Positions 1 through 64,000 of a stretch of 64,000 nucleotides of DNA are shown piece after piece. The translations under genes and the position numbers were made by a program. Below the pieces are notes generated by a model, which made no database searches, was not told the origin of the DNA, and was given only the letters and a program-made list of their open reading frames with translations. Location of the stretch: contig CAXWPL010000004.1 of the NCBI GenBank assembly GCA_963666215.2, positions 768,001 to 832,000 on the forward strand, read 5' to 3'. Positions within the stretch are counted from its first letter, which is position 1. Each line of letters starts with the position of its first letter. The stretch comes from Acidobacteriota bacterium. Its GTDB lineage: Bacteria > Acidobacteriota > UBA890 > WLXD01.

Positions 1-1916
1 CCCTCGTCGAGGCCGACCACCCAGACGGTATCGAACTCGAGGCCCTTTGCAGCATGGATCGTCATGAGAGACACGCCGCGGCGGGCGCCAGACTGCGATT
101 CGGCATCGGAGATCAGCGCGGCACGGTCGAGGAAGCGGCCCAACAGCTTGGGGTCGGCCATGGTGGTGCCGCCGAGCTCCGCCGCCGACGAGACGACCTC
201 GTCGAGGTGGGCCAATCGCTCGAGCGGGTTGTCGGCGCTGCGCAGCGACTCTCGCAGGCCGCTGGCGTCGGCCACCTGTTCCACCAGCTGAGACAGTGTT
301 GTCTGGCCAAGGCCGCCGCCGAGCGTGACCACGATCTCGTGAAAGCGAACCAGGCCGGGCACCGCGGATGCAGGACAGCCAATCGCGCGTAGCGCGGCCT
401 TGGCGTTCGCCCCAGGCTCGTCGGAGCCAGGGCCGTCGGCCGCGCGCAGGATTTCGTCGAGAGCTTCGAAAGCCCCGACCCCCGGCCGCCACCGCGCGAG
501 CGCACCAATCGTCGCCGGCCCAACGCCCGGCATCTGGCCGGCTGCTCGCGCGAAGGCACCCTCGTCGGGCGTGACCAACAGCTTGAGCCAGGCAAGCAGA
601 TCGCGGATCTCGGCACGCCTGTAAAAAGTGGGCCCACCCACCACACGAAACGGCACCCCGCGACCCGCCAGCTCTTCTTCGAGAGGTCGCGACTGGGCGT
701 TCGTTCGGTAGAGCACGCCGAGGTCGTTCGCCGTTACCCCGGCGGCCATTCTCGAGGCGATCCCTTTGGCAACCCAGATCGACTCGCTGCGCCCGCTGGC
801 GCATTGCAAGACCTGGGGGAGGGGACCCTCGACGTCGGTATGGAGCGCCTTGCCGAGGCGCTCTCTGTTGTGACCAACGAGAGAGTTGGCCGCAGCCAGA
901 ATCGCACTCGTGGATCGGTAGTTGCGCTCCAGGCGGATCACCGTGGCACCGGGGAAATCGCTCTGGAAGTCGAGCACGTTGGCGATCTGGGCGCCGCGCC
1001 ACCGATAAATCGACTGGTCCTCGTCGCCGACGACCATCAGCGATCCACTGGCGGGCGAAGTCGAAGCCGACGGCGATGAGTCGCCTCCGGCGGCAGAATG
1101 TTCTGCTGGGCACCCGGGCGAGGGCATGGCGCTCAGAAGCGAAAGTTGCGGTTCGTCGTCCTGGTCGGGGCCCTCGCCGTGTGACGCGGCGGGGGCCGGC
1201 GCTGACCCCATGAGCTCGCGAAGCAGTCGGTACTGCAGGCGGTTGGTGTCCTGGTACTCGTCCACGAGCAGGTGCAGGAACCTGCCGCGCAGGAGCTTCC
1301 CGAGCGCGGGGTTCTCTTGCAGCGCGTGCAGTGGGCCGAAGAGCAACTCGTCGAAGTCAACGGCTCGCCGCCGCCGCAGCTCCGCGCGGTACGCAGGCCA
1401 GATGCGCCCCGCCAGTCGCTGCTCGAACTCGTAGCCGGCCACGTCCCAACCGGCCGGGTCTTCGAGCGCGTTCACACCACGACTACAGCGCTCGAGGAGG
1501 CGCCGCGGAGGCACCGTTTTCGGGTCGATTTCCAGCTCGTTCTGACAACCGCGCCAAACCGCAAGCGACTCCGAGCGGTCGTAGATAGCGAAGCCGGGAG
1601 GCGGCGCGCCCGGGCCGCCCGCGGCGTCGCGAAGGATGCGGAGTCCGAGCGCGTGGAACGTCAGCAACCAGAGGTCCGCCGGTTCTTCGCCGAGCAGCTC
1701 GAAAACCCGCTGCCGCATCTCCGCCGCCGATTTGTTGGTGAAGGTCAGAGCACAAATCGACGCCGGCACTGCACCCTGCTCGATAAGCCAGGCAATCCGG
1801 TGCGTGATAACCCGTGTCTTGCCGGAGCCAGCGCCAGCCAACACCAAGCAAGGGCCACCCGAGTGCGTGACCGCCGCGTGCTGTTCGGGGTTGAGAGCCT
1901 CGGATATCGATGACAT
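1..1916 (-). CDS. UvrD/PcrA-family ATP-dependent DNA helicase (3' end runs off the window)
   Basis: Manual translation from ATG at 1916: MSSISEALNPEQHAAVTHSGGPCLVLAGAGSGKTRVITHRIAWL...TFTNKSAAEM...DEYQDTN...VVGDEDQSIYRWRGA...LERNYRST...LYRTNAQSR (SF1A motifs). Absent from the ORF track because it has no stop in the window. Confidence 0.93.
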   Translation of the reverse strand, partial: MSSISEALNPEQHAAVTHSGGPCLVLAGAGSGKTRVITHRIAWLIEQGAVPASICALTFTNKSAAEMRQRVFELLGEEPADLWLLTFHALGLRILRDAAGGPGAPPPGFAIYDRSESLAVWRGCQNELEIDPKTVPPRRLLERCSRGVNALEDPAGWDVAGYEFEQRLAGRIWPAYRAELRRRRAVDFDELLFGPLHALQENPALGKLLRGRFLHLLVDEYQDTNRLQYRLLRELMGSAPAPAASHGEGPDQDDEPQLSLLSAMPSPGCPAEHSAAGGDSSPSASTSPASGSLMVVGDEDQSIYRWRGAQIANVLDFQSDFPGATVIRLERNYRSTSAILAAANSLVGHNRERLGKALHTDVEGPLPQVLQCASGRSESIWVAKGIASRMAAGVTANDLGVLYRTNAQSRPLEEELAGRGVPFRVVGGPTFYRRAEIRDLLAWLKLLVTPDEGAFARAAGQMPGVGPATIGALARWRPGVGAFEALDEILRAADGPGSDEPGANAKAALRAIGCPASAVPGLVRFHEIVVTLGGGLGQTTLSQLVEQVADASGLRESLRSADNPLERLAHLDEVVSSAAELGGTTMADPKLLGRFLDRAALISDAESQSGARRGVSLMTIHAAKGLEFDTVWVVGLDE

Positions 1917-2348
1917 CGCGGTTGTGAGTTCACCGTCGGGACAGGTCGTGAGTCGCCGTCGGGTTAGGTGGAGCGGTGGGTCGCGAGCCGCTGAGACTAC
2001 CGGCCGGTCACCGTCGCCGCTCGACACCCCGACCCGAGCGCGTTGGCCGGCGTCGCACAGCCGATAGGCGACGCGGCGTTCTGCAGACCGTCGACGAAGC
2101 GTCTGCGTCGCCGAAATCGCGAGAAGACCTTCGAACGAAGGCTATGGTCAGTCGCAACAGGAAAGCAGGATCGCCGGCACGCAAATAAATTGCGTTATAG
2201 TGGCCAAAACTGTGCCTGGATGGCCACCAGTGGGTGGTGTCCTAGTTTGAAATAGTTTGGTGCGCGCGAGCAGGTTCCGAAGCCTGCGCGGCAGGCGGAG
2301 AATCGGCTCTATAGAGGAGGCGAACCGTCGGCAGGCTGAACGACGTAC

Positions 2349-3290
2349 CTAGCCATCGTCGACCACCCCCGCTTCCTGCTGCACACGCTTCTGAGAGCGT
2401 TCCACAGCCCGCTTGGCCTTGCGTAGAACTAGGTTTATCCAGCTCTCAAAGTCCTCGTACTCCTCGACCGAGCGAAGCGCGGGCCACTGGAGAACCGCCT
2501 GACCGCTCTCAAGCGTGAACACGTCCTGGCTGTTGCCTTCGACCATTGGTGATCCTCCTCTACCCCCGGGGGCAGGATTCAACGGCGGCTTCAGCAGCAG
2601 TGCGGGCTTCTGTCCAGACACCAGTTCAGCGACCGGAATTCCCGTAGTGGTCCCTTCCACTTGCGCGTGGTCGCTGTCATAGAAACTGATGATCTTTCGT
2701 CCGCCTTCGGGGAACTGCAACACGCCGCCTTGTTCCCACTGTACGTAGTCTCCGACCGAGAAGTTGTGGCTGTCGGAGGAGTCTCCATCATCGTCCGACA
2801 GGCTATCAGACTCGGCCGGCCTGGCGAAAGCGAAGGTGGCCTTAAACTGCTTCAGGAAGTCCTTTGCGCCCTTATCAGTGAAACTCTTGTCGCTGCGCAA
2901 CCAGAAACGCACATTGACGTCCGAAGGCAGAGCGTCACTGTAGTTCTTGAGCATTTCTGCATGAATCGGGGGCTTCTCTGCTGCCTCGCGGATGAGCCGC
3001 GCCTTGTCCTCAGAGTCGGGACGCTCATCAATAATGATTCGCACCGCAAGGTCGGTCAGGCGCCCCTTCCGCTGATCTCCTCTTCCCTCATGATCCAACA
3101 GCCCGAACTTTTTCAGAGCGGCGAACGCGAGCCTTCCCCCACTGCTCTTGGGGGAGTAGTTCCAATGCCCGAGGATCGCCAAGACCGGCGCAGCATGCTG
3201 TTTCTCTTGACCGTACAGTGTTCGGGCCAGCTTAAGTGCTTCCTTTAGATCAATCGCAGGGTAGCTGGGGCTCCGTCCCTTCTTTGCCAT
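2349..3290 (-). CDS. Hypothetical passenger protein, probable N-terminal winged-helix (DUF5343-like) domain
   Basis: 313-aa ORF MAKKGRSPSYPAIDLKEAL...YSPKSSGG...AALKKFGLL, with GGAG RBS and its own promoter. Lower GC than the host genes. Family assignment is tentative. Confidence 0.7.
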   Translation of the reverse strand: MAKKGRSPSYPAIDLKEALKLARTLYGQEKQHAAPVLAILGHWNYSPKSSGGRLAFAALKKFGLLDHEGRGDQRKGRLTDLAVRIIIDERPDSEDKARLIREAAEKPPIHAEMLKNYSDALPSDVNVRFWLRSDKSFTDKGAKDFLKQFKATFAFARPAESDSLSDDDGDSSDSHNFSVGDYVQWEQGGVLQFPEGGRKIISFYDSDHAQVEGTTTGIPVAELVSGQKPALLLKPPLNPAPGGRGGSPMVEGNSQDVFTLESGQAVLQWPALRSVEEYEDFESWINLVLRKAKRAVERSQKRVQQEAGVVDDG

Positions 3291-3328
3291 GATTTCCACA
3301 CTCCATTTGTCCGAACCAGATGAAGACT

Positions 3329-3397
3329 AGAATACGCGACAAAGAAGAAGACTTCAAGACTCGCAGTCTTGCTGTCTGGAGACAAAGCGACTAAAGT
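3329..3397. promoter_or_regulatory. Back-to-back sigma70-type promoters inside element 1
   Basis: Minus strand: TTGAAG(3357-3352)-17 nt-TATTCT(3334-3329), toward the 3290 gene. Plus strand: TTGCTG(3369-3374)-17 nt-TAAAGT(3392-3397), toward the leader/transposase. Palindrome CAAGAC-N5-GTCTTG lies between them. Confidence 0.5.
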
Positions 3398-3413
3398 GTG
3401 TCCATCGTCAATA

Positions 3414-3448
3414 AGAAAGCCGGAAGCGGTTGTCGCCGCTTCCGGCTC
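3414..3448 (-). terminator. Hairpin upstream of the transposase leader, terminator-like on the antisense strand
   Basis: AGCCGGAAGCGG-TTGTCG-CCGCTTCCGGCT preceded by an A-rich AAGAAA (a U-tract on the minus strand). Confidence 0.5.
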
Positions 3449-3484
3449 AAAGCCTTTTCCCACCGTCGCTAAACAGGAGGAACG

Positions 3485-3688
3485 ATGCATTTCTACATCG
3501 GCTATTGGCCCATCGTACCACGGGGGCCGCCACTACTCCGAGGCCCCGATAAGGGGCTGTTGAACGACCCTAGAAAGCGCCCGGCTCCGCTGCTGTACAG
3601 CTCGGCCGGGCTAGATCCCAACGCGGGCAGAGCCGCACAGGAACCCTCAAAGCCATTGTGGTCCAGCCCGACATCCGGAGCAAGACCG
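3485..3688 (+). CDS. Leader peptide region MHFYIGYWPIVPRGPP... (putative arrest peptide), in frame with the transposase
   Basis: AGGAGG RBS 4 nt before the ATG. The first 16 codons are conserved with the element 2 leader, including synonymous changes. Confidence 0.55.
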
Positions 3689-4295
3689 ATGGCGAACAAG
3701 CTCTCTCAAGACAAGAAGCGCACCGTGATCTCAGCACTCGTCGAAGGCAACAGCATCCGCAGTATCGAGCGTATGACGGGCGTGCACCGCGACACCATCT
3801 GCCGGCTGCTCGTCCGCGTGGGCGACGGGTGCGAAGCGATGATGCGCGAGCGCTTCACCGGGCTCGACCTGGAGGATGTGCAGGTCGACGAGATCTGGAC
3901 CACTCCCAATCCACTAGGAGATAACCTATCCGTCGCTTCGCTCCGATGGCGTGATCACGATCAACCGTAATCAGTGATCACGTTCCCGTAATGACCGATC
4001 ACGATCACCGAAATACTCAGTTGTGGCCGGAGATCCAGATCCGGAGGCGATCTCCACGTCCTACGTCGAACGACAAAACCTGACGATGAGGATGCACATG
4101 CGGCGGTTCACGCGGCTCACCAACGGCTTCTCCAAGAACCTGCGGAACCTGCGAGCCGCCGTGTCGCTGCACTTCGCCTGGTACAACTTCGTGCGCGTCC
4201 ACAACAGCCTACGAACGACGCCTGCGGTCGTGGCGGGAGTAGCGGACGACGTTTGGTCGATGGACGATCTTCTGGCTTGGGAAGCGTCCTACTGA
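3689..4295 (+). pseudogene. IS1-family DDE transposase, internally deleted
   Basis: 5' part MANKLSQDKKRTVISALVEGNSIRSIERMTG...VDEIWT (3689-3900) and 3' part ...ISTSYVERQNLTMRMHMRRFTRLTNGFSK... (4021-4295) match the intact copy at 5354-6196. The middle is replaced by a foreign ~120-bp piece. Confidence 0.9.
3901..4019. mobile_element. Orphan end of an IS21-family element
   Basis: Three ~22-bp repeats (GTGATCACGATCAACCGTAATCA / GTGATCACGTTCCCGTAATGA / CCGATCACGATCACCGAAATAC) ending in ...CTCA at 4019, i.e. 5'-TG on the other strand. This is the repeated-end architecture typical of IS21. Confidence 0.7.
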
Positions 4296-4555
4296 TACGT
4301 GCCGCTTGCTTCTCTCACCGAGTGGAGCGTGACAGTCGTTTCATCGAAAGAGTAGTAGACGGTCAACGCCTTGATATCTGGCCACACTCCCGTGGCGATC
4401 GCCCAGATCTCATGATGCGTTTGGTGCCCCTGGGTAGGATCCAGGCAGAGAATCATATGCACCCCCGCCAGCACCTTGTCCAACCTGTTCGGGTTTGGCT
4501 CAAGGTCCCGAAACTCACGCAAGAATCGCGCTGTCTCGTGAATCCTATGCGCCAT
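4289..4555 (-). CDS. Small RelE/ParE-like putative toxin
   Basis: 88 aa, overlapping the stop of the Panacea gene. RelE-like pattern (HETARFLREF...LTVYYSFDETTVTLHSV). Confidence 0.55.
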   Translation of the reverse strand: MAHRIHETARFLREFRDLEPNPNRLDKVLAGVHMILCLDPTQGHQTHHEIWAIATGVWPDIKALTVYYSFDETTVTLHSVREASGTYQ

Positions 4556-5099
4556 CTGTCCCGGCAGCGGCGAGTTCTTGAGCTAGCTGCGCGCCGTAGG
4601 CCGTTTCTTCCTGCGTTAGGGGGCGCTTCGAGATGAAGACGGTTTCGTATGGAATAGTCTCGCCGTTCTCGACGATCTCCCACCCAACGTAACTATGCGA
4701 GAAGGCGCTGACCTCCGCCGCGTCCATGTCTTGGAAGTAATCGATGACATCGTTGACGATGGCGATCTGTTCCCCTGTGAAACCTGACAGGTCAGGGTCG
4801 CGCAGTGCCACAAGTCGATCCTGAACGAAGCCGTAACGCTCGCGGTGCTGAATGGCAGCTTCGCTCTGGTCGATGAGCCTCTTCCGAATCGGCAGCAATC
4901 GACGCGGTGCCGGCCCGCGATCAAGCCGTTGATACTCCTGCTCCGTAATCGCCGAACCGGTTTGTCCGAAGGCAATGAAGTCAGCGTAGAATAAGATCTT
5001 GTTGAGCTTGGTTGCGCCGAACTTCGGATCGTCTTCGGACCGCTCAGCAACGTACAGAATCAGCTCACGTAGCCGTTGGTCTCGTTCATCTGCGGTCAA
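4545..5099 (-). CDS. Panacea (DUF4065/SocA-like) antitoxin
   Basis: LRELILYVA...GATKLNKILFYADF...ITEQEYQRLDRGPAP...SH..GW..IPYE. Start chosen at TTG 5099 after GGAGAGGGGG; the ORF extends to 5132. Confidence 0.85.
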   Translation of the reverse strand: MTADERDQRLRELILYVAERSEDDPKFGATKLNKILFYADFIAFGQTGSAITEQEYQRLDRGPAPRRLLPIRKRLIDQSEAAIQHRERYGFVQDRLVALRDPDLSGFTGEQIAIVNDVIDYFQDMDAAEVSAFSHSYVGWEIVENGETIPYETVFISKRPLTQEETAYGAQLAQELAAAGTDGA

Positions 5100-5353
5100 A
5101 AGACACCCCCTCTCCGTCGTGTGCCCAGACAAATGTCTGTCTCACGCACCATCTTATGATCCCACGCGGAAGCCTGTCCTCATAGGACCGAAAATCCGTA
5201 GGGGGTCACGCGAGGTTCTTGCACCACCCCTGCAAAAAGCGAACCAAACTGCGCAGGAGTGACTTTCATAATGGGATACTATCCACCAGTGGGTAGTGTC
5301 CTAGTTTGAAGATCACCGCAACGTAGATTAGCACGATTATTGCCCTCTCTATC

Positions 5354-6196
5354 CTACGCCAGCGAGGGAGTCTCGAACGCCAGCAGATCCCCCAGCGCCC
5401 ACTCGCTGTCGGCAACCTCAGCCACCACGGCGGGAGTGGATCGCAGGCTGTCGTGGATACGGACGAAGTTGTACCAGGCAAAGTGCAGCGAAACGGCGGC
5501 TTCGAGGTTTCGTAGCGACTTCGAGAAGCCGTTCGTGAGCCTCGTGAAGCGCCTCATGCTCATACGCATCGTCAGGTTCTGTCTTTCGACGAAGCTCGTG
5601 GAGATCGCCTCCGGACACGGATCTCCGGCCATAACCTCAGTTGTGCAGCGGCTGACCCTCGGTGGTGAGTAACGTCCGAAGGATGGATTCGTGGCCGAGT
5701 AGCTTTTCGTCTGCGTGGCGTAGTCGATGCCACGGGCCGCCACGACGCCGAGAGCGGCCTTGTAGCCGGTGTAGGCGTCCGTAGTCAGCTGGAACGGTCC
5801 GTCGATCCTACGGGCCAGCTCCGAGATCATCTGATAGGCGTTGTGCCCGTTGCGCTTGCCGACGATCCAATGCGGCACCAACTTGGTTTCGGCGTCGAGC
5901 GCGACGAAGACCCATTGATCGCCATGCTTGGGATTCACGCGCTTGCCTGAGCGAATCACCGTGGCTTGCTTCTTCTTGACGTAGGTCCAGATTTCATCGA
6001 CCTGGAGATCGTCTAGGTGCAGACCGTGGAACCGTTCTCGCATCATGGCTTCGCAGCCCTCTCCGACCCGCACCAGTAAACGGCAAATGGTGTCGCGATG
6101 ACAGCCGGTCATGCGCTCGATGCTGCGGATGCTGTTGCCCTCCACCAGGGCGGAGACGATCATGCGTTTCTTCTCGGGGGCCAGTATGTTCGCCAT
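5354..6196 (-). CDS. IS1-family DDE transposase
   Basis: N-terminal HTH (GNSIRSIERMTGCHRDTI) and DDE motifs QVDEIWTYV, QLTTDAY, STSFVERQNLTMR. Confidence 0.92.
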   Translation of the reverse strand: MANILAPEKKRMIVSALVEGNSIRSIERMTGCHRDTICRLLVRVGEGCEAMMRERFHGLHLDDLQVDEIWTYVKKKQATVIRSGKRVNPKHGDQWVFVALDAETKLVPHWIVGKRNGHNAYQMISELARRIDGPFQLTTDAYTGYKAALGVVAARGIDYATQTKSYSATNPSFGRYSPPRVSRCTTEVMAGDPCPEAISTSFVERQNLTMRMSMRRFTRLTNGFSKSLRNLEAAVSLHFAWYNFVRIHDSLRSTPAVVAEVADSEWALGDLLAFETPSLA

Positions 6197-6252
6197 CGGT
6201 CTTGCTCCGGATGGCGGGCAGGACCACAATGGCTGTGAGGGTCCGATGCGGT

Positions 6253-6399
6253 CTATGCCCGCGTCTTGGATCTAGCCCGGTTCGCTGTTCGTGCAGTGGG
6301 CCGGGCGCTTTTTTGGTCGTGGAGGAGGCCCCTTTCGGGGCATGGGAGGCATGGCGGACCCCGTGGTAAGATAGGCAAATGACCGATGTGGAAACGCAT
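6253..6399 (-). CDS. Leader peptide MRFHIGHLPILPRGPP... (48 aa, putative arrest peptide)
   Basis: AGGAGG RBS, ATG at 6399, TAG at 6255-6253. Homologous to the 3485 leader. Confidence 0.55.
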   Translation of the reverse strand: MRFHIGHLPILPRGPPCLPCPERGLLHDQKSARPTARTANRARSKTRA

Positions 6400-6424
6400 C
6401 GTTCCTCCTGTTCAGAAGCGGGAG

Positions 6425-6499
6425 AGCCCCGGCGGGGAATCGAACCCCTATCAACCGGTTTTCAAGGCCGGTGCCCTTTGCCATTCGGGTAACCGGGGC
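6425..6499 (-). tRNA. Atypical tRNA or tRNA-like RNA, anticodon UGA, short variable loop, U73, inside the IS
   Basis: GCCCCGG TT ACCC GAATGGCAAA GGGC A CCGGC CTTGAAA ACCGG TTGAT AGGGG TTCGATT CCCCG CCGGGGC T. Perfect 7-bp acceptor stem, GG in the D-loop, TTCGA T-loop. No encoded CCA. Confidence 0.65.
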
Positions 6500-6512
6500 A
6501 ATGTGGTAAGTG

Positions 6513-6552
6513 GCGGCGACGAGAGGTACCAACTCTCGTCGCCGCTTTTTTT
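6513..6552 (+). terminator. Intrinsic terminator (possibly bidirectional) between the passenger gene and the tRNA-like gene
   Basis: GCGGCGACGAGAG-GTACCAA-CTCTCGTCGCCGC-TTTTTTT. Confidence 0.75.
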
Positions 6553-7032
6553 CTACGCGCCGTACCTCCGTGCTACGGCCCTGTCGATTCGATACCGACC
6601 GAAGCCGATCTTTTGCACTGCATTGTTATCAACAATACCTAGTCGAGATACTTTCGCGCGCAAAGTAGAGTCGGCAAGATCCGGATTGAACGACTTCGCC
6701 TTCCTGACGATCTCAGCAGACTTCCAGATCCGCTCCGGATCGGACGCCATCGCACGCAACACTGCTTCCTCTGCTGTCGGTGCACTGCTTCCACTGACGA
6801 CTTCCATCAACCCGATCCGTGCATCCCGTGGAAATATTTCACCAAGAGAATCGAAGATTTCACTCGCAAGTTTCAACATATGATGTCGAGTTTGTTGCAC
6901 CGCATGCATTTGACCGGCAATTTTCTGCCTACGGTCGTCTAACTCTTCGAGTTCTGCCTGAAGTGTGCCCTCGTCGTCTGCAAGTTGATGAGCGTCACGG
7001 ATCAGGCGCGTTGCAGTTTCTTTGTCTAGCAT
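6553..7032 (-). CDS. Hypothetical passenger protein: coiled coil plus probable C-terminal winged helix
   Basis: MLDKETATRLIRDAHQLADDEGTLQAELEELDDRRQK...WKSAEIVR..LRAKVSRL..VQKIGFGRYRI. GAGGG RBS and upstream TTGACT-16-TATCCT. Confidence 0.65.
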   Translation of the reverse strand: MLDKETATRLIRDAHQLADDEGTLQAELEELDDRRQKIAGQMHAVQQTRHHMLKLASEIFDSLGEIFPRDARIGLMEVVSGSSAPTAEEAVLRAMASDPERIWKSAEIVRKAKSFNPDLADSTLRAKVSRLGIVDNNAVQKIGFGRYRIDRAVARRYGA

Positions 7033-7206
7033 TTCTGTGCCCTCCGAATCGGAGGATATCACAGTCGGTAGCAAAGTCAAGAAAAAATTCAGGCACAGTT
7101 CGGCCCTCCTAGATCTGGTGTTGAGTGACAGGAAGTGGGTGAGATCGAACGTCGGGTAGTGGTCGAGCATGGGGGTTCTCAAATTAGGACACTACCCACC
7201 AGTGAC

Positions 7207-7236
7207 TTGACAAGCAATGCTTGAATTTCGTACAAT
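7207..7236 (+). promoter_or_regulatory. Near-consensus sigma70 promoter, copy 1
   Basis: TTGACA-18 nt-TACAAT, with the same layout at 9945-9974. Confidence 0.8.
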
Positions 7237-7242
7237 CTTTAG

Positions 7243-7290
7243 ATTGTTGCTGATGGACGCCTGTCCCGGCTTGCCGGGCGGGCTTTTTTT
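7243..7290 (+). ncRNA. ~48-nt small RNA ending in an intrinsic terminator, copy 1 (possibly Acido-Lenti-1-like)
   Basis: ATTGTTGCTGATGGAC-GCCTGTCCCGG-CTTG-CCGGGCGGGC-T7, starting 7 nt after the -10 box. Paralog at 9981-10028. Family name is from recollection only. Confidence 0.6.
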
Positions 7291-7464
7291 GTGCCTGCAG
7301 CGCGGTCCTCAGAGGCCCTTCTGGCCACTTCTTGCGGGCCCGACAACTCGCGGGCCCGACCGGCTCGCAACCGGCTCGGCGTCCTGCAAGACTCGCGTGA
7401 TCCTCACCTCGCAAAACGGCAACCGCCCGGACCCTGGTGTGCCGGAAAGTTCTGGAGAATCTCC

Positions 7465-9783
7465 ATGCCCCGCGTTCTCGCTCGCTCAATCCTCGCGGCC
7501 GCGATGGCACACGTGCTTGTCGCGTCGCCGGCGGCCTCGCAGACCGCCACCGTAGGATCCCAAAGCCCACCGCAGTTGACGCTCGACTCGATGTTCGTCG
7601 ATCGCGCGTGGGAGGCCGACTCCCTGAGCCCGGCGCGGTGGCTCGATGGCGACAGCTACACGACGCTCGAAGCCTCGGTGACGGTGCTCGGCTCCCGCGA
7701 TCTCGTGCGCCACGATGCCGCATCGGGCGATAGCGTGGTCCTGGTGGGGGCGCACGAGCTCCTCCCCGGCTCTGGCGACCAACCGTTGGAGGTCGAGAGC
7801 TACGACTGGTCGCCCGACGGCCGCCAGTTGCTGATCTTCACCAACTCGCGTCGCGTCTGGCGCAGCAACACGCGTGGCGACTACTGGATACTCGACACCG
7901 AGTCGCGGACGCTCGAACGGATCGGCGGCGCGGCGGGCGAGGCGACGTTGATGTTCGCCAAGTTCTCGCCCGACTCCACCCGGGTTGCGTACGTGCGGGC
8001 CAACGATCTGTACATGGAGAACCTTCGGGGCGGCGAGGCCAGTGTGATCACACGCCTCACCCACGATGGCTCCAATCTGATCGCCAACGGCACCTCCGAT
8101 TGGGTGTACGAGGAGGAGCTGGGCGTTCGTGACGGCTTCCGCTGGAGCCCCGATGGCAGCCACATCGCCTTCGGGCAGCTCAACGACTCGGGAGTGCGAG
8201 AGTTCACCCTGATCGACGACACGTCGGAGCTGTACCCGGTTCTACACAAGTTCCCCTACCCGAAGGCCGGCGAGACCAACCCGGCCGCGCGCGTCGGGGT
8301 GGTGCCGGCAGCTGGCGGCGACGTGCTCTGGGTTGACCTCCCCGGGGACACTCGCGACAACTACGTGGCGCGCATGGAATGGGCGGGCGGTCCCGACGAG
8401 CTCGTCATCCAGCAGATCGATCGCCGGCAGAACAACAACCGCGTGTTCCTGGCCGACGTGCGCACGGGTGAGGCAAGCCAGGTGCTGCTCGACACCGACG
8501 AGGCCTGGGTCGATGTCGTCAACGATTTGCGCTGGCTCGACGGGGGGCGCGCTTTCACGTTTGTGTCGGAGCGCGACGGCTGGCGACGCGTGTACCGAGT
8601 GGCGCGCGACGGCAGCTCCATCGAGCCGCTGACCCCGGCCGGCGTCGACGTGATGGGCATCGAGTTTATTGATGTTGATCCAGGTGGCGGCTGGCTGTAC
8701 TACGCCTCGACCTCCGATGCCACACAACGCTACTTGCACCGCGTGCCACTGACTGCGGACGACGAGATCGTGGCGACGGCGCTTACTCCCACTCGTCTCG
8801 GCGGCACGCATCGCTACGACATCGCACCCGGCGGTCGTTGGGCGTTCCATACATGGTCGAGCTTCGAAACGCCCCCGCAGGTAGCGCTGGTCGAGCTGCC
8901 CGATCACCGTACGGCGCGCGTCCTCGTCAACAACACTGCGCTGCGCGACCGTTTCTCCGCGCTCGAGCGGCCGCCAGCCGAGTTCTTCCGCGTTGAGGTT
9001 GAGCCCGGCGTCGAGCTCGACGCGTGGGTGATCTATCCCGACGACTTCGATCCGGCGCTCAGCTACCCGGTGCTGTTCCACGTGTACGGAGAGCCCGCCG
9101 GTCAGACGGTGCTCGACCGCTGGGGAGGCAGGAACTTGCTCTGGCACCACCTCGTGGCTCAGCGCGGCTATGTGGTCATGAGCGTCGACAATCGCGGCAC
9201 GCCATCGCCGCGCGGCCGCCAGTGGCGGAAGGTCGTTTACGGCGAGGTGGGCACCCTGGCGGCCAAAGATCAGGCCGCCGCGGTCCACAGAATTCTCCAG
9301 AATCGCCCGTACATCGATCCCACCCGAGTCGGCATCTGGGGCTGGAGCGGCGGCGGCTCGATGACCCTCAACGCCCTGTTCCGCTATCCCGATGTCTACG
9401 CCACCGGTATGTCGGTGGCGCCCGTTCCCGACCAGCGCTACTACGACACCATCTACCAGGAACTCTACATGGGAACGCCGCAGAACAACCCCGACGGCTA
9501 TCGGAACGGCTCTCCGATCACCTACGCCGACCGCCTCGAGGGCAATCTTCTCCTCGTACACGGCACCGGCGACGACAACGTCCATTATCAAGGCACCGAG
9601 GCGCTGATCAATCGGCTCGTGGAGTCCGGCAAGCCGTTCTCGATGATGACCTACCCGAACCGCACACACGCCATCCGCGAAGGCGCCGGCACCACACGGC
9701 ACCTGTACGGGCTCCTGACTCGCTATCTCATGGACAACTTGCCGGCCGGGCCGACCGCGCTCCGCGGCAAGGACCCATCTTGA
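7465..9783 (+). CDS. Dipeptidyl-peptidase IV (S9B), secreted
   Basis: Signal peptide, DWVYEEE, GWSGGG nucleophile, HGTGDDNVH, catalytic His in RTHAI. Confidence 0.93.
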   Translation: MPRVLARSILAAAMAHVLVASPAASQTATVGSQSPPQLTLDSMFVDRAWEADSLSPARWLDGDSYTTLEASVTVLGSRDLVRHDAASGDSVVLVGAHELLPGSGDQPLEVESYDWSPDGRQLLIFTNSRRVWRSNTRGDYWILDTESRTLERIGGAAGEATLMFAKFSPDSTRVAYVRANDLYMENLRGGEASVITRLTHDGSNLIANGTSDWVYEEELGVRDGFRWSPDGSHIAFGQLNDSGVREFTLIDDTSELYPVLHKFPYPKAGETNPAARVGVVPAAGGDVLWVDLPGDTRDNYVARMEWAGGPDELVIQQIDRRQNNNRVFLADVRTGEASQVLLDTDEAWVDVVNDLRWLDGGRAFTFVSERDGWRRVYRVARDGSSIEPLTPAGVDVMGIEFIDVDPGGGWLYYASTSDATQRYLHRVPLTADDEIVATALTPTRLGGTHRYDIAPGGRWAFHTWSSFETPPQVALVELPDHRTARVLVNNTALRDRFSALERPPAEFFRVEVEPGVELDAWVIYPDDFDPALSYPVLFHVYGEPAGQTVLDRWGGRNLLWHHLVAQRGYVVMSVDNRGTPSPRGRQWRKVVYGEVGTLAAKDQAAAVHRILQNRPYIDPTRVGIWGWSGGGSMTLNALFRYPDVYATGMSVAPVPDQRYYDTIYQELYMGTPQNNPDGYRNGSPITYADRLEGNLLLVHGTGDDNVHYQGTEALINRLVESGKPFSMMTYPNRTHAIREGAGTTRHLYGLLTRYLMDNLPAGPTALRGKDPS

Positions 9784-9944
9784 AACCCCGGTCGTCGGCC
9801 TGTCTGTGCGGTACGAGGCCTGATAGCTGCGGGCCGTCGTGAATATCCGGCTCTTGGTCGGAAAAAACCGCGGGCCGAGACGTCTCGACTGCAAACGATA
9901 TGGTCACAAGAGCGTACAGGTGTCTTACTGAACGTTATAGTGAC

Positions 9945-9974
9945 TTGACAACAGGGGCCAGAATTTCGTACAAT
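9945..9974 (+). promoter_or_regulatory. Near-consensus sigma70 promoter, copy 2
   Basis: AGTGAC-TTGACA-18 nt (..GAATTTCG)-TACAAT. Confidence 0.8.
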
Positions 9975-9980
9975 TTTCTG

Positions 9981-10028
9981 ATTGCTGCTGGTTATCGCCT
10001 GTCCCGGGTCGCCGGGCGGGCTTTTTTT
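9981..10028 (+). ncRNA. ~48-nt small RNA ending in an intrinsic terminator, copy 2
   Basis: ATTGCTGCTGGTTATC-GCCTGTCCCGG-GTCG-CCGGGCGGGC-T7. No plus-strand gene follows it. Confidence 0.6.
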
Positions 10029-10326
10029 GCGTCCGATTTGAACGCCACGGCCGCCCCTGCGGCGACGGTTTGGCGACGCGTGCTCGGGGCCCCAGGGCCT
10101 CCTCTGGGGCCTGGTGCCCACGCGGAGCTCGGGGACCTCCCCTTGACTGTCTAAGGAGCGTTTGGCGACGAGCGCCGGTACCGGCGCGAGGGCGTCGCCA
10201 TCCTGGCTGGCGGGCCAACCGATCGCGGTCCGGCGTGGTGGGAACCGGTGTGGAGCGACGTGCGGCATGCGGCGCGAGGGCTGCGTCGACATCCGGTTGC
10301 CCTACTCGACCGTTGTTGGGCTCGCG

Positions 10327-12156
10327 CTACTCAACCGTGACGCTCTTGGCCAGGTTACGCGGCTGATCGACATCGCAACCGCGCTCCACCGCCACGTGGT
10401 ACGCCAGGAGCTGCAGCGGGATTGTTGTCAGCAGCGGCGTCAGCTCGGGCATGCACTCCGGGATGGTGAGGATCTCGTCGCTGCCCGCTAGCCGTTCGTC
10501 ACCCTCGGTGCTGACGGCCACGATGTAGCCGTCGCGCGCCCGCGCCTCCTGCATGTTCGAGGTTGTCTTGTTGTACAACGGCGACTGCGGGCACAACGTC
10601 ACCACGGGAACGTCGCGATCGATCAGCGCAATCGGGCCGTGCTTCATCTCGCCGGCGGGGTAGCCGTGGGCGTGGATGTAGGAGATCTCCTTGAGCTTCA
10701 AGGCTCCCTCGAGCGCGATCGGGTACAGGTAGCCGCGCCCGATGAACAGGAACTGTTTGAAATGGCTGACGCGACGCGCCACGTTGGCCACGTACTCTTC
10801 CTGCCGCAACATGTGCTCGATCTGACCCGGAATCTTCTCGAGAGCACGGATGCGCTCGGTGATTTCCTCGTCGGTCAGCGTGCGGCGCAGTGCGGCCAGC
10901 TTGAGCGCGATGAGGTAAAGACAGATGAGCTGCGTCGTGAAGGCCTTGGTCGAGGCGACCCCGATCTCGGGTCCGGCCTGTGTCATCAGCACACCGTCGG
11001 CAATGCGGGTCGCCATCGAGCCGATTACGTTGCAGATCGTCCACACGTCGGCGCCGCGTTCCTTGGCCTCGCGCATGGCTGCGAGCGTGTCTGCGGTTTC
11101 GCCCGACTGTGTGATTGCGCAGGCCACCGAATCCTTCGGAACGAGCGGGTCGCGGTAGCGGAATTCGCTGGAGTGGTCGACCTGCACGGGGAGCCGAGCA
11201 AGCTTCTCGATCCAGTACTTTCCGACGAGAGCCGCATGCCACGAGGTGCCACAGCCGAGTAGCATCAGGCTGTGCATCCGCTGCACCGCCTCTTGCTGCA
11301 GGTTCAATTCTGTCAGCTCGACACGACCGGAATGTCGATTGAGGCGCCCCACCAGGCTGTCGCGTACCGCTTCCGGCTGATGGTGGATCTCCTTGAGCAT
11401 GAAATGCTTGTAGCCGCCTTTTTCGGCGGTAACCGGATCCCACGTGATGCGCTGCGGCTTGGCTTCGACAGGCTGTCCCTTACGGTTGGTTAATGTCACG
11501 TTGTCGGGAGTGATGACCGCGACCTCTCCATCGTCGAGGAAGATTACGTCGCGCGTGTACTGCAGCACCGGAGGAACGTCGGAGGCGACGAAGTTCTCCC
11601 CTTCGCCCAGGCCGATCACGATCGGTGGTCCCAGCCGGGCGGCAACGATTTTCTGCGGCTCGTCGACCGACATGACCACCAGCGCGTAGATGCCCTGGAG
11701 CTCGGCAAGCGCCGCGCGGACCGCATCTTCCAGGTTGCCGGCGTAGAGGCTTGAAATCAGGTGAGCGACGACCTCGGTATCGGTGTCGCTGACAAACTCG
11801 CAGCCCTCGCTCTCGAGCTTCTCGCGAAGGTCGATAAAGTTCTCGATGATGCCGTTGTGCACCAGCACGATGCGGCCGGTGGAGTCGCGATGTGGGTGCG
11901 CGTTCTTTTCGGTTGGCCGGCCGTGCGTGGCCCAGCGCGTGTGGCCGATGCCGTAGTCGCCCTCGAGCGGCTTTGCATCGAGCTGGCCCACCAAGTTGCC
12001 GAGCTTGCCCGCGGCGCGTCGAATGGCCACGCGGCCGTTGCGGCCGGCGAGCGCAACGCCGGCGGAATCGTAGCCACGGTACTCGAGCCTTCTGAGCCCG
12101 TCGATCAGAATTGGGAGAGTTTCTCGCTCACCGACATAGCCGACGATTCCACACAT
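10327..12156 (-). CDS. glmS: Glutamine--fructose-6-phosphate aminotransferase
   Basis: MCGIVG, LEYRGYDSAG, GHTRWATHG, PRNLAKSVTVE. Confidence 0.98.
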   Translation of the reverse strand: MCGIVGYVGERETLPILIDGLRRLEYRGYDSAGVALAGRNGRVAIRRAAGKLGNLVGQLDAKPLEGDYGIGHTRWATHGRPTEKNAHPHRDSTGRIVLVHNGIIENFIDLREKLESEGCEFVSDTDTEVVAHLISSLYAGNLEDAVRAALAELQGIYALVVMSVDEPQKIVAARLGPPIVIGLGEGENFVASDVPPVLQYTRDVIFLDDGEVAVITPDNVTLTNRKGQPVEAKPQRITWDPVTAEKGGYKHFMLKEIHHQPEAVRDSLVGRLNRHSGRVELTELNLQQEAVQRMHSLMLLGCGTSWHAALVGKYWIEKLARLPVQVDHSSEFRYRDPLVPKDSVACAITQSGETADTLAAMREAKERGADVWTICNVIGSMATRIADGVLMTQAGPEIGVASTKAFTTQLICLYLIALKLAALRRTLTDEEITERIRALEKIPGQIEHMLRQEEYVANVARRVSHFKQFLFIGRGYLYPIALEGALKLKEISYIHAHGYPAGEMKHGPIALIDRDVPVVTLCPQSPLYNKTTSNMQEARARDGYIVAVSTEGDERLAGSDEILTIPECMPELTPLLTTIPLQLLAYHVAVERGCDVDQPRNLAKSVTVE

Positions 12157-12276
12157 GGGTCAGGGTCCGGATCCTCTGTAGAGGATCACTCGAAGAAGGA
12201 AAAACCGAGGCGTTGGCTCCATGAAATGACATCGAGTCTCTGCCGAGCAAGCAGAAACGTCGGTGGCTGACTCTCT

Positions 12277-13710
12277 TCAGTCGGCCTCGCGGGCTTTCTT
12301 GGCTTTCGGCGAGTGCTTCGACGTCCAATCCTCCTTGATGACTTGCCTACTGCGCGCCACGGCCAGTCCATCGGCGGGAACGTCTTTGGTGATGGTCGAA
12401 CCGGCGCCGATGGTTGCGCCGCGGCCCACGCGAACCGGCGCGACGATCGCGGTGTTCGACCCAACGAACACGCCGTCCTCGAGAACGGTGGTGTGCTTGT
12501 TCGCGCCGTCGTAGTTGCAGGTAATCGTTCCGGCGCCGATGTTCACCCCGGCACCGATCTCGGCATCGCCCAGGTAAGTAAGGTGATTAGCCTTGCTGCC
12601 GCGCCCGAGCCGCGATTTCTTGATCTCGACAAAGTTGCCCACTCGAGCGTCCTCGCAGATGTGGGCCTCGGGCCGCAGCCGAGCGTAGGGGCCGAGCGTG
12701 GCCCCGTCTTCGACCACAGCGTCCTCGATGACGGTACCGTCGTACATCGTGACGTTGCTACCAATCCGACTTCGGGCAACACGGACGTTGGGGTACAGCA
12801 CGCAGTCCTCGCCCACCGATGTTCCGGCCTCGAGCACCACACCGGGATAAAGAATCGTGTCGGCGCCGACTTCGACATCCACGTCGACGCTGGTGGAGCT
12901 CGGATCGCGCAGCGTCACGCCTGCGAGCATCAGCTCCTCGGCCTTGCGCGAGCGCAACAGCTCCTCGGCACGCGCCAGCTCCGCCCGCGTGTTGACGCCG
13001 TCGATCTCCGCCAGGTCGTGATGCCGACAGAGCCCTACGCGACCACCCTGGTTGCGGATCACCTCGAGCGTGTCGGTGAGGTAAAGCTCGCCCTGCGAAT
13101 TGTCGGGGCGTAGCTCCTGAAGGGCGCGTTCGAGCACACCCGAGACGAACAGATAGATGCCGCCATTCACCTCGGGAATCGCCAGTTGCTCCGCGTCGCA
13201 GTCAGCCGCCTCCACAATGCGCAGCAGGGTCCCGTCGGTGTCACGAACCATACGACCGTACGGGCTCGTCGCGGATTCCCCGTTGACGTGGGCCACCAGG
13301 CCGCTCAGAAAAACGGCCCCCGTCGCGTCCCCCGACGCCTGCTCCGCGGCTATCGCCTCGAGCGTTTCGGACCGCAGACCAGGACAATCGCCGTTGATGA
13401 CAAGCACGAGATCGTTGTCCCCGCGTGCACCGCTGGCTCGCAGCCCAACCTGCGCCGCGTCGCCCGTGCCGCTCGGGGGGTCCTGCACCGCGAGCTCAAC
13501 GGGGTAGCCATCGAGAGCCGAACGGTGTCGGTCGTGTTCGGCCGGGACAACCACGACAATCGAGGCCGGGTTCAGACGCCGCGCCGCTTCGATGACGTGG
13601 CCCACCATCGGTCGTCCGGCGACGGTGTGCAGTACCTTCGGCAGGCGACTGAGCATGCGGGTTCCATCGCCTGCGGCAAGAATCACGACGTGCATCGATG
13701 GCTGCGGCAC
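12277..13710 (-). CDS. glmU: Bifunctional UDP-GlcNAc pyrophosphorylase/acetyltransferase
   Basis: VILAAGDGTRM..LPKVLH, ELYLTD, GNFVEIKKS, ANHLTYLGDA, TCNYDGANKH. Confidence 0.97.
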   Translation of the reverse strand: MPQPSMHVVILAAGDGTRMLSRLPKVLHTVAGRPMVGHVIEAARRLNPASIVVVVPAEHDRHRSALDGYPVELAVQDPPSGTGDAAQVGLRASGARGDNDLVLVINGDCPGLRSETLEAIAAEQASGDATGAVFLSGLVAHVNGESATSPYGRMVRDTDGTLLRIVEAADCDAEQLAIPEVNGGIYLFVSGVLERALQELRPDNSQGELYLTDTLEVIRNQGGRVGLCRHHDLAEIDGVNTRAELARAEELLRSRKAEELMLAGVTLRDPSSTSVDVDVEVGADTILYPGVVLEAGTSVGEDCVLYPNVRVARSRIGSNVTMYDGTVIEDAVVEDGATLGPYARLRPEAHICEDARVGNFVEIKKSRLGRGSKANHLTYLGDAEIGAGVNIGAGTITCNYDGANKHTTVLEDGVFVGSNTAIVAPVRVGRGATIGAGSTITKDVPADGLAVARSRQVIKEDWTSKHSPKAKKAREAD

Positions 13711-13835
13711 GCTGTCTCCTCTAGCCCGCCCTACGTATTGTTGCTGGCCGCCCTGCGGCCGGAAGCGTCGCTCGTGCGGCCACGTCGCCAGCGACCGCTA
13801 GTCCTTCGACGAGCGAACGAGCCAGCGAACTGGGG

Positions 13836-14684
13836 CTACCCTTCGACGAGCTCGCGAAAATCCTCATGCACATGCAGTGGCGTGAAGTCGGGATCGTTCA
13901 TCGCGTAGATGCGGTTCGCGTCGTTGGTGTCGATTGCCGCTCCCAGCGCTCCAATGGCAGCCGGAATGTCGCCGGCCTGCGCGTACGCAGCTGCCTGGCA
14001 GTACAGGATGCGATCGTCGCCGGGCGACGCGATCATCGCCTTGGCGAGGTCGGCTAACGCTTCGTCCGGCCTGCCCGCGTTGAGGAGCATGACGCCGTGC
14101 AAATAGAACTCCTCAGGCTCGTTCGGCGAGTAGCTTGTTGGCTGTACGTTGCGCGCGCAAGCTTGGGCGAATTGGCGTGATTTCGCCGCCAGCGTCGAGC
14201 ACGCAGGCAGCGATTCAGCGAGCGTCAAGAACGCCTCACGCGCCTTACCGTAGCCGCCCCCATGAAACGTCTTGACGGCGGCCTCGAATGCCTTGACCGC
14301 GCGGGCGAAGTTCTTGTCCTGCCGCTCGGACTCGCGCGCGGTGCTGTGCATCCCCGCGGCCTCACACTCTGCCTCCAGGCGTTCCGCGCGCTGTGATGCA
14401 GTCTCGGTGGGCGCGGCGATGCGCCGCGGAAGCGCGCCAAGGGTTTGGATGGGCTCAGGACCGGTGGGCGCCGGGGGCGACTCCGGCTCGGCTGGCTGCA
14501 AGGGCAGGATTGTCGGGACCACGTCGGCTTCCTTATAGTCTTGTTTCTTGAGGCCCATCCGGCGGATCTTCGACTCCATTGCCTTCTGGGTGACGCCGAA
14601 GTGGTCGGCAAGCTCCGCGTACGTCTTGTGGCGATAGTGCTCGCGAATGAACTCTTCGTGCTCGGACGTCCAAATCTTCGCCAT
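13836..14684 (-). CDS. N-terminal HTH plus C-terminal TPR protein
   Basis: WTSEHEEFIREHY..KTYAELADHFGVTQKAMESKIRRMGL; TPR end ...YAMNDPDFTPL. Confidence 0.75.
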   Translation of the reverse strand: MAKIWTSEHEEFIREHYRHKTYAELADHFGVTQKAMESKIRRMGLKKQDYKEADVVPTILPLQPAEPESPPAPTGPEPIQTLGALPRRIAAPTETASQRAERLEAECEAAGMHSTARESERQDKNFARAVKAFEAAVKTFHGGGYGKAREAFLTLAESLPACSTLAAKSRQFAQACARNVQPTSYSPNEPEEFYLHGVMLLNAGRPDEALADLAKAMIASPGDDRILYCQAAAYAQAGDIPAAIGALGAAIDTNDANRIYAMNDPDFTPLHVHEDFRELVEG

Positions 14685-14888
14685 CAACACTCACGCTGGG
14701 TCGATTGGAGAAACGGCTCGCTCGCTACAGAGCAGCAGATTATATAGGGTTGTTGACGGGCCACACGCGAAGCTACGCTGACGGTTACTATCATGCGGCG
14801 TTGCGATGGCGCCGGCGCGGGCGCCGGGCGCAATTGATCGTTTTCCATGAAGGTTCGCACCGCGCTCTACAGAGCTGGGGGGTTCCGG

Positions 14889-15530
14889 GTGCTTGATCGA
14901 CTCACCTGGCTAGGGCACGCGGGCTTCTATCTTGATGGCCCCCCGTCGATTTATGTCGACCCGTTTCGGGTCGATGGCGGACCGCCGGCCGACGTCGTGC
15001 TGATCACACACGTGCACTACGATCACTGTTCGCCCGTCGACCTGCGGAAGATCGTCACGGATTCCACGACCATTCTGTGCCCGAGTGACTGCGTGACTTC
15101 GCTGCGTAGCTTGCCGGGTTCCCGGCGGCTGATGGAGCCGGGCTCGAAGGTAGCGTTCGACAGCGTCACGATTGAGGCTGTACCGGCCTACACACGCAAG
15201 AGCCGCATGCATGGGCGTGAGAACGGCTGGCTGGGCTATATCGTCGAGATGGGCGGTGTGCGTTGGTATCATGCCGGCGACACCGACTACATCCCCGAGA
15301 TGCGCCAAATCCGTGCCGACATTGCCTGCCTGCCGATTTCCGGCGGCGAGACGATGAACCTGGTCGAAGCTGCGGCTGCCGCTAACTGCATCTCTCCTCG
15401 GGTCGTTGTTCCCATGCACTACGGCACACTGCCTGGCGACGACGTTGATCCCGAGCTTTTCCGCAACCTCACGCGAGTCCGGGTTCAGACGCTGCAGCGT
15501 GCGGTCTGGACCGGCGGCGACGAGGAGTGA
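14889..15530 (+). CDS. Metallo-beta-lactamase-fold hydrolase
   Basis: TWLGHAGF, ITHVHYDH, HAGDT, VPMHYG. Start GTG 14889, or ATG 14847. Confidence 0.88.
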   Translation: MLDRLTWLGHAGFYLDGPPSIYVDPFRVDGGPPADVVLITHVHYDHCSPVDLRKIVTDSTTILCPSDCVTSLRSLPGSRRLMEPGSKVAFDSVTIEAVPAYTRKSRMHGRENGWLGYIVEMGGVRWYHAGDTDYIPEMRQIRADIACLPISGGETMNLVEAAAAANCISPRVVVPMHYGTLPGDDVDPELFRNLTRVRVQTLQRAVWTGGDEE

Positions 15531-17401
15531 CACGGGGTCGATCCCGGCGGGTGTCGCGCGTACAGGCTCTGGCTGGCACGCTTGCGCTCGTGGCGGCAAG
15601 CTACGTGGTTTGGCTGGCCGTGGTCGGTGCGTTCGCGTACGAGCCGCTTCGGCTCGCGGCTCGCGGCAGGGCTCGCGCCGGCTATCCATGGCGTGGCGCC
15701 GTGCATGTCCACACGCGGATATCTGCCGACGCAACGGGGACGCTCGAAGAGGTGGTCGCAGCAGCCGCGCGCGCGGGCCTCGATTTTGTGGTTATTGCCG
15801 ATCACACGCGCGCCCGAGGACTCGCCGGAAGGGTTGAGGGCGGCTGGGTTGGCGACGTGTTCGTTGTTGTCGGCGAGGAAATCTCCACCGACAACGGACA
15901 CCTTGTCGCCATGGGGCCGCGGCCCCATCCCTACGCGCTGGGGCCGACCGCGCGGCAGACGATGGCCGACGTAGAGGCACTCGAAGGCTGGTCGCTGATT
16001 GCCCACCCCGACGACCAGGAAGATCCCTGGACCGGCGGCTGGCTGGGTGCGGATGCAACAGAGGTGCTGAACCTGTCCACCGTGGCGCATCGTGCGGCGT
16101 TCGGTCGATTGCTGAGAACGGCAATGATCTATCCAGTCAATCCGGCGCTCGCTCTTTCCGAGCTGATCGCCGGCGCGCCCACGGCGCTACAAGACTGGGA
16201 TCGGCACACTCGACTCAGCGGCGGGCCGTCGGTACAGCAACGACTCGCCGCGGTTGCCAGTGCAGATGCTCATGGGCCCTTCGGGCCCCTCCGTTGGCTC
16301 GGTATGCCGAGCTATGAGTCGTCGCTGGCAGCGATCACCAATGTCGTTTGGCTCGACGAGCCCGCCCCAACTGGCACCGGAGGTGGTGCTCGAGTCAAGG
16401 CGACGAGCGACGCCATCCTCGAGGCACTGCGGGTGGGCCGCTCGGCCGTTGTCGTCGAGGCCATCGGTGTGGTGCCCGGATTCGACTTCTTCGCGGCTGG
16501 CCCCGCAGGCGCGAGCGCTTCTTCCGGCGACGAAGTGGTCTGGGCGCCAGGCTGGACGTTCGAGGCGACGATGGGACTGGGGGGCGGTTCGCGAAGAGGG
16601 GGAGCGGGCGGCGCGGCGGGCGAGAAACCAGGGGGCGCCGCCTACGAGATTCGGCTCCTGCGCGATGGCGAGCTCGTATCGTCGGTTCGCGATGCGGATC
16701 TGTCGGTGCCAGCGTCAGAGCCGGGCACCTACCGCGTCGAGGTCGCCCGAGTCTTGTCCGCGGGTGCCACCGCGGCCGCCGTGCCCTGGATCATCAGCAA
16801 CCCGATCTATCTTTGGCCTCAGTCGGCGATCACGGCCGCTGTAGTGCGCCGGGCGCCGGTACCACCGGCTCCTCCAACCAGCGTCGACCTGCTCGACGAG
16901 CCGGGGTGGCAGACCGACCAGGGGGACGACTCGGTGAGCGCGCTGGCCGCCGCCGAGCACGGGCTGCGCTGGGACCTACGGCTGCCGCGTGGTTCAGGGG
17001 AGAAGCTGAGCGAGGTCGACGGAGCCTTCGCCGCGCTCGCATGGCGTGCTCTGGAGCGGCTCGACTGGTCGTCACGCGGCGGCCTGGTTGTGCACATGAG
17101 CTCGCTGCGGGAGTGGCGCGTGGGGCTGCGTGTTTGGGTGCGACTCGAGGGAGGTGGCGAGGCAACCTGGGAATACGTCTTGCCGTCGTTGCCAGAGAGC
17201 AACGCGCGCGGTGTTCCGTGGTCGCTCTTTCGTCGTCTCGACGGCTCCAACCTCAGCAGTGCGGCAGGCGAAAGCCCGCTGCTCGATCACCTGGCGTCGG
17301 TGTCTGGCGTCGGGCTGGTCGTAACGCCGTTGATGATGCGTCCCGGAACCGAGGCCACCATCGACCTGTTGGAGATGGGCCTCTACGGCGGAGCACACTA
17401 G
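15527..17401 (+). CDS. PHP-domain metallohydrolase, membrane-anchored
   Basis: GAVHVHT, GLDFVVIADH, GEEIST, IAHP, SADAH. Confidence 0.8.
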   Translation: MTRGRSRRVSRVQALAGTLALVAASYVVWLAVVGAFAYEPLRLAARGRARAGYPWRGAVHVHTRISADATGTLEEVVAAAARAGLDFVVIADHTRARGLAGRVEGGWVGDVFVVVGEEISTDNGHLVAMGPRPHPYALGPTARQTMADVEALEGWSLIAHPDDQEDPWTGGWLGADATEVLNLSTVAHRAAFGRLLRTAMIYPVNPALALSELIAGAPTALQDWDRHTRLSGGPSVQQRLAAVASADAHGPFGPLRWLGMPSYESSLAAITNVVWLDEPAPTGTGGGARVKATSDAILEALRVGRSAVVVEAIGVVPGFDFFAAGPAGASASSGDEVVWAPGWTFEATMGLGGGSRRGGAGGAAGEKPGGAAYEIRLLRDGELVSSVRDADLSVPASEPGTYRVEVARVLSAGATAAAVPWIISNPIYLWPQSAITAAVVRRAPVPPAPPTSVDLLDEPGWQTDQGDDSVSALAAAEHGLRWDLRLPRGSGEKLSEVDGAFAALAWRALERLDWSSRGGLVVHMSSLREWRVGLRVWVRLEGGGEATWEYVLPSLPESNARGVPWSLFRRLDGSNLSSAAGESPLLDHLASVSGVGLVVTPLMMRPGTEATIDLLEMGLYGGAH

Positions 17402-17408
17402 CGGGCCG

Positions 17409-18607
17409 TTAGCGGCCGGGCAGCGCTTCCCAGAAACGCGCGAAATCCTCGTTGTCGAGCAGGCGTTCGAGCGCCGTCGAGGATCCCAGCATTCCGCTCA
17501 ACAACGCTGTCTTGAGCGGCGAGTCGGACTCGCCAAGCTTGATGCGCTCGAGCCCAAGCCCGAGATCGCGCACCAGCGCCTGGCGTGCCGCTGCGGCGGC
17601 CGCCGGCAGCGGTGCGCCGAGTGATGACAGACAACGGGCCTGGCTACGTCTCGAAGCGCCGGCCATCAACTCGAGATCCGGTCGTCTAGCACGAGGTGAA
17701 CCGATGCGAGAGACCAGCGAGCGAAGCCCGAGTCGGGGTCGAGACGCGTCGCCTCGTGAGCAGCAGCCAGCGCGTCGTCGAGCTCACCGTTGGCGAGAGC
17801 CTCACGGGCACGGGCCGACGCCAGCTGAGCGTGTCGTTTGTTGAGTAGGCGCCTGAGCTCAACGATCGGCGCCGGGTTGTCGTCTACCCGCAGGTCGATG
17901 TAGCGATCATTAAGGCCGTCATAGCCTCCCCCCTCGCGCACCACGAGGAGCGCCGCCGACTGCCGGCCGCGGGCGTCTCCCCCCGCGGCTTGCCCGGCGG
18001 CCAGCGCGGCTACCAGCCGTGTCGCCAGGTCGCCTTCGGTGGTTTCGAACGCCAAGCCCATCGCCTCCACCACTTCCGGGCCCGCCAGGATGTTGCCCTG
18101 CGCCGAGTAGTTCTCGCCGACCTGGTGTCCCGCCCAGCTCGTGCATTCCTGCCCGGTGAACGCCGCGGCACGGCCGCCCGCTCCGATGACCGCGACCTGG
18201 CGTTGCTCGCGACGCCCGTCCGCGCTCGTAAGAGCGGCAAGGACGTCGCTCGCCGAGTTGCCCACGCGCAGCATCTCGAGCCCGCGGGGGCCGTACGTGG
18301 TGTTGGCGACCGACTGTGTTGCCACGGCGCCGACCCCGGCGCTGGCAAAGGGCACAACGGCGCCTACGGCGAAGAAGCGAGACTGCACGGCAACGCCGAA
18401 GTCGCCGGTGGCCGGCTCGTAGCCGACAATCGAAAAGGTCGCGACAGGCTCCGGCGTGCTGGTCGCTCCGCCGAGGTCCGGTTCAGGCTCCGTTGACAGC
18501 GGTGCCTGTTTTGCCAGCGGCTCAGCTGCGCCGCTGGCGGCGCCTAGCAGGAGAGTCGCTGCCGCTGCTCCCGTCAGGGCAATTCCCGGAACTGACCAGC
18601 GAGCCAT
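17409..18607 (-). CDS. DUF1028 (Ntn-hydrolase-like) secreted protein with C-terminal TPR, interrupted near 17610-17680
   Basis: ATFSIVG..GDFGVAVQS..FAVGAVVP..GAVATQS, GGDARGRQSAAL, DLRVDD. The main frame stops at 17666; the TPR helix resumes in another frame to 17409. Confidence 0.8.
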
Positions 18608-18781
18608 CGTGCGTCCTCTCTCGAAAACCTCGTGCTGATTGCCGTGCCAGAATCGCCGCACGATCTCTTCCAACGTTACGCCACCGCTTCCGACCGTGCA
18701 GGTGTTCGGCGCCGCGCTCGGCGCGCGAGCATCCTCGGACCGTGGTCCACGGCGTCCATCCATCTCGAACGGCGAGGCGCG

Positions 18782-19411
18782 ATGTCCGAGAGTCTTCCAG
18801 GCGTTCTGATTGCCTTCGAGGGCATCGACGGCTGCGGCAAGTCGACCCAGGCGCGGCTGCTGCGCGACGAGCTCGTTGCGCGTGGCCACGTGGTGGCGAT
18901 CTATCGCGAGCCCGGCGATACCGTGCCCGGACGCGAGTTGCGCCGTATTTTCGTCGAGGGCCGCAACGTCACTCCGTTCGAGGAGATGCAGCTGTTTCTC
19001 GAAGACCGGAAGATCGACGTCCGCGACAACATCTTGCCGTCGCTCGCGGCGGGGGAGGTGGTGCTCATGGACCGGTACTATCTGTCGTCGATCGTGTACC
19101 AGGGCTCGCTCGGCTTGGATTCGGAGGTGATTCGCACCGCCAACGAGGCGTTTGCCCCGATTCCCGATCTCACGCTCATCCTCGATCTCGAGGTCGCCAC
19201 CGGTCGAGAGCGCATCCGCCGCCAGCGTGGCACCACGAATACCTTCGAAGCCGAGGCCTCGCTGCTCGACGCGCAGCGGCGCTACCGCGAGTACTGCGGC
19301 CTTCCTGGATTTGAGTGCGTCGACGTTAGCGGCTCACCCGAGGCCGTCTGCGGGCGATTGCTGCCGCTCGTTCTCGACGCCTTGGCGAGCCGGCGGCAGG
19401 TGTTCACCTGA
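18782..19411 (+). CDS. tmk: Thymidylate kinase
   Basis: AFEGIDGCGKSTQ, REPG, DRYYLSSIVYQG, PDLTLILD. Confidence 0.93.
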   Translation: MSESLPGVLIAFEGIDGCGKSTQARLLRDELVARGHVVAIYREPGDTVPGRELRRIFVEGRNVTPFEEMQLFLEDRKIDVRDNILPSLAAGEVVLMDRYYLSSIVYQGSLGLDSEVIRTANEAFAPIPDLTLILDLEVATGRERIRRQRGTTNTFEAEASLLDAQRRYREYCGLPGFECVDVSGSPEAVCGRLLPLVLDALASRRQVFT

Positions 19412-19429
19412 AGTCGGTCTCGGTTGAGC

Positions 19430-20263
19430 TCAGCCGTCGTCCCGCATCAGCGTCGCGAACCTCGAGTCGAACAGCCCGTTGCCGAGGGTCACGCCGCCGT
19501 CCACGGTCAGGAGCGCGCCCGTGGTCCAAGAAGCGGCGTCGCTCACCAAGAACGTAGCCGTATCAGCGAGCTCATCGAGAGTCCCGAATCTCCCCATCGG
19601 CACCGACTCGGCCAGCGCCGCACGCGCCTCGTCAGATTCCCACAGCTGGCCGCCGGCTCCCGCGGTGTCGATCGGTCCAGGAGCGATCGCGTTGACGCGG
19701 ATGCCATGGCGCGCCCATTCAACGGCCATAGTGCGCGTCAAAGACAACACGCCGGCCTTCGAAGCCGCCGAATGGACAACAAAAGGCCCAGCCGACTCGG
19801 CATAGGTTGCGACGATGTTGAGGATCGCTCCGCCGCCCCGGGCGCTCATGGCGCCGAACGCGGCGCGCGAGCAGTAGAAGGTTCCGTCGAGGACGATGCC
19901 GCGCACCGCCTTCCAGCCGTTGGGCGACAATCGCTCCGCGCGAACCAGAAAATTGCCGGCGGCGTTGTTAACCAGGATGTCGAGTCGCCCGTAGTGCTCC
20001 ACGGTCGCGTCGACAACGCGTTGCACCGCCTCCGGGTCACGCACATCGAACGTCATTGCGAGGGCGTCAGCGCCGCCTTCACGGAGCGTCTCGGCCGCAG
20101 GCTCGACGTGCTCGGCGCTACGGCTGGCGAGCACCAGATTGGCTCCGAGGGCGCCAAAGCGCTGCGCCATCGCGAAGCCCAGGCCGGTGCCGCCGCCGGT
20201 GATCAGCGCGGTCTTGCCCCGCAGTAGGTCGGCCACGAACGGCCCGGTAGTTGTCAGCGTCAT
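19430..20263 (-). CDS. SDR oxidoreductase, 2,4-dienoyl-CoA reductase-like
   Basis: TGGGTGLG, NNAAGNF, SAASKAGV, IAPGPI. Confidence 0.88.
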   Translation of the reverse strand: MTLTTTGPFVADLLRGKTALITGGGTGLGFAMAQRFGALGANLVLASRSAEHVEPAAETLREGGADALAMTFDVRDPEAVQRVVDATVEHYGRLDILVNNAAGNFLVRAERLSPNGWKAVRGIVLDGTFYCSRAAFGAMSARGGGAILNIVATYAESAGPFVVHSAASKAGVLSLTRTMAVEWARHGIRVNAIAPGPIDTAGAGGQLWESDEARAALAESVPMGRFGTLDELADTATFLVSDAASWTTGALLTVDGGVTLGNGLFDSRFATLMRDDG

Positions 20264-20312
20264 GGGCGTGATCTCCTTTTCGATTCCGCGGCCACGGTGC
20301 CCGCGGAAAACG

Positions 20313-21110
20313 CTAGCTGGATGGTTTGACAGCCGTGGTCAGCTGCAGCGTGCCTGTAACTCGGAAGCGTCCCTGCTCCTGTCGCTCGCGCAGGTGGTGC
20401 CACCAGCGCCGGCGGGTGGCTTCGTTGACGATGCCAGCGGCAACGGCGTAGTCGAGGTCGGCTGCCAGCACCTCGCGCCAGAGGGTATCGAGGCGCCTGA
20501 TCTCAATGGCGTGCTTCTCGACGACAACTTCCGACGCGCCGGCATTCAGCAACCACTCCTCGACCTCGTCGAGGGCGTCCAGAGCCATCGTGCTGTCCTC
20601 CTGCGCCCGTGCCAGGAAGGCGATCAGGTCCGGCAGCTCGCTTGCCACACGATGGGCACGCAAGTCCCAATCGAGCAGGCCGACTCTTCCACCGGGACGC
20701 AGCACGCGCAGCCACTCGGCCAGCGCAGCTCGCGGCTCGTTCATGTGTGGCAAGAGCTTGTCGGCGATGAGCCGGTCGAACGAATTGCGGGCGAAAGGCA
20801 GGCTCGAGGCGTCGGCGCAACAGAGAGAGGGGTCCGCTGAACGAGCTCGACGCCGGCGCAGGAGCCGTCGATCGACGTCGACGCCGACACGCAACGAAGG
20901 AGCTCTCCCCGGCCCGCTGCGGCCTTCGGGCAGATGATCGAAAGCTGGCGAGGCGCCGATCCCGATCTCCAGAACGTTGCACGGCTCCCATGGATTGAGC
21001 CGTGCCAGAAGCGCGGCACGCGCCTCGGCGAACGGTCGCGCGGTGGCGAGAAGGCCCTGCACGCGCTCCACCGCGCTCAGCAGATCGTCTTCGCGGTCGT
21101 CGCTCGTCAC
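20313..21110 (-). CDS. Class I SAM-dependent methyltransferase
   Basis: VLEIGIG, ADASSLPF..SFD, RVLRPGG. Confidence 0.8.
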   Translation of the reverse strand: MTSDDREDDLLSAVERVQGLLATARPFAEARAALLARLNPWEPCNVLEIGIGASPAFDHLPEGRSGPGRAPSLRVGVDVDRRLLRRRRARSADPSLCCADASSLPFARNSFDRLIADKLLPHMNEPRAALAEWLRVLRPGGRVGLLDWDLRAHRVASELPDLIAFLARAQEDSTMALDALDEVEEWLLNAGASEVVVEKHAIEIRRLDTLWREVLAADLDYAVAAGIVNEATRRRWWHHLRERQEQGRFRVTGTLQLTTAVKPSS

Positions 21111-21116
21111 CCGCGC

Positions 21117-22166
21117 TCAGACGTTGAAGCGGATGTTCACCACATCGCCGTCTTGGACGATGTAGTCGCGCCCCTCAACCCTCAACTTGCCCGCGTCGCG
21201 GCACTTGGCCTCGCTACCGAGCTCGAGAAGGTCGCTATGGTCGATCACCTCGGCGCGAATGAAGCCGCGTTCCAGATCCGAGTGGATCTTGCCCGCCGCG
21301 CGTGGAGCTGTGCTGTTGCGAGGCACCGGCCAGGAGCGGCACTCGTCGGGCCCCACCGTGAACATCGTGATCAGATCGAGCAGTTGAAAGGCGCCGCGGA
21401 TGAAGCGGTCGCTGGCGGGCTCGTCGAGGCCGAGTGCCTCGGTGAACTCGACGCGGTCTTCCGGGTCCATGTGCGCGATGTCCATCTCTACCGCGGCCGA
21501 CAGCACGACAACGTTGAGACCGGCTCGTTCAGTTGCCTTCTGCAGCTCTGGCGGCGTCGGCTCCGCCGCGTGATCCTCGGGAACGTTGAGGACCAGCATC
21601 AGAGGCTTTAGCGAGAGGAATTGGTACGGCGACACGAGGAGACGTTCGCCGCGATCGAGCTCGGCATCGCGCAGCGGACGCTCGGCCTCGAGGATCTCAC
21701 CGAGGCGCTCGAACAGAGCGACTTCTCGGGGGTTGCTGTCGCGCTCCTTACGAAGGCGGTCGCGACGCTTCTCCAGTATCTCGAGGTCGGCCAGAATCAT
21801 CTCGGTCTGCAGATCACCGAGCTCGCGCACCGGATCGTCCGCTTCGGACACCGCTGGGTTGTCGAACGCCCGTAGCACCTGCGCCAGAGCGTCCATCTCG
21901 CGCATGCTGTTGAGGACGCTGCGATCCAACCCCCGCGCCGCGCCCCCACCAGCAATGTCCGAGAACATCACCTCGGCCAACGTGGTTTTGCGTGGATCGT
22001 AGAGAGCCGCGAGCGCATGCAGGCGAGGCTCGGGAACCTTCACCGAGCCGAGGTTCTTCGTGCCGGGCTTGGCCGCGCCGTAGCCGGTCTCGGCCGACAG
22101 TCCCGTCAGGGCGTTGAACACGCTCGTTTTTCCCGAGCCCGGGAATCCCACCAGTCCGATTTTCAT
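21117..22166 (-). CDS. ychF: YchF/Obg-like ATPase
   Basis: [42 protein letters not shown]. Confidence 0.92.
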
Positions 22167-22244
22167 AGCGTCCAGGACGCTACTACGCAGGCATCGGGCC
22201 CGTTCGCAGCCACAGTCGAGCCACCCTGTTCTGGCGTCGAGAGG

Positions 22245-22283
22245 AAAAGGCCCCGGCGAGAATCGACTCGCCGGGGCCCTTTG
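22245..22283. terminator. Intrinsic terminator after the DUF3303 gene
   Basis: AAAAGGCCCCGGCGAG-AATCGA-CTCGCCGGGGCCCTTT. Confidence 0.7.
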
Positions 22284-22313
22284 CGTTCTAGTCCCGCTGC
22301 TGATCTCGACGTA

Positions 22314-22583
22314 TCAGCCCGTCAGGATTTGGCCAAGCTCTTCATCGGAAACTACCGGGGTAATGTCTTGGGTTATGAGATCGGCCCATTGGTTGGCCCA
22401 TCGTCCCGCGTCCACCGCGTTGTCGGCCTCGCATATTGTCCAGCCGCGACTCATCCCGGCGTCGTGCCAGCGCGCCAGCATCGTGACTCCCGCGGGTGGC
22501 AGCGCCCCGCCGGACTCGAGAAAGCGCTCAACGGCATCGGCGCGGTTGTCGGGACTTATTTCGTACTCGATCATGAACGTCAA
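22314..22583 (-). CDS. DUF3303 family protein
   Basis: GGAGG RBS then TTG; FMIEY..AVERF..GG..PPAGVTMLARWH..W.DL...ITPVVSDEE. Confidence 0.8.
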   Translation of the reverse strand: MTFMIEYEISPDNRADAVERFLESGGALPPAGVTMLARWHDAGMSRGWTICEADNAVDAGRWANQWADLITQDITPVVSDEELGQILTG

Positions 22584-22696
22584 TTGGAACCTCCCATGGG
22601 ACTGTGAGCGGCGCTGTCGCCGACTGACGCCGAATCGTAGCGCGGCAAAGAAACGCCGATAGTCCGCTCCCGGCGCCGGGCGACCAAGAGGCCGAG

Positions 22697-24478
22697 TTAG
22701 TGCGCGTCGTCCGGACTCCAAGCAGGACCTCGAACCACCTGGCCAGGCAGCGCATCGGTGTGTTCGCCGTCAAGCAGCACCTGCTGCCCGTTGACAAAGA
22801 CGTGCACCATACCGGTGGAGTACTGGTGAGGTTCCTCGAACGTGGCGTGGTCGCTGATCGTCTCGGGATCGAAGATCGCGACGTCGGCGTAGTAACCGGG
22901 TTGTAGCGAGCCCCGTCGATCGAGCCCGAGGTTCTGCGCCGGCAGCGCCGCCAGCTTACGGACCGCCTCCTGCAGCGAAATCACATTGCGCTCGCGAACG
23001 TAGCGGCCAAGCAGCCGCGAGAAGTTGCCGTACGCTCGCGGATGCGTGCTGGTTCGGGTAAACGGATCGACGGGCGCCATCGAGCCGGCATCGGAGCCGA
23101 ACGACAGCCAGGGCAGCTTGATCTGCTTCTCGATATTTTCCTCGGACATCAGGAAGTACACGGCCTGCACGCGAGTGCCGTCCTCCACCACGAGATCCAT
23201 TGCGGTGGTGAAGGGGTCGGAGCCGCGCTCGGCAGCGACCGCGGCGAGCGTTTTGCCAGTGTAGGACGAGCGCAGCTCCTCGTTCCGAAATCCCACCAGC
23301 AGGGTGCCCTCGGGTCCGGCGGCGAGCATCAGGTTCTCCCAGTCGTCGGTCGGCGTGGACATCTCCGCATGCACACGCACGCGCGTCGCGGGGTCTTTCA
23401 AACGTTCTGCCCAGGAGTCGTAGCCGCCCTCCTGCACCCACGGTGGCATCGCCGCGTCGAGCCCCGTCGATCCGGCCGGGTAGTTGTACATGTCGGCGGT
23501 GATCCGCAGGCCCTCGGCACGAGCCGCCTCGACCTTGGCGATGACCTCGTCCATCTTCGGCCAGTTCTCTTGACCGCCGGCCTTGAGATGATAAATCTCG
23601 GCCGGCACGCCAGCCTCGCGGGCGATGATGATGAGCTCGTCGACCGCCTCGAGCAGCCGATTGCCTTCAGACCGCATGTGCGAGATGTACTTGCCGTCGA
23701 ACTCCGCCGCGGCTTGGTTGAGAGCGATGAGCTCAGCGGTATCGGCATAGAACGCTGGCGCGTAGATCAGCGACGAGCCAACACCGAGAGCGCCTTCGCG
23801 CATGGCCGCTCGTACCAGCTCCTGCATCCGCTCGAGCTCCTCGGCATCCGGTGCGCGGTCCTCGTAACCGAGCTCGTGCACGCGAACGGTCGTCGCCCCC
23901 ACGTACGACGCGACGTTGGGAGAGATTCCCTTGTCGACCAGGTACTCTAGGTACTCGCCGAGCGTTGTCCAGGGCACCTCCACAGGTGCGCCCTCCGGCA
24001 GCCCGAGCATGGCGCGCGCCTCGTCTTCGCCACCGGCGTCACCGATCCAGTCGGCCACTGTCGCGGCCTTCATCGCGCTGTTGAGCGGGCCGTAGGACTG
24101 TCCCTCGCCGAACACCTCGAGCGTCACACCCTGGCGGATGTCACCCTGCGAGCGGCCGTCGATGATCAGCGAGTCGGTGGCCCAGCTGAGCATGTTGACG
24201 AACCCCGGCGCTACCGCCAGGCCGGCAACGTCGATCTCGCTGGGCGCCGTTCCTTCCAGACGCCCGTCCTGCTCGGCCGATCCGATCGCCGCGACCATCT
24301 CTCCTCGCAGAGCTACGTCGGCGACAAACGGGGCGTCGCCGCTGCCGTCGTAAACGGTTCCGCCACGCAGGATGACGTCGTACTCGTACTCGTTCTTGTC
24401 GGGGGTCGCACAGCCGGAAACAACGAACGCGGTCACAGCCATTGCGGTAACAAGAAAGCGTTGCACAAGAACCCCCAT
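22697..24478 (-). CDS. N-acyl-D-amino-acid deacylase (amidohydrolase), lipoprotein
   Basis: Lipobox VSGC, VAPGFVNML, SHMRSEG, YHLK, GSDA, HPRAYGNF. Confidence 0.9.
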   Translation of the reverse strand: MGVLVQRFLVTAMAVTAFVVSGCATPDKNEYEYDVILRGGTVYDGSGDAPFVADVALRGEMVAAIGSAEQDGRLEGTAPSEIDVAGLAVAPGFVNMLSWATDSLIIDGRSQGDIRQGVTLEVFGEGQSYGPLNSAMKAATVADWIGDAGGEDEARAMLGLPEGAPVEVPWTTLGEYLEYLVDKGISPNVASYVGATTVRVHELGYEDRAPDAEELERMQELVRAAMREGALGVGSSLIYAPAFYADTAELIALNQAAAEFDGKYISHMRSEGNRLLEAVDELIIIAREAGVPAEIYHLKAGGQENWPKMDEVIAKVEAARAEGLRITADMYNYPAGSTGLDAAMPPWVQEGGYDSWAERLKDPATRVRVHAEMSTPTDDWENLMLAAGPEGTLLVGFRNEELRSSYTGKTLAAVAAERGSDPFTTAMDLVVEDGTRVQAVYFLMSEENIEKQIKLPWLSFGSDAGSMAPVDPFTRTSTHPRAYGNFSRLLGRYVRERNVISLQEAVRKLAALPAQNLGLDRRGSLQPGYYADVAIFDPETISDHATFEEPHQYSTGMVHVFVNGQQVLLDGEHTDALPGQVVRGPAWSPDDAH

Positions 24479-24647
24479 TGCTCGCGGATCAAGGTGCGCA
24501 AGACAACCAGCCACGAGGGTGAGCGTCAACGCGCCGCGGCGCAATCGTTGGCAAGCGCTCGCGAGGAACGCCGGGATTGGGCAGTGCTGTCGAGACTCCG
24601 AGGCGGCACGCTTTCCGGGTGGCGGTGTGGCATTCTCGCTGGCCGTT

Positions 24648-25496
24648 ATGGCCAATCGGAAGAAGTTGAACAAACAGCGCAGAAAGCGCAACACGCTGGC
24701 CTCGAAGGCCGACAAGTACGAGCTCTATCAGCGCTCGGTGCAGGAGCCGGAGTGCGACGTCGAGTTCTCGCGCGACCTGTTCGAGTCGCGCTTCGGGCGG
24801 CCGGCCCACCTGCTGCGGGAGGATTTCTGCGGCACCGCGGCAATCAGTTGTGACTGGGTACGGGCCGACGCCGCGAACCGATCGTGGGGCATCGACCTCG
24901 ACCCTGAACCTCTCGACTGGGGGACAAAGCACAATATCGGTCAGCTCGACTCCGATCAGGGGGGTCGCATCAAGCTCCTGCGCGCCGACGTCCGTTCGGC
25001 TGCGCGACCCACCGTGGATGTGGTCATGGCTCTGAATTTCTCGTTTTTCGTCTTCAAGAGCCGCACCGAGCTCGTTGCTTACTTCCGTGTGGCGCGCGAG
25101 AACTTGGCCGACGAAGGACTCCTGGTCCTCGACGCGTATGGCGGTCCCGGATCACAGCAGCTCTCCGAGGAGGAGATCGACCACGACGATTTCTCCTACT
25201 TTTGGGACCAGGACGACTTCGATCCAATCACCCACGGCACGCGGACCTACATCCACTTCGGCTTCGCCGACGGCAGCAAGCTCCAGAGGGCGTTCAGCTA
25301 CAACTGGCGGCTGTGGATGCTGCCGGAGATCCGCGAGGCGTTGATCGAGGCCGGCTTCGACGCAGCCGAGGTGTACTGGGAAGGCGCCGACGAAGACGGC
25401 GAGGGCGACGGGGTGTACACGCTGCAGGAAAGGGCCGAGGCAGAGGAGGCCTGGGTCGCCTACATCGTCGGCGTAAAAGGCCGAGCTACCGGCTGA
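24648..25496 (+). CDS. Class I SAM-dependent methyltransferase
   Basis: ADKYELYQRSVQ, LREDFCGTA, GIDLDPEPL, YNWRLW. Confidence 0.85.
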   Translation: MANRKKLNKQRRKRNTLASKADKYELYQRSVQEPECDVEFSRDLFESRFGRPAHLLREDFCGTAAISCDWVRADAANRSWGIDLDPEPLDWGTKHNIGQLDSDQGGRIKLLRADVRSAARPTVDVVMALNFSFFVFKSRTELVAYFRVARENLADEGLLVLDAYGGPGSQQLSEEEIDHDDFSYFWDQDDFDPITHGTRTYIHFGFADGSKLQRAFSYNWRLWMLPEIREALIEAGFDAAEVYWEGADEDGEGDGVYTLQERAEAEEAWVAYIVGVKGRATG

Positions 25497-25597
25497 GCGC
25501 GGTCGCTCGGAGTCGTCTCGTGGGCGGCCAAGCTTCGACCACCGCCCGACTTCACGCACCGCACCGCGAGAAAAAGCGAGGCGATGGGTCTTTTCCA

Positions 25598-25609
25598 AGT
25601 GATATCACT
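25598..25609. promoter_or_regulatory. Palindrome AGTGATATCACT, candidate operator
   Basis: Perfect 12-bp palindrome in an AT-rich patch upstream of the SPFH gene. GTGATATC recurs at 26697 before the RHH gene. Confidence 0.4.
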
Positions 25610-25711
25610 ATGATAAAACGAAGGTATCGTCATTCGACGGCATACCTGATGTAGTCATCGCCCCCGGGCATTGGGCTCGTGAGCTGGGCAGGCGTAGAAG
25701 GAGCGGAAACC

Positions 25712-26617
25712 GTGACCCGTGACTTGATTCGAGAAAACGAAGTCAAAGCCGCACCCGGACTCCCGATGCTGGCGCTGCTGATCGCCGTCATGCTAGGGCT
25801 CGTTTGGGCATTCATCGAGGCGATCCAGAGCCTCAGTCAGTTCGGCCCCAGCGGCCTGCGCGTGGCGTGGCTGATTGGCGTGGTCCTGCTGGCGGTGCTC
25901 GATGTGGTTCTGGTGGCCGGGCTGTTCGCCGTGGCGCCGAACGAGGGCAAGGTGCTGCAGCTGTTCGGCAAGTACGTCGGTACGGTCAGGGTTCCGGGCC
26001 TGCGGTGGGCGAACCCCTTCTACACCAAGAAGCGCATTTCGTTGCGGGTGCGCAATTTCGAGACCGGCAAGCTCAAGGTCAACGACAAGCGCGGCAACCC
26101 GATCGAGTTCGCCTCGGTCGTGGTGTGGAAGGTCGTGGATACCGCCGAGGCCATCTTCGAGGTCGACGACTACAAGCACTACGTCCACGTGCAAAGCGAG
26201 TCGGCGGGCCGCAACCTGGCCACCAACTACCCGTACGACGACTTCGAAGAGGGCGAGATCTCACTGGTCAGCCACACCGCCGAGATCTCTGAGAAGCTCG
26301 AGGAAGAGATCCAGAATCGGCTCAAGGATGCGGGCGTCAAGGTGCTCGAGGCACGTATCAGCCACTTGGCCTACGCGCCCGAGATCGCCGGCGCGATGCT
26401 GCAGCGGCAGCAGGCCGCCGCCGTCATCGCGGCGCGCCAGAAGATCGTCGAGGGCGCGGTGGGCATGGTGGAGACCGCGCTCGAGATGCTTGGCGAGAAG
26501 GACATCATCGAGCTCGACGACGAACGCAAGGCGCACGTGGTGAGCAACCTGCTCGTCGTGCTCACGAGCGACAGTCACACGCAGCCGGTGATCAACACCG
26601 GTTCGCTCTACAGCTAG
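25712..26617 (+). CDS. SPFH/band 7 domain membrane protein
   Basis: Two TM helices, [40 protein letters not shown]. Confidence 0.92.
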
Positions 26618-26746
26618 CAAGGGCTCGTGACCGGTTGCGGCCAGGGAATCGCCGGGGCTCGGCCTTCGGGCGCGAGCCCCGGCGCCACCGGTCGCTGTGA
26701 TATCCCCGAGGGCTGAGCCGCGCGAACGAGCGCAACGGCAGCAAAA

Positions 26747-26941
26747 ATGGCCAAGCGTAAGGCGGTGCTGTTCCGGCTCGATCCGAAGCTCCACGACGCT
26801 CTGCGTCGTTGGGCCGACGACGAGCTGCGGTCGCTCAACGCTCAGGTCGAGTACCTGCTGCGCGACGCTCTACAGCGGTCCAATCGGCTTCGTCGCGATT
26901 CGCCACACGAGAGCCCGGTGCGCGAGGACGAGAGTGCGTGA
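26747..26941 (+). CDS. Arc/ribbon-helix-helix DNA-binding protein
   Basis: RKAVLFRLDPKLHDALRRWADDELRSLNAQVEYLL. Confidence 0.85.
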   Translation: MAKRKAVLFRLDPKLHDALRRWADDELRSLNAQVEYLLRDALQRSNRLRRDSPHESPVREDESA

Positions 26942-26964
26942 CGTCGGCTGAGTAGAATGAGCCC

Positions 26965-28368
26965 ATGCTGGGACGGACATGTGCGTTCGCGCTGTTGCTG
27001 TTGGCGGCGGCGGGCCTTTCGACGACCGGCGGGCGCAATGTTGCGGCGGCCGCCAGGACCGCGGCGATGGCCCCTGTCCAGCAGAGCCAGCAGAGCCAAC
27101 ACAGCCAACACAGCCAACAGCCTGGGGCGCGGGCCACCGAGGACCTCCTGGAGGCCTTCTGGAAAGCCTCCAGTCGCGAAGAGCGTGCCACCGCAGCCAG
27201 TTTGATCGGCGCGGGCAATCTCGATGTCTTCGAGGTATTCGACATCCTGCGGCGCGGTCGTAGCTACTCCAGCGACGTGAAGACCGGGCGGCGCGACATC
27301 GAACACCGGGTCGACGGCGCCGCGCACCCGGCCTTCGTGATGGTTCCCGACGACTACGACGCCACCCGCAGGTATCCGCTGCGGTTCTTCTTGCACGGCG
27401 GCATCGGCCGGGCGGAGATTCCTCGCGATGGTTGGTGGCGCAACACTGATCGCGTCATCGGTTCTGACTACATCTCGGTGTTCCCCGCCTCATGGAACGA
27501 CTCGCGATGGTGGCACCCGCGCCAGCTCGACAACCTGGCCGCGATCTTGGCGACGCTCAAGCGCGACTACAACGTCGACGAGAACAACGTCCACATGTTC
27601 GGTGTTTCCGACGGTGGCACCGGCGTCTATTACTTCGCGTTCCGCGATCCCACGCCGTGGGCCGGCTTCCTGCCCTTCCTCGGCCATCCGTCGGTGTTGT
27701 CGAATCCGAGCAGTGGGACGCCGGAGCAGTTGCATGTGATCAACCTGATCAACCGGCCCTTCTACATCGTCAACGGTGGCACCGACCGGCTCTATCCGGT
27801 TGCCGCCGTTCGGCCGTACATCGTGCTGTTCCAGGACGCCGGTGTAGAGCTCGCGTTTGTTCCCAAGCCGGAGTACGGACACACGGTGGAGTGGTGGCCG
27901 CAGGAGGCGCCGGCGATTGAGCGCTTCATCGCGCGCACGGGGCGTGATCCTCTGCCCGACCGCGTGTCCTGGGAGACGGAGGATCCAGCAACCGCGGGCC
28001 GTATGGCCTGGATTGTTATCGACGAGCTGGGCGAAACCTCCACCGACAGTCACATGCCGATGCCGAACGTCGTGTCGGTGAACGGGCGCAGCTACGCCGC
28101 CTTCCCGTACGAGGAGCCGTCGGGCCGTGTTGAGGTGGAACGCAGCGGCAACACCGTGCTCGTGCGCAGCAGCGGTGTGCAACGCTACCGACTGCTCCGT
28201 TCGCCCGACGAGTTCGACTTTTCTGCGCCGGTGACTGTCATCACGAACGACAATGTGTCGTTCGAGAGCCTGGTGGAGCCGAGCCTGGCAACGCTGCTGC
28301 ACTGGGCGGTTCGCGACGACGACCGCACCATGCTGTTCGCCGCCGAGCTCGCGATCAGCCTCCAATAG
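26965..28368 (+). CDS. Secreted alpha/beta-hydrolase (esterase/peptidase-like)
   Basis: YPLRFFLHGG, GVSDGG, NGGTD, GH; signal peptide. Confidence 0.8.
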   Translation: MLGRTCAFALLLLAAAGLSTTGGRNVAAAARTAAMAPVQQSQQSQHSQHSQQPGARATEDLLEAFWKASSREERATAASLIGAGNLDVFEVFDILRRGRSYSSDVKTGRRDIEHRVDGAAHPAFVMVPDDYDATRRYPLRFFLHGGIGRAEIPRDGWWRNTDRVIGSDYISVFPASWNDSRWWHPRQLDNLAAILATLKRDYNVDENNVHMFGVSDGGTGVYYFAFRDPTPWAGFLPFLGHPSVLSNPSSGTPEQLHVINLINRPFYIVNGGTDRLYPVAAVRPYIVLFQDAGVELAFVPKPEYGHTVEWWPQEAPAIERFIARTGRDPLPDRVSWETEDPATAGRMAWIVIDELGETSTDSHMPMPNVVSVNGRSYAAFPYEEPSGRVEVERSGNTVLVRSSGVQRYRLLRSPDEFDFSAPVTVITNDNVSFESLVEPSLATLLHWAVRDDDRTMLFAAELAISLQ

Positions 28369-28462
28369 GCCATCGTCCAGATCTGCGACACCCGCCTAGT
28401 CTTGCCAGGGCGCGCTCCAGGCGCGAGAGTGGCCGTAGTCAGTCCCGCGACGGGGGTCGAAT

Positions 28463-29221
28463 ATGACCGATTACAACTACGAACACTTCCCGCTCGATCT
28501 CGACATGTCGACGTTCGAGGCTTTCCCGAGCGCCCTCAAAGTGGGCCAGCGTGCCCCCAGCGGAACGCTTGTGAAGGCCGACCACGGCAAGCTCATACGG
28601 CTGTCGAAGGCCTGGCGGAGCGGGCCGGCCGTCTTGGAGTTCGGCTCGATCACCTGACCGTTCTGCGGGCTGGCGGCGCCAGCCCTCGAGCCGATGGCCG
28701 AGGAATACGGCGCGCGCGGCGTGAAGTTCGCGTTCATCTATACGCGCGAGGCGCATCCGGGCGAGAAGTACGGCCACCACCAGAGCTTCGATCAGAAGCT
28801 GCGCAACGCCCGCGATATGGTTGACGCGCACAACATCCGTCGCCCGATGCTCGTCGACGATCTCGACGGCAAGGTGCACCGCGCCTATGGGTCGTTGCCG
28901 AACATGGCTTACATCATCGGTGGAGGCGGCAAAATTGTTTATCGCGCCGCCTGGACCGACGCCGGGAACCTCCGCCTGGTTCTCGATTCGATCCTCGAGT
29001 CGCGCGACCGCCGCAACAACGGCGAGCCGATGCGCCCGTTCTACGTCGAGTGGGAGGCGAGCGTCGCGCTCGACCGCGTGAAATTCGTCGAAATGCTCCT
29101 CAACGACGTTGGCCCGCGCGCCGTTACCGAGTACATCGCGGCAATCGAGGCCACGCTGGGCGCGGCGGCCGCGCGGCCGGCGCGAAAGTGGTGGGAGGCT
29201 CAGCAGTCTCCTGAGCAATAG
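28463..29221 (+). CDS. Deiodinase-like thioredoxin-fold selenoprotein (UGA 28655-28657 read as Sec)
   Basis: The two track ORFs are in one frame across TGA: VLEFGSIT-U-PFC...FIYTREAHPG. Hairpin at 28667-28685. Confidence 0.85.
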
Positions 29222-29353
29222 TCGGAGCAATAGTCGGAACCCGGGCGTCGGCCAGAGGCGGCCACGATCACGTTGCCGGACTATTCGCCGGAGCGACGGC
29301 CATCCGGCAAGCCAGGGCTCGAGTAGGAAGGCCAGGCGAAGGCGCTGGCTCGA

Positions 29354-30925
29354 TCAGCGCAGCTTGTAGCGCTGGATTTTGCCGGTGGCGGTCTTGGGGA
29401 GCTCGTCCACGAGCTCGACCCAGCGCGGGTACTTGTAGGGCGCGATCGAGGATTTGACGAAGTCCTGCAGGGATTGCTTGAAAGAGCCCTCCCCGTCGTC
29501 CCCGTCGAGCACTTCGATCTCTCCCAGCTCCGATCGAGCAGCGTCGGTGAGCACGACGAACGCCTTCGGTTTGATCATCCCGGCTTCGTCTTCGGCGCCG
29601 ACCACGGCTGCCTCCAACACCGACGCATGTTCTAGAAGCGCTGCCTCGACCTCGAACGGCGAGACCCAGATGCCGCCGACCTTGAGCATGTCGTCGGTGC
29701 GGCCCTGGTACCAGTAGTAGCCGTCCTCGTCGACGGTGTACTTGTCGCCGGTACGGATCCACTCTCCCTCGATGGTCTGCTTGGTCTGCTCGTGCCGGTT
29801 CCAGTACTGAGCGCAGATCGAGTCGCCCTTGACGAGCAGGTCACCGATCTCGCCGGGCGGCAGGTCGTCACCGACGTCGTCAACGACGCGGGCCTCGTAG
29901 CCCGGGACGATCTCGCCGCTCGAGCCCGGTCGCGCGCGACCGGGACGGTTGGAGATGAACATCTGCAGCACTTCTGTAGAGCCGATGCCGTCGAGGATCT
30001 CCTGACCGTAGCGCTCCTTCCAGCGCTCGTAGAGCGCCGGCGGCAGCGCCTCGCCCGCCGAGACGCACAGCCGCAAGCTGGCGAGCTCCTCGCGACCGGG
30101 CGCGTTGTCGTGAGCGAGCAGCGCTGCGAAGTTGGTCGGTACGGAATAGAAGATCGTGGGCTGAAAGCGTTGGATGACGTCGAAAACGGCTTCCGGAGTT
30201 GGAGGTCCCGGAAACAGCACCGTCGAGGCGCCGACGCTGAACGGAAAGTAGAGCGCGTTGCCGAGCCCGTAGGCGAAGAAGAGCTTGGCCACCGAGAACG
30301 TGACGTCTTCGGGCTGGATGTCGAGCACCTGGCGCGCGTACGTGTTGGCGCAGGTGCGCATGTCGTGCTGCAGGTGGACGGTGCCTTTCGGGAAGCCCGT
30401 CGTGCCCGAGCTGTACAGCCACAAACGCGTCGTCCTCGCTCATCGGCTCGGGATCAAGCTCTTCTGAAGCGGCCTGGTGCCAAGCGCTGTAGTCGATCGT
30501 CGACGGTGGAATTTCTCGGCCATCGCCGCCGACGTGCACCACGTGCCGAAGGTGAGGTGCGTTCGCGAGCACCGGCTCCACGGCGGCGTACAACGACTCG
30601 TGCACCACCGGCAGCACGTCCGCGAGTCGCGTAGCAGGTACTCGTAGTCGGGTGCGCGCAGCAACGTGTTCACCGGCACCGGTACAGCGCCGATTTTGAT
30701 GGCACCGAAGAAGATGTCGATGAACTCAGGACAGTCGGGCACCAACAACATGACGCGTTGCTCGATCTGGACGCCGGTATCGCGCAGCGCGTTACCGCCG
30801 CGGTTCACTCGCCGCAGCACGTCTCCGTAGGTCAACGTCGAGTCATCGGTGGCGTTGCGAACCGCAATGACGTCGGCGCGGCCGGCCTCGATATTGGCGT
30901 CGACAAACTCGGCGGCTGCGTTCAT
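29354..30925 (-). pseudogene. Benzoate-CoA ligase family protein with two frameshifts (~30620 and ~30425)
   Basis: Three overlapping ORFs form one adenylate-forming enzyme: MNAAAEFVDAN.. / VVHESL..EPMSEDD / WLYSSGTTGFPKG..DGIGSTE..TGD..LPKTATGKIQR. Confidence 0.85.
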
Positions 30926-31004
30926 CGGTTTCCCATCCGGTCTCTCGCGGCTACGTTCATCGGTCTCGGAGCTCGTCGATCACGGCTGCGGCTGCTCGTG
31001 GTTC

Positions 31005-32183
31005 CTATCCGGGGAACTGGAACGCCAGCATGCGCGTTGGCCCGTCGCCCACCTTCACGCTGCGCAGCACTGTGCGCAGCCCGCGGTGGATCGCGGCAAC
31101 CTGGCCGGCGTCCTCGAGTGTTACGTAGAGCGGCTCTCCACTCGGGTGCAGCGCGAACCAGTGTGGGCCGCCCGGCAGGTCGACTTCAGCGAACTGCTGC
31201 AGCTCCGGGACCGTGAACCCGTACGCCTTCTTGGTGCCGTACGACGCCACCCACAGCTCGCGCTGGTTCGGCGTCAGCAGCATGCCATGCGTAACGGTGT
31301 TCAGCGGCGGCGGCGGCATGCCCTCGGGAATTCCGAGATCAACCGTCTCGATGACCTCATCGGTCGTCAGGTCGACGACCACGAAGCCGTTGAGCCCGGA
31401 GAGCGTCACATAGGCCCGCGACATGTCGTTGGTCAGGGCGATCGGCCTCGGGATGCCGCCCACGGGGATCTTGCGGTCGACCTCGAGAGTCTCGGTGTCG
31501 ATCACCGCGATCAGGTCATCACCCATCGAGGTGACGATCACCGTCGAGCCGTCCGCGGAGGTGTAGGCGTTGTGCTGCTGCGTACCGACGTCGATGCGCT
31601 TGACGACGGTCATCGTGTCGGTGTCGACGATGTCGCAGAGCGCGGCGTCTTCTCCCTGCCCGGCGCGGATCGGCACGATGACGTGACGGCCGTCGGCGGT
31701 GATCGTCGGCTCGTTGGGCACGGGGCCCACCGCGGCGCGACCAAGAATCTCGTGCGTGGCGACGTCGACCTTCACCAGCTCGTTGGTGGTCTCGACCGTG
31801 ATGTACAGCGTGCGGCCATCGGGCGAAGCGATGAGCCCGTGCGGTCGCAGACCAACGTCGAGGATGGCCACGGTCTCGAGCGTGCTCGGGTCGAGTTGGC
31901 GCACGCTCTCGTAGCGATCGGCAACGTAGACACGAGTTTCTCCGGCCGGTTCGGCGTCGCCGCCCGCGGTCGGCACGGCGTCGCGACCACCACCACCACC
32001 ACCGCCGCCGCCGCCGCCACCACCGCCGCAGGCGATCGGCAGGGCGAGTAGCGCCAGCACAGCGGCACGGCCGAGCGTCGCTCGGTCAGCGAGCGTGCGC
32101 CAAGAAGCCTTCGGGCGCGACGTTTCACGAGCGAGCCGCGCAATCGCGAACCAGCCGTGGTCAGGTTTCGAGCCTCGAGCCAT
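31005..32183 (-). CDS. YVTN/YncE beta-propeller lipoprotein with poly-Gly linker
   Basis: Lipobox PIAC followed by a long Gly run; repeats VGLRPHGL..SPDGRTLYIT. Confidence 0.8.
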   Translation of the reverse strand: MARGSKPDHGWFAIARLARETSRPKASWRTLADRATLGRAAVLALLALPIACGGGGGGGGGGGGGGRDAVPTAGGDAEPAGETRVYVADRYESVRQLDPSTLETVAILDVGLRPHGLIASPDGRTLYITVETTNELVKVDVATHEILGRAAVGPVPNEPTITADGRHVIVPIRAGQGEDAALCDIVDTDTMTVVKRIDVGTQQHNAYTSADGSTVIVTSMGDDLIAVIDTETLEVDRKIPVGGIPRPIALTNDMSRAYVTLSGLNGFVVVDLTTDEVIETVDLGIPEGMPPPPLNTVTHGMLLTPNQRELWVASYGTKKAYGFTVPELQQFAEVDLPGGPHWFALHPSGEPLYVTLEDAGQVAAIHRGLRTVLRSVKVGDGPTRMLAFQFPG

Positions 32184-32400
32184 TGGACGCCTCCGGAGGT
32201 TCGTGTTTGTTTCTTCAGGCCTGAGCTTTGGTACAACGCTAGGTCCCGCCGCTACGCGATATCAGTGGACGGCGAGCTCGTAGCCTACCTTCAGGATGAG
32301 CGCGCGGTCGTGCAGCGACGGACCTCCTACAACGAGCTCCCGCCCGGTATTGCGGCTCGGCTCTCTCAATAGACGCCACGCCGCTCTCCGCCCGCGCCGG

Positions 32401-34206
32401 CTAGCTCGCAGTCAACGGCCAGAGCTGCGGCAACAGCAACGTTGCCAGGAGCCAGAACAGCAGGTTCAGCGGCAGGCCCACCCTCATGTAGTCGGCGAAG
32501 CGGTAGCCGCCGGGGCCGTAGACCATCAGGTTGGTGTGGTAGCCGAAGGGCGTGCTCATTGACGACGACGCGGCGAACGCCACAGCCATCAGGAGGGTCA
32601 CCGGGTTGACGCCGAGATCGTGGGCCGTGGCGATGGCGATCGGAACGAGCAGTACCACAGCGGCGTGGTGCGACATGATCGAGGCGAAGACGGTGGCGAG
32701 CAGGTAGAACGCCGAGACGAGGGCCACGGGACCGTAGGCGCCGGTGGCGTTCAGTACCCCTCTGGCCACGAGCTCCGCGGTGCCGCTGTTCTCGATGGCG
32801 ATGCCGAGCGGGATGACGCCAGCCAGCAGGAGGATCACCGACCAGTCGATGGCGTCGTAGGCCTCCTGCGGGGTGATACAACCGGCGGTGAACATCAAGA
32901 CGCAGCCGAGCAATGACGCCGCAAGGATGGGCATGGCGCCGGACGCCGCCATGACGACGACGAAAGCGAGAATCATCAGGGCGTAGGTGCCCTTGCCGCT
33001 GCGAAGCTCGGGAAGATCCACTTGACGCAGGCCGAGGAAATCGGAGCTGTGGATCAGGCTGTCGATGGCTTCGCGGCGCCCTTGGAGCAAGAGAGTGTCG
33101 CCGACGCTCAGAATGATGTCGCCGACGCGCTCGCGGATCGTTTGGTCGTGCTGACGGATGGCGAGGGCGAACACGCCGTGCTGGCGGCGGAAATCCACCT
33201 CCGCCAGCGTGCTGCCGACGAGCGACGAGCCCGGTGCGATGATCGCCTCGGCGAGCGTTGTTTCCTCGCTCGACAGATCGCGGTCGGCGTACTTTTCGCG
33301 CGGCCGGATTGTCAGCCCTTCGGAATGGGTCATGCTCAAGATCTCCTCGAGCTTGCCCTTGACGAGCAGGAGAGCTCCTGCCTGCAACTCGACGTCATGG
33401 ATCGCGCTCGAGTGCCGTACTTCGCCGTGCCAGATCTCGACCACCGCGACGCCGTAACGCTCGCCCACATGGGCGCTCGCGAGCGTCTCGCCCACGAAGT
33501 GCGAGTCGTCCCCAACCTCCAGCGTCGTCAGATAGCCACCGAGGTCGTACTTGCCGGTCAAGCTGTCGGCCGACTGCCGCTCGGGAAGAAGGCGTCGCGC
33601 GGCGACGAAGAGGTAGGGCACTCCGATGAGAAAAAAGACGCCCCCGAGCTTGGCGAACTCGAACATCGACAACGCGCGGATGCCGCGATCGGCAGCCATC
33701 GAGTTGACCAGGATGTTCGTCGAAGTGCCAATGAGGGTGCAGGTGCCACCGACGATCGAGGCGAACGAGATCGGAATCAACAACCGCGACGGACTGATGC
33801 CCGTTTTCTTGCAGATCGTCAGCGTGATCGGCAAGAACACCGCGACCGCCGCGGTGTTGTTGATGAACGCCGAGATGATGCCCACCGTGAGCAGCAGAGC
33901 GATGAAGATCGTCGCTTCGCCGCCGCTACCCAGGCGGCGCAGCATCAGCGAGCTCACCGCTCCCACGATGCCCGTCCTGAAAAGGCCGGCGCTCAGAACG
34001 AACATCGCGGCGATCGTCACCGTGGCGGTGTTGCTGAACCCCGAGAGCGCCTCCTCAATGCTCAGGAAGCCTGGTCGGAAGAGGCCGATGACCAGCAGGA
34101 CGGTGAGGATCGAAACCGAGACGACGTCGTAGCGGATCTTCTCGGTGACGAAAAGGACAAGCGCGACAAGGACGATCGAGCAAACCAGTAGCGTGTCGAC
34201 GCTCAT
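32401..34206 (-). CDS. SLC13/DASS permease with TrkA-C domains
   Basis: SAFINNTAAV, GGTCTLIGTSTN, TPFGYHTNLMVYGPGGYRF. Confidence 0.92.
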   Translation of the reverse strand: MSVDTLLVCSIVLVALVLFVTEKIRYDVVSVSILTVLLVIGLFRPGFLSIEEALSGFSNTATVTIAAMFVLSAGLFRTGIVGAVSSLMLRRLGSGGEATIFIALLLTVGIISAFINNTAAVAVFLPITLTICKKTGISPSRLLIPISFASIVGGTCTLIGTSTNILVNSMAADRGIRALSMFEFAKLGGVFFLIGVPYLFVAARRLLPERQSADSLTGKYDLGGYLTTLEVGDDSHFVGETLASAHVGERYGVAVVEIWHGEVRHSSAIHDVELQAGALLLVKGKLEEILSMTHSEGLTIRPREKYADRDLSSEETTLAEAIIAPGSSLVGSTLAEVDFRRQHGVFALAIRQHDQTIRERVGDIILSVGDTLLLQGRREAIDSLIHSSDFLGLRQVDLPELRSGKGTYALMILAFVVVMAASGAMPILAASLLGCVLMFTAGCITPQEAYDAIDWSVILLLAGVIPLGIAIENSGTAELVARGVLNATGAYGPVALVSAFYLLATVFASIMSHHAAVVLLVPIAIATAHDLGVNPVTLLMAVAFAASSSMSTPFGYHTNLMVYGPGGYRFADYMRVGLPLNLLFWLLATLLLPQLWPLTAS

Positions 34207-34345
34207 GTGGGCGCTCTCTTTGATCAAGCGGGCGTTGCGCTCGGACAAGCGCCCCCGGGCGGGCCGATTGCCGAGTCGATGGACCGCAGGACGGTAGCAT
34301 CCGACGCGGGACGAACGCGATCGGGGCGCTAGCTGGCGGTATCGA

Positions 34346-34540
34346 TCATGCGAACCCGAAGCCACTCAGAACGCTCGAGAAGATCGCCAGGCCGGTCACC
34401 CAGAAGCCGAGCTGGCGACCGGCGACGAAGAAGTCGCGCGACGAATGGGTGCGACGCATGGCCCACAGCCCGACGCCGATGCACAGGAGCAGGTAGATCA
34501 ACACGCAGCCGAGGATGATCGGGTAGCGGTATGTCTCCAT
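34346..34540 (-). pseudogene. N-terminal fragment of a sodium:solute symporter
   Basis: IGVGLWAMRRTHSSRDFFVAGRQLG..GLAIFSSVLSGFGF then stop; the rest of the protein is absent. Confidence 0.7.
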
Positions 34541-35047
34541 CAGCTGCCCTCGCCGTCATCGCTTGTGGTTGACCGCTTGGCCTCGACCAGGCTGTGGAAC
34601 TCCGCCTGATCCTGCTCCGTGTAGATCCACCGAGAAAAGCCATGCGCGTACAACAACCCGTACAGCGCCGGTAAGGGCCAGAGCACGTACAGCATCATTG
34701 CCGTGGACGGCGGTAGCGATAGCCAGAGCGGTTGCGCCGCGTCGCCGATCGAGGCGCGATACAGGCCAACGAGCAACGTCCAAGCGCCCAGGTAGAGGGC
34801 GGTAACGAGAATCACGGCCGCCGAACGCCATCAGGGTGGAGAACAGCAGCACGAGCAACAGTCCGAATACCCAGGCGTAGGCCATGACGGGCCCGTGGCG
34901 CGTCGCAGCGGGGCCACCCTGGCGCATGGCCGCGTGGTCGGGGTGGATGATCCCCGTGGCGTTGTCGGCGGCAGGCACGAAGAGCCCGAGCCAGACCAGC
35001 ACCACAACAATCGCCAGGCACCAGGCGAAGAGGATCTTGTCGAGCAA
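34540..35047 (-). pseudogene. Small membrane protein (symporter partner-like) with a frame break at ~34815
   Basis: Hydrophobic LLDKILFAWCL...LMAFGGR continues in another frame as VILVTALYLG...LPPSTAMMLYVLWPLP. Confidence 0.55.
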
Positions 35048-35058
35048 GGAGCGGCCCT

Positions 35059-36486
35059 TCAGTTGCGGCCCACCATTGCGGCCAGCTCGTTGGCCGTACG
35101 CGGCAGACCCGAGGACAGCAGCTCGGCGCCGTCCGCCGTCACCAGCACGACATCCTCGGTGAACACCGCGATCTGCTCGTCGTGGTTGTAGTACCAGGGC
35201 TCGACGGTGAACACCATGCCGGGCTCGAGTCGGGCGGTGCCGCTTGAAGGGTCGCCGCTCGACAGACCGATGTGGTGGCCGAAGAACAGCCCGGCCTGCA
35301 TGTACTTGCGGTGCTCGGCAGGGATCGTCGCCTCGCCGATGCGTTGCAGCTCGGGCAGCGTGGTGCCCGGGCGAATCGCCGCGATGATGGCGTTGGCGGC
35401 GCCGATTTCCATGGTCAGGATCTCCTCCTGGCGCGGCGTGAAGGCGCCGCTCACGGGAAACGTCCGGCCGATGTCGCTGATGTAGCCGTTGATCTCGCAG
35501 CCAACATCGAGGATCACCAGGTCGCCGGCCTCCATGGAGCGATTGCGACGGTTGTAGTGTGCCGCCAGGAGGCGCCATGGCCACAGAGAGTTGGGGCCCG
35601 ACTTGACGATCGGCGTGAACGGAATCCGCTGCGCGCCGCCGGCGCGGCAGCCGGCCTCGAACTCGCCTTGCAGAGTGCGCTCGTCGACGCCGGGGCGCAC
35701 GTGGCGGGCGGCGCGGCCGATCGCCGTCACCGTGAGCTTGGCTGCCGCGCGTAGTGCGTCGACTTCGGCGGCCGACTTGATCATCCGCAAAGCCGCGATT
35801 TCCGGATACGCGTTCAGCAGACGCGCATCGGGCTGGCGGCGCCGCAGGTAGTCAACGAATCCGTCGACCACAGGACGCCTGGCGATGGGCGCGGGTGCTC
35901 CCGCGGGAGCGGCGGCGCGCTCACCGACAACCGGTCCAGGTCGCTCCACGTTGACCCACAGCGTCGACCCTGCTGAAGTCCATTCGGCAAGCCTGGTGTC
36001 GAGCTCGTCGATGGAACGGATCGCATCAACGCCCGACCGCGGTAGCAGGTCCGCGTCGTCGATGAGCGCACGCCCCGGGAAATCGTTGGGGCGTGAGGCG
36101 CTCTCGAAACGTGCGTCGGTGACGGGCACGAACAGAGTCGCGCGGCCACCCTCGCCCGCTTCGATTGTCAGCACCGAGTCGGGCAGCTCGAGGCCTGTGA
36201 AGTAGAGAAAGTCGTCGAGCTGTCGGAAGGTCTCACCGTCCGACCGACCTTGCTGTGCCGGCGCCAGGTACACGCCGCTGCCGCCGGCCTCGGCCGCAGC
36301 GATACCGTTGGCGAGACGGTGCCGCCGCGCGCTGTGCTCCGCCTCGTCGAACTGCAACTTGCTCCAGTCGAAGAACGGCTGCGGCGGTGTTGTTGCTGTT
36401 TGTGCGTGCACAACGCTCGCCGCCGCCAAGACGAGCACGGCCGCGAGTCGAGCCCGACCCCCTAGAGCCGAAGCCGAGAGCGACAA
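35059..36486 (-). CDS. Xaa-Pro aminopeptidase (M24)
   Basis: FRQLDDFLYFTG, LRMIKS, DVGCEINGYISDIGRTFP, GHHIGL, TVEP, ED. Confidence 0.9.
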   Translation of the reverse strand: MSLSASALGGRARLAAVLVLAAASVVHAQTATTPPQPFFDWSKLQFDEAEHSARRHRLANGIAAAEAGGSGVYLAPAQQGRSDGETFRQLDDFLYFTGLELPDSVLTIEAGEGGRATLFVPVTDARFESASRPNDFPGRALIDDADLLPRSGVDAIRSIDELDTRLAEWTSAGSTLWVNVERPGPVVGERAAAPAGAPAPIARRPVVDGFVDYLRRRQPDARLLNAYPEIAALRMIKSAAEVDALRAAAKLTVTAIGRAARHVRPGVDERTLQGEFEAGCRAGGAQRIPFTPIVKSGPNSLWPWRLLAAHYNRRNRSMEAGDLVILDVGCEINGYISDIGRTFPVSGAFTPRQEEILTMEIGAANAIIAAIRPGTTLPELQRIGEATIPAEHRKYMQAGLFFGHHIGLSSGDPSSGTARLEPGMVFTVEPWYYNHDEQIAVFTEDVVLVTADGAELLSSGLPRTANELAAMVGRN

Positions 36487-36495
36487 GCTAGAGGA

Positions 36496-37914
36496 TCACC
36501 GGCGCTCGGAGCCGGCGCCGCTGCTGTTGCTCGCGACGGACTCGAGGTAATCGAACAGCACGTTCGACATCACTCGCATGCCGATCGGTACCGAGGCATC
36601 GTCGGCCTGGAAAGTCGGCGTGTGGTGGCCACCCGAAGTGGTGCCAGCCTTTACCGTCCCCAGCCGGAAGTAGAAGCCGGGCACCTCGTTGGCGAAGATC
36701 GCGAAGTCCTCGCCGCCCATTGTCGGCGGGATCTCGATCGTGTTGTCGCCGCCGATCACACGCCGGATCGTTGGCACCATGGCGTTCGTCAGCTCGGGAT
36801 TGTTGATCGTTGCGGGAGTCACACGGTCGTAGTCGAGCTCGTAGGTGCCGCCGTACGCCTGCGTGAGGCCGTCGAGAAGCTCCGCCATGCGCACTTCGAT
36901 CTTGTCGCGTGCTTCCGCGCTGTAGGTCCTGACGGTTCCCTCGAGGTGAACCTCGGCGGGGATGATGTTGAAGCGCTGCCCGCCCTGGATGATGCCAACG
37001 GTCACCACGCTCGGTTCCAGCGGGTCGAGGTTGCGGGAGCGGATCGTCTGCAGAGCGAGAACGGTCTCCGAGGCGATCACCACCGGGTCGACCGAGAGGT
37101 GCGGGGCCGCGCCGTGCGCCTGGGTGCCGCGGATGTCGATGCTGAAGTGATCCACGGCCGCGAACGCCGGTCCCACCGTGTATCCAACGGTGCCAACCTC
37201 CATCTCCGAAAAGGAGTGCAGCCCGAAGATCGCCGCTGGTCGCGGGTTGTCGAGCGTTCCCTCGGCGAGCATCAGCTCGGCGCCGCCAACTTCTCCTTCT
37301 GGCGGGCCTTCCTCAGCAGGTTGAAAGATGAACTTCACCGTGCCCGGCAGCAGCTCGCGCATCCCCGCCAGAACCGACGCCACCCCAAGCTGTACGGCCG
37401 TATGAATGTCGTGGCCGCACGCATGCATGACGCCGACTTCCTGGCCGAGCCAGGCTATGCGCACGTTCGACTTGAACTCGTACGGCGTGTCCTCAGTGAC
37501 GGGCAACGCGTCCATATCGGCACGAACCGCCACCACCGGTCCGGGGCGTCCGCCCTTCAGGATTCCGATCACGCCGGTGTGCGCGATGCCCGTTTGCACG
37601 TCGATGCCAAGGTTGGTGAGGTGATCGGCAACCATCTTGGCGGTTTCGAACTCGCGGTTGCCGAGCTCGGGGTTCTGATGAATGCGATGGCGCAGCTCGA
37701 GGATCGCGGCGCTGTGGTTTGCCACGGCAGTGGCAATGGCGTCGGATCGCGACTGCGATTGCAGCGACGCGACCGGCGAGGCGAATGAGGCGGTGGTCAC
37801 AATGCCGCTCGCGGCGAACACGCAGGCAAGGGCCGCGAGGCGCAGGCTCGTGGCCTGCCCAAGCGAGCTGCACGGCCCGCGAAAAGCACTCGGCGACGTT
37901 GGAACGGTTGGCAT
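36496..37914 (-). CDS. M20D amidohydrolase
   Basis: IHQNPELG, RADMDALP, MHACGHD, FQPAEEG, GEDF, HH. Start uncertain. Confidence 0.92.
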   Translation of the reverse strand: MPTVPTSPSAFRGPCSSLGQATSLRLAALACVFAASGIVTTASFASPVASLQSQSRSDAIATAVANHSAAILELRHRIHQNPELGNREFETAKMVADHLTNLGIDVQTGIAHTGVIGILKGGRPGPVVAVRADMDALPVTEDTPYEFKSNVRIAWLGQEVGVMHACGHDIHTAVQLGVASVLAGMRELLPGTVKFIFQPAEEGPPEGEVGGAELMLAEGTLDNPRPAAIFGLHSFSEMEVGTVGYTVGPAFAAVDHFSIDIRGTQAHGAAPHLSVDPVVIASETVLALQTIRSRNLDPLEPSVVTVGIIQGGQRFNIIPAEVHLEGTVRTYSAEARDKIEVRMAELLDGLTQAYGGTYELDYDRVTPATINNPELTNAMVPTIRRVIGGDNTIEIPPTMGGEDFAIFANEVPGFYFRLGTVKAGTTSGGHHTPTFQADDASVPIGMRVMSNVLFDYLESVASNSSGAGSERR

Positions 37915-37986
37915 GGGTACGGATCCCGGGTGGGCTCGCCGTCCGGAGTAAGCAGACAAGAATCGGCTAGCGGGCAAGAAAAAAGG

Positions 37987-38059
37987 CTCCTGAGGCTGGA
38001 CTCGAACCAGCAACCCTCCGGTTAACAGCCGGATGCTCTGCCAATTGAGCTACTCAGGA
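37987..38059 (-). tRNA. tRNA-Asn(GTT)
   Basis: TCCTGAGTAGCTCAATTGGCAGAGCATCCGGCTGTTAACCGGAGGGTTGCTGGTTCGAGTCCAGCCTCAGGAG. Confidence 0.97.
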
Positions 38060-38171
38060 ACCGGGTGTTACACCGGTTGGCTTGGCAGTTCAACCGGCGG
38101 AAAAAGAGGTTAGCACCGGGTCCTTGGGCGGACAAATATCTTTTGCGGCGCGGTTTGGCGGCAAGACGCGG

Positions 38172-38774
38172 TCAGATTTCGCGTCGTCCCTCGAGCGCGC
38201 GGCCCATGGTGACCTCATCGGCATACTCTAGATCGCCGCCAATCGGTATGCCCGCAGCGATGCGCGAGACTTTTGTGCCGGTGGCCGCAAGCAGTCGCGC
38301 GATATAAGCGGCGGTGGCCTCCCCCTCAACCGTCGGGTTGGTGGCGATGATCACCTCGGTGACCTGGTCGCGAGTGACGCGCTCCAGTACCTCGTCGAGG
38401 TGCAGCTCGGCGGGGCCGATTCCGTCGAGCGGCGACAGCACGCCTCCGAGCACGTGGTATTTGCCGCGGTAGCGACGCGTGCGTTCGATGGCGGCGAGGT
38501 CGTGGCCTTCCTCCACAACACACAGCATTGCGGCGTCACGCCCGGCGTCGCTACACAGCGCGCAGGGATCGCGATCGGTGAGGTTGTTGCAGATGCCGCA
38601 GGGCTTGATTGCGGCGCGCACGTCGCGGATCGCGTCCGCAAGCCCCTCGGCCTCTTCGCGAGGCGTCTTGAGCAAATAGAAGGTCAAACGCTGCGCTGTC
38701 TTGCGGCCGATCGTCGGCAGCCTCATCAGCCGCTCCACCAGATCGGCTACCGGCGCAGATTCTTCGTATGACAT
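38172..38774 (-). CDS. recR: Recombination mediator RecR
   Basis: LPTIGRKTAQRL, C4 zinc finger, YHVLGGVLSPLDGIGP, ATNPTVEGEATA. Confidence 0.97.
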   Translation of the reverse strand: MSYEESAPVADLVERLMRLPTIGRKTAQRLTFYLLKTPREEAEGLADAIRDVRAAIKPCGICNNLTDRDPCALCSDAGRDAAMLCVVEEGHDLAAIERTRRYRGKYHVLGGVLSPLDGIGPAELHLDEVLERVTRDQVTEVIIATNPTVEGEATAAYIARLLAATGTKVSRIAAGIPIGGDLEYADEVTMGRALEGRREI

Positions 38775-38812
38775 GAGGTTTCCACACCTGCCGGGTTCCC
38801 GGCGTTGGCCGC

Positions 38813-39127
38813 CTAGCCGCCCAGCAAGCCGGCAAGTCCGCCCATACCGCCGGGCATCATTGAGCCGACCTTCTGTTGCACGGTCTCGTCGACGCTTCGG
38901 GCGGCCTCGTTGATCGCCGCCACAATTAGATCCTGGAGCATTTCGACGTCTTCGACGTCGACAACTTGTGGGTCGAGCTCCAGACTCACAAGCTGCTTGG
39001 AGCCGTCCATCGTCGCGGTCACCATGCCACCACCCGCCCCTGCCGAGATGCGCAGATCCGCGAGCTCGGCTTGCAATTCCTCCTGCATGCGCTGAGCGTC
39101 CTGCATCATTTTCTTGACGTTGAGCAT
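38813..39127 (-). CDS. ybaB: YbaB/EbfC nucleoid-associated protein
   Basis: AQRMQEEL, AGGGMV, EMLQDLIVAAINEA; lies between dnaX and recR. Confidence 0.95.
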   Translation of the reverse strand: MLNVKKMMQDAQRMQEELQAELADLRISAGAGGGMVTATMDGSKQLVSLELDPQVVDVEDVEMLQDLIVAAINEAARSVDETVQQKVGSMMPGGMGGLAGLLGG

Positions 39128-39182
39128 CGCTTCTCCTGGCCCTGGTCGCCTTGCTGTCGAGATCGAGCAGGCCGCCGATGGA

Positions 39183-41276
39183 CTATTCGGTGGGCCGCGC
39201 CTCGTCGACGCGACTGATCTTACCTTTCACCGCCTCGACGAGCTCCTGGACAAAGGGCTCGTTCATCGCCCGCGCAAACAAGTCAACTTGAGCGGCCGAC
39301 TGCGGCTCCGAATCGGGGGCGGCGGTGGAAGCTGCCGCGCCGGCAGCTGCGGGGAGCGACGCAGCGCTCGGCGGTGGTTCGTCGGGCTCGTGCGTATGTG
39401 GCGGAGGCTCCTCGACGTTCGGCATCTCGCTTGCGGTCCCGCCGGCTTCTTCGATCGGTCCGGTCCCTGTGGTCGACATCCCCGCCGGCGGTGTTGATAC
39501 GGCTACCAGAGCTGGCCGCGGGGCTGCTGCTCCGGGCCGAGCCCGCGCACCGTTGGTTGCGGCAGGTACGACCGATGCGCCTTCGACCAACCGAATTCGG
39601 GCCACCGCTCGGCGTCCGAGGATGTCGCTGCTGATGCTCGACAGCAGCTGCAGCACGCCGGGCTCATTGATCTGATCGCTGAAGAAGGCGCCTTGCTTTC
39701 CAAACAGGAAGACAACGGCCTCGGCGGCGAGCTCGATCCCGACGGCGCGGTTCAATGCCCGAGCGATCATTGGGCGCTCTTCGTGCAGTGTGTCCTGGAT
39801 CCGCGCCAGCAGGCTGGTCTCCGGAAGGTGGCTCGGAACCTCGACCACGTCGGTCTCGATTGGCTCGGCAGTGGCCGGAGCTGCCGCCGTTGCGTTCGGA
39901 GGAGGCGGTGAGCTCGCCGGTTGAGTTACCGCGGCCGCGATGTCGGTCGCCGGCGTCGGAGTGGCCACCGCCGCCGCGACGTCGGTTGTCGGCGTCGGAG
40001 TGGCCACCGCAGGCGGGATGTCGGTTGCCGGCGTTGGAGTGGCCACCGCCGGACGCATGGCGTTGCCGGTGGGTGGGGCGCTTCTGGGCTGACCGCCGCC
40101 CGCCACTGGCGTCGCCGAAGGCGTGCCGTCGCCGCCGCCGCGGAGCTCGGCCAGCAGGCGCTCGATGGGTTCGAGCCGCGGAAGTCGCGCCAGCCGCGCC
40201 AGAGCAATCTCCACGTGGTAGCGCGGCCGGTTCGACATCTTGATGCGGTACTCGTTCGCGGCCAGCAGCGAGAACGCACGGTCCAGATCAGCGATCTCGA
40301 AATTCGCGGCCTGTTGCCGCAGCCTTTCCATGTCGCCCTCGGGCAGGTGGAGCAACTCGCCGGCGTTCTCGACGGTGTGCACCACGAGCAGGTTGCGGAT
40401 GTGGCCCATGAGCTCGACGGTAAATCGGTGCAGGTCGACTCCCTGCTCCATCATCTCGTTCACCAGCATCAGAAGGCCTGCAACGTCGCCAGCCGCTACG
40501 AGGTCGGTGGCGCGGTACACGAGCACGCGGTCCACGAGCCCCAACAGCGTGACAACGGTTTCCTCGTCGATCGATTCCCCGGCGAACGCGATCAGCTTGT
40601 CGAGAAGGCTGAGGCTGTCGCGCAGGCTGCCGTCCGCTGCTTCTGCAAGCAGCGCCAGGCTCGCCGCCGAGACGCTGAGCATTTCAGCCTCGGCAACGCG
40701 CGCCAGGTGCTCGCTGATGTCGCGCTGGCTGACGCGCGAAAACGGGTAGTGCTGACAGCGCGACAAGACTGTCGGCAGGATCTTGTTCGGCTCGGTCGTG
40801 GCGAGCATGAAGACGACGTGAGGAGGCGGCTCCTCGAGTGTCTTGAGCAGCGCGTTGAAGGCGCTCGTGGAGAGCATGTGCGCCTCGTCGATGATGAACA
40901 CGCGGTAGCGATCGCGCGAGGGCGCGTAGCGCGTGACCTCGGTGAGCTCGCGGATGTTGTCAACGCCGGTCTGTGAGGCCGCGTCGAGCTCGATGACGTC
41001 GAGGGCGCGGCTCTCGTCAATCTCGATGCACGACTCGCACACGCCGCACGGCTCGGCGCTGGCTTGTTCGCCAGCGCGGCAGTTCAATCCTTTGGCGAGC
41101 AGGCGCGCCGCCGTCGTCTTGCCGACGCCGCGAATTCCCGAGAAGCAGTAGGCGTGAGCGACGCGACCATCACGCAGCGCGTTCGTTAACGTGCGCACGA
41201 CCGCGCGCTGGCCAACCACGTCTTCGAATCGCCGTGGCCGCCACTTGCGGGCCAGAACCTGATAACCGATCGTCAT
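39183..41276 (-). CDS. dnaX: DNA polymerase III subunit gamma/tau
   Basis: YQVLARKWRP, GIRGVGKTT, IIDEAHML, NALLKTLEEPP, SRC. Confidence 0.97.
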   Translation of the reverse strand: MTIGYQVLARKWRPRRFEDVVGQRAVVRTLTNALRDGRVAHAYCFSGIRGVGKTTAARLLAKGLNCRAGEQASAEPCGVCESCIEIDESRALDVIELDAASQTGVDNIRELTEVTRYAPSRDRYRVFIIDEAHMLSTSAFNALLKTLEEPPPHVVFMLATTEPNKILPTVLSRCQHYPFSRVSQRDISEHLARVAEAEMLSVSAASLALLAEAADGSLRDSLSLLDKLIAFAGESIDEETVVTLLGLVDRVLVYRATDLVAAGDVAGLLMLVNEMMEQGVDLHRFTVELMGHIRNLLVVHTVENAGELLHLPEGDMERLRQQAANFEIADLDRAFSLLAANEYRIKMSNRPRYHVEIALARLARLPRLEPIERLLAELRGGGDGTPSATPVAGGGQPRSAPPTGNAMRPAVATPTPATDIPPAVATPTPTTDVAAAVATPTPATDIAAAVTQPASSPPPPNATAAAPATAEPIETDVVEVPSHLPETSLLARIQDTLHEERPMIARALNRAVGIELAAEAVVFLFGKQGAFFSDQINEPGVLQLLSSISSDILGRRAVARIRLVEGASVVPAATNGARARPGAAAPRPALVAVSTPPAGMSTTGTGPIEEAGGTASEMPNVEEPPPHTHEPDEPPPSAASLPAAAGAAASTAAPDSEPQSAAQVDLFARAMNEPFVQELVEAVKGKISRVDEARPTE
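39929..40052 (-). repeat. 3 x 39-bp tandem repeat in the dnaX linker (AVATPTPATDI..)
   Basis: GGAGTGGCCACCG at 39958, 39997 and 40036. Confidence 0.85.
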
Positions 41277-41324
41277 ATACGGGTAAATATCGGAAATTAA
41301 GGGAAATGGGTCGAGCGAAGAGAC

Positions 41325-41436
41325 GGGACGAACACCGGGTGATCCTGCGGCACCTGCAGGCTCCCGTTTAGCGCTGCTCCCTTCCGGGTCTGACGCGGTT
41401 CACAGGGCTGCACCGCACAGGGCCCGGTGTCGCCCC
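41325..41436 (-). ncRNA. ffs: Signal recognition particle 4.5S RNA
   Basis: GTGAACCGCGTCAGACCCGGAAGGGAGCAGC helix-8 motif; long hairpin upstream of dnaX. Confidence 0.93.
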
Positions 41437-41439
41437 GAA

Positions 41440-41531
<92 letters not shown>

Positions 41532-41599
41532 CCAAACAGTCGAGCGAGCATCCTAGCAGGCGGACAGGGGGCGAGAACGCCCTCTCCGTCTCAGTCTAG

Positions 41600-43142
41600 G
41601 AGTCTGTCCGAGTATTCGGTGAGTTCGGCGTAAACTGGCGCTTGGTTGTGGGAAATGCCCTGAACAAGAGCAGGGGGAGAGCGTGGCCAAGACGTTTCGA
41701 GCCTACGAGCCGGACCAATTGTTGCTGATGCCGCCATCGCTGCGGGAGTGGCTGCCGGACGATCACCTGGCGTACTTCGTGTCGGACTTGGTCGGACGGC
41801 TGGAGCTCAGCGAGATCCTCGACAGCTACGAGGACAAGGCCGGCTACCCACCGTATCACCCGGTGATGATGACCAAGCTGCTGCTGTACGGCTACGCGGT
41901 CGGGGTGCGCAGCGCGCGGAAGCTGCAGCAGGCGACGCGAGAGAATGTCGGGTTCCGGGTGCTGTGTGCGGGCAACGAACCGGACTTCCGAACGATCGCA
42001 GCGTTTCGTGCCAGGCACCTCGAGGCGATGGAAGGACTGTTCCAGCAGGTGTTGACGATCTGCGCGCAAGCGGGGATGGCGAAGCTGGGCTACGTGGCGG
42101 TGGACGGCACGAAGATCAAGGCTAACGCCTCCAAGCACAAGGCGATGAGCTACGGGCGGATGAAAAGGGAGCGCAAGCGGCTGCGCACCGAGATCCGTAC
42201 GTACCTGCAAGAATGCGTCGCCCTGGACGAAGCCGAAGATGCGCGCTACGGCGCCGACAAGCGCGGAGACGAGCTACCTGAGGAGCTGGCCGACCCGGCC
42301 AAGAGGTTGGATGCGATCGAGCGGGCGATGGCGGCGCTGGAGCAACAAGCTACGGAGAAAGCCGAGCAGAAGGGCAAGGAGCCCAGCAAGCCGAAGGACA
42401 ACGCGCAGTACAACTTCACGGATCCCGACAGTCGGATCATGAAGTCGGCGGACCGCGCCTACATCCAGGCGTACAACGCCCAGGCAGCGGTCGACGAGCA
42501 GCACCAGATCGTCGTGGCGGCCGAGGTCACCCAGCAAGCCAACGACAAAGGGTGGCTGGTGCCGATGGTGCACCAGGTGGTTGACCGATTGGAGCTGGTG
42601 CCCGAGCAGGTCAGCGCAGACGCGGGGTACTGGGTGGAGCGAGATGTGGAGCGGCTCGAGTGGTACGACATCGAGGCGCTGGTGGCGCCCAAGAAGCTGA
42701 GGCACAGCGATTGGCGCAAGCCACCGACAGCGGAGGGACCGCCCCCGGAGGGGCTGACCACGAAGCAGCGCATGGAGCATGTGCTGAACACGGAAGAGGG
42801 CCGCAGAAAGATGATGCGGCGCTGGGTCACCGTCGAGCCGGTGTTCGGCCAGATCAAGAGGGCAATGGGGTTCCGGGAGTTCTCCATGCGGGGGACCGGG
42901 AAGGCTCAGGGCGAGTGGAAGCTCGTGTGTACGGCCCACAATCTGCTGAAGTTGTTCCGCAACGGAGTGAGCATGGCGCCGCGGCCCTCCGGGGAACTAC
43001 TCCACAGCGCCGCAGCCGCTTGAAAGTGCCGTCGCGCCAGCTCGGCTATGCCGTCGTAGGGCGCCAATCTCTACGACATCTCCGTCTTCGCCAACTCGCC
43101 GCTTCGACCCACCTTGCGTCTATCCGATACCCGGACGGAATC
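41600..43142 (+). mobile_element. IS1182-family insertion sequence
   Basis: Imperfect IRs GAGTCTGTCCGAGTATTCGG and (reverse complement) GATTCCGTCCGGGTATCGG, with (C)TAG flanks. Confidence 0.85.
41683..43023 (+). CDS. IS1182-family transposase
   Basis: LLMPPSLREWLPDDHL, PDFRTIAAFR, VDGTKIKANAS, TDPDSRIM, ADAGY, VEPVFGQIK. Confidence 0.95.
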   Translation: MAKTFRAYEPDQLLLMPPSLREWLPDDHLAYFVSDLVGRLELSEILDSYEDKAGYPPYHPVMMTKLLLYGYAVGVRSARKLQQATRENVGFRVLCAGNEPDFRTIAAFRARHLEAMEGLFQQVLTICAQAGMAKLGYVAVDGTKIKANASKHKAMSYGRMKRERKRLRTEIRTYLQECVALDEAEDARYGADKRGDELPEELADPAKRLDAIERAMAALEQQATEKAEQKGKEPSKPKDNAQYNFTDPDSRIMKSADRAYIQAYNAQAAVDEQHQIVVAAEVTQQANDKGWLVPMVHQVVDRLELVPEQVSADAGYWVERDVERLEWYDIEALVAPKKLRHSDWRKPPTAEGPPPEGLTTKQRMEHVLNTEEGRRKMMRRWVTVEPVFGQIKRAMGFREFSMRGTGKAQGEWKLVCTAHNLLKLFRNGVSMAPRPSGELLHSAAAA

Positions 43143-43145
43143 TAG

Positions 43146-44470
43146 CAGGCTGCTGAAAAACGGCTCACGAGTGTCGATCCGGTCCCCGAGCGGCAGCGTG
43201 GAGTAGGCATGGCGCGCACCGTTGAAGGGGGGCGATCGCAAACGACCCTTCGCTCGTCACCTCGAGAGGCGGTTTGGCGCTCCCGGGTCCCACTACCTTC
43301 ACGTCAGCGCCTCGAGATTGCGCATTCTCACCAAGGTGAACGCTGCCGCGGTGAAGACGAACATCCAGCCGACGCGGTCGACCCCTCGGTGCTTCGTCTT
43401 GCGGATCAGTCCTACTGTCTTGCCCCAGCCAAAGACCTGCTCGACGAGCTTGCGTTTGACCTGGCTTTGCTTGTACCCGGCGTGCCTCGTGGTGCGGCCA
43501 TCGATCGCGCTGCGTCTGTTGGTGTCGTTCTGCGCCACATACGGCGTTACGTTCCGATCTCTCAGCTTGCCGACGCACTCCTTGGTGTCGTAGTTCTTGT
43601 CGCCACCCATAGTCACGCGATCTGTCCCGGGGATCTCGCCGGCCATCGCCACTGCCGCATCTCGTTCCGCTGTGCCTGAAGCCTTCGTTACCATCGCGTT
43701 GGTCGGCAGCCCGTGGCGGTTGTCGACTACCAGGTGGCCCATGTAGCAGAGCTTCGCCTCGGATCCCTTGCTCTTCCTATACAGGCGGGCGTCAGGATCG
43801 GTTCTCGAGGCGTGTGTATCGCTCTTGCGCCGCTGTTTGCGGAAATCGACGTCCGGGTTCCGGCCGCCACCACTGGGTGGATCCTGCCGCCCGCTCGGGT
43901 CTTTGGGCTGGTAGCTCTTGTGCGATGCCCACGCTTCGATCAGCGTTCCATCAACGGTGAAGTGCTCGTCCGATAGCAGTCCGCGCCTGCGCGCTTGCTC
44001 CACGACTTGCTCGAAGAACACTTCGGCGACCTCACCACCGAGCACCCGGTCTCGGTTCTTGGTGAACACCGTCGCATCCCACACCGCATCGTCCATGTTC
44101 AAGCCCACGAACCAGCGGAATAGCAGGTTGTAGTCGAGCTGCTCCATCAGCATGCGCTCGGAGCGGATCGTATACAGCACCTGCAGCAGCAATGCCCGCA
44201 ACAGCTTCTCCGGCGGGATCGACGGCCGCCCCGTGTGCGAGTACATGCCGGCGAACAGTGGCGACATCTGTTCCAGCACGTTGTTGACGATCTTCAGCAG
44301 CCGCCGCAGCGGATGGTCCTTCGGTACCCTCTGCTCGGGCGAGATATAGCTGAACGCTGCCACTTGACCCGCGTCTTCACCACGCATCTGCTCACCTCGT
44401 CGATGCTTCCGGTTGGCACGGGGCTGCATGGGTCAAGCTACATGAACGCTAGGAGTTTTTCAGCAGCCTG
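43146..44470 (-). mobile_element. IS5-family insertion sequence
   Basis: Perfect IR CAGGCTGCTGAAAAA...TTTTTCAGCAGCCTG; CTAG duplication at 43142-43145 and 44471-44474. Confidence 0.93.
43299..44387 (-). CDS. IS5-family transposase
   Basis: MRGED, GRPSIPPEKLLRALLLQ, VDGTLIEAWAS, GDKNYD, RKLVEQVFGWGK. Confidence 0.95.
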   Translation of the reverse strand: MRGEDAGQVAAFSYISPEQRVPKDHPLRRLLKIVNNVLEQMSPLFAGMYSHTGRPSIPPEKLLRALLLQVLYTIRSERMLMEQLDYNLLFRWFVGLNMDDAVWDATVFTKNRDRVLGGEVAEVFFEQVVEQARRRGLLSDEHFTVDGTLIEAWASHKSYQPKDPSGRQDPPSGGGRNPDVDFRKQRRKSDTHASRTDPDARLYRKSKGSEAKLCYMGHLVVDNRHGLPTNAMVTKASGTAERDAAVAMAGEIPGTDRVTMGGDKNYDTKECVGKLRDRNVTPYVAQNDTNRRSAIDGRTTRHAGYKQSQVKRKLVEQVFGWGKTVGLIRKTKHRGVDRVGWMFVFTAAAFTLVRMRNLEALT

Positions 44471-44483
44471 CTAGAAAACACAG

Positions 44484-45455
44484 CTAGTCATTCTTCGAAT
44501 CAGAGAAATGGTCGCCGGCGCGCCTTGGCGCGTAGGGTCCGACCATCCGCACCTTCGCTTTGGCGCCGCCAAGCCACCACGCCGTCTCGCCGAAGGTGCT
44601 GCCGTGCGTCACCACGAGTCGCCAGCACTTCGACAACACGAGCAGATCGACGAAGGCGTGCCGAAGCGCGACGGGGTCACTCCGATCTCGGCTGATTCCT
44701 TCGCAGACGGCAACCCGGGGGAAGGCTGATTTGACCAGCGGCACCACGTTCACGTCGTCCGTTGCGAGAAACACCTGCACGTCGGTGTCACTCTCGACAT
44801 CCAGCCGTGCGGCCTGGATCAGCTCCTCGGGCGAGACGTAGAAGTTCGCCTGTTTGCCGAAGTCACCCTGGCGAATATGGAGCCCCACGACCTTCGGTGC
44901 GAGCTCAGAAGCGAACTCCTCCGTTGCATCGACGATCGCCGGATGGGGGCGCAGTCGCGCGAAATAGGGAACATAGGTCTCCACGAGCTTCGCCGGCGTG
45001 TGGTCGTACATCCCGTCGATGAACTGGTTTGTGCGCAGGTCGCGGAACCAATGAGAGTTTTTCCGGATATTCGGTAGCGGGTAGGGGTTGTCGAGCGGAA
45101 CCTCTTCAGGCCGAACCCACAGCCGCCAATCGCTGGGATAGGTGTCGGCTCGCAGGGTCCAAGGCCGGTTTTCGAGCTCGATGAACTCATTAACCAGAAC
45201 GTCACTCAGCGGTGCCATGCAGTGGGCGTTCTTGGCCCAGTGGACTGCAAGGCGCTTGTCGTAGACGTCAGCCACCCGCATCGCCGAGACGACAAACTTC
45301 AGTCGATTGCTCAGACCTCCGCCCGCTGACGCATCAAGACGGCCGCCTTTTCTGGGGCGGCACCCATGCACCGACAGGCGTCGGCGCACTTCCCTGCCTG
45401 CCGCGACGAGCGCGGACGGCGACCTTCGGGCGAGCGATGCGATCCAGGAAGGCAT
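44484..45455 (-). CDS. GT-B fucosyltransferase-like protein (NodZ/O-FucT/GT11-like); start uncertain
   Basis: GGLSNRL, VGLHIRQGDF, VFLATDD, AFVDLLVLSKC..V.THGSTF. Confidence 0.7.
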   Translation of the reverse strand: MPSWIASLARRSPSALVAAGREVRRRLSVHGCRPRKGGRLDASAGGGLSNRLKFVVSAMRVADVYDKRLAVHWAKNAHCMAPLSDVLVNEFIELENRPWTLRADTYPSDWRLWVRPEEVPLDNPYPLPNIRKNSHWFRDLRTNQFIDGMYDHTPAKLVETYVPYFARLRPHPAIVDATEEFASELAPKVVGLHIRQGDFGKQANFYVSPEELIQAARLDVESDTDVQVFLATDDVNVVPLVKSAFPRVAVCEGISRDRSDPVALRHAFVDLLVLSKCWRLVVTHGSTFGETAWWLGGAKAKVRMVGPYAPRRAGDHFSDSKND

Positions 45456-45584
45456 GGAGGAGCAGCGTACGCGCCGCTTCCGGGCGCCGACAACCGCGCG
45501 AGCGTCTCGCAATGGGCCGACGGCGCAAGCACGCAGCGAGAGGAGCAGTTGGCAGACGCCGGCGGCGGCGAGTACCTTCGACGT

Positions 45585-46739
45585 GTGACCAACCCACTTC
45601 TGGCCCATCGGCGCGAGTACATGTTGTGGGGCGCTGCCGCGTTGGCGCTGGCGCTCCTGCTGTACGGCTTCTACCTCGTATTCTCGCCGTTCTTCAAGGC
45701 GATTGCCTGGGCGATCATCCTGGCGATCCTGCTGACGCCGGTGCACACTTACCTGCGCCGGTGGGTGCCGAAACGTGGCCCACGGGCACTGCTAACGTGC
45801 CTGATCGCTGCTCTGGTTCTCGTCGGCCCAACGCTGACGCTCGGCACGATCTTGGTGGGCGAGCTCGTCGAGTCGTTCGACCACTGGCAGGAGCAAGCTC
45901 GGCTCGGCGCCATCCGCGAGTGGGACCCAACCAACTGGCGTCCCGTGGTCTGGCTTCGCGACACGTTGGAGACCTATCTGGCGCCCTATCTCCCCGAGAG
46001 CGACCTCGACCGCTACTTGAATCTCGACCAGGTCGATCTCGAGTCAACAGTGGCGTCGGCCGCCCAGCGCCTTTCGCAGTTCCTGCTGAGCACTTCGCGC
46101 GGCGCTTTGAGCAACCTCGCGACCCTCGCCTTCACCCTCGTCGTCACCTGGCTGACCTTGTACTACCTGCTCAAGGACGGCGAGCTGTTCGTGCAGCGGC
46201 TTCTCGAGATCGCGCCGTACCCGGACGATCGCAAGGAAGCCATGCTGCACCAGCTCAGCGGTGTGATCACCAGCAGCGTCTACGGCGGGCTTGCCGTTGC
46301 TGCTACACAGGGTCTGCTCGGCGGCATCGCCTTCGCTGTGCTGGGACTCCCGTCGCCGGTGATGTGGGGCGTCGTGATGACGATCCTCGCGTTCGTCCCG
46401 CTGCTCGGCGCGTTCGTTGTGTGGGCGCCGGCGACGATCGTGCTGCTCGGCCAAGGTCGCTGGATTGCGGCGTTGCTGCTGCTGCTGTGGGGCGTGCTGG
46501 TGGTCGGTCTCGTCGACAACCTACTGCGGCCGATGCTGATCTCAGGGAGCACGAGCATGCACCCGTTGCTCATCTTCATGGCGGTTCTCGGCGGGATCCA
46601 GGCGTTTGGCTTTCTCGGACTCTTCATCGGACCGGTTCTGGTAGCGATTGTTACCGCGGTGCTCGATCTGTATCGCGGGGTTGTTCGGGGTGACTACGGC
46701 GAGTTGGGACGGGCCGCTGCGAGTGCCGACCCGGGGTGA
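45585..46739 (+). CDS. AI-2E family transporter
   Basis: FSPFFKAIAWAIILA, FVPLLGA..VWAP, VDNLLRP, HPLLIF..VLGG..FGFLGLFIGP. Confidence 0.92.
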   Translation: MTNPLLAHRREYMLWGAAALALALLLYGFYLVFSPFFKAIAWAIILAILLTPVHTYLRRWVPKRGPRALLTCLIAALVLVGPTLTLGTILVGELVESFDHWQEQARLGAIREWDPTNWRPVVWLRDTLETYLAPYLPESDLDRYLNLDQVDLESTVASAAQRLSQFLLSTSRGALSNLATLAFTLVVTWLTLYYLLKDGELFVQRLLEIAPYPDDRKEAMLHQLSGVITSSVYGGLAVAATQGLLGGIAFAVLGLPSPVMWGVVMTILAFVPLLGAFVVWAPATIVLLGQGRWIAALLLLLWGVLVVGLVDNLLRPMLISGSTSMHPLLIFMAVLGGIQAFGFLGLFIGPVLVAIVTAVLDLYRGVVRGDYGELGRAAASADPG

Positions 46740-46875
46740 ATCCGCGCTAGCGCAGGGCAGTAGATCCTCGGTGTAGCAGGTCTGCTGAGACCATCTCCTG
46801 CCGCGCCGCGATGCGAGCGGCGAGGCTGTTTGCTGCTCCGCCGAAGGCTAAATTGGGCGGTGTACACTCCGGCGC

Positions 46876-48669
46876 ATGACGGGCGAAATTCTTATCGTCC
46901 TGGCCGTCCTGATCGGCGCCCTGGCGCTCTGGCTCACCGAGTGGCTGCCGATCGATCTCGTCGCGCTGTGTATCCCGATCGTCTTCATTCTCACCGGGAT
47001 TCTCGAGCCAGGCGAGGCTACGGCCGGGTTCGCGAGCACCGCGTTGCTCACTGTCGGGGCGATCTTTGTCGTCTCGGCTGGCCTGACGCGCACCGGCGTC
47101 ATCACCTTCGTCGGCGACAAGATCATCCACTTCGCGCGCGGCGACGATCGACGGCTGCTGCTCACCGTCATGGTGACGATGGCGGCGTTCTCGGGCTTCA
47201 TCAACAACACAGCCGTCGTGGCGATGTTCTTGCCGATCATGCTGAAGGTGGCGCGGGAATTCGACATGCCGCCGTCGAAGCTGCTCATTCCGCTGTCGTT
47301 CGCGTCGATCTTGGGGGGCACGCTGAGCCTGATCGGTACCTCCACCAACATCCTTGTCCACAGCCTCATGGTGGACCACGGGCTACGCGGGCTCGGGATG
47401 TTCGAGTTCACGCCCGTGGGCTCGATCTACGCCGTCGTTGGCATTGCCTACCTCTACTTCATCGGCAGCAAGCTGCTACCCGACCGCGGCACCGTGACGT
47501 CGTACCTGTCCGGGCAACGAGGCGCCACCGAGTACATGACCGAGGTTCAGGTCCCGGTGGGCTCTGCTCTGGTGGGCCGGTCTGTCGAGGAGGCGCTGGG
47601 CAAGGCTCACTCGGAAATTCGATTGCTGCAGATCATCCGTGGCGAGATCGTCTTCTGGCCGCCGCTCGACCAGGTGACGATCGAGGCAGACGATGTTTTT
47701 CTCCTGAAGGGCGACGTCAACGAGCTGTTGGCGCTCTACAAGCGAGAGGGCCTCGAGCTTCTGCCCGGCCTCAAGGCCGACGCGGCGCGCTACGCCGTCA
47801 AGGACATGGCCCTGGCCGAGGTCGTTATTACGCCCAACTCGCCGCTGATCGGTCGATCGCTTCGCGACGTCCAGTTCCGCCAGCACTACGGCGCCTCCGT
47901 GATGGCTCTGCAGCGTCACGGCGAGCACCTGCGGGATGAGCTACCCACCATCCGTCTGCGGGTTGGCGACGTCCTGCTGGTGATGGCCGACCGCACCGAA
48001 CTCGCTCGCTTGATGACCTTCGACGAGTTTCTCGTGCTCGACGCGGTTCAGGAGGTCGTTGTACGCGGCGACAAGGCTCCCTTCGCTTTGGCGTTGGTGC
48101 TCGGGCTGGTTGTCGCCGCCAGCCTGACCTCAGTGCCAATCCTGGTCCTCGCCATGGCCGCCGCAGTGCTGATGGTGCTCACCGGCTGTCTGACGATGCG
48201 CCACGCCTACGCCTCGCTTGATCTCTCCGTGCTGGTGCTCATCGGTGGAGCGATCTCGCTCGGCAAAGCGATGGACGTCACCGGCGCCGCAGAGCTCATC
48301 GCCACGCAGGTTGTGGGGGCGTTTGGTCCCTTCGGGCCCCAGGCAGTGCTGTCGTCTGTTTACCTGCTGACGGTGCTTTTTACCGAGCTGATGTCGAACA
48401 ACGCCGCCGCCGCGCTGATGATTCCGATCGCCTTGAGCATTGCCAACGGCCTCGGCGTCGACCCACGACCCTTCGCGATTGCGGTCGCGTTTGCTGGATC
48501 GGCGGCGTTTTCGACGCCAATCGGGTACCAAACCAACACGTTGGTCTACGGTCCCGGAGGCTACAAATTCCTCGACTACACGCGCATTGGGGTGCCACTC
48601 AACCTGATTCTATGGCTGCTGGCAACGCTGCTGATCCCGCTCTGGTGGCCACTCGTGCCCGTGGGCTAG
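46876..48669 (+). CDS. SLC13/DASS permease with TrkA-C domains (second paralog)
   Basis: GFINNTAVV, GGTLSLIGTSTN, TPIGYQTNTLVYGPGGYKF. Confidence 0.93.
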   Translation: MTGEILIVLAVLIGALALWLTEWLPIDLVALCIPIVFILTGILEPGEATAGFASTALLTVGAIFVVSAGLTRTGVITFVGDKIIHFARGDDRRLLLTVMVTMAAFSGFINNTAVVAMFLPIMLKVAREFDMPPSKLLIPLSFASILGGTLSLIGTSTNILVHSLMVDHGLRGLGMFEFTPVGSIYAVVGIAYLYFIGSKLLPDRGTVTSYLSGQRGATEYMTEVQVPVGSALVGRSVEEALGKAHSEIRLLQIIRGEIVFWPPLDQVTIEADDVFLLKGDVNELLALYKREGLELLPGLKADAARYAVKDMALAEVVITPNSPLIGRSLRDVQFRQHYGASVMALQRHGEHLRDELPTIRLRVGDVLLVMADRTELARLMTFDEFLVLDAVQEVVVRGDKAPFALALVLGLVVAASLTSVPILVLAMAAAVLMVLTGCLTMRHAYASLDLSVLVLIGGAISLGKAMDVTGAAELIATQVVGAFGPFGPQAVLSSVYLLTVLFTELMSNNAAAALMIPIALSIANGLGVDPRPFAIAVAFAGSAAFSTPIGYQTNTLVYGPGGYKFLDYTRIGVPLNLILWLLATLLIPLWWPLVPVG

Positions 48670-48890
48670 AAGGCCTCGCGGAAGTGTGGCGCGCCCTACG
48701 ACAGCGCCGCGCGAGGGCGCACGTGTCCCGAGCTCGCTCGGCGAGCTTTGAAGGTCGCTATACTTCTCATGGTCGCGGCCAGATGGTTCGATCGTATCCG
48801 CAGGGTTACCGCAGAATCCGATGTGCTAACTCCGATCCTCCCGCCAAGGCCGCTCGGCCGGGCCCGAAGGACCGTCACAAGAAGTCGTCG

Positions 48891-49673
48891 ATGAGGATCC
48901 ACCGCTCAACCACCATTTGCGCTTCATCCCTGCTCGCGGTCGCGCTTGCGGCCGTGCCGCTTACCGCCGCGCAGGAAACCCTCGCCGCCACGATCAACAT
49001 TGAATCGAGCGAGGGCTCCTTCGACATGACGTTCACCAGCGGCGGCGACGTGTCGAGAATGGACATCAAACAGCCCGAAAACGAGATGTCGATTCTCATG
49101 TCGGTTGTCTCGATGACCATGATCATGCATGCCCAAAAAACCTACATGGAATGGACCAAGGAGATGATGGACCGTATGCAGGCGATGATGGGGGGCATGG
49201 GCAACATGCCCGGCAGGCCGGGTGGACGAGGCGGTGAGACTGCCGACACTTTCGATCCCAGCCAGATCGTCTTCGAGCGCACCGGAAACACCGACACGAT
49301 CAACGGGCACTCGGCGTTCGAAGTCGCCTATAGCGACGACCAAGGGCGCGAGGGCTCACTCTGGATGACCGACGATATCCAGATCGGTCTGATGGAAGCG
49401 ATGCTGCAGGTATCCACGGTAATGATCGACAATCCGATGATGAACATGGGGCGCATGGGTGGACGCGGCGGCTCGAACCCGATGAGCAACATTCGCTCGC
49501 AACTGGCGCTGGCGCGCGCTCAGGGACTCCCGGAGGGCAAGGTGATCCGCATCGTCGACCCGGCGGGCGGTACCGTGATGACACTCGCCGGCGTCGGTGC
49601 TCCCGCTGCCGGCTGGGACAAGGTCCCGGCGGGGTACGAGCGTCAGCAGATGCCCTTCGGGCGCCAAGACTGA
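48891..49673 (+). CDS. Secreted Met-rich protein, DUF4412-like
   Basis: Signal peptide; FERTGNTDTINGH..LW; C-terminal VPAGYER. Confidence 0.65.
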   Translation: MRIHRSTTICASSLLAVALAAVPLTAAQETLAATINIESSEGSFDMTFTSGGDVSRMDIKQPENEMSILMSVVSMTMIMHAQKTYMEWTKEMMDRMQAMMGGMGNMPGRPGGRGGETADTFDPSQIVFERTGNTDTINGHSAFEVAYSDDQGREGSLWMTDDIQIGLMEAMLQVSTVMIDNPMMNMGRMGGRGGSNPMSNIRSQLALARAQGLPEGKVIRIVDPAGGTVMTLAGVGAPAAGWDKVPAGYERQQMPFGRQD

Positions 49674-50024
49674 TTGAGCGACGAGCGCCTCGACCTGCTA
49701 GCGGCCTGCACCGAGAGCAAGCGGCTGGACCGCGCGTCCAAGGAAGCCGCGCGCGTCGTGTTCCAGTTCGACGGACCCGATCTCTACTTGGCGTCGGTCA
49801 GCTCGTATCACGTCGTTGTCGACGCGGGCGCGCGTCGTGTTCAGCACGGCTGCCGCGACTTCTTGACCGAGTCGCGAGCCAGTCGCCTGTGCAAACATGT
49901 TGCGGCCGTGTTGCTAGCGATGGAGGAGTCGACGGCGTTGGCCGTGCTGCGCGGCCTCGCCGATCCGCACGGCGACCAGGGTTGGCACGTTGAGGCGATG
50001 GCCGCGAGGGGCTTTCGCGGTTGA
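49674..50024 (+). CDS. SWIM zinc-finger protein
   Basis: YHVVV..HGCRDF..LCKHVAAVLL. Confidence 0.7.
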   Translation: MSDERLDLLAACTESKRLDRASKEAARVVFQFDGPDLYLASVSSYHVVVDAGARRVQHGCRDFLTESRASRLCKHVAAVLLAMEESTALAVLRGLADPHGDQGWHVEAMAARGFRG

Positions 50025-50106
50025 ATCGCTGAATCGCCTGAGTCCTCGCGACCCTCGGGTCCCGCGACCCTGGGTTCCTCGCGACAACGCTGAAGGAGAG
50101 ACGGGT

Positions 50107-50487
50107 GTGAGCAGTGGCCTCGAGGAGTTCCGTCGGTTTCGAGAGGAGATGAACGAACCCATCCTGGCGTCCGACAACCGCGAGCTCAAGAGATTCTTCG
50201 CGCTCGACAGTCGCGCCTACGAAAACGGCGCGCTCGACGTGAAGACGAAAGAGCTGATGGGGTTGGTGGCCTCGTTGGTACTGCGCTGCGACGACTGCAT
50301 CACCTATCACGTGGTGCGCTGCAAGGAAGAGGGCGTGACGCGGCCCGAGTTTCTCGAAGCTTTCAACATCGGACTCGTGGTTGGCGGTTCGATTGTTATT
50401 CCCCATCTGCGGCGAGCTGTTGCCCGTCTAGATGAGTTGGATGAGCTTGCCGAGCCCGAGCAACAGGGCGGGCCCGCTTCGAGCTAG
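50107..50487 (+). CDS. Carboxymuconolactone decarboxylase/AhpD-like protein
   Basis: GALDVKTKELMGLVASLVLRCDDCITYH, VVGGSIVIPHLRRA. Confidence 0.9.
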   Translation: MSSGLEEFRRFREEMNEPILASDNRELKRFFALDSRAYENGALDVKTKELMGLVASLVLRCDDCITYHVVRCKEEGVTRPEFLEAFNIGLVVGGSIVIPHLRRAVARLDELDELAEPEQQGGPASS

Positions 50488-51014
50488 AACGCTCGAGTGC
50501 GTTCGAGGCGCTCTACGAAACGCGCCAGCGCCGCGGGCGCCGCGTCACTCGCCAGATCGACGATCCGATCGTCGCCGGCGTGCAGCTCGAGAGCTGCCCG
50601 CGCCGACCCCGACTTGGGACCGTAGAGCGCGGCGCCGCCGCTGAGGTTGGCAACGACTCGGCGTGCTTGCCCGTTCCAGGCGCAGATGAACCAGTCGTAG
50701 TCGCCGGCAGTGAGTCCCGTCGTCAGAACGTTGGCGGCCGCGCCGCGGTTAATCGAGAACCCGAAGCAGTCGTCGGCGTCGCAGATCGCCTGGTACACAT
50801 CCCCAAGGCCGCCGCTGTGGGTTGCCACCGCGGTCATGACAACGTCGTCGGCAGAGGTAAAGCCGCGCAGCAGGCAGGTGTCGTTGCGCAGTCGCAGGGC
50901 CTTCACTTGGGAGTCCGCGGACTGCGGAATCAGAAGCACGGCGAGGGCGAGCGCCGTCGAGGCGACAAGCAGAGAGAGGCGGATGGCGCGGGTACCATGA
51001 GCAGACATGATCAT
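50484..51014 (-). CDS. Secreted hypothetical protein
   Basis: Signal peptide, beta-rich with 4 Cys, GGAG RBS. Confidence 0.6.
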   Translation of the reverse strand: MIMSAHGTRAIRLSLLVASTALALAVLLIPQSADSQVKALRLRNDTCLLRGFTSADDVVMTAVATHSGGLGDVYQAICDADDCFGFSINRGAAANVLTTGLTAGDYDWFICAWNGQARRVVANLSGGAALYGPKSGSARAALELHAGDDRIVDLASDAAPAALARFVERLERTRAF

Positions 51015-51361
51015 CTCCGTGAGATCAGGCGGACTTCATGGGGCTTGGGGACCCGGCGCGAGCGGCACATGCCGTACACGCCTATCGAACTAGTTTGCCG
51101 GTCGAGGTCAGCGGTTGCACGTCCAAACCGGCTCGCGAAGCGGCCGCCGCTTGGGGCGGACAGTAGTCCAGTCGGTCTGCGATGCCGCCCGTCCGCGGGC
51201 CGTTGGTTTCGTTTCCACGAGGCGACCTTTATGCTTGTGCGGACGCGCCCTGGTAGCCTGACCCCTCGGGCTCCACACGATTGCTTGACAACCTGGTCGA
51301 GGTGGCGAGAGTGCCCCTCGGCTCCCCGGTTTTTCGCTCCCTGTTATTGGAGGAATTGCGG

Positions 51362-51883
51362 ATGAAGTCGCGGCTTTTGCTTGGGGGGCTCTGCATTGCG
51401 GTTGCCCTTGTCGGACCGCTGGGCGTCGTGCAGCCTGCATCGGCGGATGTTTTCACCGGTCATATCAACGCTGGCAAGAGCGTCAAATTCTCGGGCACGA
51501 CCGACACGTCGACGTTGCTCCAGCTCCATGCGATCTTCTTTCACCCCAAGGCCGATCCGGACATTCTGATCACCACCGGAACCGGTAGTGATCTGGAGAC
51601 CCTGCTCGACAGCAAGTCGGGGGTCCTGCGCCTTGAAACCGCCGGGCTGGGGGTCGTTGGAGCCACGAAGATCACGATTACGTTGACCAACAACGGGCCG
51701 AGCCGAACGCGCTTCGCGCTCACCATCACCGAGATTTCCGACGCGGGCTCCTCGAAGGGTGCGTCGATTCGTCTGCAGCAGGTGGGCGGGTTCGATGCCG
51801 ATGGTGCGGTGTCGAGCGACGAAGACCGCGCCCTGCAGCTGCTCGTGCGGCAGCAGCGGGCGAGCAAAGGCCTTGGCTCATAG
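51362..51883 (+). CDS. Secreted hypothetical protein
   Basis: GGAGG RBS, signal peptide ending ASA, beta-rich, followed by a terminator. Confidence 0.65.
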   Translation: MKSRLLLGGLCIAVALVGPLGVVQPASADVFTGHINAGKSVKFSGTTDTSTLLQLHAIFFHPKADPDILITTGTGSDLETLLDSKSGVLRLETAGLGVVGATKITITLTNNGPSRTRFALTITEISDAGSSKGASIRLQQVGGFDADGAVSSDEDRALQLLVRQQRASKGLGS

Positions 51884-51907
51884 TACGAGCCCAGCGGGTC
51901 TGAAGTA

Positions 51908-51942
51908 GAAAGGGGGGCGGCCGTTGCGGCCGCCCCTTTTTT
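51908..51942. terminator. Intrinsic terminator
   Basis: AAAGGGGGGCGGCCG-TTG-CGGCCGCCCCTTTTTT. Confidence 0.75.
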
Positions 51943-51995
51943 CGTCGTCGGCCCGTCGCAGGCTCCGCGGGGAGCTTCACGAGCTCCTCGTCGAC

Positions 51996-52529
51996 TCAGG
52001 CGCTCGTTGCCTCGAGCCGACGTTCGATTTCCGGTCCGAGAGCTCGCCAAGACCAGTGTGGTGACTTGCCAACCTCGATCTCGTGGCCGTCGAGAATGAC
52101 CTCAGCCACGCCGTCGAGCGCGAATAACGCGGACGCCACACGGTCGGACTGAGCTCGGCGCTTGCCCTCAAAGACTCTCTTGGGGTCGAGCGCGGTGCCA
52201 TGCCACGCGAATCGTCGCCGCGGCGACTCCGCCTCGATCAGGTCGCGGATGTCCTCGACGCCGAGCGCCTGCCTGAGCAGGCTTTCGATGGGCAACAGCA
52301 GCGGTGTCCACTCGGCGCTCCGCTCCTTGCGGAGCCGCACCTTGTAGGGGTTCAGGCTGATGTCGCGCACACCGCTCATGCTGAGCAACGTGCGCACCCA
52401 GTCGCGATGACGACGGTTGTCGGGAGGCAGCGCCGGTCCGTAGGACTCGACGACGTGGTCCGTGAGAATGTCGTCGGTGTGGACCACGAGCACGTGCGGA
52501 TTTACAGGAAACTCGCGCAGGGCCTTCAT
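51996..52529 (-). CDS. Tandem Nfu/NifU N-terminal-like domain protein
   Basis: Two repeats of L..(M/L).GV..(I/V).L....(L/V).K.....W..L...IE..L; N-terminal PVNPH. Confidence 0.65.
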   Translation of the reverse strand: MKALREFPVNPHVLVVHTDDILTDHVVESYGPALPPDNRRHRDWVRTLLSMSGVRDISLNPYKVRLRKERSAEWTPLLLPIESLLRQALGVEDIRDLIEAESPRRRFAWHGTALDPKRVFEGKRRAQSDRVASALFALDGVAEVILDGHEIEVGKSPHWSWRALGPEIERRLEATSA

Positions 52530-52715
52530 GTTGAGTGAATTCTCGAGGGGGACCTGGCGGAGACCCATCGGCTGCCTCACGGCGAGGGGCTGCGACCAAG
52601 CTAGCAGCGTCGGGCACCGTCCAGCAAGGACTCGTCTCCCAACCTCGGAGCCCAAAGCCCGGAGCTCCGGACCGTGGCCTGCGCAGGTGGGAGCGATGAG
52701 CGCGCGTCTTTGTCT

Positions 52716-53282
52716 CTAGGCCGCGGCGAACAGATTGGGCAGCTTGCCGAGGATTCGCCAGTCGAAGCTACTCGCCTCGTTTGGCTCCTTGCGGTGCAGT
52801 CGGGCCATGATGGCGCCGCGCCAGGCGAGGGCCTGCGGCGGATTGGCCGACAGAACCTCAACCAGCTTGATGGCCGGCAGCTCGATGAACACCGAATCGA
52901 CCCTCGTAGTCGCTGTATAGCGACGCTCGGGCTCGCCGAGCAACGCGAGATCGCCGAACGTGGCGTATGGACCGAAGACTTCGTAGCTCGTGGAGGAGCC
53001 GCTAGCAGAGCTTCGCTCGACGGTGACGGCACCGTCGAGAAGGATGAACACGCGATCGGCAGATCCGCCCTGGACGAAGATTCGCTCTCCCTCGAAAGCC
53101 AGGCGGCAAACCGCTGAGCGCGCCAGCCCGACGAGGTCGTGGGAGTCGATGTCCGCCAGGTGGGCACAGTTGGCCAGCAGCATCGAGCTTACACCTCGCC
53201 TCGAAGGGTTCGACACGATCGCTGTTCGAGTCGACGCGCCGTTCCTGGGGCTTCGACGAGTCCGGCTTGCTCTTGTAGACAT
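52716..53282 (-). CDS. Cyclic-nucleotide-binding domain protein
   Basis: GERIFVQGGSADRVFILLDGAV, FGDLALLGEPERRYTA. Confidence 0.8.
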   Translation of the reverse strand: MSTRASRTRRSPRNGASTRTAIVSNPSRRGVSSMLLANCAHLADIDSHDLVGLARSAVCRLAFEGERIFVQGGSADRVFILLDGAVTVERSSASGSSTSYEVFGPYATFGDLALLGEPERRYTATTRVDSVFIELPAIKLVEVLSANPPQALAWRGAIMARLHRKEPNEASSFDWRILGKLPNLFAAA

Positions 53283-53581
53283 GCGAATACCTCTCGTTGG
53301 CTCTTGTCGAGCGGGGAAGGCCCGGACCCTGCTGTCTCGCGGAATCACCCTCGGTGGCGGGTGCTCTTGACTCTCTTGGACGCCAACGGCCGGAAGGTTT
53401 CCCCTCCACGATGACAAAAACGTATCGCCCGTCACGTCAGGCGATAGCCGTGGGCCTAGACAGTGCTCGCGATTGCGGCCAAAGTATCGGGCGGACGAGC
53501 GTCGGCGCTGGCACCGAACACCTGCCGGAACGGGTACATCTGGTCGATCCGATGGGGAGAAGAGGGCGCCGGCCTGCCCCG

Positions 53582-53941
53582 ATGAACGGAGGAACACCAA
53601 TAAAAGCCAAGGAACGTCGAGTTGGAGAGGTCGTTGTCGTCGACCTGAAGGGCAAGCTGACAATCGGCGTCGGTGACGTCGTCCTGCGTCAGGTCGTTCA
53701 AAGCCTGACGGAGCGCGGCGAGACGAAGATCCTGCTGAACCTGGAATCGGTTGGCTACATGGACAGCGCCGGAACCGGTGAGCTCGTCGCGACACACTCG
53801 TCGGCGAAGGAGCAGGGCGTCAGCCTCGAGCTCCTTAACCTGAGCGCCAAAGTCCGCGATCTGCTCCACTACACACAGCTGGTCTCGGTGTTCGAGAGCT
53901 ACGCTGATCTCGACGAGGCGGTGAGGAGCTTCGCCGACTGA
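53582..53941 (+). CDS. STAS-domain anti-sigma factor antagonist
   Basis: VVVVDLKGKLTIG, ILLNLESVGYMDSAGTGELV. Confidence 0.9.
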   Translation: MNGGTPIKAKERRVGEVVVVDLKGKLTIGVGDVVLRQVVQSLTERGETKILLNLESVGYMDSAGTGELVATHSSAKEQGVSLELLNLSAKVRDLLHYTQLVSVFESYADLDEAVRSFAD

Positions 53942-54016
53942 CGAATCATCTTCGGCGGCTTCAACCAGGACTCACGATTTGCCTCATGGCCGAGCCGGTG
54001 TTATCCCTAGCCCGCC

Positions 54017-55260
54017 ATGAGTCGAGATCGAGCGGCCAGTAGGATCGCACCGAACAGTCCGCCGGCCCGACTTGTGCTTGCCGACGGCACCATGTTCGTC
54101 GGCCGCGCCTTCGGAGCCCGCTCGGTGAATGTGGGCGAGGTGTGCTTCAACACCAGCCTCACCGGCTATCAGGAGATCCTTACCGATCCCTCGTACGCCG
54201 GGCAGATCGTCGCTCTCACGGCAACACAAATCGGCAACGTCGGCGTGAACCCGGAGGACGCTGAGTCCGCGAGGCTGTTCCTGTCGGGCTTCGTGGTGCG
54301 CGAGCTTTGCGACACTCCAAGCAACTGGCGTTCCGAGCGCGGGCTCATCGAGTATCTCGCAGACGCCGGCGTGCCCGCCATCGAGGGCATCGATACCCGT
54401 GCGTTGGTCCGCCGTATCCGCGACCACGGTTTCCAGATGGGCGTCTTGTCCACGGACCCCGAGGCGCAAGACGAAGCCGAGCTGCGGGCCTTGGCCGGCT
54501 CGGCACCAGCTCTCGCCGACCGCGATCTGGTGGCCGAGGTGACGTGCCGCGAGCCCTACCGCTGGAGCGAGCCCTCCTGGGCAGGCATTGAAGGTAGGTT
54601 GCCGCGACCGCGGGTGCCACAACCGCTGTTGAACCTCGTGGCCTACGACTACGGCATCAAGCGCAACATCCTGCGGTTACTCGTTGACCAGGGCTTCGAG
54701 GTGACCGTGGTGCCCGCAACGACGACGGCCGCCGTCATCGATGAGATGTCGCCCGACGCGGTGTTCCTGTCGAACGGGCCCGGGGACCCGGCGGCAGTGC
54801 GTGAGGTCCGGGAGATTGTTCGGCAGTTGGCCAACAGCTATCCGATTTTCGGCATCTGCCTCGGCCACCAGATCCTCGGCCTGGCGCTCGGTGGCAGTAC
54901 GCACAAGCTCAAGTTCGGTCATCACGGGGGCAACCAGCCCGGCAAGGACCTGGCCACGGGCCGCGTCGCGATCTGCGCCGAGAACCACGGCTACGCCGTC
55001 GACGCCGATTCTCTGCGCGCGGCCGGCGAGCCGGTGGAGATTACCCACATCAATCTCAACGACGGTACTGTTGAGGGGCTGGCGCACGCTACCAAGCCGC
55101 TGTTCTCGGTGCAGTACCACCCCGAGGCTTCACCCGGGCCACACGACGCCGGTTACTTCTTCGATCGCTTCCGTGACCTCGTGCTGCGGCACCGCGCCGG
55201 GGAGTCGGTCACCGGCCTCGATGTGGCGCGATCGGTGGATCAGAGCCAGGGTGTCACCTG

Positions 55261-55261
<1 letters not shown>
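54017..55261 (+). CDS. carA: Carbamoyl-phosphate synthase small subunit
   Basis: [41 protein letters not shown]. Confidence 0.97.
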
Positions 55262-58521
<3,260 letters not shown>

Positions 58522-61500
58522 AAGCCCTCTCGGGCGCGAACCGTCACACCACGTCGGGTGACCCGAATCCGCGCGCTACGCCAACGCGATTCCGCCGTTT
58601 CCGGATCGCCGAGGCCGAGCGTCGTTGGATCGATGCCGATGACGTAGCGCATCCGCGTGTCGCGCAGGATCTGTTCGAAAGCTTGGCTGAAATCGGTGCC
58701 GCCGAGAAACGGAATGCCACCCGTGTCGCGCGCGAGAGAGTTGAGCGGGCCTTGTAGGCTGAGCCGCGCTTCGGTGGCGAACGCGCGGCCGGCGAAGAAC
58801 GACGCTTCCATGTCGGCGCCCACCAGTCCGCCGCCGCCGATGGTGTCGACGGTGTACACGCTACAGCGGCAGCGGCGCAGGCTCTCGGTGAGAGCGGCGA
58901 CTTCGGTGCGCAGGTCGGTGCTCGTGAGGTTGATCGTGCCGCGGAAGTCGAGCGCCTGTTGCGAGCTGTACTGCTCGATGATGCTTTGCGCCGTGCTACC
59001 CGCTCGCAGCTCGAAGCCGCCCGAGAGCAACACCCAAGTCTTCGGTCGATTCGTCGGGTCTCCGTCCACGAGCGCAGTCGCCAGCTCGGTGAGTGCGCGG
59101 ACCAGATCGGTGCCTCGGGCCGCCTCCTGCATCACGAATGTTCTCGCCAGCGTACGCGCCGAGCGGATCTTGAGCTCCTCCCAGTCGGAACAGCTCGTGA
59201 AGCAGTTCGAGAACCTGCCGGCGGGCTGCGGGGTGCATTGGTTGCTGCCACAGTCACCAATCGGACATCCGTCGTTGCGACAGAGCTCGCCTCCAACGTC
59301 ACGCACGATCTGCTCGAGGTAGTGACTGCTGCTGTCGAAGGCGTTGCCGCGCAGACGCTCCAGCGACTCGGCGATCAGCGTGTGGTTGTCCGTGAAGCCG
59401 GTGACGATGCGGAACGTTCTGGTTGCTCCGACCTCTACGACCGCCACCAGATCGTCGGGCGCCAGCCCGTTGGCGACAAAGTCGACGGCTTCGTCGAGCA
59501 TGCCTGTCCAATCCGACGAGGATGTGGTCAACAGGTCGGCGACAATCACGAAATTACGTCGCACAGGCGCCACCGATTCGGTCACCCCCGGTGCTAATGG
59601 GTCGAGGAAAGCTGTCGGCGCAGTGGAGCCCTCCAACCGAACGAAGCTGGGAGTTACCGTCTGTCCCTCGATCTCGATCGTGAAGTCGTCGGCCGACAGG
59701 TCGGTAACGAAGCGATCGCTCGAGTCCCAGACGCCGGCATCCAGAGCGACGATCTCGACCACCGATGCAAAAGTCGGAACTTCTTGGAACCCGTCGCTGG
59801 GCCCAGGAAGTCTCAGTCCCGCTGCTCCCGACGTGCCGACACCGCGGGTGCGCCGCTCACTCGTTGCCGCAAGCCGCGCAAAAGCCGCCGGGTCGTCGGG
59901 ATTGAGCTCGTCGTCGAACGCGAGGTCGACCACCCAGTTGCGCACGGACTCGGCGCCCACGGCGGCAACGGTGCCGGCCAACAAATCGCGCCACATCGCT
60001 GCGCCCGTCGAACGCGTAGCGCCAAGAGCCGCGCCCATCGCCTCGGGAAGCAACCGCGCCTGCAGCGTGGGCGGCAAGCCCTGGTCTTCCAACTGCACCG
60101 CCAAAGCCACGCGCACATCGAATAGCCGGCTGTACAGCGCGGGGTCTGCGACGGAGTGGCCAGCCTCTCCGTAGGGCACCATCGGCGGCTCGCGCAAGCC
60201 GAGGTATTCGCCTCGACGCCCGGCGGGCATGCCGATCATCTGATCGAGCTTCCAGCGCAGCTCGGCGTTGTTGTCGAGAGGCGTGTTGTCGGCGAGGCGG
60301 CCGAGAAAGTAGAGGTTGCCCGGCGTCAGCAGGCCGGAGGCGGCAAATCGATTGCCGCTGGTGATGGCGTCGATCAGCGCCTGGGCTTGGTGGGGTCGAT
60401 AGACGCGGTAAAGAGCTTCGCGGAGTTTGGCACCGTTGGAGCTCCCTCCGCCGTCGGCTGCGAGATTGCCCGCGCCCGCGTCCGACCCCGGGGCCGGAAG
60501 CTCCGGATTGCGGGCCTCGATCGCGGCATCTACCCAGCTCCGGCCGATCTCGTGCATGCGCGCCACGTAACTCTGCACCGCGGCGTCGAGCGAGCCGTAG
60601 TGGAGGAAACCGATCGTCGCCCCCCAGGTCTCGTCCACCGTCTCGTCGAGCTTGGCGCCGCCGCGGGCCAGAGCCGCCGACTGCAGGTTCCAGCGACCGA
60701 GGCTGGCCGGCACACCCATAAGGCTGTTGCGTAGGATCGCGCCTTCCGTCTCGTGCCACGTCTCCGCAGTCGACTGCCAGGCTCCCACCCATTGGCGAGC
60801 GTCGCCCGGTATCGATTGCGGCTCGACGACATGCGGCCATACGACGTGACGATGTTCGCCGAACGGATCTTCGCTGTTTCCGAGGTGCAGGCCGTACACC
60901 AGGCCAACGAGCGCGTCGCCGAGCCATGAGCTCGCGGCGTAGCGCAGCCGCGTGCCCACATCGGCGTCATAGCCTCCGGCACGCAGAGCCGCAGCGAAGC
61001 TCTCGCCGCGCGCAAAAAGCTCAGGCCTCGCGATCGGTACCGCCAACGCTTCGTCCAGATCACCCCGCACGGCGGTCGGTGGTACTGCCTGCCTGACCTC
61101 ATCGAGCAGCTCGAGCACGCGGTCGGCAGCGGAGGCGGCATCGCCAGGGGCGCTGGCAGCCAGCGCGTCGAGCTCCAGAAGGTGCTCGACGGCCGGCACG
61201 TGTTGCGTACCAACGTGGGTGCTGAGCTGCTCGCCCAGTACCCGCGCTGGAGAGTACGTGTATGGAATGCCGTCGACCTCGATCGACTGCTCGCTGATGC
61301 CACCGATGAGACCCGCACGAATGACGTGGCGGCGGGCCTCTTCGTCGGGGTCCCAACCGAGCGCCAGCAGCCCTTCTGCAACGCGCGGTGACAGCTGCAG
61401 CCGATACCATTCCGCCAGTCGCGTGCCATAGCCGCGGGCCGCGTTGCGGTCGTCGCGCGAGCTCGGGACGTTCGTGCCCTGGCCGTCCATTTCGAGGTCG

Positions 61501-63154
61501 AACAGCGCGCGCAGAACGCCATCAACTCGATCACGCGCGATCGTCTCGTTGAGCATCAGGCGGTGCACGAGCAGCAGCGTGGCCTGCAGCTGTCGGGTAC
61601 TGTGGATTCGGGTTTCGTCGTGTCCGATGGTGGCGACCGCGCCCACGTGGCGAGCGAACGCTGCGGCGGTTTGCGGTGCCAGGGGTATCGGCAGGGTGAG
61701 GAAACCGAGCGCTTGTGACAGCTCCGGGTGTGAAATCAGAGCGGCGAGTGCCGCGGCCGCGGTTGCTTCGGGCTGATAGCGTGTCGCGGCACTGCCCTCG
61801 AGGAACCGCCGGATCGCGCCCGCCGGGCCGAGTTGTGCCGCCGAGCCGGAGGCGAGACGTTCGATCAGCAACGCGTCGTTCGAGGCCGTCGAAGCCGCCG
61901 AATTCCCCGATCCGAGCCAGACGCCAGCGCCGCCAGGCCACGCCAGGCCACGGCCGTCGTTGCGCAGCCTGAGGTCAGCGAACAGGTCGGCGAGGTCACC
62001 CGGCCAGCGAATCCACTCACTCGCGTTGTTCCCAGGCGGCAGGCGGATCGAGGCGACGAGCCGTCTTGCCCAAGCGGCGCGCTCTTCTGGCGATGGAGCA
62101 CCGAGCGTGAGCAGGTAGTGGGCCCGCGCCGGAGGGGTCAGGGTCAGCGCGCGCCACAGATGCGCCGCCGGTCGATGGCTGCGTGCCAGGAGCGCGCCGA
62201 GGATCGAGCTCGTGGTTCCTGCCGAAGGAAGGCCGAGCGCGGCGCTCCAGGCGTCGATATCCCCACCGGGTAGCTTCAGCGTCCCTGCGGAGCCGCCCCC
62301 GGAGGCTCTCAGATAGGGGGCCAGCTGCAGCAAACCGCTTCGCAGCTCATCGTCTTCGTACAGCCGGACGGGGCCGATGGTGCTCAGAACCAGCGTCTGC
62401 GTGGGTGAGTCGAGTTGCGCGAGACCGAGCAACAACGCGCGCGCACGTGCGTCGCGGACGAACACGCCGAAGGCCTCACCGCCCGCCAGGGAGCGGCCGA
62501 GGATGTTCTCCCATGTCGCAACACCGAGCAGCAGCGGTTCCATACCCTCGTCGACCACGATCTCGATCGTTTCGCCCGCCGCCCAGCGGCGTGCCACTCG
62601 ACTGAGCGGCAGGCCGAGATAGCCGAGCAGGTCGCGGCGCAGTGACTCGCGCGCACCGCCAACGCGCTCCAGGTCGAGGCCACGCTCGGTCGTGAGACGC
62701 AGCCCGAAGAAAGCCAACAGCGCTTCCGCCTTGCGGTACGCGGCGCCTGACGCGGCGAGGCTCGGCAAGACGCCGGCGTACATACCATCGAGCTCGGCAA
62801 GCCGGTCGCGCAGCGCGTCGAGCTCGTCGAGGAACCGCTCGAGGCGCTCCGCACGGGACGCGAGCGCGGGGTCCGAGAGAGCCTCCGCCATCTGCGGCAG
62901 CAGGTCATCGAACCCCAGCCGCAGGCCCACGGGGGCGGGCAGGCCGAGCGCGGCGCGGACAAACGCTTGTCCACCGGGAACGGCGATGGTCTCTTCTTGA
63001 GCCGGCGGAAGTGGAGGCGCCGGCGCGACGGGATTGCCGCTGCGAGCGAGCACAGGCAACGTCAACAGCCCGAACATGGCGCTCGCCGTGAGCACGCGTA
63101 GACGTTTCCGCCACATGCAATCCGGTGTGGCGCCTGGTTGGTGGTTTGCACTCA

Positions 63155-64000
63155 TCACTGCTCGTTAAAGTAGCCCGCCTTGTGGCGTAGCAGCACGTCG
63201 CGGCGGGCGATATCGATTTCGATGTCGTGCCATCCGGGCGCGGAGTCGCTCGGGCGGTAGGAGAGGAAGTACAGAGCCCGCATCTTGTGTGCGATCTCGG
63301 TGAAGATCTCGGGGAGCTTGTCGGTGTTGCGCTCGAAATAGGCCTCGCCTCCGGTGGCGTCGGCGATTGCCTCGAGCTGCTCGCGAAGCTGACGATTCTG
63401 AAGAGCTTCTCCCTGGCCAAGCGCGAAAACGGTGACCCCGACCTCGCGCACACGAGCGATGACGCGCCCAAGTGGGTTGCGACTCTGGACGTTCTCCCCG
63501 TCGGTGAACAGGAAAATCACCCGACGCTCCGGTGTTGAGGCGCCCTTGTCGATCTCCTCGAGCTGACGGAGCCCGTACAAGAGGGCGTCGTAGAGCGCGG
63601 TGTCCCCGTTGGCAACGATGCCTCGAGCGAAGGCCGAAACCATATCGAGGCGCTCGGTGAACGGAGTGTAGCTGTGAATCCGATGGTTGAAGCCCATCAA
63701 ACGCACCTGATCGCCGGGAGCTAACTCCTGCAGGAAGACGCCGATGGCGTCGATTGTCTCCGGCATCTTCTCGGACATGCTGCCGCTTTGATCAACCAGC
63801 ATTGCCACGCGCAGTGGCGCCTCGGTGCGCACAAAGCGCAGTGCTTCTTGGACCACGCCATCGTCTTTGATCGTTAGCTCGTCGAGCCTGACGTCCGAGA
63901 GGAAGTTGTCGTTTCGAGCCACTGCCGCCAAATTGAGGCCAACTGCGTCGACGCCGACGCGAAAGACGGGCGCGTCGATCGTCGAGTAGGAGCCCTCGGC
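63155..64000 (-). CDS. Acidobacterial VWA-domain protein (5' end outside the window)
   Basis: PVFRVGVDAV, VDQSGSM, TALYDAL, FTDGEN, TGG, HKAGYF; frame open to the window edge. Confidence 0.9.
   Translation of the reverse strand, partial: AEGSYSTIDAPVFRVGVDAVGLNLAAVARNDNFLSDVRLDELTIKDDGVVQEALRFVRTEAPLRVAMLVDQSGSMSEKMPETIDAIGVFLQELAPGDQVRLMGFNHRIHSYTPFTERLDMVSAFARGIVANGDTALYDALLYGLRQLEEIDKGASTPERRVIFLFTDGENVQSRNPLGRVIARVREVGVTVFALGQGEALQNRQLREQLEAIADATGGEAYFERNTDKLPEIFTEIAHKMRALYFLSYRPSDSAPGWHDIEIDIARRDVLLRHKAGYFNEQ

Follow-up and report, generated by a model that had tools for sequence, protein, structure and literature searches.

Two cargo-carrying elements share an 8-bp repeat

The 64-kb stretch of DNA analyzed here (the window) contains exactly three copies of the 8-mer CACCAGTG, at positions 2225, 5284, and 7197, and an IS1-like inverted-repeat (IR) tip directly adjoins each of them. 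The first copy (2225..2232), an 8-bp target duplication, forms the left outer flank, the second (5284..5291) is the spacer separating two facing IR tips, and the third (7197..7204) forms the right outer flank. The adjoining tips lie at 2233 (GGTGGTGTCCTAGTTTGA), 5283 (inward GATAGTATCCCATTATGA), 5292 (GGTAGTGTCCTAGTTTGA), and 7196 (inward GGTAGTGTCCTAATTTGA) and delimit two IS1-family cargo elements, i.e., element 1 (2233..5283, 3051 bp, plus strand) and element 2 (5292..7196, 1905 bp, minus strand). The number of CACCAGTG copies alone is ordinary (1.86 expected; at least three in 26 of 100 shuffles); what departs from chance is the register, in which every copy meets its IR tips at the same base.

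Element 1 is the resident, defective member of the pair. Its left (2233-2250) and right (5266-5283) IRs agree at 12 of 18 positions by manual count; the right IR matches in type the GGTAGTGTCCCATTATGAAAGTCAC of a relative in G006, and its window copy is degenerate, with 8/10 agreement with the canonical tip. A minus-strand cargo ORF (2349..3299) encodes a conserved hypothetical protein of 316 aa that had no match in Pfam, NCBIfam, PADLOC, or PHROG and fell with ESM Atlas clusters of hypotheticals at 0.95-0.97. Homologs of its N-terminal ~160 aa (30-34% aa identity) are cargo elsewhere in the family (L077, L118, L067, L033). A plus-strand leader (3426..3688), with a strong Shine-Dalgarno sequence (AGGAGG) and a short ORF starting MHFYIGYWPIVPRGPP, lies 5' of the transposase gene and is common only to element 2, the C1 element of the same genome and, in part, G006.

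The transposase gene of element 1 is itself split. Its N-terminal fragment (3689..3901, plus strand; HTH_29) extends from the HTH to the DEIWT motif with the first catalytic D and is 81.7% identical (aa, tblastn) to transposase 2, and its C-terminal fragment (4020..4295, plus strand) keeps the catalytic E region. Between them lies the right-end remnant of an IS21-family element (3892..4023, plus strand), joined to transposase 1 at a 10-bp microhomology, GATCTGGACC. Residues ~72-187, including the second catalytic D, are missing, with 128 nt of the IS21-family end in their place. Copies of the remnant that are 99-100% identical lie at G000 C4:300227, C1:485773, and C2:356306, and a full copy of the IS21-family element encodes IstB (PF01695, 226.7 bits). 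Judging from these remains, element 1 is dead, its catalytic core having been taken out by an IS21-family insertion and a deletion. The broken state of this gene had been missed in the earlier note. On the minus strand follow an 88-aa ORF (4289..4555) and the gene it overlaps at its end (4545..5132), which encodes a 195-aa SocA/Panacea-domain antitoxin (PF13274, E 4.1e-14, 53.9 bits). The 88-aa ORF is a candidate toxin partner; family profile searches gave no match for it, and a paralogous pair in the same order is found at G000 C5:1281060-1281852.

Element 2 is intact, and its IRs (5292-5309 and 7179-7196) agree at 17/18 positions. Its transposase (5354..6196, minus strand; 280 aa from ATG, or 291 aa from TTG at 6229) is a single ORF with an HTH and a DDE triad (D67, D140, E204) that is conserved in 84 sequences. 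It matched PF03400 at 26.2 bits (cut-off 24.1) over 33 aa only and the NCBIfam IS1 model NF033558 at 64.4 bits, below the cut-off of 100; plasmid relatives ~40% identical to it carry the annotation 'IS1 family transposase'. Upstream are a short ORF or leader (6253..6399, minus strand; MRFHIGHLPILPRGPP...), with AGGAGG before the start, and a tRNA-like gene (6424..6499, minus strand) with anticodon UGA (Ser), detected by ARAGORN and Rfam (tRNA model, 31.8 bits vs 29) and with a cloverleaf as its minimum free energy fold. The variable arm of this gene is short, its anticodon stem shows a mismatch or a 9-nt loop, and its positional homolog in the G006 element has compensatory stem changes. The remaining cargo ORF (6553..7182, minus strand) encodes a conserved hypothetical protein of 209 aa from TTG, though its real start is likely the ATG at 7032, giving 159 aa. 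Pfam, NCBIfam, and further profile searches yielded no function for it, ESM Atlas placed it at 0.90-0.91 to hypotheticals, and HARE-HTH was the only weak lead.

The two transposase genes are convergent, both pointing toward the junction in the window, and are 81.7-81.8% identical at the aa level (retained parts) and 77-79% at the nt level; the cargo of the two elements is unrelated. These features agree with the earlier note, which described two cargo-carrying IS1-like elements stacked at the same 8-bp site, with related but diverged transposases in opposite orientation and different cargo. It had further read the cargo as toxin-antitoxin, regulatory, and RNA genes; the first and last are supported here by the Panacea antitoxin with its candidate partner and by the tRNA-like gene, whereas profile and ESM Atlas searches of the cargo ORFs did not bear out a regulatory component. 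The insertion site carries a 91-nt repeat (7201..7291, plus strand) in which a GC hairpin and a run of T come after TTGACA-N18-TACAAT. The repeat recurs at 9939-10029 (81% identity), where it is unoccupied, and it is part of the target context rather than of the elements.

Element 2 is a precise presence/absence polymorphism

In contigs from two other studies (runs X6 and X8), the majority allele lacks exactly element 2 and one repeat, i.e., 1913 bp (1905 + 8). The joint that skips these 1913 bp had a depth of 10.3 in run X6, where element 2 reached ~3 and the flank 14.5; the corresponding depths in run X8 were 5.3, ~2-3, and 8.6. In run X3, element 2 was as deep as the flank and no such joint was present. 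The polymorphism was seen among near-identical strains, in runs X3, X6, and X8. Given an allele that lacks element 2 alone, element 2 was most likely the second to arrive, inserting after element 1, although this allele could in principle reflect precise loss rather than the ancestral state. The alleles apparently diverge at 5277, to judge from X6, where record 21 stops at 5276 and record 22 begins at 5247, and from the joint, whose shorter side is 27. Read from these contig boundaries rather than from printed sequence, the element-1-only allele would carry the canonical tip GGTAGTGTCC, which would argue against simple deletion across the 9 identical nt. The claim that the insertions were independent fits this picture, element 2 having entered separately and precisely and having re-used the 8-bp duplication of element 1. 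As for the empty allele that the earlier note proposed to look for in related genomes, the form found lacks element 2 and one repeat (X6, X8).

Facing ends recur at a fixed spacing across the family

We scanned metagenomes for facing IR ends using the pattern TAGGACACTACC-N{0,30}-GGTAGTGTCCTA and recovered 43 loci, of which 39 were distinct. Although spacers of 0-30 bp were allowed, those of 37/39 distinct junctions measured 7-9 bp (8 bp in 28, 7 bp in four, 9 bp in five), the other two being 4 bp and 0 bp long. As a control, 981 kb of genome loci were scanned under relaxed conditions, and the spacer distribution was flat. Separate scans detected one junction, of 9 bp, in 401 genomes; with a second IR subtype, 200 genomes yielded junctions of 8 bp and 9 bp. 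Neighboring ends of different IR subtypes had other spacings (L066, 2 bp; L100, 5 bp; L058, 21 bp).

A third or fourth copy of the spacer adjoins an IR tip at 13 of the 39 distinct loci. Two- to three-unit arrays in which the repeat is present in up to four copies (L120, L126, L127, L146) show that the arrays proposed in the earlier note do exist elsewhere. Stack partners may be heterologous, with transposases 40% (L128) or 74% (L136) identical at the aa level, and many are mini-elements of 23-125 bp. Same-element IR-IR junctions of 8, 8, and 7 bp occur on three circular or circularly permuted contigs (L115, L125, L152), and tandem units of a single MITE type are present in L120 and L161. In L161 there are three 99-bp units (mean column identity ~93%, counting the spacers), whose 9-bp spacers differ but whose outer 9-bp repeat is identical; from the latter, stacks can apparently move on as one composite. 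By manual reading, 15 of the junction-side elements in the 13-locus set and the window point toward the junction and four away. In the metagenome junctions, the two sides have only the IRs in common, so these junctions are not hairpin chimeras.

The flanks at distal ends are less uniform. At six ends with an 18-mer IR (L118, L129, L140, L143 right, L150, L153), the flank differs from the spacer, and automatic nearest-tip pairing, a noisy method, matched flank to spacer in only 13/36 cases. Stacking also occurs in a minority of cases: among the 40 complete genome elements, not one of the 80 ends had an opposing IR 7-9 bp away.

The 8-mer itself does not appear to be the target

The sequence CACCAGTG is found 132 times in the genome, which holds three exact IR tips; the only copies adjoining these are the three of this stack. 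A third family element of the same genome sits at AGACAGGC. Among 80 genome loci, the 40 relatives that could be resolved, selected by matching flanks (the remaining 40 loci were unresolved), all have mutually different 8-bp duplications, and all 39 distinct junctions differ from each other within 30 nt on either side. The 40 targets show a weak family preference, S-A-N3-T-Y-G with CC..N8..GG, which the near-palindromic CACCAGTG fits. Judged from these comparisons, base precision does not come from recognition of the 8-bp site; the landmark would be the IR tip of a cognate element already in place, at a constant distance of 8 bp (7-9). The base-precise targeting put forward in the earlier note can thus be divided, with the precision upheld by the 8-bp register and the 8-mer as target contradicted by its 132 copies and the 40 different duplications.

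Proposed end-directed insertion compared with other origins of the stack

A wrong joining of elements 1 and 2 during assembly is a negligible prospect. Repeats do break short-read assemblies, and Logan contigs break at the IS21 remnant, but run X3 has contigs that read through each of the three junctions without a difference (records 9, 14, and 16, the second and third repeat copies being bridged by records 14 and 16), and the middle and right junctions are also spanned by contigs in runs X6 and X8, which come from other studies (records 22, 23, 29, 31). Elements 1 and 2 are also too different to collapse, and the metagenome junctions, whose sides are alike only in the IRs, are not hairpin chimeras. 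The misassembly that the earlier note had named as its possible undoing is ruled out by this bridging. Recognition of CACCAGTG or its immediate context by the transposase, as the earlier note supposed, would account for three identical repeats and accords with the weak target preference; it is nevertheless highly improbable given the many unoccupied copies in the genome, the third element at AGACAGGC, and the diversity of both duplications and junction flanks. We give little more credence to an untargeted origin, in which a tandem dimer of one element arose by homologous re-integration of a circle or by sister-chromatid end joining and then underwent divergence, inversion, and cargo exchange. 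Same-element head-to-tail junctions of 7-8 bp (L115, L125, L152) and the tandem MITE units (L120, L161) are what such a process would leave; convergent transposase genes at 77-79% nt identity with unrelated cargo, the clean 1913-bp polymorphism among near-identical strains, and heterologous stacks with partners 40% and 74% identical are not.

DDE transposases often favor structural DNA features, and both insertions may have been drawn to the same phosphodiesters by a local hot spot that had nothing to do with the resident element, e.g., a bent or open stretch 5' of the promoter-like 91-nt repeat. The site sits on the upstream border of a TTGACA-N18-TACAAT unit, of which the window has two. We consider such a hot spot improbable, as the second unit at 9939 is unoccupied, element DNA replaces half of the site after the first insertion, and the 7-9-bp register of 37/39 unrelated junctions is left unexplained. 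Somewhat more plausible, though still unlikely, is that insertion was end-directed but proceeded by one-ended strand transfer of the IS30/IS911 type beside the resident IR, which host processing or the joining of distant copies then completed, rather than by simple two-ended insertion. Spacers unlike the outer flanks in L118, L140, L153, and L161 favor this route; against it, all repeats are identical in the window and in 13/39 loci, the signature of ordinary 8-bp staggered insertion, and the element 1 IR has not been converted toward that of element 2, its tip having diverged instead.

The model that best accommodates these data, and that we regard as probably correct, is end-directed insertion resembling that of IS30 and IS911 in cargo-carrying IS1-family elements. 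The comparisons, all of static sequences, show the precision, the recurrence, and the diversity of targets and point to the order of events. Element 1 would have inserted first, making the CACCAGTG duplication, and would then have been killed by the IS21-family insertion and deletion; the related, intact element 2 would have followed, with the right end of element 1 as landmark. Transposase 2 may have bound the IR tip of element 1, which, on the contig-boundary reading, was canonical at that time. Two staggered strand transfers at the phosphodiesters bounding the 8-bp flank of element 1 would then have opened a gap, repair of which duplicated the same 8 bp to give repeat-element 1-repeat-element 2-repeat. 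Both positions would normally be engaged by an end-bound transpososome, namely the IR tip, where 3' cleavage takes place, and the position 8 bp farther out, which is the one attacked when abutted-end (circle) junctions form. Such positioning on a resident end would explain the base-exact register without recognition of the 8-mer. The dependence on transposase, the geometry of strand transfer, and a copy-out-paste-in route are inferred. The same stacking recurs family-wide, giving arrays of two to three units.

Comparison with known systems

The ends of the elements in the window and relatives, GGTAGTG or GGTGGTG, conform to the IS1-family consensus GGnnnTG (ISfinder). Unlike classical IS1, with its insA/insB' genes and programmed -1 frameshift, the transposase is a single ORF of 280/291 aa, and it scores below cut-off against the NCBIfam IS1 model. 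A single ORF with passenger genes presumably fits the single-ORF or ISMhu11-like IS1 subgroups (ISfinder). The resemblance to cargo-carrying IS1 subgroups extends to GGnnnTG ends, an 8-bp duplication, passenger genes, and weak IS1-model matches. IS1 makes a target duplication of 8-9 bp (PMC12428005), and duplications in the window and the 40 relatives are 8 bp. IS1 is also listed among IS families with circular intermediates, presumably copy-out-paste-in (bioRxiv 10.1101/2023.06.07.543989). We found no description of end-directed stacking for IS1 in the searchable literature.

IS30 inserts at ordinary sites or beside a resident cognate IR with a spacer of duplication length, its pathway includes circles and tandem dimers, and its junctions have a 2-bp spacer, are exclusively IRL-IRR, and are highly unstable (PMC9333248). 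The present elements are like IS30 in inserting beside a resident cognate IR with a spacer equal to the duplication, a fixed spacing seen in the window, in the 37/39 junctions at 7-9 bp, and in three more at 8-9 bp. They differ in their 8-bp (7-9) spacer, their transposase family, and the joining, in the window, of two IRR-type ends (distal to the transposase start); moreover, the stacks are retained in genomes, can combine heterologous elements, and contain cargo.

IS911, of the IS3 family, makes 3-4-bp duplications and is regulated by OrfA. Its targeted insertion adjoins a resident IR and is said to need RecG (PMC7986276), and IR-targeting by IS30 is considered probably similar to it (PMC9333248); the texts covered describe no natural cargo arrays for IS911. 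The elements here share with IS911 the insertion adjoining a resident IR. IS26 (IS6 family) units share a single IS copy, with no new duplication. In the targeted conservative reaction of IS26, an incoming unit is placed beside a resident IS copy, producing cargo arrays (PMC7986276). The stacks described here do not conform to such integration, with each unit keeping both IRs, the 8-bp repeat present three times, and partners down to 40% identical.

Tandem cargo arrays also arise by repeated insertion at one base in Tn7 at attTn7 and in genomic islands at tRNA genes. Those attachment-site systems recognize a conserved chromosomal sequence, whereas here no conserved target is shared by the 40 duplications or the 39 junctions; the sequence is arbitrary and the landmark would be a resident end. 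End-directed stacking across a transposon family can in this way build small arrays of cargo genes.

Two Elements in Exact Register at One 8-bp Repeat

The 8-bp sequence CACCAGTG occurs three times in the window (2225, 5284, and 7197), flanking and separating two IS1-family elements: element 1 (2233–5283, 3051 bp), a resident element with a defective transposase, and element 2 (5292–7196, 1905 bp), an intact relative that we read as the later arrival. The earlier description of two elements stacked at one 8-bp site was thus confirmed. Every copy of CACCAGTG directly adjoins the tip of a terminal inverted repeat (IR) of the type GGT(A/G)GTGTCC. The number of copies is by itself not significant (1.86 expected; at least three in 26 of 100 shuffles); the non-random feature is the exact register of the repeat with the IR tips, not the 8-mer count. 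The whole genome holds three exact IR tips, all belonging to this stack, and the check put forward in the earlier note, tabulating the flanks of all genomic IR copies, therefore yields no target table within the genome. One-mismatch tips are no commoner in the genome than a reversed-pattern control. No allele free of both elements was found when positions 1200–8700 were compared with 61 genomes, none of the same genus (G047, an unpublished one, bears on no claim made here), and the genes flanking the stack on its left and right lie 143–153 kb apart in genomes G003 and G001.

The surroundings include a 91-nt repeat (7201–7291 and 9939–10029, 81% identity), found in these two copies only in the genome, in which a GC hairpin and then a T-run come after TTGACA-N18-TACAAT. 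It has no Rfam match and, judged from its sequence, looks like a promoter with a terminated transcript of about 50 nt. The left flank of the stack (2194–2232) ends in TTATAGTG, 30 nt, and ACTTGACA, and the second repeat copy (9930–9950) reads TTATAGTGACTTGACA; the 30 nt, in which TGGCCA appears two times, are possibly the scar of an earlier insertion at this position.

Structure of the Two Elements

Element 1 carries a 316-aa conserved hypothetical protein, relatives of whose N-terminal domain are cargo in four other family elements, together with a Panacea-domain antitoxin and an overlapping 88-aa partner. PADLOC and PHROGs gave nothing on cargo function further than Panacea, and the cargo ORFs matched only hypothetical clusters in the ESM Atlas. 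The transposase of element 1 is broken: residues about 72–187, including the second catalytic aspartate, are swapped for a 128-nt right end of an IS21-family element (3892–4023), which replaces the catalytic core. Copies of this IS21-family element with 99–100% identity lie elsewhere in the same genome (G000 C4:300227, C1:485773, and C2:356306), and a full copy (L160) encodes IstB (PF01695, 226.7 bits). The joint between transposase and remnant sits in a 10-bp microhomology, GATCTGGACC, which fits an IS21 insertion followed by a deletion. The right IR of element 1 is degenerate in the window, with the tip GATAGTATCC.

Element 2 has near-perfect IRs (17/18) and an intact transposase encoded by a single ORF (5354–6196, minus strand), with a helix-turn-helix (HTH) and a conserved D67/D140/E204 triad. 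Its matches to IS1 models are weak (26.2 bits against PF03400, cut-off 24.1; 64.4 bits against NF033558, cut-off 100), and plasmid-borne relatives from cultured bacteria, with about 40% identity, bear the annotation "IS1 family transposase." The region 5′ of the transposase holds a conserved hypothetical ORF, a tRNA-like gene, and a short leader ORF that has a strong Shine-Dalgarno sequence. The tRNA-like gene (6424–6499, minus strand) has a Ser anticodon UGA, a short variable arm, and, at the anticodon stem, a mismatch or a loop of 9 nt. Its positional homolog in the element of genome G006 (locus L155, 8444–8519) has GGA as its anticodon and differs in the T stem and the anticodon stem by compensatory changes, a pattern that suggests selection on the fold. 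A tRNA is also found inside the elements at L097 and L052.

Among the relatives of element 2, this G006 element (L155, 7664–10505) is the closest, and the two transposases share 91% amino acid identity. Its right IR is of the element 1 type, its flanks do not match (GGCAAACG vs CATACGAG), and another IR-tip fragment lies 17 bp beyond the right end; these features hint at mosaicism or rearrangement. Because of its flanks, the element was set aside as uninformative on targets.

The leader belongs to a block (AGGAGG plus a short ORF, M-H/R-F-Y/H-I-G..PRGPP) present at 3426–3533 and 6315–6415 of the window and at locus L158. Nucleotide identity is 79–85% among these three elements of one genome, one of which has a transposase only 41% identical. 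The block was not found in 80 relatives, and so is not family-wide; it therefore looks like a module exchanged between co-resident elements. Rfam gave no match in the leader upstream of the transposase.

Presence and Absence of Element 2 in Public Sequencing Runs

The locus is present in public runs of several studies. Contigs of run X3 bridge all three junctions without difference and have element 2 at flank depth, which answers the concern that the stack might be misassembled. A 151-nt contig of run X1 over 5273–5423 was not accepted as bridging, having just 11 nt in element 1. Runs X6 and X8, each from a further study, have a joint that leaves out 1913 bp, equal to element 2 (1905 bp) plus one repeat. 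The depth of this joint is 10.3 in X6 and 5.3 in X8, that of element 2 about 3 and about 2–3, and that of the flanks 14.5 and 8.6. Since the joint and element 2 contigs occur together in these runs, both alleles coexist, the one lacking element 2 being the majority. No joint removing element 1 was seen in the public-run contigs.

The shorter allele could have arisen by loss of element 2 or could predate its arrival. Contigs of X6 branch right after position 5276 (record 21 runs up to 5276, record 22 begins at 5247, and the joint has a short side of 27 nt); the aligner also gives 5273 to 7187. From these contig boundaries, we infer that the allele lacking element 2 carries the canonical tip GGTAGTGTCC, which is the right IR (IRR) of the G006 relative, rather than the mutated tip of the window. 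That allele would therefore not be a simple deletion through the 9-nt identical stretch, and its best reading is as the ancestral form. On this view, element 2 would have landed beside the then-canonical IR of element 1, with two tip substitutions following later; these may have inactivated a reactive IR–IR junction.

Other joints were present in the same runs (6001 to 7179 in X6, with a side of 22; 6006 to 6125 in X3; and a back-joint in X8), and sides under 30 are often from other organisms. The X6 joint from 6001 to 7179, which skips 1177 bp inside element 2 at a depth of 9.09 with a short side of 22 nt, could be a deletion variant or the element of another organism.

Cargo and Targets of Related Elements

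A scan of one genome per species gave 556 loci encoding transposase relatives. Among the best 80 of these (43–54% identity, many phyla), 40 have an IR pair (consensus GGTAGTGTCCTAATTTGA or subtype variants) and matching 8-bp flanks that delimit an element of 1985–5350 bp, and all 40 delimited elements carry cargo. We surveyed this cargo by a Pfam scan of 150 of the 154 mechanically called ORFs from the 40 elements (L031–L107), recording family counts only. The commonest families were HTH_3 (10), HTH_31 (9), Peptidase_M78 (5), GmrSD N and C (4 each), and CLP_protease (3), followed by N6_N4_Mtase, AAA_21, and AAA_15 (2 each) and RloB, AIPR, and DndB (1 each). The classes represented are HTH regulators, IrrE/M78 peptidases, GmrSD restriction enzymes, ClpP-like proteases, and methylases, such that the cargo of the relatives is, by predicted family, largely of defence and toxin-antitoxin type. 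HTH and IrrE genes occur as HTH/IrrE pairs in these elements.

The earlier note had inferred base-precise targeting of the 8-bp site. The precision holds, but the 8-mer does not qualify as the target: the 40 elements have 40 different duplications, and CACCAGTG occurs at 132 sites in the genome. A third family element of the same genome (G000 C1, 1996 bp) is flanked by AGACAGGC, and the targets of the 40 elements show a weak compositional preference only. The probable landmark for insertion is instead the end of the resident element, with respect to which targeting is base-precise.

Stacked Junctions in Metagenomes

We scanned metagenomes for two facing IR tips with 0–30 bp between them and obtained 43 loci, which include 39 distinct junctions. 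Among the distinct ones, 28 have a spacer of 8 bp, with 9 bp in five, 7 bp in four, and 4 bp and 0 bp in one each; a uniform distribution over the scanned range would give about 1 in 31 for each length. All 39 junctions differ in sequence within 30 nt on either side. Over 981 kb of genome loci, a control scan with relaxed tips found spacer lengths evenly spread, mostly from chance pairs, and these hits, rejected as fossil junctions, served as a control only. In independent scans, 401 genomes from the phylum of the window contained a single junction, spaced 9 bp, and 200 genomes contained two of the IR subtype GGTAGTGGGTC, spaced 8 and 9 bp.

Automatic pairing of each junction element with its nearest 10-mer IR-like tip (13 of 36 matched) was rejected as noisy, because a 10-mer with up to two mismatches is expected by chance about every 2 kb; we used 18-mer IR matches and spacer recurrence in its place. 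A third or fourth spacer copy adjoins an IR-like tip in the proper orientation at 13 of the 39 loci (L111, L112, L113, L114, L120, L122, L126, L127, L134/L142, L136, L143, L146, and L149), and L126, L127, and L146 each hold three stacked units. Counting against stacking are six distal ends, identified by their 18-mer IR, with a flank unlike the spacer (L118, L129, L140, the right end of L143, L150, and L153). Hairpin chimeras were rejected as a source of the junctions, the left and right sides having only IRs in common, and convergent transposase partners are 40% identical in L128 and 74% in L136. Three circular or circularly permuted contigs (L115, L125, and L152), with same-element junctions of 8, 8, and 7 bp, represent circles or tandem dimers.

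Stacking is a minority outcome: the 40 complete genome elements have 80 ends between them, and no end has another IR facing it at 7–9 bp. Neighbouring ends of different IR subtypes lie 2, 5, and 21 bp apart in L066, L100, and L058, respectively; in the first two cases (L066, 2570–5470, and L100, about 4407), an element of one subtype adjoins an end of a different subtype at these distances. The 8-bp duplication in L066, GTGGTAGT, takes in the first 6 nt of the neighbour's IR, and the newcomer therefore landed in the tip itself. The junction-side end is mostly the one downstream of the transposase, with 15 elements pointing towards the junction and four away in a small, partly non-independent sample that includes the window. 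Many stacked partners are mini-elements of 23–125 bp with little besides two IR tips (L112, L122, L143, L139, L146, L120, L114, and L127), some of them 27-bp near-palindromes; in-situ deletion, footprints, and mobile MITEs are candidates for their origin.

Stacks as Possible Mobile Units

Locus L161 (1296–1628) consists of three 99-bp mini-elements, whose alignment, spacers included, has a mean column identity of about 93%. Its two 9-bp spacers are unlike each other, and an identical 9-bp repeat flanks the whole array, which fits a product of repeated stacking and composite transposition that moved as a unit. Stacks are thus apparently able to move on as units. In the window, the outer IRs (2233 and 7196) form a nearly cognate pair between identical outer repeats; the 4964-bp stack, with one intact transposase, looks like a single larger element on sequence grounds. 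The whole stack would become mobile once its inner ends had decayed or its outer ends were used, and such composite movement may be a possible route to cargo growth.

It is possible, although we hold it with more doubt than conviction, that in this widespread IS1-family clade with defence and toxin-antitoxin cargo the ends of residents act as exact 8-bp landing pads, from which multi-unit arrays are built and the stack moves as one. If true, this would be a transposase-driven, integron-like route to cargo gain by insertion sequences and to the growth of small defence islands. Landing 8 bp outside the end of a relative would be a simple, testable mechanism of cargo accretion that needs no conserved chromosomal site, and it bears on the origin of passenger genes and the clustering of defence and toxin-antitoxin genes; given the recurrent cargo families of the relatives, stacks would bring defence-type modules side by side. 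Naturally polymorphic for element 2 in public runs, the locus is a ready model, and a short IR that draws insertions to a defined base could be engineered as a landing pad.

Proposed Mechanism and Comparison With Known Systems

Re-duplicating the flank of element 1 would involve two target phosphodiesters, one in the top strand directly at the IR tip and one in the bottom strand 8 bp farther out, and both would normally be engaged by a transpososome on that end. The bond at the tip would be the 3′ cleavage site, and the other the site attacked when abutted-end junctions form during copy-out-paste-in transposition. As the bonds engaged would be those needed, transposase bound to the resident IR would set incoming ends in exact register whatever the flank.

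Cargo-carrying IS1-family elements and end-directed insertion are already known separately; in the open-access literature, we found no text on this family or its IR, nor on IS1-type elements that stack in exact register. Where PMC9333248 treats IS30, it describes a dual specificity, for hot-spot sequences or sites beside the element's own IRs, and the formation of IR–IR junctions, and it considers the "targeted" transposition of IS911 probably similar to IR-targeting by IS30. In its treatment of IS26, PMC7986276 has arrays built by a targeted conservative route. IS1 appears in a list in bioRxiv 10.1101/2023.06.07.543989 among families with circular intermediates that presumably transpose by copy-out-paste-in. 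The spacer is 2 bp in IS30 but 8 bp here, and the junction of IS30 joins IRL and IRR, whereas that of the window joins two IRR-type ends. Unlike those of IS30, the stacks described here have heterologous partners and are stable, and their elements carry cargo.

What the first reader, a model, noticed from the sequence alone, without database searches (positions are those of the whole stretch)
3470..3690. Conserved leader peptide ending in PRGPP upstream of both transposases (candidate ribosome-arrest control)
Seen: both elements have AACAGGAGGAACG-ATG, followed by MHFYIGYWPIVPRGPP (3485+) or MRFHIGHLPILPRGPP (6399-). Synonymous changes occur at Gly and Pro codons (GGC/GGT, CCC/CCT, GGG/GGT). 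The frames diverge about a dozen codons after RGPP: one runs in frame into the transposase (204 nt to its ATG), the other stops after 48 aa (203 nt). Known: RAGP (SecM), RAPP (ApdA/ApdP) and RGPP variants are nascent-chain stalling motifs. Inference: transposase translation may be gated by a stalled ribosome, which I have not seen described for an IS.
Basis: partly seen in the sequence, partly recalled or inferred. Interest (0 to 1): 0.85.

Follow-up and report, generated by a model that had tools for sequence, protein, structure and literature searches.

The report
Proline-stall leader ORF inside an insertion sequence
Both transposase genes are preceded by a short, conserved reading frame ending in Arg-Gly-Pro-Pro, a known ribosome-stalling motif, and related mobile elements carry similar proline-stall frames, so this insertion-sequence family probably uses a stalled ribosome to control its transposase.

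Summary
Both leaders sit where stated, 204 and 203 nt before the transposase ATG.

The intact copy lies inside a 1905-bp IS1-family element (window 5292-7196). It has 19-20-nt inverted repeats and an 8-bp target duplication. An empty-site form is present in two public runs. Its gene order is accessory gene, tRNA-like element, leader ORF, structured spacer, transposase.

A third copy in the same genome has a transposase only 41% identical. It keeps the same 16 residues, and all 4 nucleotide differences are synonymous.

Homologous elements carry other leaders: MIARAPP, ..LPRPPP, ..LARPPP, MRPPP and MPPPP. Of 74 metagenomic relatives, 23 have R[AGP]PP or PPPP upstream on the sense strand. The reverse strand has 2, and shuffles give 2.7.

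In four short-spacer relatives, a covarying helix pairs the last Pro codon with the transposase Shine-Dalgarno sequence. A ribosome footprint at the stall lowers the opening cost by 4.6-8.4 kcal/mol.

In the window's own copies the transposase start is locked in a conserved hairpin of about -21 kcal/mol. Equilibrium folding shows no link from that hairpin to the stall site.

Verdict: this is a real stalling-type leader ORF in a new setting. Its coupling to the transposase in these copies is unresolved.

The parts
7197..7204 (.). Left copy of the 8-bp target-site duplication CACTGGTG of the intact element (copy B)
7178..7196 (-). Left inverted repeat (IRL), GGTAGTGTCCTAATTTGAG, outer end at 7196
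   Evidence: 17 of 19 positions match the IRR
6553..7032 (-). Accessory gene X: coiled-coil N-terminal part and winged-helix-like C-terminal part. The open frame reaches 7182. ATG 7032 lies behind a promoter-like site at 7080-7053.
   Evidence: no Pfam or NCBIfam family above cut-off
6512..6546 (+). 14-bp hairpin between gene X and the tRNA-like element. Its T-run lies on the plus strand, which is antisense to the element.
6424..6499 (-). 76-nt tRNA-like element carried by the IS. ARAGORN reads anticodon UGA, there is no long variable arm, and the anticodon loop has 2 extra nt.
   Evidence: (Rfam tRNA 31.8 bits, gathering score 29)
6253..6412 (-). Leader ORF of copy B with its Shine-Dalgarno sequence (AGGAGG at 6409-6404). 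ATG at 6399, 48 codons, stop at 6255-6253.
6352..6363 (-). RGPP codons (CGG GGT CCG CCA), the proposed stall site of copy B
   Evidence: motif literature
6328..6341 (-). HP1, GCCCC-GAAA-GGGGC hairpin starting 10 nt after the last Pro codon
6275..6306 (-). HP2, a conserved long hairpin with compensatory changes in L015 and L017. On the plus strand it is followed by GCTTTTTTGG, which is terminator-like for antisense transcription.
   Evidence: (I21)
6202..6230 (+). Candidate antisense promoter TTGCTC-17 nt-CACAAT. Its -35 hexamer is the complement of the transposase Shine-Dalgarno region.
   Evidence: Read. The hexamers are invariant or nearly so while the 17-nt spacer varies. The equivalent site TTGACG-17-GATAAT in L064 was found by the tool. 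Function is inferred.
6191..6233 (-). HP4, the hairpin that encloses the transposase Shine-Dalgarno sequence and AUG (-22.0 kcal/mol)
   Evidence: formed in 6 of 6 group-1 sequences, with GGUC/GACC replaced by GGCCC/GGGCC or GGCC/GGCC
5354..6196 (-). Intact IS1-family transposase, 280 aa
   Evidence: Pfam DDE_Tnp_IS1 26.3 bits, cut-off 24.1; NCBIfam IS1 64.1 bits, cut-off 100
5292..5311 (+). Right inverted repeat (IRR), GGTAGTGTCCTAGTTTGAAG read from the outside, outer end at 5292
5284..5291 (.). Right copy of the target-site duplication CACTGGTG
   Evidence: empty-site joint that skips 1913 nt (1905 + 8)
3418..3447 (+). Copy A: perfect 12-bp hairpin upstream of the leader, in the position that the tRNA-like element holds in copy B
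   Evidence: I5; homologous hairpins with changed stems in L003 and L029
3472..3532 (+). Copy A: Shine-Dalgarno sequence plus leader codons 1-16, MHFYIGYWPIVPRGPP (RGPP at 3521-3532). The frame stays open to 3970.
3543..3557 (+). Copy A HP1, GCCCC-GATAA-GGGGC
3579..3611 (+). Copy A HP2
   Evidence: (I12)
3652..3694 (+). Copy A HP4, the hairpin over the transposase Shine-Dalgarno sequence and AUG (-20.8 kcal/mol)
3689..4295 (+). Copy A transposase remnant. 3689-3904 and 4023-4295 align to copy B. The middle is missing, and about 115 nt of unrelated sequence rich in GATCACGATCA stands in its place. No IRL, IRR or gene X was found.

Best explanation
The RGPP frames are genuine, translated leader ORFs of an IS1-family insertion sequence. 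They belong to a wider set of proline-stall leaders (RGPP, RAPP, RPPP, MRPPP, MPPPP) placed between an accessory gene and the transposase gene. A ribosome that starts on the strong Shine-Dalgarno sequence and ATG is expected to stall with R-G-P on the P-site tRNA and the last Pro codon in the A site. The occupancy of that ribosome is proposed to set how much transposase is made. In short-spacer relatives the mechanism is classical translational attenuation: the last Pro codon and the following 7 nt pair with the bases that overlap the transposase Shine-Dalgarno sequence, so a stalled ribosome unmasks it. In the window's long-spacer copies the transposase Shine-Dalgarno sequence and AUG are locked in a separate conserved hairpin (HP4). 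I infer that the stall acts on it indirectly, through co-transcriptional folding of the spacer (an HP3 alternative to HP4) and/or a candidate antisense RNA. Shown here: the ORF and motif are conserved at the peptide level, the ORF lies inside the mobile unit, the start-site hairpin exists, and the attenuator helix exists in relatives. Inferred: stalling itself, and the direction and route of the effect in these two copies.
For: (1) Peptide-level constraint. Copy A differs from L003 at 4 of 48 nt, all synonymous, although the two belong to different transposase lineages (copy B and L003 are 41% identical). In 12 MPPPP/MRPPP leaders, codons 2-5 vary at 4 third positions and 1 second position (P to R). 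Two of these (L082, L104) have indels right after PPPP that shift the frame while the nucleotides stay conserved.
(2) Motif turnover within R-x-P-P. Copy B (RGPP) and L014 (MIARAPP) have transposases 90-91% identical. RPPP and RGPP leaders mix within one clade.
(3) Enrichment. 23 of 74 metagenomic loci have R[AGP]PP or PPPP within 250 nt upstream on the sense strand, against 2 of 74 on the reverse strand and 2.7 +/- 1.7 (maximum 8) in 200 shuffles. Of 24 loci listed, 22 have an in-frame start codon.
(4) Literature. RxPP with x = S, A, G or P is a selected staller (PMC7897499 passage). RGPP gives the most robust, EF-P-refractory arrest with varied N-terminal contexts and is the most avoided tetrapeptide (PMC12992588 passages). 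A minimal RxPP motif is described as sufficient to induce arrest (PMC10951233 passage).
(5) Attenuator in relatives. In the 10-bp helix, 90% of cells pair, 6 pairs change on both sides, and 0 of 500 shuffles reach this; slid controls pair at 45% or less. A stall footprint lowers the cost of opening the transposase start by 4.6-8.4 kcal/mol in 4 of 4 sequences.
(6) The transposase start is sequestered in HP4 (-20.5 to -22.0 kcal/mol) in 6 of 6 group-1 sequences, with compensatory changes.
(7) The leader lies inside the mobile unit, as shown by the inverted repeats, the target duplication and an empty-site joint.
Against: For the window's own copies, forcing a ribosome footprint at RGPP does not change pairing of the transposase start (unpaired fraction 0.19 to 0.19 and 0.25 to 0.17). 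It also does not lower the opening cost (0.0 and +0.8 kcal/mol). The same holds for the 5 MPPPP sequences folded (-1.8 to +0.2).

In L003, L085 and L105 a promoter-like TTGAC(G/A)-17-TATA(A/G)T lies between the leader and the transposase. There the leader may not be on the main transposase transcript.

Three of the four attenuator-type leaders would have to start at TTG with a weak Shine-Dalgarno sequence.

Published work says RAPP alone was not sufficient for stable arrest in ApdA and ApdP. A 3-residue context (MIARAPP) may therefore only pause the ribosome.

There are no expression or ribosome-profiling data. The exact IGxxPIxPRGPP leader is confined to 2 of 401 sampled genomes of the phylum.
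Confidence: 0.6

Rival explanations
1. The leader stalls ribosomes, but the stall lowers transposase expression. It would act as an insulator between gene X (or outside promoters) and the transposase. A ribosome stuck at the start of the leader uncouples translation from transcription, so read-through transcripts are terminated by Rho or cleaved before the transposase gene. This would play the role that rare frameshifting plays in IS1.
For: The leader always lies between gene X and the transposase. It is kept in L003, L085 and L105, where the transposase seems to have its own promoter downstream of it. The frame after the motif is not conserved. Equilibrium folding shows no unmasking in the long-spacer forms. 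EF-P-dependent stalls are known to affect transcription-translation coupling (PMC5021804; search listing and start of abstract only).
Against: The four short-spacer relatives have a helix whose geometry fits unmasking by the stalled ribosome, not silencing. No sense-strand intrinsic terminator follows the leader.
Confidence: 0.2
2. The stalled ribosome serves mainly as a 5' stabiliser. After the polycistronic RNA is cut at the tRNA-like element or hairpin, a ribosome parked 25-40 nt from the new 5' end would protect the transposase mRNA from decay that depends on the 5' end.
For: The leader ATG lies 25-39 nt after the tRNA-like element or hairpin in copies A and B, L003, L014, L017 and L029. 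The Shine-Dalgarno sequences are strong (AGGAGG, GAAAGGAG). The stall is at codons 2-16. This role needs no specific downstream relay. That stalled ribosomes stabilise mRNA in ermC is my recollection and comes from no call.
Against: In the MPPPP group the leader follows gene X directly, with no processing element between them. There is no evidence of processing, and the RNase set of the host was not examined.
Confidence: 0.08
3. The conserved block is not translated. It would be conserved as nucleic acid, for example as part of an antisense RNA, a C-rich anti-Shine-Dalgarno segment, or a protein-binding site.
For: A candidate antisense promoter and antisense-oriented terminators flank the region. 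The 38 nt before the ATG are also highly conserved between copy A, L003 and L029. A period-3 pattern could in principle fit one antisense frame.
Against: The antisense frames across RGPP differ between copies A and B and end at different places. The local hairpin over codons 8-15 of copy A is not kept in L003 or copy B. The motif is enriched on the sense strand only (23 versus 2). It always follows a Shine-Dalgarno sequence and start codon within 16 codons or fewer. Unrelated nucleotide sequences all converge on R-x-P-P or PPPP.
Confidence: 0.07
4. The ORF arose by chance in the conserved left part of an IS and has no function.
For: The genome is 65% G+C, where Pro, Gly and Arg codons are common. 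Copy A's in-frame fusion to the transposase is evidently accidental.
Against: See the controls, the synonymous-only differences and the clustering on the transposase tree (label 'none' needs 10 changes against a shuffled mean of 24.2; 0 of 500 shuffles as low).
Confidence: 0.02

Closest known systems
RAPP-like (RxPP) arrest peptides: ApdA, ApdP, ApcA, SecM (RAGP) and the RAPP/RGPP small ORFs of Streptomyces lividans
   Same: The core is the same: Arg-x-Pro-Pro. RGPP is reported as the strongest, EF-P-refractory variant. These peptides are encoded upstream of, and on the same strand as, the regulated gene, whose ribosome-binding site sits in a stem-loop (PMC12992588, PMC10951233, PMC7897499; passages).
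   Different: Here the whole nascent chain is only 7-16 residues, so there is no signal peptide or membrane anchor and no pulling force can release the arrest. The downstream gene is a transposase inside a mobile element, not a Sec, YidC, TonB or copper gene. In the window's copies the stall is about 155 nt from the regulated start site. The words 'transpos', 'insertion sequence' and 'mobile' do not occur in the main text of PMC12992588. 'transpos' occurs in PMC10987492 only in a reference title and does not occur in PMC7897499. Supplementary gene lists could not be read.
Proline-codon leader ORFs of Salmonella: mgtP of mgtCBR (and mgtL of mgtA)
   Same: A very short ORF with consecutive Pro codons lies in a structured leader. 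The speed of its translation, set by Pro-tRNA and EF-P, controls the downstream genes (abstract of PMC3641672; search listings of PMC5299641 and PMC6460261). The MPPPP and MRPPP leaders of relatives look most like this.
   Different: mgtP controls transcription attenuation in a chromosomal virulence and transport operon. No sense-strand terminator is seen here. RGPP and RAPP are expected to stall even when EF-P is present.
Drug-dependent leader peptides of resistance genes (ermC, ermB, cat, cmlA type translational attenuation)
   Same: In the short-spacer relatives, a ribosome stalled on a short leader would melt the 5' arm of a helix whose 3' arm covers the Shine-Dalgarno sequence of the next gene. 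The comparison rests on my own knowledge of these systems.
   Different: The motif here stalls without a drug. No small-molecule ligand is implied by anything seen here.
Known controls of IS transposase synthesis: IS1 InsA with -1 frameshifting, and IS10 RNA-OUT with fold-back inhibition
   Same: The problem solved is the same: keep transposase low and shielded from outside transcription. The transposase start is buried in RNA structure. There is a candidate antisense promoter next to it, and an upstream DNA-binding-type accessory gene stands where insA would be. The comparison is from my own knowledge.
   Different: The transposase is a single ORF with no frameshift window. The candidate antisense RNA would start upstream of the Shine-Dalgarno sequence and would not cover the AUG. 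My four searches found no IS described with a stalling leader peptide.

Membership tests
RxPP / RAPP-like arrest peptides | Arg-x-Pro-Pro core (x = Ala, Gly, Ser or Pro) at the point where elongation stops | tested here: met
   RGPP occurs in copy A, copy B, L003 and L029; RAPP in L014/L022; RPPP in L015 and L017. The definition is from passages.
RxPP / RAPP-like arrest peptides | Encoded upstream of, and co-oriented with, the gene it regulates | tested here: met
   The leader ATG lies 199-223 nt before the transposase ATG on the same strand in the 6 group-1 sequences.
RxPP / RAPP-like arrest peptides | N-terminal signal or membrane segment, so that arrest is released by translocation force (the monitoring-substrate design) | tested here: not met
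   Only 3-12 residues precede the motif. The chain would still be inside the exit tunnel.
RxPP / RAPP-like arrest peptides | Arg-dependent elongation arrest shown by toeprint or peptidyl-tRNA accumulation | not testable with these tools
   No RNA or ribosome-profiling run was listed.
RxPP / RAPP-like arrest peptides | The stalled ribosome remodels an RNA helix that hides the downstream ribosome-binding site | tested here: inconclusive
   Met in 4 of 4 short-spacer relatives. Not seen in equilibrium folds of the 6 long-spacer sequences, including both window copies, although the ribosome-binding-site hairpin itself is conserved.
Proline-codon leader attenuators (mgtP/mgtL type) | Short leader ORF with consecutive Pro codons under selection | tested here: met
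   PP in the window's copies; PPP or PPPP in relatives, with variation mainly at third positions.
Proline-codon leader attenuators (mgtP/mgtL type) | Alternative stem-loops that decide transcription termination before the coding region | tested here: not met
   No sense-strand terminator-like site lies between the leader and the transposase in copy B. The hairpins carry their T-runs on the antisense strand.
IS1 family insertion sequence | DDE transposase matching the IS1 profiles | tested here: inconclusive
   Pfam DDE_Tnp_IS1 scores 26.3 bits against a cut-off of 24.1. NCBIfam transpos_IS1 is the best hit at 64.1 bits but falls below its cut-off of 100. Plasmid homologues about 40% identical are annotated as IS1 family transposase.
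IS1 family insertion sequence | Terminal inverted repeats and a short target-site duplication | tested here: met
   Copy B has GGTAGTG... repeats (17 of 19 matching) and an 8-bp duplication. L003 has an 8-bp duplication, GCCTGTCT. Perfect 16-nt repeats were found in L036, L089, L096 and L097. That IS1 itself has GGT... ends and 8-9-bp duplications is recalled, not tested.
IS1 family insertion sequence | insA/insB' organisation with programmed -1 frameshift | tested here: not met
   The transposase is a single 280-aa ORF with an N-terminal helix-turn-helix.
Antisense-RNA control of transposase (IS10 RNA-OUT type) | Antisense transcript complementary to the transposase translation start | tested here: not met
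   The candidate promoter (6202-6230, plus strand) would start transcription upstream of the Shine-Dalgarno sequence and run away from the AUG. Whether a transcript exists is not testable here.

The most novel reading that the evidence does not exclude
A family of IS1-type insertion sequences has recruited minimal, force-independent ribosome-arrest peptides of 5-16 residues (RGPP, RAPP, RPPP, PPPP) as the master control of transposase synthesis. Transposition would then be tied to the state of the translation machinery (EF-P activity, prolyl-tRNA supply, ribosome rescue). The control would work together with an IS-borne tRNA-like element and an antisense RNA. This would be the first arrest-peptide switch found on a mobile element, and among the shortest natural RxPP arrest peptides.
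Probability: 0.4. Interest if true: 0.85.

Novelty: new variant of a known kind. Interest (0 to 1): 0.72.

Why it matters
RxPP arrest peptides and proline-codon leaders are known as sensors for secretion, membrane insertion, metal handling and Mg2+ transport. Finding them as a conserved part of an insertion sequence would add a new way in which mobile DNA limits or times its own transposase. It would also suggest that transposition can respond to translational stress.

The family offers a natural series of leaders on homologous backbones: strong, EF-P-refractory RGPP and RAPP; EF-P-sensitive PPPP; and long or short spacers. It also includes very short arrest peptides that cannot be released by pulling force. 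These are useful for structural and mechanistic work on the peptidyl-transferase centre.

The covarying attenuator helix in the short-spacer members makes the hypothesis directly testable with simple reporters.

Tried and rejected
Exact leader elsewhere. A 35-nt degenerate pattern for I-G-x-x-P-I-x-P-R-G-P-P scanned over genome contigs gave 4 stretches. On reading them, all were unrelated coding or non-coding sequence. The 47-nt pattern hit 2 of 401 genomes sampled from the phylum, G000 and G082. The exact leader is therefore lineage-restricted, and only the motif class is widespread.

Stall opening the transposase start in the window's copies. This was modelled twice and not seen. A long-range pairing of leader codons 3-7 with the transposase start in copy B (11 of 13 bp, I15) is not kept in L015 or L017 by my reading, so I dropped it.

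Frameshift fusion of leader and transposase. The ATG-to-ATG distances are 204, 203, 203, 199, 223 and 218 nt, with no constant phase. Rejected.

Conserved antisense ORF. The frames differ between the copies. Rejected.

Sense-strand promoter or terminator between leader and transposase in copy B. None was found by the scan.

Gene X family. Nothing reached a cut-off in Pfam or NCBIfam. I did not fold it.

Plasmid homologues from alphaproteobacteria. 0 of 4 have R[AGPS]PP, PPPP or HGPP within 300 nt upstream. A TTGAC(T/A)-type -35 hexamer lies close upstream of the ATG in three, and TTGCCG in the fourth.

Ambiguous motif hits that I do not count as leaders. L033 has no in-frame start; L077 has its flank cut; L024 has RAPP in a frame without a start; L049 has a GTG start 11 codons before PPPP.

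Avoidance of RGPP in this genome. In a crude set of 4166 ORFs of at least 200 aa (shadow ORFs included), RGPP has observed/expected 0.42, against 0.81-1.42 for four permutations of its residues. This is weak support only.

RNA evidence. No RNA holder was listed.

Tree. The careful treekit search did not finish, so the quick tree was used. L047, L060, L066, L067, L091, L093 and L095 were not entered, and rows with a transposase shorter than 200 aa were dropped.

Full report
THE OBSERVATION

| | Copy A (plus strand) | Copy B (minus strand) |
|---|---|---|
| AACAGGAGGAACG | 3472-3484 | 6412-6400 |
| Leader ATG | 3485 | 6399 |
| First 16 residues | MHFYIGYWPIVPRGPP | MRFHIGHLPILPRGPP |
| Transposase ATG | 3689 | 6196 |
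| Leader ATG to transposase ATG | 204 nt | 203 nt |

The two 48-nt stretches differ at 8 positions. Three are synonymous (GGC/GGT, CCC/CCT, GGG/GGT) and five are conservative replacements. After RGPP the frames diverge. Copy A stays open into the transposase frame, while copy B stops after 48 codons.

A degenerate pattern built from the two leaders finds a third copy in the same genome, and its reversed control finds none. That copy (L003) precedes a transposase only 41% identical to copy B. It still encodes the same 16 residues as copy A, and all four nucleotide differences are synonymous third positions. A fourth copy is in a genome of another genus of the same family (G082).

WHAT THE ELEMENT IS

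The transposase is a distant IS1-family enzyme. Pfam DDE_Tnp_IS1 scores just above its cut-off. NCBIfam's IS1 model is the best hit but falls below its cut-off. Plasmid homologues about 40% identical are annotated as IS1 family transposase.

Copy B is a complete 1905-bp insertion sequence spanning window 5292-7196.
- The inverted repeats begin GGTAGTGTCCTA, and 17 of 19 positions match.
- The element is flanked by an 8-bp direct repeat, CACTGGTG.
- In two public runs, contigs join 5273 to 7187 and skip 1913 nt, which equals 1905 + 8. Their depth is about 10-11, against 3-6 for the occupied form. One of these joints has only 27 letters on its shorter side, so I treat this as good but not perfect evidence for an empty site.
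- Another end of the element joins different flanking DNA in three runs.

The order inside the element is as follows.
- Left inverted repeat.
- An accessory gene X, with a coiled-coil part and a winged-helix-like C-terminal part. It matches no family.
- A hairpin.
- A 76-nt tRNA-like element.
- The leader ORF.
- A structured spacer of about 155 nt.
- The transposase.
- Right inverted repeat.

L003 has the same plan, with an 8-bp duplication and a hairpin in place of the tRNA-like element.

Copy A is a remnant. The middle of its transposase is replaced by about 115 nt of unrelated sequence, and I found no inverted repeats or gene X.

IS THE LEADER A CODING FEATURE, AND WHAT IS CONSERVED IN IT?

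I collected homologous transposases from the same order. Of 26 genomes, 9 had a match, at 21 places. I also took the best 80 of 572 metagenomic relatives. Among the genome loci, 7 distinct loci have a short ORF with a start codon ending in, or containing, R-x-P-P.

| Loci | Leader |
|---|---|
| Copy A, L003, L029 | MHFYIGYWPIVPRGPP |
| Copy B | MRFHIGHLPILPRGPP |
| L014 and L022 (identical) | MIARAPPSAHP* |
| L015 | MKRFRYLCILPRPPP |
| L017 | MKRLCYIHTLARPPP |

The L014/L022 transposase is 90-91% identical to copy B.

Of the 74 metagenomic loci with at least 250 nt upstream, 23 carry R[AGP]PP or PPPP in a sense frame within 250 nt. The reverse strand has 2, and 200 shuffles give a mean of 2.7 with a maximum of 8. 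Of 24 loci listed, 22 have an in-frame start codon.

Twelve loci carry M-P-P-P-P or M-R-P-P-P behind a GAAAGGAG-type Shine-Dalgarno sequence (present in most of them). Their Pro codons vary at third positions. In two of them an indel just after PPPP changes the rest of the peptide while the nucleotides, which form a hairpin, stay conserved.

So the only peptide feature under constraint across the family is a start codon followed within 16 codons by R-x-P-P or a Pro run. The frame and the stop beyond it are free.

On a quick transposase tree the leaders cluster. One half of the tree holds 24 leader-bearing rows out of 37. The label 'none' needs 10 changes, against 24.2 in shuffles. The motif type switches within clades.

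Other readings fit less well. The antisense frames are not conserved. A local hairpin over the motif in copy A is not maintained in other copies.

WHY THIS POINTS TO RIBOSOME STALLING

Three published passages bear on the motif.
- RxPP with x = Ser, Ala, Gly or Pro, and HGPP, were selected from random libraries as elongation stallers (passage in PMC7897499).
- RGPP gives the most robust arrest with several N-terminal contexts, is not relieved by EF-P, and is the most excluded tetrapeptide in many phyla (passages in PMC12992588).
- The structural paper calls the minimal RxPP motif sufficient for arrest and notes that upstream residues modulate it (PMC10951233).

PPP and PPPP runs are the classical EF-P-dependent stalls (abstract starts listed).

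The leaders here match exactly this set of sequences. In a crude ORF set from this genome, RGPP is about half as frequent as expected, while its permutations are near expectation (weak evidence).

HOW THE STALL COULD ACT

In four distinct short-spacer metagenomic elements (L054, L059, L092, L094), the motif ends 57-65 nt before the transposase ATG. There the last Pro codon and the next 7 nt form the 5' arm of a helix. Its 3' arm ends in the first two G of the transposase Shine-Dalgarno sequence.
- 90% of cells pair.
- 6 of 10 pairs change on both sides.
- No shuffle out of 500 reaches this, and slid registers pair at 45% or less.
- A 28-nt ribosome footprint at the stall lowers the cost of opening the start region from 11.0-15.7 to 4.6-9.4 kcal/mol.

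A caveat is that three of the four leaders would start at TTG.

The window's own copies are different. The spacer has three main features.
- A GC-rich hairpin (HP1) starts 10 nt after the motif.
- A long hairpin (HP2) shows compensatory changes.
- A hairpin (HP4) of -20.5 to -22 kcal/mol encloses the transposase Shine-Dalgarno sequence and AUG in all six sequences of this group, again with compensatory changes.

A footprint at RGPP does not change the pairing or opening cost of HP4. The minimum-free-energy folds of copy B, L029 and L014 contain an alternative hairpin (HP3) that uses the 5' arm of HP4. A kinetic or relay mechanism is therefore possible, but it is not shown.

The spacer also looks like an antisense transcription unit. 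On the opposite strand, TTGC(T/C)(C/T)-17 nt-CACAAT is kept while the 17-nt spacer varies. This is my reading. The equivalent site TTGACG-17-GATAAT in L064 was found by the scan. HP2 is followed by a T-run on that strand. The gene X-leader hairpins also carry their T-runs on the antisense strand.

In L003, L085 and L105 a strong promoter-like site lies between the leader and the transposase. This fits better with the leader acting as an insulator against read-through. I therefore keep two rivals alive, an OFF/insulator role and a 5'-stabiliser role, and I give the ON/attenuation reading the highest but not overwhelming weight for these two copies.

COMPARISON WITH WHAT IS KNOWN

The leaders work like RAPP-type arrest peptides and like the proline-codon leader mgtP (abstract). 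They fail one defining feature of the monitoring-substrate class: they have no signal or membrane segment, and the chain never leaves the tunnel. They also show no sense-strand attenuator terminator.

The element is an IS1-family member by its ends, its target duplication and its best profile hit. It lacks the insA/insB' frameshift.

None of my literature searches describes a stalling leader for an IS.
- Terms RAPP, arrest peptide, transposase.
- Terms polyproline, EF-P, transposase, leader peptide, insertion sequence.
- Terms IS1 family, upstream ORF, ribosome stalling.
- Terms ISMhu11, IS1 family, passenger gene.
- Term searches inside three arrest-peptide papers.

VERDICT

This is a conserved proline-stall leader ORF in a new setting, a mobile element. 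A demonstrated stall-sensitive helix exists in relatives, but the route from stall to transposase in the window's two copies is unresolved. I rate it a new variant of a known kind, with interest 0.72.

Noticed in passing
window 6424-6499 (-); also L014 1975-2050, L022 1198-1273, L016 3415-3490, L024 1152-1227, L029 2559-2633: 75-76-nt tRNA-like genes with Ser anticodons (UGA, GGA, CGA) but no long variable arm lie inside or next to these IS copies. The window's copy scores 31.8 bits on Rfam tRNA and has 2 extra nt in the anticodon loop. The genome also has a full set of normal 90-98-nt tRNA-Ser genes. This recalls the irregular acidobacterial tRNAs linked to transposable elements in PMC5389517 (passages).
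   Followed up: partly
window 6202-6316 (+); copy A equivalent about 3560-3683 (-): There is a candidate antisense RNA unit in the leader spacer. A conserved TTGCTC-17-CACAAT overlaps the complement of the transposase Shine-Dalgarno sequence. HP2 plus a T-run would act as its terminator, giving an RNA of roughly 75 nt that would pair with the spacer but not with the AUG.
   Followed up: partly
window 4289-5132 (-): Between the two IS copies lies a SocA/Panacea-domain antitoxin gene (4545-5132; Pfam 53.9 bits). It overlaps by 11 nt a small downstream ORF (4289-4555, 88 aa) that could be its toxin partner. The two oppositely oriented IS copies thus bracket a toxin-antitoxin-like pair.
   Followed up: no
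window 3905-4022: The middle of copy A's transposase is replaced by about 115 nt containing repeated GATCACGATCA and GTGATCACG units (inverted repeat at 3951-3962 and 3997-4008). It may be a scar or a small inserted element.
   Followed up: no
L019, L023, L026 (G130:C2, matches at 987, 3542, 6097): Three identical copies of a related transposase locus lie head to tail with a period of 2555 bp, forming a tandem array of the element.
   Followed up: no
L009/L029 (G082:C2), about 1110 downward in L009 minus-strand coordinates: In G082, the transposase downstream of the MHFYIGYWPIVPRGPP leader is interrupted after about 84 codons by another mobile element. By my reading it encodes an IS3-type orfA/orfB pair.
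   Followed up: no
L002, L003, L018, L024, L027, L110-L113: In the leader-less branch of the family, a TTGAC(A/G/T)-17-TAxxxT promoter-like site ends 6-7 nt before the transposase ATG. This suggests leaderless transposase mRNAs.
   Followed up: no
L085, L105, L071, L030, L033: Palindromes sit inside or next to promoter-like sites near the leader, for example ACAACGAGCGCTCGTTGT between the -35 and -10 hexamers. They may be operators for gene X or for the helix-turn-helix of the transposase.
   Followed up: no
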